Assembly: GCA_963668625.2 (NCBI GenBank)
Contig: CAXXKA010000008.1
Location: 1,024,001-1,088,000 of the forward strand
Direction of reading: 5' to 3'
DNA: 64,000 nucleotides
From: an uncultured candidate division Zixibacteria bacterium
GTDB taxonomy: Bacteria; Zixibacteria; MSB-5A5; UBA10806; 4484-95
Part shown: positions 1 to 64,000 of the stretch, one piece after another
Numbering within the stretch: position 1 is the first letter of the stretch
Layout: each line of letters starts with the position of its first letter
Made by a program: the position numbers and the translations under genes
Notes under the pieces: generated by a model
Told to the model about the DNA's origin: nothing
The model's database searches: none
Seen by the model: only the letters and a program-made list of their open reading frames with translations

Positions 1-1054
1 CGCACCTGGTGGCGATGATATTCGGGCAATTATCGGAGCAGCAATCGCTGCGTGATCTGGTCTTGAATCTTTCCCGTCAGGCGCATAGGTTTTACCATCT
101 GGGTATGTCAAAGATACGCCGTTCGACTTTTTCGGATGCCAACAATCATCGGCCCTCGGCAATATACGAGAACTTGTTTTACATATTATTGAATCGTTAC
201 GGTTGTCATTTTCAAGGCAAAAACCGGAAGCTGGGGAATAAATTATACTCAGTTGATTCGACGGTCATAGATTTGTGTCTGGGGTTATTTTATTGGGCTA
301 AATTCAGAACGACCAAGGCCGGTGTCAAGCTTCATGTCAGGTTAAACCATGATGGTTACATCCCTGATTTTGCGGTTGTCACCAATGCCAATATTCATGA
401 TTCCAGAGTCAGGAAGATGTTCAATTTACCGGCTGGCAGTATCGTGACTTTCGACAAAGGCTACAATGACTACAGTCTTTTCAAGTTATTAAATGATAAG
501 GGGATAATCTTTGTCACGCGGCAGAAGAATAACGCTAAATACAAAGTAATCAAACGGTGTAGAACTAATCGTAAGCAAGGAGTCACCTCCGATCATTGGA
601 TTGAATTTACCGGTTTTTACTCCAAGCAAAAATGTTCGATTAGGCTGAGACGAATCCGTTATATCGATAAAGAAACCGGTAAAGTTTATGTATTCCTGAC
701 CAATGATTTCAAACATGCCGCCTCGACTATTGCCGACATTTATAAGCAGCGCTGGCAGATAGAATTGTTTTTTAAAGCGTTAAAACAGAACCTTGTGATC
801 AAGACTTTCTGGGGTACCTCCAAGAACGCAGTATATTCCCAGATCTGGGTGGCTTTGATAATCTATTTGTTAATGAGCGCGCTGAAATACAAATACAAAA
901 TATCGGCCTCAGTTGGAAAGTTAATTCAGAGAATCCGGTCATTCGTGTTTGAAAAAGATGATGTCCTGAGATTCCTTAAAGACCAAATACCAATCCCAAT
1001 ACAAATCGCTCAAACATCTCAAATTAACCTGTCCCTAAAGGCCGGACACTAGTG
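1..1054 (+). mobile_element. IS4-family insertion sequence, left end outside the window
   Basis: Transposase ORF 9..1052 runs into a terminal GCCGGACACTAGTG (1041-1054), an IS4-type end; it abuts and truncates the minus-strand ORF 1049..1402. Confidence 0.8.
9..1052 (+). CDS. IS4-family DDE transposase (5' part probably outside the window)
   Basis: Motifs SVDST, GVKLH, FDKGY and YKQRWQIELFFKALKQ (IS4 YREK signature); DUF4372-like N-terminus (QLSEQQSLRDL). Confidence 0.92.
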   Translation: MAMIFGQLSEQQSLRDLVLNLSRQAHRFYHLGMSKIRRSTFSDANNHRPSAIYENLFYILLNRYGCHFQGKNRKLGNKLYSVDSTVIDLCLGLFYWAKFRTTKAGVKLHVRLNHDGYIPDFAVVTNANIHDSRVRKMFNLPAGSIVTFDKGYNDYSLFKLLNDKGIIFVTRQKNNAKYKVIKRCRTNRKQGVTSDHWIEFTGFYSKQKCSIRLRRIRYIDKETGKVYVFLTNDFKHAASTIADIYKQRWQIELFFKALKQNLVIKTFWGTSKNAVYSQIWVALIIYLLMSALKYKYKISASVGKLIQRIRSFVFEKDDVLRFLKDQIPIPIQIAQTSQINLSLKAGH

Positions 1055-1402
1055 ATTTAGTTTATCTGTCAATTTCCAGAAGAGATAAACATTAGCTGCA
1101 TGCAATAAAATACTCATGAAACTATGAAAGTAAGCGTTAACGCCGAATATAAAATACCATAGGAAATTAGCCCACAAACTCAAAGGCCTGAAATAACCGT
1201 AAATAATGCTTCTTTGAAAGAATATCTCCGGATTACTTAATGCTATCTTGGAATAAGATAAACACAACCAATCATCTCCTATAAATTGACGGCTTAAAAA
1301 CGGCAGATAAAATACGATAGCTAGTGAAACGATAAAATAAACAGCATGCTTTTCTACACTTAGTGTTTTCATTAGAGAGCCTCTCCAATCTCCGGAATAC
1401 AC
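1049..1402 (-). pseudogene. 5' fragment of a membrane GT-C/PMT-like glycosyltransferase, cut by the IS4 element
   Basis: Hydrophobic N-terminus followed by GDD..., YFRPLS and 'LLHAANVYL', typical of the start of GT-C membrane proteins; the frame ends inside the IS4 terminal repeat. Confidence 0.65.
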
Positions 1403-1592
1403 CGATAAAGCAAGATTATAATTCAGGTATTTTTCAACACCATGTTATAGAGAATGTAAGGCGCGTTCTTTCTACTATAGTATAAGTGTTAACAATAGTC
1501 GATTTATGTATGATATTATAATTCGGTATTTCCCGTACCGATTCCGCACTATTATAATTGCATAAAGGAAAACTCGGATGCGAGAAATAAAT

Positions 1593-3851
1593 TTATCTGT
1601 TCAAAACCTCGAGCGCGGCATATTTGGGCATAATCTTTTTCACCGAGGTCTTGAACTGAATCGTAAGCATCATGTTCTCGCCTCGCCCTTCTTTGTCGAC
1701 TATCCTGCCGACACCGAACTTAGCGTGTGATACTGTCAGCCCGACTTTCAGCATACCATCGATACCAGACTCGTCCTCATCGTATATATCTACATCGAGA
1801 TAGCTGGGTTTCTTTTTCGGCTTTTTCTGCCTCGTGGAAAAACCGCTCAATCGATTGGTGACATTCCGGGCCATACCGCCGTTTTCGTAATAGTTGATTT
1901 TCTCGACCTCTAAAAGTTCCTCGGGAATATCGCTCAAAAAACATGAGGGGGAGGTAATATTTGGGCCGTCAAAACGGCGACGGAATCCCGCCATCGAAAG
2001 ATAGAGTTTGCTCATGGCGCGAGTTATCCCCACATAACACAGACGTCGCTCCTCCTCCAATTCAGAATCGGCCGAGAAAAGAGTTTGCTCTCGTAGCAAT
2101 GGGAAAAGGCCTTGCTCCATACCGGTAAGAAACACGGTATCGAACTCTAGACCTTTGGCCGCGTGCAAAGTCATCAAGACAACCGCGCCCTCACTTCGGT
2201 TCATCTTATCCACCTCGCTGATCAGCGCCACCTCCTCGAGGAATCCTCTCAGTCCCGAATCGCGATCGGAGTCGGTTTCCTCCTGGGCGCGAATAGCGAA
2301 AGCGCTGACAGCATTAACCATCTCCCGCACGTTCTCCAGCCGGACATCGGATTCCGGCGTATCCTCGGTCTCGAGCATCCTGAGATAACCGGTCTGATCG
2401 ATAAGCTGACGGACTAAATCATCCGGCGGAATATCATCGACTTTAGCCGCTAATTGAGTCATCACTTTATTCATTTTGGATAGCTCGGCGCCTGCTTTGC
2501 CTTTCAAGTCGACTAAGTCGAGATTACCCAGTAATTCGAAAGCAGGGCGATCCAACGCGGTAGCGGTAGCCAGGATTTTATCGACCGACACTTTGCCAAC
2601 ACCGCGACGGGGAACGTTTATAATACGCAATAACGCCTCGTTATCGGACGGGTTCACTAGCAACCGCAGGTAAGCGATGATATCCTTGATCTCTTTGCGC
2701 TCGTAAAACTTGGTGCCGCCTACGATCATATATGGTATACCCGAGTCTCTCAAGGCATCCTCGATTGACCGCGATTGTGAATGAGTACGATACATTATGG
2801 CGAAATCCGAGGGGGATTTATCCTCGGCAATCGAGTATTTTATTCTTTTAGTGATAGTCTCCGACTCGTCGCGTTCATCCCCGCACATTAGCAGGGTTAT
2901 CTTATCCCCGCCCTGGCGTTCGGTGAATAGCTTTTTGGATTTGCGGCCGATATTTTTGGATATCACCGCGTGCGAGGCATCCAGTATGATATTCGTAGAA
3001 CGATAATTTTGCTCCAGCTTTACTACTTTACAGCCGGGATTATCGCTTTCGAAATTCAGGATATTGGATATATCCGCGCCGCGCCATCCGTAAATTGATT
3101 GATCATCATCACCGACAACACAAATATTTTTAGTCTCGCCGGCCAATAATTTCACCAGCATATACTGGGAATGGTTGGTATCCTGGTACTCATCAACCAT
3201 GAGGTATTTATAGTGTTCGTTATAAAGCTTGCGGACCTCGGGAAACTGCTGCAGGAGTTTGACCATCTCGAACAGGAGATCATCGAAATCGAGCGCGTTA
3301 TTTTTTTTCAACTGCTTCTGGTATTCGACATATATACGGGCAATGTTGTTTATGATATAATCATCCGCCGCCTCGAGGTATTCATCGGGACCGACAAGCC
3401 TGTCTTTGGCTTTCGAGATGGCATTCTGGGCGTGACTGTGAGTCGGCTGATCCTCCGGGGTACCCAATTTCTTGATGATACGTTTGATCAGAGCTTTGCT
3501 GTCGGAGGAATCATAAATGGTGAAATCGCGTTTGAAACCGAGTATTTCTGCGTGATGTCGTAGCTGACGAGCGCAGAACGAATGGAACGTGGAGAGATTC
3601 GCGAACCGGCCGCTGCCGCCCAGTAGACTGATTACACGTTCTTTCATTTCACCGGCGGCTTTATTAGTGAAAGTAACACCCAGTATCCGATCCGGGCGTG
3701 CCAGGCCATTGGTAACAATATGGGCAATGCGATGCGTAATCACGCGGGTTTTGCCGGAGCCCGCACCGGCCAACACTAACAGAGGTCCCTCGGTGTGGGT
3801 GACGGCCTCGTGTTGCGCGGGATTTAATCCTTGAAGATGCTTATCATTCAT
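1593..3851 (-). CDS. pcrA: ATP-dependent DNA helicase PcrA/UvrD
   Basis: SF1 motifs LAGAGSGKT, TFTNKAA, VDEYQD, GDDDQSIYGWRGA, LEQNYRS, MTLHAAKGLEF, EERRLCYVGITRA, plus a C-terminal Tudor-like region (HAKFGVG). Confidence 0.95.
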   Translation of the reverse strand: MNDKHLQGLNPAQHEAVTHTEGPLLVLAGAGSGKTRVITHRIAHIVTNGLARPDRILGVTFTNKAAGEMKERVISLLGGSGRFANLSTFHSFCARQLRHHAEILGFKRDFTIYDSSDSKALIKRIIKKLGTPEDQPTHSHAQNAISKAKDRLVGPDEYLEAADDYIINNIARIYVEYQKQLKKNNALDFDDLLFEMVKLLQQFPEVRKLYNEHYKYLMVDEYQDTNHSQYMLVKLLAGETKNICVVGDDDQSIYGWRGADISNILNFESDNPGCKVVKLEQNYRSTNIILDASHAVISKNIGRKSKKLFTERQGGDKITLLMCGDERDESETITKRIKYSIAEDKSPSDFAIMYRTHSQSRSIEDALRDSGIPYMIVGGTKFYERKEIKDIIAYLRLLVNPSDNEALLRIINVPRRGVGKVSVDKILATATALDRPAFELLGNLDLVDLKGKAGAELSKMNKVMTQLAAKVDDIPPDDLVRQLIDQTGYLRMLETEDTPESDVRLENVREMVNAVSAFAIRAQEETDSDRDSGLRGFLEEVALISEVDKMNRSEGAVVLMTLHAAKGLEFDTVFLTGMEQGLFPLLREQTLFSADSELEEERRLCYVGITRAMSKLYLSMAGFRRRFDGPNITSPSCFLSDIPEELLEVEKINYYENGGMARNVTNRLSGFSTRQKKPKKKPSYLDVDIYDEDESGIDGMLKVGLTVSHAKFGVGRIVDKEGRGENMMLTIQFKTSVKKIMPKYAALEVLNR

Positions 3852-3936
3852 AGCGTGCCAATATATATGAAATTTCTTTTTATGGAAATGGTTTATGAAA
3901 AAAAATAATAATATATACGATTATGAACAACCGTCT

Positions 3937-5400
3937 TTACTTTATCAGTATCATGCGACGGGTATTAGTATAATCGCGACTTGTCATCCTGTAGAAATAC
4001 GAACCGGATGCAACCGGTTTACCCGATTGTGCCCGACCATTCCAATCGAACGCGTAATGTCCCGGCAATTTATACTCATCCAATACCGTTTTTACGAGTT
4101 GTCCCCGGATATTAAATATCCGTATCAGCACCGGCCCGGCTTTCGAAACATTATAAGATATTTTTGTAGAACCATTGAACGGATTAGGATAATTTGCCTC
4201 GAGGGAGGTGGCAACAGGCAAAGAATTTCCCGTAACACCTACATCATTTAATATATCATCCAAAGCGGTTATGAAACTCTCCATCTCGGTCATGGTACCG
4301 GTGGATACCCTGATATGATTCTGCAGTCCCCAGCCGGTTCGCACACTCACGCCTCGTTGGTTGAGTAAATTGGCCAATTGAGCCGAATCGAATTCGGTTT
4401 CAAGTAAAAAGAAATTAGTTTGCGAGGGCACATATCTCATCTCGTTCTGATCGAAATAATCGAAACAGTAGGCTTTGGCCTCGTTATTTAGCGTAACCGT
4501 ATTATCTATATGTTCCTGATCCTCGAGCGCGGCGATAGCTGCAGCTTGCGACAGCCTCGTAATCGAGGCGTATATCAGCCACGATTGCATCTGCGAGATC
4601 AACTCTTGCCTTCCGATAGCATAACCGATACGCAATCCTGCCAGACCGTATACTTTTGAAAACGTTCTTATAACGATGACTTTCCGATCATCCTGAACTA
4701 ACCGTATTGCGGTCTCATACGAGGGATCATCCACGTACTCGTGATACGCCTCATCGATAATGGCAACGACCTGCGAGGGCAAGTTATCGACAAAATCCTC
4801 GATATCATCGGCGGAAAGTACCCTGCCGGTCGGATTGTTGGGATTAGTAATAATCACCGCCTGGGTAGAGCTATCCACTCGGGAGGCCATATCATCCAGA
4901 TCGATATCGTAATTACCATCGAGATAAGAATAATGGATATCAGCGCCTATCAAATCGGCATCCGAGGGGAACTGGCTGTATGAGGGATAGGGTGAAACTA
5001 TATTATTGCCGCCGGTAATAAAAGACAGAGCCGCCAGGCGCAGGATTTCGGTGGCGCCACAACCGGCTATCACCTGGCCAGAGTTAACATCATGACTATT
5101 GGCCAGATAGTTTTTAAGCCCGCCGGCATACCAGTCGGGGTAGCGATGGCTCATATCGATATTGTCGGAAATCGCTTGCATCGCCAGCGGAGATGGCCCC
5201 AGCGAGTTCTCGTTATAACAGAGCCTGTTAACATAATCGGTTAATACCGGGAAATCATCCCGTCCGGTGTGATTCTCGGAAAAAATCGGCGCGGTATTAA
5301 ATAGCGAAAAGGCGGCGCTTCCAGCAACCAGCCCTAAAAACTTACGCCTCGATAACTCTTCCCTGATATTACCGGTGGTGTGTTTCTTATCCATATACAC
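3937..5400 (-). CDS. HisC-like class I/II PLP aminotransferase with Tat signal and C-terminal FlgD-Ig/T9SS-type sorting domain
   Basis: SRRKFLG twin-arginine leader; NENSLGPSP, NPNNPTG, DEAY and RTFSKVYGLAGLRIGY (PLP lysine); tail ANYPNPFNGST...SGSYFYRM...RRMILIK. Confidence 0.85.
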   Translation of the reverse strand: MYMDKKHTTGNIREELSRRKFLGLVAGSAAFSLFNTAPIFSENHTGRDDFPVLTDYVNRLCYNENSLGPSPLAMQAISDNIDMSHRYPDWYAGGLKNYLANSHDVNSGQVIAGCGATEILRLAALSFITGGNNIVSPYPSYSQFPSDADLIGADIHYSYLDGNYDIDLDDMASRVDSSTQAVIITNPNNPTGRVLSADDIEDFVDNLPSQVVAIIDEAYHEYVDDPSYETAIRLVQDDRKVIVIRTFSKVYGLAGLRIGYAIGRQELISQMQSWLIYASITRLSQAAAIAALEDQEHIDNTVTLNNEAKAYCFDYFDQNEMRYVPSQTNFFLLETEFDSAQLANLLNQRGVSVRTGWGLQNHIRVSTGTMTEMESFITALDDILNDVGVTGNSLPVATSLEANYPNPFNGSTKISYNVSKAGPVLIRIFNIRGQLVKTVLDEYKLPGHYAFDWNGRAQSGKPVASGSYFYRMTSRDYTNTRRMILIK

Positions 5401-5520
5401 CTCCGTAAAATAAATAGATAATACTGACTATGTCCTGTTATATAACAAGTTACCAGTCGTTAAAATATAACATTTTCGGGGAAATAGTCAAGATATATGC
5501 CGATATAGTAAAAGAAGTGC

Positions 5521-5548
5521 TTGACAATCGGGTTTTTAGAAATAAATT
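5521..5548 (+). promoter_or_regulatory. sigma70-type promoter of the tRNA
   Basis: TTGACA (5521-5526), 16 bp spacer, TAAATT (5543-5548), just upstream of the tRNA 5' end. Confidence 0.55.
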
Positions 5549-5559
5549 TGTGTGTCTGT

Positions 5560-5633
5560 GGCGGAGTAGCTCAGTCGGTTAGAGCAGAGGAATCATAATC
5601 CTCGTGTCCGGGGTTCAAGTCCCTGCTCCGCTA
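5560..5633 (+). tRNA. tRNA-Met (CAT), elongator type, CCA not encoded; integration site
   Basis: Acceptor GGCGGAG/CTCCGCT+A, D-arm TAGCTCAGTCGGTTAGAGC, anticodon arm GAGGA-ATCATAA-TCCTC, T-loop GTTCAAGT. Ile2 cannot be strictly excluded by eye. Confidence 0.93.
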
Positions 5634-5636
5634 CTT
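5588..5636 (+). repeat. att site at the tRNA/integrase end
   Basis: AGGAATCATAATCCTCGTGTCCGGGGTTCAAGTCCCTGCTCCGCTACTT matches 50054-50102 at 45 of 49 positions. Confidence 0.92.
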
Positions 5637-5732
5637 TTTATCTTGCTGAACGACAATATGTTATAGGCCTCCTTCTTCAGGTTGGATTTATCACTTTTTA
5701 TCCCACGGTAACATAGCGGTAACAAAATAGCT

Positions 5733-5763
5733 AAAAAAAGACCGCCCAAATACAAGGGCGGTC
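5733..5763 (-). terminator. Rho-independent terminator after the integrase
   Basis: GACCGCCC/GGGCGGTC stem followed by T7 on the minus strand. Confidence 0.75.
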
Positions 5764-5789
5764 AACTTAATACTATATCGGCTACTGTA

Positions 5790-6845
5790 CTAATACGGGA
5801 GTTTACTTAGCATTTCGTCTTTGTGATCAGGTGCCAAATGTGAGTATATCATTGTCGTCTCAATCTGGGCATGTCCAAGAAGCTTTTGCAACGTGAATAT
5901 TGGCACATTAACCATTGCCAAATGGCTGGCAAACGTATGCCTGAATGTATGGCATGTAGCCCACGGCAGGCCTATCGAAGTGAGAGTCTTTGATATGAAT
6001 CTGCCTACCCACCATTCTCGCCACTGCGGTTGCTCCTTGCCATGGCTATCAAATGGCCCAAACACTTTACCATCGCTTCTTCGCTTCATCGATTTCAACA
6101 TGTCCCGAAGTCCCGGTGAGTACTTGAATGGTAGTATACGATTACGTTTACCCTTGGCATTGATCCCTCTTATGACAAGCTGGTTTCTTTTAAAATCGAT
6201 ATCGTCCCAGGTTAACGAAAGCGCTTCACCTAACCGTGTTCCAGTACCCAGATAGAAATCAACTAACTCCGCAAAGGATGTATCCTTAAATTTATCCTTC
6301 ACCCTGCTGATCTCTTCCAAGCTCAGGTATCGTGGGTACTCTGACTGCGGCACTCTAATGTACCGGATTTTATCTAACGGGTTTTTATCCAGCATCTCCC
6401 ATCGGACAGCTGTATTAAATGCAACTTTCAGATGACGGAATTCGAGGTTTACGGTTGATGGCGCAATTCCATTATCTAATCTGTGTTTCCGATAGTTCTC
6501 CATCGTCAAAGGCCGTATCGAACGGATTTCCTTATTACCAACAAATTCAAGCAAATGCTGAAGTATTCTACGTTCACGTATTACCGTACGTGGTGCCTTC
6601 ACCTGATTTGAATGATCCAAATACTCATCGATAAACTGACTCAACTTTATAACCTCATCATTCGACTCAATTGGTTTTCCCTCAGCCAATAGAGAGCAAA
6701 CTTGATGAAAGACTTTATCAGCGGTACGTTTATCACAATTGCCGATTTTAAAGGTTTTCTGCACACCATTCTCCCAATAAAAGATCCGCCAACAGTGCTT
6801 ACCAGATTTATACTTCCGCTTAACCAGAGAAGGCACCTCAATCAC
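5790..6845 (-). CDS. int: Tyrosine recombinase / phage-type integrase
   Basis: Catalytic residues GTRLGE (R), AKG (K), HTFRH (HxxR), LGH and TMIY (Y); adjacent to the att site. Confidence 0.95.
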   Translation of the reverse strand: MIEVPSLVKRKYKSGKHCWRIFYWENGVQKTFKIGNCDKRTADKVFHQVCSLLAEGKPIESNDEVIKLSQFIDEYLDHSNQVKAPRTVIRERRILQHLLEFVGNKEIRSIRPLTMENYRKHRLDNGIAPSTVNLEFRHLKVAFNTAVRWEMLDKNPLDKIRYIRVPQSEYPRYLSLEEISRVKDKFKDTSFAELVDFYLGTGTRLGEALSLTWDDIDFKRNQLVIRGINAKGKRNRILPFKYSPGLRDMLKSMKRRSDGKVFGPFDSHGKEQPQWREWWVGRFISKTLTSIGLPWATCHTFRHTFASHLAMVNVPIFTLQKLLGHAQIETTMIYSHLAPDHKDEMLSKLPY

Positions 6846-7068
6846 CTCCTTTCGATCTCATAGGATAGCTTACAGTTATTTTCTCTTCGCATGATTTTAC
6901 GTATTCAGTAACCTGGCCCCAGGTAAACTGAACAGAGTTACGGCTAAAGCGTGTACACGCGATCTTGCCTGATTTGACCCAGCGCAGCACTGTATTACGA
7001 TGTACGCTGAGAGCCTCGGCTACCTCGTTTACCGTTTTAGTCAATTTGCCATCGGGCCAGGTGTTCAT
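6838..7068 (-). CDS. Excisionase-like HTH (MerR/HTH_17) protein
   Basis: TVNEVAEALSVHRNTVLRWVKSGKI; overlaps the integrase start. Confidence 0.8.
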   Translation of the reverse strand: MNTWPDGKLTKTVNEVAEALSVHRNTVLRWVKSGKIACTRFSRNSVQFTWGQVTEYVKSCEEKITVSYPMRSKGGD

Positions 7069-7135
7069 TTTTCTTATACCTAAAAAATTACCTCCCGGTC
7101 ATCATGGTAAATGACTGGGAGGATTTATAAAACGC

Positions 7136-7615
7136 CTATCCTTTTAAGCGATTGTCCTCATCGGAATCGTGGTTATCTTCATCGTCTGACACAATTTGAT
7201 TTGCCCGAAATAGAAATTCATGGGCTTTAGCTACATGATCAGCGAGATTTCTATACCCCGAAATGGCAATATCAAACATTCGCTTTAATTCTGCTGGCTG
7301 ATTTTCCCCGCTTTGGGATAGTACAACACCAAGATGATTTATGAATTCATGCCGAGTGTCAAAAAAGCCAGTCGCAACACTTACATAATCATAAGCATCG
7401 CTTGGAGAATCACTATTATTGGCTTTGTCCTTTAATCCGCCTAGGAATTCTCCTATATCATAGTCGTATTTGGGGAAATCGATGAACTGCACTCCTTCAA
7501 CAACTATCAGCGCATCTGCTCTCTTGATCGAATCCAGTACATGATTATAGCAATCATTGCAGATATCTGGATTACAGAAGTAGTCGCGAACTAAAATTAA
7601 ATTATCTGTATTCAT
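7136..7615 (-). CDS. Hypothetical protein
   Basis: 159 aa ORF with GAAAGG SD, co-oriented with xis/int; no motif recognised. Confidence 0.6.
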   Translation of the reverse strand: MNTDNLILVRDYFCNPDICNDCYNHVLDSIKRADALIVVEGVQFIDFPKYDYDIGEFLGGLKDKANNSDSPSDAYDYVSVATGFFDTRHEFINHLGVVLSQSGENQPAELKRMFDIAISGYRNLADHVAKAHEFLFRANQIVSDDEDNHDSDEDNRLKG

Positions 7616-7707
7616 TTAAAATACCTTTCCTGGTTTGTTTTCCTGCGCCAGCTAGAAAGATGGCACAGGTAGGTTAATACTAATGCTGTTAGTTTCTAGG
7701 CGACCCT

Positions 7708-8667
7708 TTACATTCCATCGTCAGCCATTATGATGATAGCGTCCAGGGTATAGCTATAAATCGCGCGGAAGCAATCAATGGCATTTCCCCATAATCTTTC
7801 AAAATATTCGTCGCTCAAACTATCATCATTAAGAAATTGATATTCTACTATATACAGCAGTAGCATTGTCCAGATAGAGAGGTACCGGAATGATAAGAAG
7901 GTATAATCTCCTAAGGTTTTTTTTGAACGAAGTACACCGGCCCTCAAGCGAAGATGTTCCAGATCGTTCAAAACATACGTTAGGAACCCGAGAGAAAGCA
8001 CCCACTTATTACCTTTAGCCTCGATAATAATATCCTGTTCAACCATGGCTTGATACCGCTGCTTTACTTCCGGACCACCCTGTAAAAGCCCGTTGAATGC
8101 ATCCAGCGGAATTGCTAAGGCAGGAGGGTCATCATCTTCAAGAAACTTCTTTTTATCGAAGTCCTCTCCCGGTGGAATCTTTAAAATTAATTCCATTTCC
8201 TCAAGCACAACATCTTTCGTCCCTGGGGCGTTAATCCCAAACGCTATTTCCAGCGCATTTAGAAGGTGTTTGAAAATATTATGGAAGTAAGGCAGATGGG
8301 CTTTTAATAGAAGTCGATTTGCCTCAACTGCATCTTCGGTGTCAGCCGTAGTGTTAGAAAAGTCGAATGATGTCAGATAGTTAAACCAAGAACGCAGATA
8401 GCTTAGAGATGTTTTGGCATAACAAACCCTATCTTCGTATGTAGGCTCAGCGTCATTAGAGGTATACCTATCCAGTTCATTCTCAACATACTCCCCTAAT
8501 TTGGGGGCCGAGACGAATTCTTCCGAGCCAACCTCAAATATCAGGCCATTTTCAATTAATGCCTGGCGGAGGTCATTTAAATCGGCATTTTTCCAGCCGA
8601 GCTTTTCAGTAAATAGTCTCAAGGCTGCCGGAAATTCGTTTGTATTAGAGTTATTCATGTTTATCAC
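7708..8667 (-). CDS. Hypothetical acidic, helical protein
   Basis: 319 aa ORF in the int-oriented cluster; no motif recognised. Confidence 0.65.
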   Translation of the reverse strand: MINMNNSNTNEFPAALRLFTEKLGWKNADLNDLRQALIENGLIFEVGSEEFVSAPKLGEYVENELDRYTSNDAEPTYEDRVCYAKTSLSYLRSWFNYLTSFDFSNTTADTEDAVEANRLLLKAHLPYFHNIFKHLLNALEIAFGINAPGTKDVVLEEMELILKIPPGEDFDKKKFLEDDDPPALAIPLDAFNGLLQGGPEVKQRYQAMVEQDIIIEAKGNKWVLSLGFLTYVLNDLEHLRLRAGVLRSKKTLGDYTFLSFRYLSIWTMLLLYIVEYQFLNDDSLSDEYFERLWGNAIDCFRAIYSYTLDAIIIMADDGM

Positions 8668-8723
8668 TTTATTGTTTTGCCCGCAGCCGGATAGAACGGC
8701 GATGCGGGCGGGTTAACATTTTG

Positions 8724-9254
8724 CTAATCTTCAGACTCTGTGTCTGAATCAGCGTTGTCTACACCGGCTTTTATGCCGAGCTCTTTCAGCCGTTTCTCGA
8801 CTTTTTCCAATGTTATTTTGTTTGAATCAATCATTACAGGCAGATTATCCTGACGCTCTTTGAGTTTCCTTTTCTTCTCAGGATCAGGTTCAGTCGCTAT
8901 TATTTCAGGAAGATTCTGAAGCTCAGATTCATGTTCAGCATTTAGGCGTGTCAGTCGAGTAAACTGGCCACGAAGAATGCCTGGATTGTCAGTGGTTTCT
9001 ATAGTGGTACGGGATGACGGATTAGCTTTTTCGGCTTGGCGTTTATCTTTATCGATTTTCTGGAGTTCCTTGTTTTTCTCTAGGAATTCAGGGACATCGA
9101 TATAGAAAACACCACCGACATTAATTAGGGAATCACATCTTCGAGCCTGGCGAGTCAGCTTCTTAAGATCAGCGCCAATCATTTCGGCATAGGCTGAGAG
9201 AAGCATATTGTCGCCAAAAACTAATCCGATATTTAATTTGCTATCGTTTGACAT
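8724..9254 (-). CDS. Hypothetical coiled-coil protein
   Basis: 176 aa, strong AAGGAGG SD, charged heptad-like C-terminal half. Confidence 0.7.
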   Translation of the reverse strand: MSNDSKLNIGLVFGDNMLLSAYAEMIGADLKKLTRQARRCDSLINVGGVFYIDVPEFLEKNKELQKIDKDKRQAEKANPSSRTTIETTDNPGILRGQFTRLTRLNAEHESELQNLPEIIATEPDPEKKRKLKERQDNLPVMIDSNKITLEKVEKRLKELGIKAGVDNADSDTESED

Positions 9255-10365
9255 TTCTTTTCCTCCTTTCCTACCGTTGATAAAATCAACCGCAATTTTA
9301 AAAACGGATTATTTATGTTAGCGATTTTAAACGATCGATTGATGCCAGTTAGCATTGGCTCGTTTTTGGTAGTTATTAAGATTTTGCCCAATTAAACACA
9401 GCGTATTGGGTTCGCTATAATAGTAGGTTGTATGCAACCCTTATGAATAAAAAACTGTTTAATTGGTGTGAATATATTTGCTATCTTTATTTAATTCATT
9501 GAGTTATAGGTGTCAAATGATTGAGGAATATTGCGGCGAGAAATAAAAATATCCGAAAATTACCTTAAGGTTGCGTAACCCAAGATAGCTTCAAATTTAG
9601 ATATAGATTTTTTTATATTTCTCTAATTGTTATTTGAAATTTGGGAATATAATATCCATGGTCCGACCACTTGTAAAATGGGTCTTCAGTGATTTCAAAG
9701 CAATTTTTAAGGACTCCTCTTATTTTTGAAATATTGGATTTAAGAGTCCCCCGCTTCATTGCATTTTGTATTTTCCTTGCTTTTTTTTCATCAGCAGTAA
9801 ACATTAAAGTTGCCCACCATTTTCCTATTTTTTCCCCTTTTCCTTTACGGAATCCTAATTTAGAGTAATGGACTTTTTTAGTTTTACTACCTGCAATAAT
9901 ACATACCCTTTCATAATTCGAATCAACAATAAATTTTACATTTTGCCATTTTGATACGTGCGGGAATTTAAGAAATTTTTCTTTTTGCTTTGAAGTTTTA
10001 AGTGATAATTTTTCTATATTTCTTGAAATACTTTCGATAATTTCAGATTTATCCGAATCAGACAATCTGGTATAAGTTGGGAAGGAATCTTTATTCCATA
10101 AGTGATTTACAGAATATTCTAATTGCTGTTTAGATGGAGGATGAATATTTATACCGGCTATTATTCGATTTTTTATTTTTTTTAATATACCCACATTTTC
10201 TTGCGCAGCATAGCGTATTGGAACATCTGCTAAATGAAAATGTACAACGTTTTTCTTGAAGGAAATTAAATACAAAGGCAATAATTCATCGGATGTTTTA
10301 TTTTGTATCGAAGATTTATATGCATCCTCTGTTAGCTTCCCCCCATTGTTTGGACAGTAATTTAG

Positions 10366-11244
10366 CTAAAATAAGGTGGAATTTCTAAGTATTAGTCCAT
10401 TATTTTTCTGTTTAATCGATTCCTTTTTTGAATTTAAATTATAAACCTCATAAGGCGTCTTGCCGTTTAAGGCCTGATGGAAACGTTCGGTGTTGTAGAA
10501 TTCGAAATACCTCTTCAAACCGAGGTAAGCCTCCGCCGGCGTCTGGTAATCGTGAAGATAAACCTCCTCGTACTTGACCGATCTCCACAGACGCTCGACA
10601 AAAATATTGTCAAGATACCGACCGCGACCGTCCATGCTGATAGCGATCCGCTTGTCTTGCAGTACACCGGTGAAATCCTTGTCGGTAAACTGTGTTCCCT
10701 GATCGCTGTTGAATATCTCCGGCTGTTTGCCATCCAACGATTCCTCCAATGCCTCCACGCAGAAAGAGCTCTCAAGAGTATTGGACAAACGCCAGGCAAG
10801 AACGTAACGCGAGAACCAATCAATCACTGCCGCCAGATAGAGAAAGCCCCGGCTAAGACGAATATACGTGATATCGGCGCTCCAGACCTGGTCAACATGA
10901 TCAATCAGGACATCGCGTAAAAGATACGGATATATCTTGTTAGACGGACAAGGCTTGCTCGTATTTGGTTTAGGGTAAACAGCTTGAAGACCCATAATCC
11001 TCATCAGACGTTCAACCCGCTTGTGATTTATATCATATCCCTGAGACTTTAGACAGAGTGTCATCTTAGGACTGCCGTAAAACGGGGTCCTGGTATATTG
11101 ATCGTCAAGCAGACGCATAAGTGTCAGGTTCAAATCGCTTTCCCCAGTAGGCCGGTAGTAGTAGCTTGAACGGGGAAGCCCCAAAAGCTGGCACTGACGG
11201 CTAATTGAAATGTCCGGGTTTGATCGTTCCACCAGATTCCTCAA
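10366..11244 (-). CDS. IS3 transposase OrfB (integrase core)
   Basis: WSADITY, FNSDQG, NIFVERLWRSVKYE (DDE triad), RFHQAL. Confidence 0.93.
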   Translation of the reverse strand: MRNLVERSNPDISISRQCQLLGLPRSSYYYRPTGESDLNLTLMRLLDDQYTRTPFYGSPKMTLCLKSQGYDINHKRVERLMRIMGLQAVYPKPNTSKPCPSNKIYPYLLRDVLIDHVDQVWSADITYIRLSRGFLYLAAVIDWFSRYVLAWRLSNTLESSFCVEALEESLDGKQPEIFNSDQGTQFTDKDFTGVLQDKRIAISMDGRGRYLDNIFVERLWRSVKYEEVYLHDYQTPAEAYLGLKRYFEFYNTERFHQALNGKTPYEVYNLNSKKESIKQKNNGLILRNSTLF

Positions 11245-11248
11245 ATCC

Positions 11249-11536
11249 TCAGGCGAGACGCCCGCTCCTTTTTTTTAGAAATGCCAACTCCACCTGAAGC
11301 TTACCAATCTCCTGATAGAGAGCATCCATCCTGGCTTGCTCATCCTCCCGCAACTTGGCCTTGCCGTTAGAAAAGGCTTCCGGGAGAGACTGTAAAGCCT
11401 GCTTCTTCCACATACCAACCTGATTAGGGTGTACTTCGTATTCCGAGGCTATCTGATTAACGGTCTTCTGACCGCGAATGGCCTCTATGGCTACTTTTGC
11501 TTTAAGCTCCCCGCTGTATCGACTTCGCTTCATCAA
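11249..11536 (-). CDS. IS3 OrfA (HTH), with A8G slippery site for -1 frameshift into OrfB
   Basis: KAKVAIEA...IASEYEVHPNQVGMWKK; T8 run at 11269-11276 reads CTAAAAAAAAGG on the minus strand. Confidence 0.9.
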   Translation of the reverse strand: MMKRSRYSGELKAKVAIEAIRGQKTVNQIASEYEVHPNQVGMWKKQALQSLPEAFSNGKAKLREDEQARMDALYQEIGKLQVELAFLKKRSGRLA

Positions 11537-12436
11537 TTACCCTTTCTGGACATTTCTACTAATTTAATACCACCTTAAACAATTGTCCAGTTTTTGGGGG
11601 AAACCTCACTGCTTCAGGCCATTTACATAGAAAACCTAATAAAGTAGCACGAAAAATATTTTTAAGAGCACTGTCATGGCAAGTTATTATTGCTTGATAC
11701 AAATTAAAATAGATATTCCCTCTATCAATTTTCGCTATATACTTGCTATAATAGATAGGTAGGGAGTATTTAGTTATTGGAGGGGAAAGAATAATATCAA
11801 ATAAATTATCTAAATCATCATTAAAATATCCGCGGTACAGCTTAGTCATATTAAAGTTGGTACATATATTATTTACAGGCTTAATTAATTCCATTCTTCT
11901 TTTTTCAGCCCATTTTTCAATATTAAATTCATTTTGCTTATCATTTTTCATACAAACCTAACCTTTTATATATTTAAACAGTAACAATAATATCTTAAAA
12001 TAATATTTCAAAGAATAATATTGTTAGTTAACCACCTGAGACATTTAGTCTTTGATTTTAATGATCCGTTATTACATTCTTGGAAAGTCAAGATTTTTAA
12101 GAAACAGTAAGGCGGATAGGGATGGATATGGTATTGCATTTTATATAACTAATTGTCTTTCAGGCGATTGCCAGGCAGTACTTTGGCTCCTATATTTAAT
12201 CTCACCATCTTCCAACGACTTACGAGATCGCACAAACTGCTTTTAGATACCCTGAAATATTTTAAGCCTCTGTGAAGGCAAATTTCGAATTGATGAAAAT
12301 ACACGCTAAAGAACGAAAAAAAATATCGGGCCCATATTTACGACTGGCGATGCAAACACGTCAGCTTCAACAACTTCTAATGGGTTTGTTAAGTATTTAA
12401 CCTACTGAAAATAAATAAGTTATGGTATTTTTTTGC

Positions 12437-12465
12437 TTGACTTCGGAGACTAAAAAGGCTATATT
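12437..12465 (+). promoter_or_regulatory. sigma70-type promoter of the replication module
   Basis: TTGACT, 17 bp, TATATT. Confidence 0.55.
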
Positions 12466-12594
12466 GAATTTGGTGGCCATAAAGCTTTTCGCATCACATC
12501 TTGGAAAATCCCAATCAATGAAATCATGGAAATAAATGATAAGGTATGAATGTCATGCCTCTGTCAATAATTAAACATCAAATCAAAGTAGATT

Positions 12595-12822
12595 ATGAAT
12601 ACCAAAGACATGAATTATGCCGCTTACTTGCTGGCAAACAATCGTAAATTGGAAAGCTGTTATCCTGACGGACGAAAGTTCTGGTTTGTGTTTCCTGATG
12701 ACGAGGAAGTAAAATTACTTACCCAAAAGTATTATCTAAATACCGGGCCAATAAATCCGCAGGACTTTGTAAACGCACAGAAGATATTGAAGAACCTGGT
12801 TAGAAACTTTCAACCAGCCTGA
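12595..12822 (+). CDS. Small DUF5659-like protein
   Basis: TKDMNYAAYLL...GRKFWFVF pattern recalled from small proteins of mobile elements; by-eye assignment. Confidence 0.6.
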   Translation: MNTKDMNYAAYLLANNRKLESCYPDGRKFWFVFPDDEEVKLLTQKYYLNTGPINPQDFVNAQKILKNLVRNFQPA

Positions 12823-12905
12823 TAAAGGAATAACAAATATGAAAACATGCAATATTAATAAGGAGCTGTTAAACAGCTCGGCTCTTTTCATTAAAGAGCC
12901 ACTAT

Positions 12906-15413
12906 ATGAAACCACAATCCATAGTAATTTTAATGAATCAAAAACTTATTCAAGAAGTATTCTCAACATTAAAGAAAGGAGAATTTATCAGGCTTGCCTG
13001 GGAAGATGAAAATGAAAAGTTCCATAAGACTGGAACACAAAATTATGAACAATTCATATCAAAAGTAGATGAATTAAAATCCTTCCCTTATATTGCTAGT
13101 ATTTGGTTTACCCCCAATCCCAGCAATTCACCATCATCACATACTCAGGATGATATTACCCGAGCCCACTGGGTATATGTCGATATTGATGATGTCTCCC
13201 CCGAAGAATTCCTACAAAAATACGATTATATCAAACCAACCTATACTGTAGCCACCGGCCATGGAGTCCAGCTTTATTGGAAGTTGAAACGCCCCATAGC
13301 TATACCTAATGAACAATGGCAAGCCATAGAAAATGCAATAAAACGCAAATTCCATGGAGAAAAGGGTGAATCATGTTCATTGCTAAGGGTACCTGATACA
13401 CCAAACCGCAAGCATCTTATTGAGAAGCATAGAAAAAAGGGCTATACGGTTGAAACTAAATGTGAAGTCATTGGATTTTGTGATGAAGAATATGATCTTG
13501 ATGATTTTATCGAAGCAGGTTTGGATATTGATAATCAGCCCACGGAGATCGTGACAAGCCCTACAGCTAAACGTTCTCTCGATGACCTGAAACGAATACG
13601 CCAGTATTGTCCAGCTATAAACGAAGCCTTTTTATCGATAGAAAATAACAAAGGTAACGAAAAGACAATCGGTCATTACAAACGCCTGGCAGTAGCCAGC
13701 ATGATAAAACATACAATCGATGATGAAAAATATCTGTTGAAATTATTCAGCAAGGTATCTGATTTTGATCCTCAAAAAACTTTAAAGTATTACAGAAGTC
13801 TGGATAAATGGCCTTTTACCTGTGCAAAACTACAGGAAAAAGAACTATGTAGTGAAACTTGCCAATTGATGACAGACCTCAACAAAAAAAGTCCTATAGT
13901 ATTCGCATATCGCTCCGGTGTTCAATTGAAAACTACCGATACCTTATTAAATGAAACCGAGAATGATAGTAGTTTCAAAGAGTTGATGAAGCGCGTAAAA
14001 TCCATTGAAAACCCGGTAAATCAGGAAAAACTGATAAGCAAGGTTATTGCCGAAACCGGCATAAACAAATCTTCTATCAACCGTTATATGAAAAAGATCA
14101 AAGTTCGAGATGATATTAAATCATACATCGTCAACGGTGAAGTTGATCCCGTGAAAGCGGCGATATATATAATCAGGCAATACCAGCTAATGCGATATCA
14201 ACAGGATTTCTATAAATATCAGGATGGAATATGGGAGCTTATGCCTCAGGAGGAAGTCGAGTCGTTAATTCATCACGAGATCAAACAGTATTCGGACAAC
14301 CATACAATAAGCGAGGTCATAAATGCAGTCAAAAGAGAGGCTTTAATTAAACCCAACACGGTTGATAAAGCCCAGGGTAAGTATTGGATAGCAGCCAGCA
14401 ACGGATTATTAGATGCAGAAACGAAAGCTCTTCGCGATTTTACGCAGGAAGACTACAGGTTCATCAAAATGAACGCGAAATATAATGCGGCAGCTGATTG
14501 TCCTGTCTTTAAAGAATTTTTACGCGAGTTGTTCATGTACGACACTGATGCCGCTGATAAACGTAAACTCGTTCAGGAGATATTCGGCTATCTGCTGATA
14601 CCCGACTACTCTCTCATAAAGAAGATGTTTTATTTCTACGGGCCGAAAGCTAACAACGGCAAATCATCGTTAATTGAAATCATACGATCAGTAATGGGGC
14701 CAGGGTATTTTGATAGTGTCCCCATGGATAAATTGAATGGATTTTTATTGAAACGGCTGCAGGGAAAACATGCTAACGTCGTAGGTGACCAGGATGCGTA
14801 TACGAAGGTGCCTGACGGCATATTGAAACAATTGATTGGCGGCATGGATGAAATCACAGCGGATGTGAAATACAAGGACGCTATTACGTTCACTAATTAT
14901 GCGAGATTGATATTTGCCGTTAATAAACTGCCGTTTTCAGAAGCGAAAGACGAAGGTTATTTTACCCGAGCCGTAATCCTAACGTTCAATAACCAGTTTT
15001 TAATAAATCCTGATCGTAAGGATCACCGGCAAATGAAAGCCGACGTTGAGAAAATACAATACATAAAGGATAATGAAAAAGAAGGTATTCTCAACTGGAT
15101 GCTGGAGGGTTTGAGCAGATTGCTGGCAAACAAGAAACTAACGATTCCCACTTCATCAGAATCAGCTGTGAAGGATTACAAAACAAACAACAACAGTATA
15201 TTGTTATTTGTTGGCGATAACTGTCAGCTAGGACCTACTTTCCAAGTGAGTCAATCTGAGTTGTATACGAATTACAGAGGCTGGTGCCAGGACCAGGGAT
15301 TTAAAGGCTATGCGAATTCGGTCACGTTTTATGATTTGCTTGAGAGGGAGTACAAGGTTGTTCGACAGAGAACCAAAAATTCACGACGTCTTGTAGGAAT
15401 TAAATTAACCTGA
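12906..15413 (+). CDS. Replicase: RepB-type primase + PriL-like Cys/His domain + D5/P4-family SF3 helicase
   Basis: YVDIDD, TGHGVQLYW and LLRVPDTPN (RepB-like primase); CPAI...HYKR...PFTC...CSETC; NGLLD (D5_N); Walker A GPKANNGKS; LIFAVN. Confidence 0.85.
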   Translation: MKPQSIVILMNQKLIQEVFSTLKKGEFIRLAWEDENEKFHKTGTQNYEQFISKVDELKSFPYIASIWFTPNPSNSPSSHTQDDITRAHWVYVDIDDVSPEEFLQKYDYIKPTYTVATGHGVQLYWKLKRPIAIPNEQWQAIENAIKRKFHGEKGESCSLLRVPDTPNRKHLIEKHRKKGYTVETKCEVIGFCDEEYDLDDFIEAGLDIDNQPTEIVTSPTAKRSLDDLKRIRQYCPAINEAFLSIENNKGNEKTIGHYKRLAVASMIKHTIDDEKYLLKLFSKVSDFDPQKTLKYYRSLDKWPFTCAKLQEKELCSETCQLMTDLNKKSPIVFAYRSGVQLKTTDTLLNETENDSSFKELMKRVKSIENPVNQEKLISKVIAETGINKSSINRYMKKIKVRDDIKSYIVNGEVDPVKAAIYIIRQYQLMRYQQDFYKYQDGIWELMPQEEVESLIHHEIKQYSDNHTISEVINAVKREALIKPNTVDKAQGKYWIAASNGLLDAETKALRDFTQEDYRFIKMNAKYNAAADCPVFKEFLRELFMYDTDAADKRKLVQEIFGYLLIPDYSLIKKMFYFYGPKANNGKSSLIEIIRSVMGPGYFDSVPMDKLNGFLLKRLQGKHANVVGDQDAYTKVPDGILKQLIGGMDEITADVKYKDAITFTNYARLIFAVNKLPFSEAKDEGYFTRAVILTFNNQFLINPDRKDHRQMKADVEKIQYIKDNEKEGILNWMLEGLSRLLANKKLTIPTSSESAVKDYKTNNNSILLFVGDNCQLGPTFQVSQSELYTNYRGWCQDQGFKGYANSVTFYDLLEREYKVVRQRTKNSRRLVGIKLT

Positions 15414-15655
15414 TTTTGTCACCTTTGTCACCCTCTGTCACCGCGTAAGTCTATGTGTATCAACAGAGATGACAAAATGACAAGAAAATAGCCTAAAAAA
15501 GTTTTACAGGGAAAAAATAAAAAAATTTTGTAAATGAAAATAGTTTTTAAACCGTAATTTAACATCGTTTTGTCACCCGACCAGCTAACCAGTTATGTAT
15601 TATTAAGATAAGGGAGTTGGGATGGGTGACAAACGATGACAAAGGTGACAAAATA
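15414..15655. repeat. Iteron-like TGTCACC/GGTGACA array around an A/T tract; candidate replication origin
   Basis: TGTCACC at 15417, 15426, 15436, 15571; TGACAA at 15470, 15478; GGTGACA/GATGACA at 15625, 15635, 15644; A-rich core ~15484-15560. Confidence 0.7.
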
Positions 15656-15661
15656 ATTACC

Positions 15662-15850
15662 ATGACATACAGAAAGAAATTCATTCCTCATATAAATCTG
15701 AGGAAAGCATTACATCATCCAAGATTGGACACCATCGAAGCAGAACCTAAGCAAGATTTCGCTGACGGTAGCGGTTTTCTGGCTGAAATGCGCGAAATGG
15801 ATTATTTAGCTGACGAATCAATCAAATCATATGCTCCCACTACTAATTGA
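15662..15850 (+). CDS. Small hypothetical protein (start uncertain)
   Basis: Part of ORF 15617..15850; ATG at 15662 lies just past the repeat array. Confidence 0.35.
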   Translation: MTYRKKFIPHINLRKALHHPRLDTIEAEPKQDFADGSGFLAEMREMDYLADESIKSYAPTTN

Positions 15851-15910
15851 TGGTAGGTATGCCACAATGGCGCACCAAAAAACAATAAACACTTAACCAG
15901 TATCATCTAT

Positions 15911-16426
15911 ATGAATAAATATAATAAGTTAACCTCTGACAATAATGACAAACCAATGAAAAACATGTTTATCAATCATAACGGCATAATCTGCTACATA
16001 TCAAAAATCAGCCAACCACACAAAATCTGGTACCATATCTGGGTAGATATAGCAAATTACGGCCAGCGGTATATTGAAGAAAAGCTGAGCGTAACCGATC
16101 CCGATATTCAGCAGAAGTTGCGAGATGAATTTTATCATGCTATTGAGTCCCATACGATACAACAATCCGACTTATTGGAGGAGCATAACCTTCGATTCGA
16201 TAAAACTGACTATCCATTTTATCTGATGGACAAAACTAAAACCTCGGTCACTATATTCATGGAAAAAGGCCTATTCACACTTGGAGAATGGCGTCCGCTT
16301 GGTTATCCCTGGGCAGTCGTTTATAGAACCGACACACCTCAACAGATTCAGGCAAAGCTATTTGATCACAGAAAGCAATTCGGTGTTTCGATGTATAAGA
16401 AGCTAAGGAAGATCTGCAACTGGTAA
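15911..16426 (+). CDS. Hypothetical protein
   Basis: 171 aa ORF downstream of the replicase; no motif recognised. Confidence 0.55.
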   Translation: MNKYNKLTSDNNDKPMKNMFINHNGIICYISKISQPHKIWYHIWVDIANYGQRYIEEKLSVTDPDIQQKLRDEFYHAIESHTIQQSDLLEEHNLRFDKTDYPFYLMDKTKTSVTIFMEKGLFTLGEWRPLGYPWAVVYRTDTPQQIQAKLFDHRKQFGVSMYKKLRKICNW

Positions 16427-16464
16427 CATCTCAATTATGGCATAAGGATTTAAAGGAGTCCCAT

Positions 16465-16644
16465 ATGAACGACAAACTAAATCTGGCCATAATGACAATA
16501 TTCTCCTCACTTACCACTAACTGGGAAGATAACGGAAACATAATGGCCGAAGCTGTAAGAGATAATGTTCTGGCGAATTTGTCTACTCTTACAGGAAAGA
16601 GCATCTCTGAACTGGAAAAAGAGATTGAAGCGATGGTTGAATAA
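16465..16644 (+). CDS. 59 aa hypothetical protein (below the ORF-track cutoff)
   Basis: AAAGGAG SD, MNDKLNLAIM...EKEIEAMVE*, directly followed by a terminator. Confidence 0.6.
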   Translation: MNDKLNLAIMTIFSSLTTNWEDNGNIMAEAVRDNVLANLSTLTGKSISELEKEIEAMVE

Positions 16645-16646
16645 TG

Positions 16647-16681
16647 AAAGCCCCTGCTATTGATATAGTAGGGGCTTTTTT
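16647..16681 (+). terminator. Rho-independent terminator ending the replication module
   Basis: AAAGCCCCTGCTAT...ATAGTAGGGGCTTTTTT. Confidence 0.8.
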
Positions 16682-16971
16682 ATGATATTTTAAGTATAAT
16701 ACCAGCAAAATCTCCATTACAAATCATGATAGTGTATAGATCTGACTCTGAATATTTTAAAATCCATAGTATAAACTGTTTTGCCATCCTATTGCTAACT
16801 TATGAGCAGTCTGTGATATATCGATAGAAATATGTCAATATCGTTTTAGCTTCTAGCAGGAAAAACACTTTAATTATAGTAAAATATTTAATTGTTTTTA
16901 TATACAGGTTTAGCTATATTTCGTTGATGCTTTATGTTAGCTTTTGATGTTTTTGGTCCTTAAGGTATAAA

Positions 16972-19900
16972 ATGGCTGATAGAAAGAAATCTGGTGCAGA
17001 TCTATTTATAGTAGATAACAGCGACTCCAAGTGGAAAGTAAAACAATACCTACTTGATTGGGCAGATATTGCCAACAAACTGGACATCGCTACTGGCTAT
17101 TTTGAAATAGGCTCACTACTTGCCCTTGATGGGCAGTGGCAGAAATTGGAAAAGCTGCGAATACTGATGGGCGACCAGGTGTCAATGCGGACTAAACGAG
17201 CGCTTCTGGCTGGAATAGAAGCCGCTAAAGAAGTGCTTGACCATAGTATTGAAAAAGAGAAGGAAGATAATGATTTTCTAACTGGCGTCCCTGCAATAGT
17301 TGATGCCATCAACAAAAAGCAAATTGTTTGCAGAATTTACAATAAAGCTAAATTTCATGCGAAAGCTTACATTACACATGCGAAAAAAGAAGTAATTGGA
17401 TCCTCAGCCCTCGTTGGCTCAAGTAATTTTACTTATCCAGGGCTTACAACAAACATAGAGCTAAATATACAAATTAGGCGCGAAGTTGAGATTCTCCAAG
17501 AATGGTATGAACAACATTGGAAAGAAGCTCATGATGTATCTGAAGATATTCTAAAAGTTATCGAACGCCATATTAAGAAATATACTCCCTTTGAAGTATA
17601 TGCCAAATCCCTGCAAGAATTTTTCCGAGGACATGAAATAACTGTTGGTGAATGGGAGTTAATGGGACCTGATAACGGTGGCTCTCATGTTTATCAGAGG
17701 CTTGACCAATATCAAAAAGACGGCTACAAAGCTATAATGAAAATAGCTAGACAATATAATGGAGCGTTCCTTTGCGATGGAGTAGGTCTTGGTAAGACAT
17801 TTATTGGCTTAATGATTATTGAACGTCTCTGTATGTTTGGTCGTAAACGAGTCGCCCTCTTTGTGCCGAAAGCGGCCAGGAAGCCTGTCTGGGAAACACA
17901 CTTGAAAAAGTATTTGCCACACTTAAGAGGTGTTTTTTCTAACCTTGCAATTTTCAATCATACTGACCTTTCTCGTGAAGGCGAATTTCCCGAGCAATTT
18001 GAAAGAATCACCAAGATGGCTGATGCAATAGTAATTGACGAAGCTCATCACTTCAGAAATCCTGGTATCAAAGGTGAACTTACTGGCAAACCTTCCCGAT
18101 ATCGAAAGATGTTTGAAATCGCTGAGGGGAAACAGCTTTATCTTCTGACAGCAACGCCAGTTAATAACAAATTGATTGATCTCCAACATATGATTGAGCT
18201 TTTCTCTCGCAAAGACTCTGAATACTTTAAATCTGCACCACTGGGGATACATTCACTTCGAGGGCATTTTATAAAAATGGAGAATGCCTTAAAACGAATT
18301 CTGGAAGAGAAACACAACTCTGATGAATTCACTTCCGAAATTAGCCTGGCAGATGCCGAACGTATACTCAAAGATGATTCATTATTTAGAGCTCTCGTCG
18401 TTCAAAGAAGCAGAGAATATGTTAGAAAAAGCCAGATACAAAATGATGAATCGGCTGCTACATTTCCGGCAAGGTCTGAACCTAAAGTAGTAAACTATTC
18501 GATTAAAAAAACATATGGTGCTTTACTAGATTTACTTGAAAAAGCATTTTCTAAAAGGAAACCCCTCTTCACTTTGGCAATCTATTTTCCTCTAGCTTAT
18601 TATATTGGCCCGGATGAGGAAATCGATCCTCTTGCGGAAGGACGCCAGAAACAAGTTGTATCACTTATTCGCACTCAATTCCTCAAACGGTTTGAAAGTT
18701 CTATTAAGTCTTTTGAATTTTCTTGTGCGTCTTTGTTTTTCAAATTGCTAGCTTTTCAAGAAATTAATAGTCAAACTAAATCTGAAAAAGCTAGACTGGA
18801 TAAATGGAAAACCAAATATTCTGAGTTGTTAGATTATATCCGGATTGCCTTCCGTACTATTGATGAAGAAGATATCGAGATGGACGATGACTTAATCCCT
18901 GATGAAATCCTGATGAGGGTTCAGGAATTACCCCGTGATGAATACAATGTGCCCGATATGTTGGCTGATAATTATTTTGACTTGGATCAGTTAGTCGATT
19001 TCATTAAAGAGTTAGCTAAATTCAAGCCATCACATGATGATAAGCTTGCCGCCTTAAAACGAATACTCAAGCAGAATAAATTCTTAAGCCAGCATAAAGT
19101 ATTGATATTTACTGAATATCTAAATACAGCCAGATATCTCAAAGAGCAACTTATACAATCAGGCATAAGCGGTATTGACGAAGTAGATAGTATGGATAAA
19201 AGAGATCGCGGTGATATTATCTCAAGCTTTGCACCATATTATAACGATTATACTAGTGAGAAATTAACAGACGATGGCTTTAAGGAGATTCGAATATTAA
19301 TTTCCACAGACGTACTATCTGAAGGGCTCAACCTTCAGGATGCGACGTTACTAATTAATTATGATATTCACTGGAATCCAGTTAGATTGATGCAGAGAAT
19401 CGGTCGTGTCGATCGAAGGATGAATCCCGATATTGAAAAGCAATTGCTAAAAGACCATCCCGAGCTGGCAGAGACCAGAGGACAAATATATTACTGGAAT
19501 TTCTTGCCTCCTGATGAGCTGGAAAGATTATTAAAATTGTATAATAAAGTAACACACAAAACATTACGAATTTCGAAAATATTTGGTATCGAAGGTAGAA
19601 AGCTTCTTACTCCTGATGACGAGTATGACGCTTTAAAAGACTTTACACATACATACGAAGGTTCAACAACGACCATTGAGGAAATGCATCTGGAGTATCA
19701 GAGGCTCATAAAGGAGATCCCTGATCTTGAAGCGCGACTTAATAATTTGCCAGGAAAGGTCTTTAGTGGAAAAAAACACCCTGATACTGATACCCAAGCT
19801 GTCTTCTTCTGCTACGCTTTGCCGGCCCCCGATACACAGCCATCCCAGATGGACGCGTTCAAGGAAGTCATATGGTCGGAGGATGCCGGTCATACAAAAT

Positions 19901-20127
19901 GGTATCTCTACGATGTTGACACCGAGAAAATTCTGGATGAGCCGGCTGATATAATTGATATTATTCAATGCGAGCCAACTACTCCACGGCATAGAGCCGT
20001 TGAGAATAAAACTCTTTCAGAAATCCGCGTAAAAATCGAAAAGCATATTAAAAATACGTACTTTAAGAAAGTCCAAGCTCCTATCGGAATTAAGGGTGTA
20101 TTGAAGGCATGGATGGAGTTAAGTTAA
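16972..20127 (+). CDS. PLD-nuclease + SNF2-type helicase fusion (restriction-associated)
   Basis: FHAKAY...GSSNFT (PLD HxK), DGVGLGKT, DEAHHFRN, LTATP, SEGLNLQ, QRIGRVDR. Confidence 0.9.
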   Translation: MADRKKSGADLFIVDNSDSKWKVKQYLLDWADIANKLDIATGYFEIGSLLALDGQWQKLEKLRILMGDQVSMRTKRALLAGIEAAKEVLDHSIEKEKEDNDFLTGVPAIVDAINKKQIVCRIYNKAKFHAKAYITHAKKEVIGSSALVGSSNFTYPGLTTNIELNIQIRREVEILQEWYEQHWKEAHDVSEDILKVIERHIKKYTPFEVYAKSLQEFFRGHEITVGEWELMGPDNGGSHVYQRLDQYQKDGYKAIMKIARQYNGAFLCDGVGLGKTFIGLMIIERLCMFGRKRVALFVPKAARKPVWETHLKKYLPHLRGVFSNLAIFNHTDLSREGEFPEQFERITKMADAIVIDEAHHFRNPGIKGELTGKPSRYRKMFEIAEGKQLYLLTATPVNNKLIDLQHMIELFSRKDSEYFKSAPLGIHSLRGHFIKMENALKRILEEKHNSDEFTSEISLADAERILKDDSLFRALVVQRSREYVRKSQIQNDESAATFPARSEPKVVNYSIKKTYGALLDLLEKAFSKRKPLFTLAIYFPLAYYIGPDEEIDPLAEGRQKQVVSLIRTQFLKRFESSIKSFEFSCASLFFKLLAFQEINSQTKSEKARLDKWKTKYSELLDYIRIAFRTIDEEDIEMDDDLIPDEILMRVQELPRDEYNVPDMLADNYFDLDQLVDFIKELAKFKPSHDDKLAALKRILKQNKFLSQHKVLIFTEYLNTARYLKEQLIQSGISGIDEVDSMDKRDRGDIISSFAPYYNDYTSEKLTDDGFKEIRILISTDVLSEGLNLQDATLLINYDIHWNPVRLMQRIGRVDRRMNPDIEKQLLKDHPELAETRGQIYYWNFLPPDELERLLKLYNKVTHKTLRISKIFGIEGRKLLTPDDEYDALKDFTHTYEGSTTTIEEMHLEYQRLIKEIPDLEARLNNLPGKVFSGKKHPDTDTQAVFFCYALPAPDTQPSQMDAFKEVIWSEDAGHTKWYLYDVDTEKILDEPADIIDIIQCEPTTPRHRAVENKTLSEIRVKIEKHIKNTYFKKVQAPIGIKGVLKAWMELS

Positions 20128-20139
20128 TAAGGCATAATA

Positions 20140-23100
20140 ATGACGAATCTTGATCGCGATCATTTAAGCAAAATTAAAACCTTTCCATCATTGGTCAAAT
20201 ATCTAAAAGATGAACTAGATTGGCCAATTGAATCTGTCGATTTCGATGAACTCACATTTGACTATGAGCCAGAAGAACTTGGTATAGATTCCAAAACCGC
20301 CGCTAAGATTTCCGAAATCAAACAGCTGCGCCCAATTGTTACGAACCAACCATGGGGGATATTTTTTGTTAAGTTTGAGCCCAAGCAATTGCCCGTCGTA
20401 GCGCTAAGAAGAATTCTAAGCCAACTAGTTATTAAAAAAAGGGCATCTGGGAAGAAAGCTGAGCAAGCCACATGGAATCTTCATGATCTGCTATTTGTTT
20501 CAAATTATGGCGAAGGTGATCAGCGCCAAATTACTTTTGCCCATTTTTCTCAAACTCCCGAACGAACAGACTTACCCACTCTCAAGGTGTTAGGATGGGA
20601 TGACTCCGATACAGCACTACATATAGATCATGTTCATCAAGAGTTAAAAGATAAGCTGAAATGGCCTACTGATGAAGATGATTTACCGGGTTGGCGAGAA
20701 ACCTGGTCATCTGCCTTTACGCTAAAGTATCGCGAAGTTATTACCACTTCTAAAGAACTTGCGGTCCGCTTGGCTGAACTTGCTAAAAGTATTCGAAAAC
20801 GCGCTAATCGAATTTTAGCTATTGAAACCGAAAAAGGCATGCTTCGCAATCTTCATAAAGCTTTCAAGGAAGCACTTATTCACGACCTTAATGAAGATGA
20901 TTTTGCCGATATGTATGCCCAGACAATTGCTTATGGCTTGTTAACGGCCAGAGTATCCCGCCCAATGGGCATTAATGCCGATGATGTTGCTAATATGGTG
21001 CCAATTACCAATCCGTTCTTAAAAGAAATGTTGGAAACTTTCCTTACTGTTGGTGGCCGAAAGGGAAAATTGGATTTTGACGAATTAGGCATTCAAGAAG
21101 TAGTGGAGCTTTTAAACAGTCCTGATACTCATATGGATGACATCCTTCGGGATTTTGGAAACCGCACGCGACAGGAAGACCCTGTGATTCATTTTTATGA
21201 ATATTTTCTGACAGAATACGATAAGGACAAGAAAGTAAAACGAGGCGTTTTTTATACGCCTCAGCCGATCGTATCTTTCATTGTCAGGAGTGTGCATGAA
21301 ATCCTACAACAAGAGTTTGGACTGGAAGACGGCTTGGCTGACACAACAACCTGGGGCGAAATGGTTAAACGCCATAAGGATTTGGTTATACCCAAAGGCG
21401 TTCCTGCAAATCAAACCTTCGTTCAAATTCTCGATCCGGCTACAGGGACTGGCACATTCCTTGTTGAGGTCATAGATATTATTTATAAGATGATGACTGA
21501 GAAATGGAAAAGAGAAAAGCGCCTTGAATTAGAATTCAATAATCTATGGAATGAGTATGTACCGAAACACCTGCTACCTCGTTTGCATGGCTATGAATTA
21601 CTAATGGCTCCGTACGCTATAGCCCACCTCAAGATTGGCCTCAAACTCTTCGAGACTGGGTATAGGTTTAGAAGCGATGAACGAGCAAGGATATTTCTAA
21701 CGAATGCTCTGGAGCCGGCGTCTTCTTTGGCTGATGTCAAGGCGGCTGGCTTATTCGAAGCGCTCGGACACGAAGCCCAAGCAGTAAACGAAGTAAAACT
21801 GAAACAGCGGTTTACTGCGGTTATTGGAAATCCACCATATTCAAAATCATCAGCAAATAGATCACATGAAACCGAGCGATTAGTTGAAAAATACAAAGCG
21901 CTTGTTTCTGATGAAAGAAATGTTCAACCATTGTCGGACGATTATGTCAAATTCATTGCGTTATCTGAAAAATTACTCCAATCGAGTGATATTGGTCTAC
22001 TCGGAATGATAACAAATCGTGGGTATATACCAGGGATTATTCATCGAGGTATGCGAGCATGTATTGTTGATTCATTCTCATCAGTCTCAATTTTAGATTG
22101 TCATGGCGACACAAACATAGGAGAGACTCCTCCGCGCGGGGAGGCGAATGAAAACGTGTTTGATATACAGCAAGGGGTTGCAATCTGCTGTCTAGTTCGT
22201 GGACCAAATTTATTGCAGAAACATGCGGCGCATGGTGATTTATGGGGTACAAGAACAGAGAAATTTTCTTTCCTTACTCAGAGAACCATGGCAGCTGCAA
22301 CGAGGAAACTTCCGATTGCCCCTAATCCGCCAAGGTATTCCTTCACACCTATTTGCTCTATGCTCAGGCGAGAGTATGAATCTCAACTTAAAATGACACA
22401 GATCTTTGGTACAGGTAATGTTAAAGCAGATCAGGGACAGCGATATGGCAATGGCATTAAGAGTAATAGGGATGCGCTTCTGATAGGATTCACCTATTCC
22501 GAAGTTGTTGATCGAATGAATTTGCTCGCAGATACGAATTACTCAGACAAAGAAATCAATGAGATGTTGGCGCTTACTGATGGTCCTTATTGGAATACCG
22601 CGCGCGAGCGTGAGAAGATCAGGGCCGTTAAGCCCAATAAAATGCTAAGACCAATTCTTTACCGCCCATTTGATTGCCGATGGATATGGTATCAGAAGAA
22701 CCTTATTCAAATTGGCCGAGGTGGTGCTAGCCCAAACCTCATGTACCAGATGCTGGTCGGTCCCAATATTGCCTTACTTACTTCAAGAAATCCTCAGGAA
22801 GACTCATTCTCATCCGTTTTTGTGACAACACTTCTATCAGAAATGAAAACGGCTGAAGCTACAAGAGCATCATATTGTTTTCCTCTTTTTATACATCCCA
22901 CGCAAGATCTCATCGTCAGTGAAACAGTAATGAATTTCTCCCCAGATTTTGCAAAGGGCTTGGCAAAGGCATTACAACTTTCCTGGTCTAGCCAAGCAAA
23001 TGGCAATCTTAAAACTGCTGGAAATGTTGGTCCTAGGGATGCGTTTAATTTCATATACGCTCAGCTACATTCAGTCATGTATCGAAAAAGATATAGTAAT

Positions 23101-23574
23101 TTTCTTTGCGAAGACTTTCCCAGGATTTTTATCACACAAAATATAGATCTATTTCGGACGCTAAGTGAAATCGGCTCTGAGCTTATCGATCTTCATCTCT
23201 TAGAATCCCCTAGGCTCAATAATTTCATCACGACCCTTGTCGGCTCTGGCGATTTCCAAGTCAAAAAAGTCTTCTATTGCAATGAAACCGTGTGGATTGA
23301 TAAAGAGAATACTAATGGTTTCCAAGACGTATCTGAAGATGTATGGGAATTCCGCATAGGTGGTTATCAGGTCTGCAAAAAATGGCTAAAGGATCGACAA
23401 GCAAAAGGTGGGAAAAATCCTCGTCCTGGTCGTGTGCTAACCAAAGAGGATATTGATCACTATCAAAAGATCATCGTCGCCATTAGCGAAACAATTCGAA
23501 TTATGAAAGAAATTGATGAAGTTATCGACCAGCATGGCGGCTGGCCTGGCGCGTTTGTTACTAATACTAAATAA
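20140..23574 (+). CDS. N6-adenine DNA methyltransferase with Type ISP-like C-terminal specificity domain
   Basis: GVFYTP, ILDPATGTGTFL, GNPPY, YRPFD, RIGGYQVCKKWLKDR. Confidence 0.9.
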   Translation: MTNLDRDHLSKIKTFPSLVKYLKDELDWPIESVDFDELTFDYEPEELGIDSKTAAKISEIKQLRPIVTNQPWGIFFVKFEPKQLPVVALRRILSQLVIKKRASGKKAEQATWNLHDLLFVSNYGEGDQRQITFAHFSQTPERTDLPTLKVLGWDDSDTALHIDHVHQELKDKLKWPTDEDDLPGWRETWSSAFTLKYREVITTSKELAVRLAELAKSIRKRANRILAIETEKGMLRNLHKAFKEALIHDLNEDDFADMYAQTIAYGLLTARVSRPMGINADDVANMVPITNPFLKEMLETFLTVGGRKGKLDFDELGIQEVVELLNSPDTHMDDILRDFGNRTRQEDPVIHFYEYFLTEYDKDKKVKRGVFYTPQPIVSFIVRSVHEILQQEFGLEDGLADTTTWGEMVKRHKDLVIPKGVPANQTFVQILDPATGTGTFLVEVIDIIYKMMTEKWKREKRLELEFNNLWNEYVPKHLLPRLHGYELLMAPYAIAHLKIGLKLFETGYRFRSDERARIFLTNALEPASSLADVKAAGLFEALGHEAQAVNEVKLKQRFTAVIGNPPYSKSSANRSHETERLVEKYKALVSDERNVQPLSDDYVKFIALSEKLLQSSDIGLLGMITNRGYIPGIIHRGMRACIVDSFSSVSILDCHGDTNIGETPPRGEANENVFDIQQGVAICCLVRGPNLLQKHAAHGDLWGTRTEKFSFLTQRTMAAATRKLPIAPNPPRYSFTPICSMLRREYESQLKMTQIFGTGNVKADQGQRYGNGIKSNRDALLIGFTYSEVVDRMNLLADTNYSDKEINEMLALTDGPYWNTAREREKIRAVKPNKMLRPILYRPFDCRWIWYQKNLIQIGRGGASPNLMYQMLVGPNIALLTSRNPQEDSFSSVFVTTLLSEMKTAEATRASYCFPLFIHPTQDLIVSETVMNFSPDFAKGLAKALQLSWSSQANGNLKTAGNVGPRDAFNFIYAQLHSVMYRKRYSNFLCEDFPRIFITQNIDLFRTLSEIGSELIDLHLLESPRLNNFITTLVGSGDFQVKKVFYCNETVWIDKENTNGFQDVSEDVWEFRIGGYQVCKKWLKDRQAKGGKNPRPGRVLTKEDIDHYQKIIVAISETIRIMKEIDEVIDQHGGWPGAFVTNTK

Positions 23575-23592
23575 ACAACATTTAATAGATGG

Positions 23593-24375
23593 ATGAATAA
23601 GCATATGAACACAAATTGGCATAAGAAATATGAAGGCGTTGGATTTTATGCTAATAATGAGGTAGAAAAAATCTTAAATACACTTACAGATGGCTTACCT
23701 GTTGACATTGAAGATTCCAATCCTCGTAGTCTTAAAACAGTCCCCACCTGGCATGTTTTCTTTAAAGGTGTAAGGATATTAGAATTAGATGTAAACAAAG
23801 GCGGGATATTATTTAGGATTGTCAAACTGATTTACTGGCCTGATAATATAACCACCCATCCTGGATTCAATTTGGAGAAATGGAATAAGGGAAAAACAGC
23901 AAATTTAAGTCTCAGAAATGAAAGGATGGCTCAAGATTTACGTCCTTTACTTAAGGAACATTTGCAAATTCTCGAATCCGTACTTAACGGAAATAGAAAA
24001 GACCTAAAAAAACCGCTATTTGATAAAAAACATCTCAAAGAGCAATATTTTGAAACTGAAGTCACTGAAAATCTAAATCTTATTGAACCAGATTTAAAGT
24101 TAGTTAGACGTCAGTTGGTAACATCTGCCGGCAGGCTAGATCTATTATGTTCTGATAAAAACAATCTCCCCGTAGTAATCGAGCTTAAGATTGCCTTGTC
24201 AGATACTTCAGTATTGGAGCAGATTAAAAGGTATATCGGATATATTAAAAAAGATACTGGTTTAGATACTCGTGGCATTATTCTTCATAATGATGATGAT
24301 AATTTAAGCAATTTGAGAGATGCAGCTGCCTGTAACTCTATTCAGGTGATTTCATGGAAGCAACTTGGCACCTAA
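23593..24375 (+). CDS. NucS/EndoMS-like (DUF91) nuclease with unknown N-terminal domain
   Basis: RQLVTSAGRLDLLC...VVIELK...EQIKRYIG...RGII. Confidence 0.75.
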   Translation: MNKHMNTNWHKKYEGVGFYANNEVEKILNTLTDGLPVDIEDSNPRSLKTVPTWHVFFKGVRILELDVNKGGILFRIVKLIYWPDNITTHPGFNLEKWNKGKTANLSLRNERMAQDLRPLLKEHLQILESVLNGNRKDLKKPLFDKKHLKEQYFETEVTENLNLIEPDLKLVRRQLVTSAGRLDLLCSDKNNLPVVIELKIALSDTSVLEQIKRYIGYIKKDTGLDTRGIILHNDDDNLSNLRDAAACNSIQVISWKQLGT

Positions 24376-24420
24376 GAATATAATTACAGTGAAGAGTAGT
24401 AAAAGTAGCAAGAGGTAAAA

Positions 24421-24966
24421 TTGAACATTGATGAAATTCTAAATGTAATTAAAGTTATTGTTAAAAATCGTGAAGATGGAATATTTGTTCCGATTCTTGA
24501 ATCAGATTTACATGGATATATATACCATAAGATTCTTAAAATCCTTAAAATTTCGACGTCTAAAGTTCACATCGATAGTAGAGTACTGGGTGCGCCTAAT
24601 AACACTAAATATGACATTGTTATCGGCGAAGTTCGGTTCCGGAGTGAAGATAAAAGACCTGCTATTAAATCTGAAGTATTAATGGAAGTTAAAATATTCC
24701 CAAAAGGATTTGCCAGCGGTCAATTGTGGAGACGGTTCGATCAGGTAATCAATAAAGATATTCCTAAATTGGTCGCAGTAACAGATACTTCTATATTGAA
24801 AATTGAATTTATCTATGATGAGGTTGACTATTTATCTGGGAAACATCAAAAAACAAAACGTTTAGATTATTTGTGTAATTATAAACAAAGAAAAGCCCCC
24901 AATGTACATTTAGCTATTGTGAGAAAAGATAAATATCTAAAAGACTGGCAAATCTTAGTGAAATAA
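24421..24966 (+). CDS. Putative PD-(D/E)XK nuclease
   Basis: ESDLH...YDIVI...MEVK...DIPKL pattern. Confidence 0.55.
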   Translation: MNIDEILNVIKVIVKNREDGIFVPILESDLHGYIYHKILKILKISTSKVHIDSRVLGAPNNTKYDIVIGEVRFRSEDKRPAIKSEVLMEVKIFPKGFASGQLWRRFDQVINKDIPKLVAVTDTSILKIEFIYDEVDYLSGKHQKTKRLDYLCNYKQRKAPNVHLAIVRKDKYLKDWQILVK

Positions 24967-24981
24967 AATTAAGGAATAGTT

Positions 24982-25995
24982 ATGTCACTACTTTGGACTA
25001 AAACAGGCCCCTATCATCAAGTTGATTATAAAAACGAAGCCGAGTTGGAATCAGCTATATTAGAGGTGCAAGATACACTGTTTGGCCTTGACCGTATTTA
25101 TCTTGATGTGAAAAAGAAGATAGGCGTCAAAGGTGGTGTACGCAATATACCCGATGGCTATCTGATAGATTTAAGCAGCCGTAAGCCTCGTTTATATGTA
25201 GTCGAAAACGAATTAGCAGCTCACGATCCCCTTCGCCATATAGCGATTCAAATTCTTCAGTTCTCGCTGTCTTTCGAGACAGAACAACGTGGTGTAAGAA
25301 ATATCGTATTTAATGCGTTGCAAAAGAGAGCCGCCGATAAGTCAAAATGCGAAAAATATGCCTCAGAAAACGGTTTCCGTAATTTGGATCATTTGCTGGA
25401 TTTGATGGTATTTGAGGGGCCGTTCGCAGCTCTGGTTATCATCGATGAGATACCTGACAATCTTGAGAATATCCTGGTAAGGAAATTCCAATTTGGCGTG
25501 GAGGTCCTGGAGCTGGCTAAATATCAAAACGAATCAGGTGAAAAGGCATATCGATTCAGCCCATTCCTTGCGGATGTTAATGCTGATCTCGATGCAGCGA
25601 AATCCACAGTCACTACTAGACAATCTATTGATGTCGAGGAAATAGACACGGTAGTAGTACCTGCCCGCGAGGACGGCTTTGAGGAAGTATTCGTTAATGA
25701 GAACAGATGGTATCAGATAAGAATACACGGCTCGATGAAACCTCAGATAAAGTATATAGCTGTTTATAGGGTATCACCAATATCAGCAATAACTCATATA
25801 GCACCAGTGAAATCAATCGAGCCCTGGAAGGATACTGATAAATATGTAGTTAATTTCGCTGAGCCAGCGCATGAAATTGGGCCTATACAATTAGTACCCA
25901 AGGAAAGCAATGGTCGCGAAAAGGCTTTGCAGAATTTAAGGTATACATCGATGGATAGGCTTGAAAACGCGAAGACTCTTGATGATTTGTGGTAG
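24982..25995 (+). CDS. Putative PD-(D/E)XK nuclease with C-terminal beta-rich domain
   Basis: EAELE...IPDGYLID...YVVENEL...QI; C-terminal DTVVVPA...YIAVYRVSPISAITHIA. Confidence 0.6.
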   Translation: MSLLWTKTGPYHQVDYKNEAELESAILEVQDTLFGLDRIYLDVKKKIGVKGGVRNIPDGYLIDLSSRKPRLYVVENELAAHDPLRHIAIQILQFSLSFETEQRGVRNIVFNALQKRAADKSKCEKYASENGFRNLDHLLDLMVFEGPFAALVIIDEIPDNLENILVRKFQFGVEVLELAKYQNESGEKAYRFSPFLADVNADLDAAKSTVTTRQSIDVEEIDTVVVPAREDGFEEVFVNENRWYQIRIHGSMKPQIKYIAVYRVSPISAITHIAPVKSIEPWKDTDKYVVNFAEPAHEIGPIQLVPKESNGREKALQNLRYTSMDRLENAKTLDDLW

Positions 25996-26011
25996 AATAA
26001 GGATAGTGTTA

Positions 26012-26776
26012 ATGATGACACTTGATGACGATAAGTTGTATTTAGTAAAGAGCATTGTAAATTGGTACTGTAACGCATGTAATAATCCGAGCTCACAGGT
26101 ACTAAGGCACCCTGAATTCGGTAGGTGGAAAAGTTGGGATGATGATCAGCTATTTTGTTCTATCTTTTTTGCCGTTGCTGCTAAAAAGAGATCAATAGAA
26201 GCACGAGAATACCTAGACTTAATGGAAAATCATAATCTAAATTTTGAATTGCAAGTATCAATGTTGACAGGCCTTTCGTATGAAAAAAAACTAATGAAAA
26301 TCTGGGAATTTGGCAAGGGTAAAAATCGGTTAAATAAATGCCTCGGTTTATATTTTAGCACTCCAGGGAATATAGGCAGAAAGGGTAACTATGAGAGAAC
26401 CATTACCGATTTTTTCTGTGCATTTGAGGATCGTGGATTCAAAGCATGGTTGATCAAAATGGAAAAAATAAAATCCGAAAGAGATAGAGCTAAACAATTA
26501 GAATTTGTACCAGGAATTAAATTGAAGGCTTCTCGAGATTTTCTTAATGACATCGGTATGACTAATAGTTTAGTTGCCCTCGATTCCCATGTCTTATCTG
26601 AAATGAGAGAGATTTGGAAATGGAAAGTACCCGAGAATACGCCCTCAAGCCGAAAACGCTATTTGGAAATTGAGGATGGTGTTAGGGATATAGCAAGAAG
26701 AATCGCTGCAACGGTACTGGAAATAGATAAGGCTATTTATTATGCTAGATCAACTGGAGAATATTCCAGTCAATAA
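26012..26776 (+). CDS. Ogg2/HhH-type DNA N-glycosylase-like protein
   Basis: RAKQLEFVPGIKLKASRDFL...VALDSHVL (HhH Lys plus D-x-H) and YLEIE...EIDKAIY; start taken at ATG 26012 after an AAGGA SD. Confidence 0.65.
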   Translation: MMTLDDDKLYLVKSIVNWYCNACNNPSSQVLRHPEFGRWKSWDDDQLFCSIFFAVAAKKRSIEAREYLDLMENHNLNFELQVSMLTGLSYEKKLMKIWEFGKGKNRLNKCLGLYFSTPGNIGRKGNYERTITDFFCAFEDRGFKAWLIKMEKIKSERDRAKQLEFVPGIKLKASRDFLNDIGMTNSLVALDSHVLSEMREIWKWKVPENTPSSRKRYLEIEDGVRDIARRIAATVLEIDKAIYYARSTGEYSSQ

Positions 26777-26806
26777 ATGGTCTTAAATTGAAAGGGAGAA
26801 AGTTTT

Positions 26807-27382
26807 GTGAAAGAAGAAATAAGGCCAAAAGCATTTATAAGTTGCAGTCTTCGTGAAGAAGATAAAGACTTTGTAGATTTTATCACAAGAATTGTAATGC
26901 GTTTTGGATTTGAGCCAATGGGAACTATAGGCAAATATCAAGCAGCCCCTATTCCTATCTGGCAGCAAATGAAGGAAGGAATCGCTTCAGCTGATTGCGT
27001 TGTGCTTATTGCTACACCTAGATATCTGCAGCAAGATATCAACGATAAAAATAAAACCGGGCAGGGCATTTCGGAAATGCTCCATATTGAAGTTGGAATG
27101 GCTGTAATGTCCGGTAAGCCAATACTCGCATTTGTACTTGAAGGAACTGATATTGGAGGATTTTTGCCACAAGCTATTCAATACATTGAATTAAAACATA
27201 CTGATTTTGAAGGACTAGCTTCTAAATGGCCATTAATTGCTAATTATTTCCGTAGCGCTATGTCTATTATTCAAAAGAAATGGTATGAAAACGAGAATAA
27301 GAAGATGTTGAAAATCGCAGGAACAATCTTAGCAATTATTGGCGGTGCTAGCGTTTTAGATAGAATATTTCCAGATAATTGA
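26807..27382 (+). CDS. TIR/DUF4062-like domain with C-terminal transmembrane helix
   Basis: AFISCS...IASADCVVLIATPRY...HIEVGMA...KPILAF (TIR-like order with Glu); hydrophobic IAGTILAIIGGASVL tail. Confidence 0.65.
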   Translation: MKEEIRPKAFISCSLREEDKDFVDFITRIVMRFGFEPMGTIGKYQAAPIPIWQQMKEGIASADCVVLIATPRYLQQDINDKNKTGQGISEMLHIEVGMAVMSGKPILAFVLEGTDIGGFLPQAIQYIELKHTDFEGLASKWPLIANYFRSAMSIIQKKWYENENKKMLKIAGTILAIIGGASVLDRIFPDN

Positions 27383-27434
27383 TGTTTATGTGTGATAATT
27401 TACTGATTTAAATTAATCTAAAAGGGGTTTTAAA

Positions 27435-30400
27435 TTGTCCTCCCAATCAACTACACCTAAGCAAACAGGGGGCGGTGGTTTTCAGTTTGAAAATAAGGTA
27501 GGGGCTTACTTTTTATCATTTTTGTTGGCAGGCAAACCACCGTTTGAGCCAGAATTGGGTATAATTAAACGCTTAGATTTTCAAGTATTAAAGGGTGGCT
27601 GGCTTTTAGACGATTTACTTTTAACCCTAGAATCATCGGAAATCGTCAGACGTTGTGCATTTTCCATAAAAAGCAACAAGCAAATTACTAAAAATGGAGC
27701 CCCCAGCGATTTCGTTAATCTAATTTGGCGGCAATATTTACATGAAAATACTGATAAATTTAATTCTGATTTGGATTATCTGGGATTAATTTCTAAACCT
27801 TTTGCGCAAAATGTAAGAAATAAACTCGATGTACTTTTAAATTACTCACAAAAGCAAGATTCTGAAAACTTAAATGTACGACTGAAAGATGATAGTAGCT
27901 TAGTTGAGATATCTAGTAGCTTTAATTGTCCAGCCGACTTAGCTAGCAAATATAGCGTTACTGAAAAAAGTATAGGGGAATTGCTTAGTCACCTACTGAT
28001 TATTGATTGTGATTTTGATACCTCTATTCAAACATGGCAAAATACTGCATTTCAAAATTGTCAAGATACTTTAAAAAGTGGTTCTCCTGATGAAGCACGT
28101 AATCTTTGGGAAAGCCTTTTAATAGTTTCTCAAGATTATGATTCAAGTGGAGGAGGCATAACATACATTGATCTAATTAATTTGTTAAGAAGTCGATTTA
28201 AGTTAAAACACCATCCTGTTTACGACGGCGATTGGCGAATATTGGAAGAGTTGAAAAACGGTTATCTTAGCAGCATTAAAGATACGATTGGTAAAAACAT
28301 ATCGATACATAGAAATGAAAAAATCGTTGAGCTTAAACGAAAAACTGAGACTAACTCTATATTAATCATTATTGGAGTGAGTGGGATTGGTAAGACAGTA
28401 CTAGCCAAGCATTTCGTCGAAGATGTAAGTACATATAAGACTATATGGCTACCAGCAAGCAGTTTTTTAAGACAAGATTACGCTTCATTTGAGAATAGCT
28501 TAAATTTAAGTTATTCTCTCGCAGAATTAATAAATATTGTTCCAGAAGAGCATGCATATTTTATTATTGATAGCTTTGAGCAATTACGTACTGATGAAGC
28601 AAAGAGAAATTTAAGAATTATTATTAAAGCCTTAAAGTTAGGAAACATAAATAGCCCTTGGAAATTGCTAATTACATATAGAGCGGAAGATCTAAGCCAA
28701 ATGTATGGCATGTTAAGAGATTCGGACTTACCACTTGAATTCACATATTTCATGCAATTAGGGGATATTGAAAAAGACGAATCCAAGGAAATTTTAAACG
28801 GATTTCCTAGCTTGGAGAAACTAGCGCATAATCCAAACATTCGAAACATACTAAAAAATCCTAAATTTCTTGACTTGATTATTACAAGGCTTCAATACAA
28901 TTCCAATCTTGAACTGCCAGAATGGATAGGTGAATCCCATTTAATTGATTGGTATTGGGAAACTGCAATAAAGCAACCTTCAAGTGGAATGATTCGTGAT
29001 AATTTCTTACAAAAGCTTAGCCAAATTCAAGCTGATAAATTTGAAACTGAGACGCCTTTAATAGATTTTCAAACGTCTGAATTGAGCATTATCGATGAAC
29101 TTAAACTGGAAAACGTATGCCGAGAGCAAAATGAACAAATATCATTCTTTCATGATATTTTGGGGGATTGGGCGAGGCAAAGGATATTAATAAGCAAATC
29201 AAATAGTATATCTGAAATTATAAAGGAAAAAGTAAATTACCCGTCATGGCATAGGGCGATTAGGCTATATTGCCATCATCTTTTAGAAAATAATAGAATA
29301 GAAATATGGTCCAAGCTTTTAGATGATCTAAGTACCGCTGAGCAAGAATTCAACCTATCTCAAGATATTGTGCTTGACTCAGTAATCTATACTGTAAATG
29401 AATTATCAATGCTTGAATCTATCTGGCCTCAACTTATTAAAGATAAGGGAGTATTGTTAAGACGGTTATTGAACCGATTTTTACATATAGCAACTTATCC
29501 TAACCCAATTTACTTAACAATCGCGCATACTTTTCATCTTGATAAAGATTTGAGCTTTGCGACATTAAATCGAGTGCCATATTGGCCGTATTGGTTACCA
29601 TTATTAGAATTGATAGACAATCACAAAAGCGAAGCAAAGCAATATGCTATGAAACAGGTTTCCGAATTAGCAGATATTTGGCTACGGCAAGGTGCAAAGA
29701 TTTGGCCACTAAGAAAAGAGATAGCTCAAATAGCACTCGATATAGCTAATAATATTTTAGAACAGAAATTAATGGGACCTACAATTGTAAATAACAAGAT
29801 TGATAATACTGCATACAGAGCTGCTTTAGCTGGTGTCGATGTATTGCCTAATGAAGTTGCTGAATTTGCATTAAGAGCATGTAAGCGCAAAGTATCTCAA
29901 CTGTTACCTAAAAGTATTCGAGTACAATCTATAATGGGGACTTATGAAAGTGAAATCCCAGCCCCTTGGCCCAGAGGCCCACTTGCAAGACCAGACCATG
30001 CATTCAGGGATTTATGCTTAGGGGCAAGCGATCATGATACAATGTATCCTTTAATACTAAGCATGCCTCATATTGCCCGTGAAGTAATTTTAGCTTTGCT
30101 AATTGAAGAACCAAAGCCTTCTGATCCCTTTGAATATCGTATAAGGGATACGTATGAAATCGTAGATATGCATGGTTGGTTCCCACCGTTTTATACACAC
30201 GGCACGTTTTATTTCTTTTTAAAATCTAATGTATTAGAAGGCGTTGGCCTTATTTTAGATTTAGTCAATTTTGCAACAGAAAGATGGGCTGCATATCGTG
30301 AAAAAGAAGAGGATGAAGTACCGGGCTTAGAGATAGAAATTATTAGTAACAAAAGAATATGGTTGGGAGATGGAAGAGTATATTTCTGGTATAGGGGTGA

Positions 30401-32627
30401 ATATAGTTGTCCCCAAGCTGTTGCATCGGCATTAATGGCGCTAGAAAAATATTTAACTGATGAAATAGATTCAAATAAATCCATCAATACTATAATAGAT
30501 TTGATATTAAAAAACGCAAAATCCTTAGCATTTATAGGTTTACTTATATCTATTACCAAGAAAGACAATTCTTTGCTAAAAGGGCAATTAAAAGATTTAA
30601 TCCGTATACCAGAGATACATTTATGGGAAATGCAATACTTCCTCGATTCTCATAGCTATCAGTTAATCGGCTGGGCTACTAAAGGCGAGTATATGCTAAA
30701 ATTAGCGCAAGAGTGGCAAAATCTTAAGCACAGGACGATTGGATTTGATTATGTTTGTCTTCATTTTTTTGTCAGTTCAGAAGACATGAAAGAGTATTTT
30801 GAAGACGTCCTTTCAAAATGGAGATTAGAATATGAAGCTCTTGAAGATAATCACTATCTTAAAAACTATCTGGAAAAGTTAATCGCTCAATATGATAGCC
30901 GTAATTGGCAAAAAAAGATACATCCTCAATACGGAGAATGTTTCGAATTTGTCCCGCCAAAAGAATTGCGCGAAAAAAGCGAAAAATATGCAAAAGATTC
31001 AGAAATGGAAAGGCTTTTACTATACTGGCCGATGCAATGCTCACAAATACTTAAAGATAAATTGCCGTTAAAAATCGATGAGCTTGAATCAATATGGCCA
31101 ATAATACAAAAGCTTTATAAAATGGAATTATCAGCTGACCTGATAAAGAAAGATATTAAAAAAGAAGATGCTATATGCGGCTGTATAGCCGTTATTTTTA
31201 TTCTCCAAAGAGAATGGCTAAGGGATAATCTTGAATATGAGAATTGGTGTATTAATTATATAATCGAGACAATTAAAAATCCTATACAATTTGATGTGGA
31301 TGATAGCTCATTCAGTATAACCTACTGGACATGGGACTATTTTTGCGCCTTGGTAATCCCATATATCTGGGCAGAAGATACCGAATCTAAAGATATTAGG
31401 AATTGTATGTTATTAATGTTACGATTCCCTCGTTACTCAACTGTTCAAGCACTTTTTAAGTCCGCAATTGACAACCGAGTTAATTTAGGACTTAATTTAA
31501 ATCAAATTCAGAATTACATTCTCGCTTATTCAGGGGCAAAATGGCTTTACGATCACACGAAGCATTTGGGTAAATCGCAGTTTAAACTTGATAGATGGTT
31601 CAATAAAGAAAAAATAATTTTTATTAAGAACAAGTACCCAAAAGAACTATTATCGTGGGATAAATTAATGCCCAAAGATAGCTATTGGAATAGGTTGATA
31701 AGACGTAGAAAGTATCCAAGACAATACTCACAGTTACAAGAGTTGCCAAATTTGGATTTGTATTTAATCCAGAATGCCTTTAGCTATTTGCCTGATTTAA
31801 AGGATGCAATTGACGATTTCCAAAGAACACAGTGGATCAAGTTTTGGAAAGAATCGTTAAATTACATGCTTGCAATAATTAGTGAACGTACAAAAGACAA
31901 TGACGAGATAAATGGGACTCCATACGATTGGGATAGGTGGGTACTAAGACGCATATCCCGACTTTTATTAGAATTGGATAATAGCGAAAATCAAGAATTA
32001 TTTTGGAAACCTATTTTGGATCTAGGTTGCTCAGCACACTATTGGATTAATGATTATTTTCAGGAATGGTTTAATAATGGATTAAATGATACAACCAACT
32101 CAAAAATATTTCTTTCAATCTGGTCAAAAATGTTTGAACATGCGGATTCGTCTCCTAAATGGAGTAGAAAAAAAGAACGTAAAGGATATTATTGTAATGA
32201 GATTTGGTGTTCTTTAATGGGATTTGATTATATATGCATGGATATTTGGAGTGCTGACAAAGCAACGATTGTAAAAGAAATGAAGGATTATTTTGCTCGC
32301 TGGGCGAATAGAAATTTACTTTACGCCGACTGCATAAAAGCTTTTGCTACTTTTCTTAAGCAACCAGCGGCGATCTTGATACGTTTAGATGGTATTATTT
32401 GGCTAGATATAGGATGCAAGAGTATTGATACTTACTATTGGGAAAAATCTGATTTTCAAGAGAAGTTAGTTTCACTACTTTCAGCTTGTTGGAAAGATGA
32501 CGAAAATAATATTCGAAATAATCAAGATGTACTCAATTCTTTTAATAACTTATTGAATAAATTAGTAGAACTTCAAAACCAGACTGCAATGGAACTACAT
32601 GATCTTATAATTAATCAGAGAAAATAA
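27435..32627 (+). CDS. Nuclease-STAND NTPase, Avs (AVAST)-like antiviral protein, 1730 aa
   Basis: N-terminal TGGGGFQFE...LDDLLL...SIKS nuclease-like domain; Walker A GVSGIGKT; Walker B YFIIDS; FFHD winged-helix motif; long Trp-rich helical C-terminus. Confidence 0.75.
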   Translation: MSSQSTTPKQTGGGGFQFENKVGAYFLSFLLAGKPPFEPELGIIKRLDFQVLKGGWLLDDLLLTLESSEIVRRCAFSIKSNKQITKNGAPSDFVNLIWRQYLHENTDKFNSDLDYLGLISKPFAQNVRNKLDVLLNYSQKQDSENLNVRLKDDSSLVEISSSFNCPADLASKYSVTEKSIGELLSHLLIIDCDFDTSIQTWQNTAFQNCQDTLKSGSPDEARNLWESLLIVSQDYDSSGGGITYIDLINLLRSRFKLKHHPVYDGDWRILEELKNGYLSSIKDTIGKNISIHRNEKIVELKRKTETNSILIIIGVSGIGKTVLAKHFVEDVSTYKTIWLPASSFLRQDYASFENSLNLSYSLAELINIVPEEHAYFIIDSFEQLRTDEAKRNLRIIIKALKLGNINSPWKLLITYRAEDLSQMYGMLRDSDLPLEFTYFMQLGDIEKDESKEILNGFPSLEKLAHNPNIRNILKNPKFLDLIITRLQYNSNLELPEWIGESHLIDWYWETAIKQPSSGMIRDNFLQKLSQIQADKFETETPLIDFQTSELSIIDELKLENVCREQNEQISFFHDILGDWARQRILISKSNSISEIIKEKVNYPSWHRAIRLYCHHLLENNRIEIWSKLLDDLSTAEQEFNLSQDIVLDSVIYTVNELSMLESIWPQLIKDKGVLLRRLLNRFLHIATYPNPIYLTIAHTFHLDKDLSFATLNRVPYWPYWLPLLELIDNHKSEAKQYAMKQVSELADIWLRQGAKIWPLRKEIAQIALDIANNILEQKLMGPTIVNNKIDNTAYRAALAGVDVLPNEVAEFALRACKRKVSQLLPKSIRVQSIMGTYESEIPAPWPRGPLARPDHAFRDLCLGASDHDTMYPLILSMPHIAREVILALLIEEPKPSDPFEYRIRDTYEIVDMHGWFPPFYTHGTFYFFLKSNVLEGVGLILDLVNFATERWAAYREKEEDEVPGLEIEIISNKRIWLGDGRVYFWYRGEYSCPQAVASALMALEKYLTDEIDSNKSINTIIDLILKNAKSLAFIGLLISITKKDNSLLKGQLKDLIRIPEIHLWEMQYFLDSHSYQLIGWATKGEYMLKLAQEWQNLKHRTIGFDYVCLHFFVSSEDMKEYFEDVLSKWRLEYEALEDNHYLKNYLEKLIAQYDSRNWQKKIHPQYGECFEFVPPKELREKSEKYAKDSEMERLLLYWPMQCSQILKDKLPLKIDELESIWPIIQKLYKMELSADLIKKDIKKEDAICGCIAVIFILQREWLRDNLEYENWCINYIIETIKNPIQFDVDDSSFSITYWTWDYFCALVIPYIWAEDTESKDIRNCMLLMLRFPRYSTVQALFKSAIDNRVNLGLNLNQIQNYILAYSGAKWLYDHTKHLGKSQFKLDRWFNKEKIIFIKNKYPKELLSWDKLMPKDSYWNRLIRRRKYPRQYSQLQELPNLDLYLIQNAFSYLPDLKDAIDDFQRTQWIKFWKESLNYMLAIISERTKDNDEINGTPYDWDRWVLRRISRLLLELDNSENQELFWKPILDLGCSAHYWINDYFQEWFNNGLNDTTNSKIFLSIWSKMFEHADSSPKWSRKKERKGYYCNEIWCSLMGFDYICMDIWSADKATIVKEMKDYFARWANRNLLYADCIKAFATFLKQPAAILIRLDGIIWLDIGCKSIDTYYWEKSDFQEKLVSLLSACWKDDENNIRNNQDVLNSFNNLLNKLVELQNQTAMELHDLIINQRK

Positions 32628-32712
32628 ATTTATAAATATAAAACGCTAAATTATGGCTTAAATTAACTAGTTACTTACAATATGGTATAAGAATATGATA
32701 ATCAGAAGATTA

Positions 32713-33063
32713 TTATTTACGTCTACGCGGCTTAACGGATAGTCTCTTAAGAGCCACCTCTGCTATTTCAGTAACAGCTTCAATATCCTCAGCAGATCTA
32801 CTCTTTAATATCTCAATCAAATTATTCATAGCAAGTTGAGATTTGGTTTTCTTGTCAGGGAAATCAAACAAATCTTTCAACTCAACCTTCAAAACCTGTG
32901 ATATTCTAAACAGGGTATCAACCGAAGCCGAACGCTTGCCGTTTTCGAGCAAAGCTATAAAATTAGTGCTCAAGCCAGCCTTATCGGCTAATTGAGCCTG
33001 TGTCAGTTTCAGGCCTTTCCGTAATTGCTTAATTCGGTTTCCCAGTAAAATCAAAATATCCAT
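32713..33063 (-). CDS. XRE/controller(C)-protein-like HTH regulator
   Basis: LGNRIKQLR...TQAQLADKAGLSTNFIALLENGKRSASVDTL. Confidence 0.9.
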   Translation of the reverse strand: MDILILLGNRIKQLRKGLKLTQAQLADKAGLSTNFIALLENGKRSASVDTLFRISQVLKVELKDLFDFPDKKTKSQLAMNNLIEILKSRSAEDIEAVTEIAEVALKRLSVKPRRRK

Positions 33064-33102
33064 ACACTATAAATAAACGGATAGGAAACCCATTGCGTAA
33101 TA

Positions 33103-33171
33103 GACTGATAGTTATAGTAATGGCGATATATGCAAATTATATATTGACTAATAGTGTGTTTTTAGTATATT
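33103..33171. promoter_or_regulatory. Two C-box-like sites and a rightward promoter
   Basis: GACT-GAT-AGTT (33103) and GACT-AAT-AGTG (33146); the second overlaps TTGACT (33144), which sits 16 bp before TATATT (33166). Confidence 0.45.
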
Positions 33172-33336
33172 GCCTTTGTCACTCAAGACGAAAGAAATAA
33201 CGGTTTCGACTGGGAAAACGCCTAAGATTCGGGGTGTTACCTATTGGTATGTAATGGCTTAAGCGAAATGATGACATCTACATGATTTCGAAAATTAGTG
33301 AACATCGTAAAAACATAACCTGGAAAGAGAAATGAT

Positions 33337-34119
33337 ATGCTAGCCAAAGTCTTAGAAAGAGAAATAGCCTGGCATCGAGAACTGGCAAAAACGCTGAAAT
33401 TATTCAAGATGCCAGCATCAGAAATCACAAAATATACGGAGACTCCAGCCGCCTCATACAATCCCAAGCAATTCATGTTCCGCGCGATGAGCCCAGTTGA
33501 AGGAAGAACGATACTGGACTTTGGATGCGGTAGCGGCGTGACCTCGGTACAACTCGCTATGATGGGGGCCGCCAAGGTGGTCGGCTTCGATCTATCACCG
33601 GATCTTATCAAGTACGCGACATACTTAGCCAGTCTTAACAATGTAGCCCGTATCTGTGAATTCCATGAATCTAATGCTCTCACCTACGATATCGGTACTG
33701 GAATGTATGACCGCATATTGATCGACAACGTCATGCACCATCTACCTCGCGAGGAATTCCCTGATATCCTGGATAAAATAAACAAGGCCTTAAAGCCAAA
33801 CGGAATTGTTGTATTCCGCGAGCCGGTAAACTATCTGCCCTGGTTAAACTCGTTTAAACTGGCAATCGGTTATAAGGCAGACGCTACTGAGGATGAGCAT
33901 GAACTGGGGAACACAGATGTAAATCTGATAGCTACGGCATTTGAATTAGTAACGATTAAGCATTTCTCGATGTTTGATCGTGTCGCTATGTCGCTGGGCT
34001 TGGATCAAGCTAGATCTATATCTCAGAGAGTCGATAGTGCGCTGCTAAACTTAATGCCAAGTTTTATGAGTAAGTTTGCCGGTACTGTGGTTATAACAGG
34101 TTACCCTCGTAACAAATAG
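33337..34119 (+). CDS. Class I SAM-dependent small-molecule methyltransferase
   Basis: ILDFGCGSG, GFDLS, VMHHL, LKPNG...FREP. Confidence 0.88.
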   Translation: MLAKVLEREIAWHRELAKTLKLFKMPASEITKYTETPAASYNPKQFMFRAMSPVEGRTILDFGCGSGVTSVQLAMMGAAKVVGFDLSPDLIKYATYLASLNNVARICEFHESNALTYDIGTGMYDRILIDNVMHHLPREEFPDILDKINKALKPNGIVVFREPVNYLPWLNSFKLAIGYKADATEDEHELGNTDVNLIATAFELVTIKHFSMFDRVAMSLGLDQARSISQRVDSALLNLMPSFMSKFAGTVVITGYPRNK

Positions 34120-34157
34120 ATAACAATAAATAAAATTACAAAAGAAAGGACAAAACA

Positions 34158-35498
34158 ATGAAACGGTTAAATATCTTGACTACGATATTGGTTGTCTTAA
34201 TGGTAATTCCAGCATCCCCATCAACCATCAACATCCCAGCCGATTATCCGACCATTCAGGAGGGAGTAAACGCAGCAGGTAACGACGACACGGTCCTGGT
34301 ACAACCGGGAACGTACGTTGAGAATCTATTTCTTGATGAACAAACAGTCGTTCTAGCTTCACTGTTCTTGACTACCGGCGACACGAGTTATATCGAGCAA
34401 ACCATTATCGATGGTAATGCCTCTGGTACGGTAGTAACGTTTCATTATCAAAACCACCATAACCGAGTATCACATTTGATAGGCTTCACGATTCAAAACG
34501 GTTATGCCCAGTTTGACCAATATCAATTCGGCGGAGGAATCTGTTGTCAGTACTCCAACCCGATAATCGATCACAACATCATTACCAACAATCACTCAGA
34601 CTGGGCCGGTGGTGGAATTCTGTGTTGGACTGGCGCGGGCCCCGTAATCTCGAATAACAGGATATTCAATAACATCGCTGACGATGAGGGCGGCGGCCTT
34701 TGGAGCGCCTGGTCGCATCCCACAGTTATCAACAATCTTATCTATTCAAACCAAGCCGCTGCTGGTGCAGGTGTAGTATTTGCAGTATGTGGTGACCTTA
34801 CATTTTCAAATAATCTCATAGCACGCAATGAAGCCGATTCTATCGGTAGTGCGGTCTGGGCGAAAAGTTCAGATATATTAATTGCGAATTCAACGATAGT
34901 AGATAATACTACCGATATATCCGATCCATCCGTTCACATTAGTGGTCAAGGTTACCTAGGGTTATTAAACACCATTGTGTGGAACAATGGATTACCACCA
35001 ATACACGTCAGTTCCAACTCAAACATTTCAGTCTCTTATTCCGACATCGAAGATGGCTGGACAGGAATAGGAAACATCGATGAGGATCCAATGTTCTGCT
35101 ATCCCGATACACTAAACTACCAATTGCAGGAAGACTCTCCTTGTGTCGGCACTGGCCAGAGCGGAGCTAACATCGGCGCGTATGGAATAGGATGTGCTAC
35201 TGTTGATATACTAGAAGATGTTGCCAATCTGCCATCGGTCTGCGTGCTGGCTCAGAATTATCCGAATCCATTCAACGCTTCGACTGTTATCAGTTATTCA
35301 CTTCCATACGATGCGAAAGTTAAGCTTGATATCTATGACATTGCTGGTCGGCATATTGAGACTTTGCTAAACTCATTCCAATTGGCTGAGCGCTATCAAG
35401 TAAACTGGAATGCTGTTAATTATTCATCAGGAGTATATTTCTATAAACTCCAGGTTGATGATTTTAGTGAATCGAGGAAGATGTTCTTAGTAAAGTAA
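34158..35498 (+). CDS. Secreted parallel beta-helix protein with FlgD/T9SS-type C-terminal domain
   Basis: Signal peptide; IPADYPTIQEG, repeated GGGI motifs, GNIDEDPMF; tail QNYPNPFN...SSGVYFYKL. Confidence 0.85.
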   Translation: MKRLNILTTILVVLMVIPASPSTINIPADYPTIQEGVNAAGNDDTVLVQPGTYVENLFLDEQTVVLASLFLTTGDTSYIEQTIIDGNASGTVVTFHYQNHHNRVSHLIGFTIQNGYAQFDQYQFGGGICCQYSNPIIDHNIITNNHSDWAGGGILCWTGAGPVISNNRIFNNIADDEGGGLWSAWSHPTVINNLIYSNQAAAGAGVVFAVCGDLTFSNNLIARNEADSIGSAVWAKSSDILIANSTIVDNTTDISDPSVHISGQGYLGLLNTIVWNNGLPPIHVSSNSNISVSYSDIEDGWTGIGNIDEDPMFCYPDTLNYQLQEDSPCVGTGQSGANIGAYGIGCATVDILEDVANLPSVCVLAQNYPNPFNASTVISYSLPYDAKVKLDIYDIAGRHIETLLNSFQLAERYQVNWNAVNYSSGVYFYKLQVDDFSESRKMFLVK

Positions 35499-35530
35499 AA
35501 AAAAGGGAGCGAATAAGCTCCCATTTTTTA
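35497..35530. terminator. Bidirectional terminator between the secreted gene and the Ubl operon
   Basis: A-run, GGGAGC/GCTCCC stem, T-run. Confidence 0.7.
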
Positions 35531-35650
35531 GCCTGAATCGGTACTCTCGGTTTCAGGCTTTTCATCCTTCTTTGGCAGAACCAGCTTCAGTATCTTCTCG
35601 ACGAGCGTCCCAACTGAATTTGCCAGTTCCTCGACATCTGATTCCTTCAT
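35528..35650 (-). CDS. 40 aa micro-ORF at the end of the Ubl operon
   Basis: MKESDVEELANSVGTLVEKILKLVLPKKDEKPETESTDSG*; GGAGGTG SD; TGATG overlap with the upstream micro-ORF. Confidence 0.6.
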   Translation of the reverse strand: MKESDVEELANSVGTLVEKILKLVLPKKDEKPETESTDSG

Positions 35651-35724
35651 CAACACCTCCAACATATTAAGCGGCGAAGAATTTCAGCAATCACCGCTAA
35701 TACGGTTTTAAGTTTACCTGTCAT
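35650..35724 (-). CDS. 24 aa micro-ORF coupled to E1
   Basis: MTGKLKTVLAVIAEILRRLICWRC*; ATGA overlap with the E1 stop; AGGAAGGA upstream. Confidence 0.5.
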   Translation of the reverse strand: MTGKLKTVLAVIAEILRRLICWRC

Positions 35725-36392
35725 TTACGAATTCCTTCCTTGAGCAGACTCAGAGTTTTCAGATCGAGAGTGACCGCAGGTTCAATCCACTCATCATTGG
35801 CAAATGCAGCGACCTGCATACAGATCAGACCAGCTAGTGGCAGTACTGAATAAATAATCGATTTGGCGGTACAGCGTTCATCCAGGGTCTCTGAATCATC
35901 CACCAGGGTCTGTTCGTATCTTTTACAGCTTGATGGTTCACCAGGACGAATACAATAGACCTGAATTACTCGTGCTGCCATACGTGGATCGATGAGAAGC
36001 TGTGCACTGCGATTGATTGAAACCGATGCCCAAATACGCTTCCGCACATCCATAGAGTCCACCGCGGATATAACAATGTCAGCTTCGGGCTTCTGTTTGA
36101 TGAAAGACCGTGCCAGGGTAATCATTGAGATTTGCCCATCAAATTGACGGATCAGATCGGAACAGGCATCCACTTTCTTTTTACCCAGATCGCTGTCTCT
36201 ATAGAATTGGTTGGGGAGGTTCTCAACGCTTACCTTATCATTATCGATCAGCGTTAATTGACCGATTCCCATTTTACAAAGAGAAAGGGCTGTGAAACTT
36301 CCAACAGCTCCACAGCCCACTATCGCGATATGCAAATTCGCCAGCCTTTCCTGATTAACAAGTTCCTGCTGACGGATATATTTATCATCCAT
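35721..36392 (-). CDS. E1-like (ThiF/MoeB family) activating enzyme
   Basis: IAIVGCGAVGS, DNDKVSVENLPNQ, GKKKV, AVDS; candidate catalytic Cys in ERCTAK; no CxxC zinc pairs seen. Confidence 0.9.
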   Translation of the reverse strand: MDDKYIRQQELVNQERLANLHIAIVGCGAVGSFTALSLCKMGIGQLTLIDNDKVSVENLPNQFYRDSDLGKKKVDACSDLIRQFDGQISMITLARSFIKQKPEADIVISAVDSMDVRKRIWASVSINRSAQLLIDPRMAARVIQVYCIRPGEPSSCKRYEQTLVDDSETLDERCTAKSIIYSVLPLAGLICMQVAAFANDEWIEPAVTLDLKTLSLLKEGIRK

Positions 36393-36400
36393 TAGACCTC

Positions 36401-37078
36401 CTAAAAGTCCTCAAACATTGATTGCCTCGTAAGCATCTCATATTCGTGGAAATTTATGACTCCCTGGTTAAGCGCCTCCTCCAGCTCCTCCTCGCTTTCA
36501 AATTCACTAACAGGTATCATCTTTTCTTTCGGTATTTGAGGAGTTTTGTCTTTCTTAACTTTGGCTTTGAATTCGGCCTCCAGTTGTTCTTTCAACTCGC
36601 CATCTTGAGGAAAGTAAATCTGTGTCGCAACTCTATCCAAAACCATGTGACAGGGTTTGTAAACATCTATCCTCGTAAGTATCTCATCTCTGGAATTTGT
36701 AACAATGGATACCGAATACGAGCCATTGGCTAATAGCTCACAGCATTTATGGTCAGTCGAGGACCAGAATGTTTTCATATTCGCGTGACTATGAATCCAA
36801 CATTTTAACTTAGCGCAGTCAATGTTCCGCGATGCCAGGTCAATCATCAGATCGGCAACTGCCTTATCATCTATGATCGTTTCTACGCCATTTACAACTT
36901 GTGTAAGCAAGTATATCTCTGAAACCAACAGACCAGTTGTAGTGCCGTTCTCCTGCAGTTCCTCGATAATGCCTAGGGCGCTGACCTCATCACTACCAGA
37001 AAGGCTAATCCAATACCTGAACTTTGCCCAGGCTTTGTAATCGACATACACCACAAACTCATTCGGTTTCATCTTCAT
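36401..37078 (-). CDS. JAB/MPN+ metallopeptidase (deubiquitinase-like)
   Basis: DEVSALG (Glu) ... WIHSHANMKTFWSSTD (HxH-x7-S-x2-D); start taken at ATG 37078 after a GGAGGTG SD. Confidence 0.88.
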   Translation of the reverse strand: MKMKPNEFVVYVDYKAWAKFRYWISLSGSDEVSALGIIEELQENGTTTGLLVSEIYLLTQVVNGVETIIDDKAVADLMIDLASRNIDCAKLKCWIHSHANMKTFWSSTDHKCCELLANGSYSVSIVTNSRDEILTRIDVYKPCHMVLDRVATQIYFPQDGELKEQLEAEFKAKVKKDKTPQIPKEKMIPVSEFESEEELEEALNQGVINFHEYEMLTRQSMFEDF

Positions 37079-38267
37079 CGTCACCTCCCTGATGTGGACA
37101 ATCCATAATATCACAGTTTAAGCAATGATTTTGATTAACAGAGTGACAGCTTTCGTAATCCTTATAGTACAGGCAGGTGGTAAACCTGCAGGTCATACAC
37201 TTCTTTGGATCAACATCATGACAATCAGTTAGCAGTTCAATGCCAGGTTCACATCGATCAGGGCAGTTTACGCAGTTCTCGAAATGTATATCTTCGATGC
37301 ATTCGTTCAATGCATTCTCATAGTACGGACAAAAACTATCTCCACAGTCGAGGCAAATACGTCCATAACTACCGCCTTCTCGGCAACGTTCATACTCGTC
37401 CTTTTCTTCAGAGTAATCGGGATCATTCCAGAATTGTATGCGTTGGTAGGCATCATCTTCATTGTACTCGTGTACGAACTTATGAAGTATTTCCAGAGTG
37501 CCGAAAATCTCGTATTCGCCCATCATCTGGCGAAGACCTGAGGCGATGTTCCCTAGACAAATCTCATTGTCGCTGTTCACGTGTGGATGTGGATAATCAT
37601 TCACTGTGTTATCGTGGTTATAGATCTTAGCCCGGCCCTCACTCAGATTAAGCTCTATCTGAAGCTCACCAATTTCGAATTCCTCTCCATCGTGCTGGAT
37701 ATAAACCGTGTGAGTTATAGCACGAAGATACTTATCATCTATGGTGATTGACTGATACATCCCAGGGACCAGCTTTTTCAACTGATGATACTCGTTGACG
37801 ATTTTTTTACATATCGGTAGGCTTGGATGACTTAGCTGATCCAAAACATGCTTATCGATATTGCGCGTCCTGGTTAGTTCGAATATCTGACGGTTTAGAC
37901 TATCCAGCGTGTTATCAGCCTGGTAGACAGAGTTCTTGAGCGCCTGTTTACGTTCCTCAAACCCTGACAGGACCAGCTTCTTAAGCTGATCCCGTTTTTG
38001 TGTGTGGTACTTCTGTGACAATGGCAGAAGATGTTCCTCAAGAGCTTTAGTGATAACCTCCAGGTTGTCTTCATTGAGCGGATACCCTATGTGAAGAGTA
38101 AGTTCCTCGACCTTGACTGGAATATCGGCGTTCTCCTTAAAAACGACCTGGATTGCATCTGGATTGTTTTGAGTAAATACATCAGAAGGTAACTGCTCGA
38201 CCTCGATAGGAACGTTGAGTGACTGGGCGTGATAGCTGGCAAGAGAGTTAATCTTCTGCCAGATCAC
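37059..38267 (-). CDS. Coiled-coil + E2/UBC-like domain + four Cys4 repeats
   Basis: YPHPHVNSDNEICLGN matches the E2 HP(N/H)...G.ICL active-site motif; GTGA overlap with the Ubl stop. Confidence 0.8.
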   Translation of the reverse strand: MIWQKINSLASYHAQSLNVPIEVEQLPSDVFTQNNPDAIQVVFKENADIPVKVEELTLHIGYPLNEDNLEVITKALEEHLLPLSQKYHTQKRDQLKKLVLSGFEERKQALKNSVYQADNTLDSLNRQIFELTRTRNIDKHVLDQLSHPSLPICKKIVNEYHQLKKLVPGMYQSITIDDKYLRAITHTVYIQHDGEEFEIGELQIELNLSEGRAKIYNHDNTVNDYPHPHVNSDNEICLGNIASGLRQMMGEYEIFGTLEILHKFVHEYNEDDAYQRIQFWNDPDYSEEKDEYERCREGGSYGRICLDCGDSFCPYYENALNECIEDIHFENCVNCPDRCEPGIELLTDCHDVDPKKCMTCRFTTCLYYKDYESCHSVNQNHCLNCDIMDCPHQGGDDEDETE

Positions 38268-38473
38268 CGGCGACCACCTTTGATCTGAGGGTTCATCGTA
38301 ACCACGTCACCATCCTGCACCGGCGAGCTGTCAAATGCAGGGTGACCGTTTAAGGTAATTGTCATATGATCACGGTTGAAACCCGCAGCCTGTATAACGT
38401 GCTCTACGTTTGCGCCTTCTTGAATTTCAACCTCTTTAGCGGACTCACCTAGCTTTAGAACCTTGACTTTCAT
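38264..38473 (-). CDS. Ubiquitin-like beta-grasp (ThiS/MoaD-like) protein ending GG-RR
   Basis: MKVKV...ITLNG...VQDGDVVTMNPQIKGGRR; AGAGGAG SD. Confidence 0.88.
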   Translation of the reverse strand: MKVKVLKLGESAKEVEIQEGANVEHVIQAAGFNRDHMTITLNGHPAFDSSPVQDGDVVTMNPQIKGGRR

Positions 38474-38489
38474 ATATTCTCCTCTGTTA

Positions 38490-38518
38490 AAATGAAAAAG
38501 CCCGCCTGATGACGGGCA
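38490..38518 (-). terminator. Terminator-like hairpin in the leader of the Ubl operon
   Basis: Minus strand GCCCGTC-ATCA-GGCGGGC followed by TTTTTCATTTT, then the Ubl SD. Confidence 0.55.
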
Positions 38519-38774
38519 GTTTGTTGTTATTATTCTTATACCATTTTAATGAAGTAATTGGGCTTGACAAATCAGTATGCGATTGGTAATTTTAATAAAG
38601 AAATGATAATAATAGTTGTTTTAGTTGCCTATGTCTAATTAGAACTCTATAAAATATTAGCGTTTAAAATAATTGCTAATATTATTCAGCTGATTTGTTT
38701 ACAGCAGTAACTTTATGATAAAATTTATTTTAAATTATTTGAATTGTTTTTAGTTAATTGTAGGAAGGTTTTGA

Positions 38775-64000: not shown

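Follow-up and report, generated by a model that had tools for sequence, protein, structure and literature searches.

Gene content of the locus

Within the 64,000-nucleotide stretch of DNA analyzed here (the window), four minus-strand genes form a cassette that adjoins a Kiwa system and encodes, in order, a ubiquitin-like protein (Ubl), an E2, a JAB/JAMM peptidase and a minimal E1 (Table 1). The cassette contains no separate E3 gene. The stop codon of the Ubl gene overlaps the start of the E2 gene, and the Ubl itself ends in IKGGRR, so two residues would have to be trimmed before a Gly-Gly terminus is exposed. In related loci, 59 of 83 unique Ubl ORFs have a GG close to the C-terminal end, usually with a few residues after it.

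The likely start of the JAB gene is the ATG at 37078, which is preceded by GGAGGTG and gives a 20-nt overlap with the 3′ end of the E2 gene; the mechanically called ORF extends to 37114. The JAB protein carries an H-x-H-x7-S-x2-D motif (HSHANMKTFWSSTD), which we take to be the JAMM consensus, and in most related loci that are long enough to show it, a JAB homologue comes after the E2 gene. The solved proteins nearest to the E1 are PaaA, the active domain of UBA7, UBA5, MccB, MoeB and ThiF. Assignment of the cassette to the PRTRC systems was rejected, with the E1 scoring 36.8 bits against a cut-off of 144.75. In one related phage locus, a ParB-like gene and an ATPase adjoin the cassette.

Table 1. 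Genes of the cassette and structural features of the E2 protein, in window coordinates
Feature	Position	Strand	Remarks
Ubl gene	38264..38473	(-)	69 aa, ThiS/SAMP2-like β-grasp; Pfam SAMP2 3.3e-6, ThiS 3.4e-5; NCBIfam ThiS 9e-11
E2 gene	37059..38267	(-)	402 aa: N-terminal α/β domain, long helix, UBC core, 16-Cys tail
E2 residues 1-60, small α/β N-terminal domain	38088..38267	(-)	AlphaFold2 secondary structure
E2 residues 66-146, single long helix	37830..38072	(-)	AlphaFold2; predicted antiparallel coiled-coil dimer
E2 residues 148-282, UBC catalytic core	37422..37826	(-)	HPH 227-229 (37581-37589); catalytic Cys237 (37557-37559)
E2 residues 283-402, acidic Cys-rich tail	37062..37421	(-)	30 D/E vs 9 K/R
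Cys4 unit 1 (C295, C305, C308, C313)	37329..37385	(-)	Best conserved unit
Cys4 unit 2 (C323, C332, C335, C339)	37251..37301	(-)	Pattern and tail alignment
Cys4 unit 3 (C349, C357, C360, C365)	37173..37223	(-)	Pattern and tail alignment
Cys4 unit 4 (C374, C382, C385, C390)	37098..37148	(-)	Pattern and tail alignment
JAB/JAMM peptidase gene	36401..37078	(-)	ORF; weak Pfam Prok-JAB match, 0.067
Minimal E1 gene	35721..36392	(-)	223 aa, single ThiF adenylation domain; Pfam ThiF 1.7e-27, residues 13-194

Domain structure of the E2 protein

The AlphaFold2 model of the E2 protein has a mean pLDDT of 93.2. In a Foldseek comparison with the PDB, eukaryotic E2 chains rank first (UbcH10, Rad6b, UbcH7 and UBE2L6), with E-values from 4e-3, probabilities of up to 1.00 and target TM-scores of 0.41–0.53 among the top ten matches. 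The protein combines a His-Pro-type motif ahead of an invariant Cys with the UBC α/β fold, and is by these features a member of the UBC/E2 superfamily. A phmmer alignment pairs HPHVNSDNEICLG of the E2 with HPNVYADGSICLD of human UBE2A (E 0.8), placing HPH...C opposite HPN...C. Across 27 homologues H227, P228, H229 and C237 do not vary, and in a set of 138 they are at least 90% conserved. The E2 has no significant match in Pfam (UQ_con included), PADLOC, NCBIfam or PHROGs, and eight diverse homologues likewise match nothing significantly in Pfam. None of the solved bacterial E2s (Bil, Bub, Cap2) is among the sequence and fold search matches of this protein.

The long coiled coil that the initial annotation placed ahead of the E2 domain corresponds to the helix at residues 66–146. 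Prediction of the E2 homodimer gave an ipSAE of 0.64 (0.61–0.66 across runs), the best of three controls scoring 0.00. Of proteins with solved structures, 20 of 30 pairs and 1 of 23 single chains reach the mark used for this score. Between runs, 88% or more of the contacts recur, and the partner pLDDT is at least 78. Contacts between residues 138 and 110, 124 and 124, and 111 and 142 define an antiparallel arrangement, and the helix is predicted from these models to form an antiparallel coiled-coil homodimer. Residues 11–21 and 37–38 of the N-terminal domain fall in the predicted interface, which contains no residue of the tail. In an antiparallel rod, the catalytic core and tail of either subunit would lie at the same end as its partner's N-terminal domain. 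That domain is the fastest-evolving part of the protein, with a mean pairwise identity of 38% in the close family; the UBC core has 66%.

The 16-cysteine tail

Sixteen of the 18 cysteines of the protein lie within residues 295–390 (window positions 37098–37385), at positions 295, 305, 308, 313, 323, 332, 335, 339, 349, 357, 360, 365, 374, 382, 385 and 390; the remaining 306 residues contain two, C153 and the catalytic C237. The initial annotation described four tandem C-x(7–9)-C-x2-C-x(3–4)-C units at 37085–37390. The ORF translates to the quoted protein, the span is correct to within a few codons, and a search with the pattern C.{7,9}C..C.{3,4}C retrieves precisely the four quoted peptides. 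For a background of 1.2%, the chance of at least 16 Cys in 96 residues is 5e-14. When the 96-residue segment was shuffled 200,000 times, no shuffle produced four motif matches and two produced three. An origin as a tandem DNA repeat or recent duplication was rejected, as at the DNA level there is just a trivial 13-bp repeat.

Each of the 16 cysteines is kept in at least 90% of 27 close homologues, two of which (P0026 and P0027) stop short of the tail. Among 23 full-length or nearly full-length close homologues, 22 retain all 16; one further close homologue has a single Cys-to-Tyr change, and another (P0012) is without one unit, a deletion that gives the same product whichever register the metal sites have. 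In 65 diverse sequences 14 cysteines are invariant and the other two are kept in at least 90%, and an alignment of the tails alone (20 diverse sequences, 25–56% identity) leaves all 16 invariant. Apart from the cysteines, just two residues, a Pro and a Glu, are conserved at the 90% level or above in these 20 tails. Within the close family, identity outside the cysteines is 69% for unit 1 and 55% for the tail as a whole, compared with 38% for the N-terminal domain. The spacing between the third and fourth Cys of unit 2 ranges from x2 to x5 among relatives. Many homologues have a 17th Cys, which corresponds to Ser287 in the window E2.

In the full-length model, the tail consists of short helices with block mean pLDDT values of 77–97 over residues 281–390; the last 12 residues fall to 70 and then 40. 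A fold comparison of the repeats, suggested when they were first noted, did not place them: the tail folded alone has a mean pLDDT of only 68, and Foldseek found no match for this model in the PDB (best E 8.9), a negative of little weight given the low confidence of the model. A search of the ESM Atlas with E2 residues 285–402 gave no usable match, and none of 20 tails matched a Pfam family below E 0.05. The lack of both a Pfam family and a structural match suggests that the 16-Cys domain may be a new metal-binding fold.

Alternative tails in the cassette family

Related loci were sampled by an alignment search for the close family and by a degenerate DNA motif scan on the active-site motif alone. 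Of the 150 phage and metagenome loci in this tail-blind scan, 145 contain the cassette, and the gene order Ubl-E2-JAB-E1 is kept in relatives. The motif scan met the cassette often in phage-like and metagenome contigs. A tblastn search of 72,556 plasmid records and 50,697 phage records with the E2 gave no match at E 1e-3, so the phage relatives are known from uncultured contigs only. The family is large and apparently undescribed in the literature searched, which reports no coiled-coil E2 bearing a Cys-rich tail; a survey of jumbo phages (PMC7824862) does not contain the terms JAB, ThiF, Ubl, E1-like or UBC in its text.

The E2s of the family differ in what follows the UBC core. Among 120 unique E2s, 16 have a 16-Cys tail and 29 carry another Cys-rich tail (18 with at least 14 Cys, five of CCHC type and six others); seven have few cysteines and 68 almost none. 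The position after the UBC core is a hot spot for alternative Cys-rich modules across the family. The five E2s nearest to the clade of the window protein have C-x2-C-x4-H-x4-C tails, a two-unit version with eight cysteines exists, and some relatives have tails of CPxCG type. Absence of the repeats from most homologues, which the initial annotation named as part of what would count against its reading, holds for the wider family, in which 16 of 120 have the module, and does not hold for the close homologues. Phage and bacterial copies alike include 16-Cys tails.

In the searched data, the 16-Cys module was found only as an E2 fusion. All 34 matches to a tail HMM fall in E2 ORFs, with no match in an ORF of its own; HPH..C is present in all 13 longer matches, and no stand-alone 16-Cys protein of 58–205 aa was found. 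A FastTree phylogeny of the UBC cores (148 columns) is poorly resolved, with 51 of 123 branches open. Tail types cluster on this tree, which is too coarse for a count of gains and losses: the 16-Cys label requires between 2 and 8 changes. Strong acidity is common to both unrelated classes of Cys-rich tail (median net charge −23 and −22), and Cys-poor tails are short and near neutral. In 16 of 145 loci, 2–4 tandem E2 genes precede a single JAB-E1 pair. These arrays and the alternative tail modules fit a role for the E2 as carrier of specificity.

Candidate metal ligands

Conservation of little more than Cys across diverged tails is the signature of metal ligands, and the 16 cysteines most likely hold four metal ions, as judged from their pattern. 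The ligand count (16 = 4 × 4) agrees with structural Zn(Cys)4 sites. The presence of His at a ligand position and of CPxCG-type tails in relatives favours zinc.

Iron-sulfur binding, with up to four [4Fe-4S] clusters or [2Fe-2S] clusters, would make the tail a sensor through which conjugation responds to redox state or iron, and not a docking surface. The C-x(7–9)-C-x2-C-x(2–5)-C spacing is also compatible with known [4Fe-4S] motifs, and comparable ligand spacings occur in endonuclease III, WhiB and anamorsin. Many relatives have a C-x2-C-x2-C triad in unit 2, unit 1 is followed by a conserved Cys-Pro, and small ferredoxins are acidic, as the tail is. In a profile search of the tail against the PDB, the best match is the small subunit of 4-hydroxyphenylacetate decarboxylase, which holds two [4Fe-4S] clusters (2y8n_B, E 0.22), next to a zinc-ribbon subunit of RNA polymerase (E 0.42), and Fer4_2 and Fer4_6 of Pfam each touch one tail of 20 (E 0.24–0.27). 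None of these matches is significant, however. The window tail is without the CxxCxxCxxxCP motif of ferredoxin-type 4Fe-4S proteins, although this leaves room for other modes of Fe-S binding; its inter-Cys sequence is hydrophilic and D/E-rich, and short helices are predicted in place of a ferredoxin fold. Typical zinc motifs occur in the tails of relatives: CCHC knuckles, with His, in the nearest sister E2s and CPxCG ribbons in others. On balance we regard an Fe-S tail as unlikely; if present, it would tie Ubl conjugation to the sensing of redox state.

A more elaborate reading, which we consider improbable, casts the tail as a switch that is labile to redox or metal changes. Whether made of four Fe-S clusters or of zinc thiolates prone to oxidation, it would gate an E3-less, TRIM-like antiparallel dimeric E2. 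Conjugation would then occur only when infection perturbs the redox or metal state. If this were so, sensor, specificity factor and catalyst would be joined in one E2 chain that phages and bacteria share.

Comparison with E3 ligases

The initial annotation raised the possibility that the repeats are a built-in E3 or adaptor. The elements on which this idea was based are present: the repeats are conserved, the protein that bears them is a bona fide E2 with a coiled coil ahead of them, and the cassette has no separate E3. Likeness to a known E3 module was not found. A RING or U-box, in which paired CxxC knuckles supply eight ligands (C3HC4 or C3H2C3) for two Zn in a cross-brace, was rejected because every unit combines a lone CxxC with two isolated cysteines and has no conserved His; no RING-family Pfam model matched any of the 20 tails at E up to 1. 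An RBR/RCR relay, with a bilobal Zn domain of C6HC type and a further catalytic Cys that binds no metal, was rejected for want of a His ligand, of a conserved Cys beyond the 16 and of a Pfam match. The tail is not a RING, RBR or HECT E3.

Coiled coil, metal modules and Ubl transfer in one chain do recall TRIM-type ligases, and the E2 dimer is predicted to be antiparallel, as in TRIMs. An E3-type catalytic tail would either activate a closed E2~Ubl conjugate in the manner of a RING or relay the Ubl through its own cysteines in the manner of RBR/RCR enzymes. The cross-brace C3HC4, B-box and IBR ligand patterns are all absent, however, and the Pfam and Foldseek searches of the tail described above speak against such a module as well. 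Four Cys4 sites also leave no conserved spare Cys: if all 16 are metal-bound, none is available for a thioester relay, and the 17th Cys of many homologues is a Ser in the window protein. We consider a catalytic tail highly improbable.

Proposed role of the tail

The reading that we prefer, to which we give a probability of about one half, is that the tail serves as an accessory module, acidic and probably loaded with four zinc ions, through which an E2 acting without an E3 recruits a target or partner. The four Cys4 units would fold as a compact, strongly acidic domain at the C-terminal end of the eukaryote-like UBC core of a rod-shaped antiparallel dimer, and this domain would most likely contain four structural Zn(Cys)4 sites. 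JAB would trim the Ubl to Gly-Gly, and the minimal, homodimer-type E1 would adenylate it and hand it to Cys237. The E2 itself would select the targets of modification, with no need for an E3. The 16-Cys tail is one of several interchangeable C-terminal modules in this E2 family. As a docking surface, the tail might bring basic, lysine-rich targets or a partner to the active site. It would in this way substitute for an E3 by recruitment and not as a RING, HECT or RBR catalyst.

Some observations count against this reading, among them the low pLDDT of the tail folded alone. The tail is better conserved than the N-terminal domain, unlike a fast-evolving target-recognition surface, and the N-terminal domain is consequently the better candidate for target-specific recognition. 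Most family members also work without any such tail, 68 of 120 having almost no Cys.

There are two other proposals for the tail. In the first, the tail is an internal scaffold that docks the E2 to its own E1, JAB or Ubl instead of to targets, for example in place of the ubiquitin-fold domain that the minimal E1 lacks. This is consistent with the small size of the E1, which has no E2-binding domain, and with the fairly high conservation of the tail in the close family. The E1s of loci with Cys-rich tails are also less negative (median −1 to −5, against −8; p 0.007, among relatives that are not independent). E1, JAB and Ubl are nevertheless conserved throughout the family, and the 68 E2s that have almost no Cys are accompanied by an E1 and a JAB of the same kind. 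JAB, E1 and Ubl have no basic patch that tracks the acidic tails, and the small shifts in their net charge are confounded by relatedness. We consider an internal scaffold improbable.

In the second proposal, the tail is a structural or solubility cap without a specific binding role, under purifying selection for fold stability only. Conservation confined to the ligands, and the dispensability of the module in most of the family, would be expected of such a cap. Against it stand the retention of all 16 cysteines from 25% identity upward, in phage and bacterial copies, the strong acidity shared by unrelated Cys-rich tails, and the repeated exchange of the tail for other metal-type modules in place of simple loss. 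Together these three features argue for a selected surface property, and we think a pure cap quite unlikely.

Relationship to known conjugation systems

Ubl conjugation in bacteria (Bil, Bub and type II CBASS) is a recent field, and one of its questions is how targets are chosen without an E3. The systems most similar to the cassette are the anti-phage BilABCD operons of Types I and II (PMC10557695, PMC11601596), which correspond to rows 6d and 6c of Iyer et al. 2006 (PMC1779556). Published Bil systems are described as E3-less, with the E2 proposed to recognize targets directly (PMC11601596), in agreement with the earlier remark that bacterial defence Ubl pathways have no known E3. The cassette shares with BilABCD the set of Ubl, E2, JAB and E1 genes without an E3, a Ubl with extra residues past the conserved Gly that JAB removes (an activity that we presume for the cassette enzyme), and a sporadic distribution near defence systems. 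It differs in its E1, whose single ThiF domain of 223 aa falls outside the definition of a Bil E1 (PMC11601596). Row 6d E2s are without the classical His before Cys (PMC1779556), whereas HPH is invariant in the cassette E2. A coiled-coil rod or Cys-rich tail is not mentioned for Bil E2s in the literature searched, in which zinc is noted in the Bil E1.

Bub systems (6E/DUF6527) contain Ubl-E2 and JAB-E1 or E2-E1 fusions and a DUF6527 serine protease, and form oxyester intermediates without a catalytic Cys (PMC11601596). Like the cassette, they are a bacterial conjugation kit of Ubl, E1, E2 and peptidase linked to defence. Unlike them, the cassette has separate genes and an invariant E2 Cys, and no DUF6527 occurs among the cassette and neighbouring proteins; BubCD matches the cassette E1 at just 1.6e-4. 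Among the bacterial systems compared, the cassette family has the most eukaryote-like E2 core and the most minimal E1. Its interchangeable N- and C-terminal modules and its arrays of 2–4 E2 genes make it a natural system for the study of specificity carried by the E2 alone. If the tail does recruit targets, tail swaps would offer a direct route to E3-independent substrate selection.

Acidic E2 extensions have a eukaryotic precedent. In Cdc34/UBE2R and yeast Rad6, the UBC core is followed by a strongly acidic, disordered and metal-free C-terminal extension that docks on basic partners or substrates. The cassette E2 resembles these enzymes in its UBC core (HPN/HPH...Cys) and its acidic extension, and differs in that the extension is a folded 16-Cys domain and the protein a predicted coiled-coil dimer. 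TRIM E3s and the E2/E3 hybrids UBE2O and BIRC6 show an antiparallel coiled-coil dimer, metal modules and ubiquitin transfer in one chain. The cassette E2 has neither RING nor B-box, it relies on a UBC domain, in place of a RING, as its catalytic unit, and homology to these proteins is not detectable.

Prokaryotic operons encoding E1, E2, a small RING protein and JAB were reportedly described by Burroughs, Iyer and Aravind in 2011. Archaeal and bacterial operons of this Caldiarchaeum type (PMC5654768) resemble the cassette in combining a classical His-Pro E2 with E1, Ubl and JAB. Their E1 is larger and their RING E3 is encoded separately, whereas the cassette has no RING gene and instead carries its non-RING, putative metal module fused to the E2.

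Architecture of the cassette and the E2

The E2 gene belongs to a cassette of four overlapping genes that run in the same direction in the order Ubl-E2-JAB-E1. The mechanical ORF of the JAB peptidase begins at GTG 37114; an ATG at 37078, with a GGAGGTG site in front, is the likely start and overlaps the E2 3' end by 20 nt. The Ubl stop overlaps the E2 start, and these junctions suggest translational coupling along the operon.

Coordinates of genes in the window and of segments of the E2
Feature	Position	Strand	Description
nSTAND3/NACHT protein	27435-32627	+	1730 aa; NTPase domain at residues 296-455
XRE-type HTH regulator	32713-33063	-	after nSTAND3/NACHT gene
E1	35721-36392	-	223 aa, one ThiF domain
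JAB/JAMM peptidase	36401-37078	-	intact H-x-H-x7-S-x2-D motif
E2	37059-38267	-	402 aa, 18 Cys; between Ubl and JAB genes
Ubl	38264-38473	-	69 aa, ThiS/SAMP2-like, C-terminus GGRR
Kiwa pair	38775-40243	+	complete
KwaA		+	187 aa, PADLOC 1.4e-91
KwaB		+	302 aa, PADLOC 5.5e-129
ORF after KwaB	40602-41900	+	432 aa, no Pfam family
E2 small α/β domain	residues 1-60		AlphaFold2 model
E2 single helix	residues 66-146		AlphaFold2 model
E2 UBC core	residues ~148-282		AlphaFold2 model
E2 tail	after UBC core		short helices, AlphaFold2 model
E2 Cys-rich segment	37098-37385	-	residues 295-390, 16 of the 18 Cys
Cys4 unit 1			C-x9-C-x2-C-x4-C
Cys4 unit 2			C-x8-C-x2-C-x3-C
Cys4 unit 3			C-x7-C-x2-C-x4-C
Cys4 unit 4			C-x7-C-x2-C-x4-C

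The E2 has no family match in Pfam, NCBIfam, PADLOC or PHROGs. Phmmer aligned its HPHVNSDNEIC segment to HPNVYADGSIC of human UBE2A, and the first PDB matches of the AlphaFold2 model (138 input sequences, pLDDT 93.2) are eukaryotic E2 chains. The initial annotation had described a long coiled coil preceding the E2 domain, and the prediction bears this out. The E2 homodimer scored 0.64 (runs 0.61–0.66) versus 0.00 for the best control, with at least 88% of contacts shared between runs and a partner pLDDT of at least 78. The mark used for this score is reached by 20 of 30 solved pairs and 1 of 23 solved single chains, counts that are only rough here because the prediction was run with its own alignment. 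Residue 138 contacts 110, 124 contacts 124 and 111 contacts 142, the pattern of an antiparallel coiled coil. The predicted interface also takes in the N-domain (residues 11–21 and 37–38) and the UBC core (152–181, 208–211 and 250–254), and includes no tail residues. The dimer would thus be a rod, at each end of which one chain's UBC core and tail lie beside the N-domain of its partner. Block means of tail pLDDT are 77–97 in the full-length model versus a mean of 68 when the tail is folded alone, a hint that the tail may pack against the remainder of the E2.

Conservation of the cysteine repeats

The 16-Cys feature is real and conserved. The peptides of the four units are exactly those quoted in the initial annotation; their Cys density has a chance probability of ~5e-14 against a 1.2% Cys background, and the four-unit pattern never reappeared when the Cys-rich segment was shuffled 200,000 times. 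No tandem repeat underlies the units at the DNA level. A search of 5.8 billion clustered proteins yielded a close family of 27 E2s of ~400 aa (48–80% identity), in which each of the 16 cysteines is present in at least 90% of members; one close homologue (P0012) lacks exactly one unit. Outside the cysteines, identity in this family is 55% for the tail and 69% for unit 1, and the N-terminal domain is the most variable part (38%). When 1.84 billion representatives were searched exhaustively, 847 clusters matched at E ≤1e-3. Across 65 diverse tail-bearing sequences, 14 cysteines are invariant and two occur in at least 90%. When only the tails of 20 sequences from independent loci are aligned (25–56% identity), all 16 are invariant, and just one Pro and one Glu otherwise reach 90% or more. 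This Cys-only pattern indicates that the cysteines would act as metal ligands.

Zinc is the metal we favor, with a probability of about 0.6. Sister E2s carry a knuckle-type CCHC pattern that includes His, other relatives have ribbon-type CPxCG pairs, and the tail itself is predicted to be helical, with hydrophilic sequence between its cysteines. Iron-sulfur binding is less probable but has points in its favor. Unit 2 of many relatives contains C-x2-C-x2-C, and the Cys spacing is compatible with several known Fe-S cluster motifs. In PDB profile searches the top match, which is non-significant (E 0.22), is a small subunit with two [4Fe-4S] clusters, that of 4-hydroxyphenylacetate decarboxylase; a zinc-ribbon RNA polymerase subunit comes close behind (E 0.42). 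Pfam searches with the 20 tails returned nothing below E 0.05.

Tail types across the family

The wider family was collected with a DNA-level probe built on the active-site motif HPH[VI]-x6-C[LW]GN, which leaves the tail free to vary. Among the matches listed, the 120 unique E2 cores chosen by this motif comprise 16 with the 16-Cys module, 18 with other tails of at least 14 Cys, five with C-x2-C-x4-H-x4-C tails, six with other Cys-rich tails, seven with few-Cys tails and 68 with tails almost devoid of Cys. A two-unit, 8-Cys version also exists. In a weakly resolved UBC-core tree, the window E2 falls in a clade of eight tail-bearing E2s (support 99), nearest to the five CCHC-tail E2s (support 97). 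The position after the UBC core is therefore an exchange hot spot for metal-type modules.

A second Cys-rich class, unrelated to the 16-Cys module and about as frequent, has 17–19 Cys, begins NPC-x2-C-x3-C-x3-C-x3-C and received no family assignment (loci L055, L060, L068, L077, L081, L100, L104, L112, L122, L141, L154, L158, L160 and L162). It is equally acidic: median net charge over ~120 residues is −23 for 16-Cys tails and −22 for the unrelated Cys-rich tails. The window tail has 30 D/E versus 9 K/R. Cys-poor tails have a median of 10 residues and are near neutral. In all related loci retrieved, the tail profile matched 34 ORFs, every one an E2 and none a separate gene; all 13 longer matches contain the E2 motif, and no stand-alone tail protein of 58–205 aa was found.

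Two to four tandem E2 genes occur in 16 of 145 loci among the matches listed: four ORFs in L118, three in L157 and two each in L020, L030, L033, L043, L044, L050, L073, L087, L105, L107, L114, L135, L138 and L153. Most arrays precede a single JAB-E1 pair, and in L153 one copy bears the 16-Cys tail and the other does not. Some pairs could be split genes. Two odd copies were seen at L005/L009, which are the same place (E2 at L005:6001-7148), and at L010:1345-2478. One is split into two ORFs (residues 1–76 and 131–372) with a tail lacking the last unit, and in the other a TGA interrupts the reading frame; gene decay or faulty assembly may account for them.

Role of the tail and relation to known systems

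The initial annotation had proposed a built-in E3 or adaptor. As an E3 proper the tail is rejected: the RING, B-box and IBR ligand patterns are absent, there is no Pfam match, a fold search with the separately folded tail gave none either, and no conserved Cys is left over for a relay. An E3-like role is nevertheless plausible. Swappable tails, variable N-domains and tandem E2 arrays are all consistent with specificity that resides in the E2 itself. By analogy with the acidic extensions of Cdc34 and Rad6, the tail would most likely be folded and strongly acidic and offer a surface on which basic targets or a partner could dock. Alternatively, it is possible that it serves as a purely structural cap, a scaffold within the system or a redox sensor. 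The operon contains no separate E3 gene. This agrees with the earlier remark that characterised bacterial defence Ubl pathways have no known E3, and with the published Bil systems, which also lack one and in which direct target recognition by the E2 has been proposed (PMC11601596).

The cassette shares the gene set and order of BilABCD but differs in two defining features, and was rejected as a member. The E1 of Bil combines tandem adenylation domains with a Cys domain (PMC11601596) versus the single ThiF domain here, and the row 6d E2s have no His before the Cys (PMC1779556), whereas HPH is invariant in the close family of the window E2. Bub is ruled out by its fusions, DUF6527 protease and oxyester chemistry (PMC11601596). 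We found no description of the cassette family or tail in the literature searched, including the available portions of PMC10557695, PMC11601596, PMC11601603, PMC1779556, PMC7824862 and PMC13434031; the supplementary operon tables of PMC10557695 and PMC11601596 may list members.

Distribution and genomic neighborhood

The active-site motif scan placed a true E2 homologue in 30 of 30 IMG/VR viral loci and, among the matches listed, in 115 of 120 metagenome loci. Where sequence suffices, the order is nearly always E2, JAB and then a ~220-aa E1, with the Ubl in front of E2 or behind E1. Ten flanking genes within the viral loci included PHROGs ParB-like, primase/helicase, terminase-like, methyltransferase and SbcD-like families, and many of the viral contigs are longer than 140 kb; the E2 family is thus in large part phage-borne. 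Searches of 72,556 plasmid records and 50,697 records of cultured phages gave no E2 match. The best BFVD matches of the full-length model (A0A516LAI7, A0A516LW79, A0A516KZW4 and A0A8S5PR93; E 1e-4 to 6e-4) are uncharacterised 420–520-aa proteins of uncultured phages, consistent with family members in phages that have escaped annotation. In one viral contig of 180 kb, a distance of 2.7 kb with two unassigned ORFs separates the cassette (L036:479-2988, −) from genes for a ParB-like protein and an ATPase (PHROGs 1.6e-13 and 1e-137). The arrangement recalls ParB-ThiF 'PRTRC' cassettes; the window E1 is far under the PRTRC family cut-off.

Within the window's phylum, the E2 occurs in 6 of 285 genomes, the window's own included. 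Close relatives retain the four cassette genes together, but none of KwaA, KwaB and two further window neighbors turned up when their ORFs were searched at the protein level, so the cassette moves as a unit. Its surroundings in the window look like a defence island. The Kiwa pair is divergent from the cassette and shares a 300-bp intergenic region with it. The nSTAND3/NACHT and XRE-type genes lie upstream, at lower window coordinates; the former encodes long N- and C-terminal regions with no assigned domain and is possibly an Avs-like sensor of the same island. The ORF directly after KwaB may be an additional island gene.
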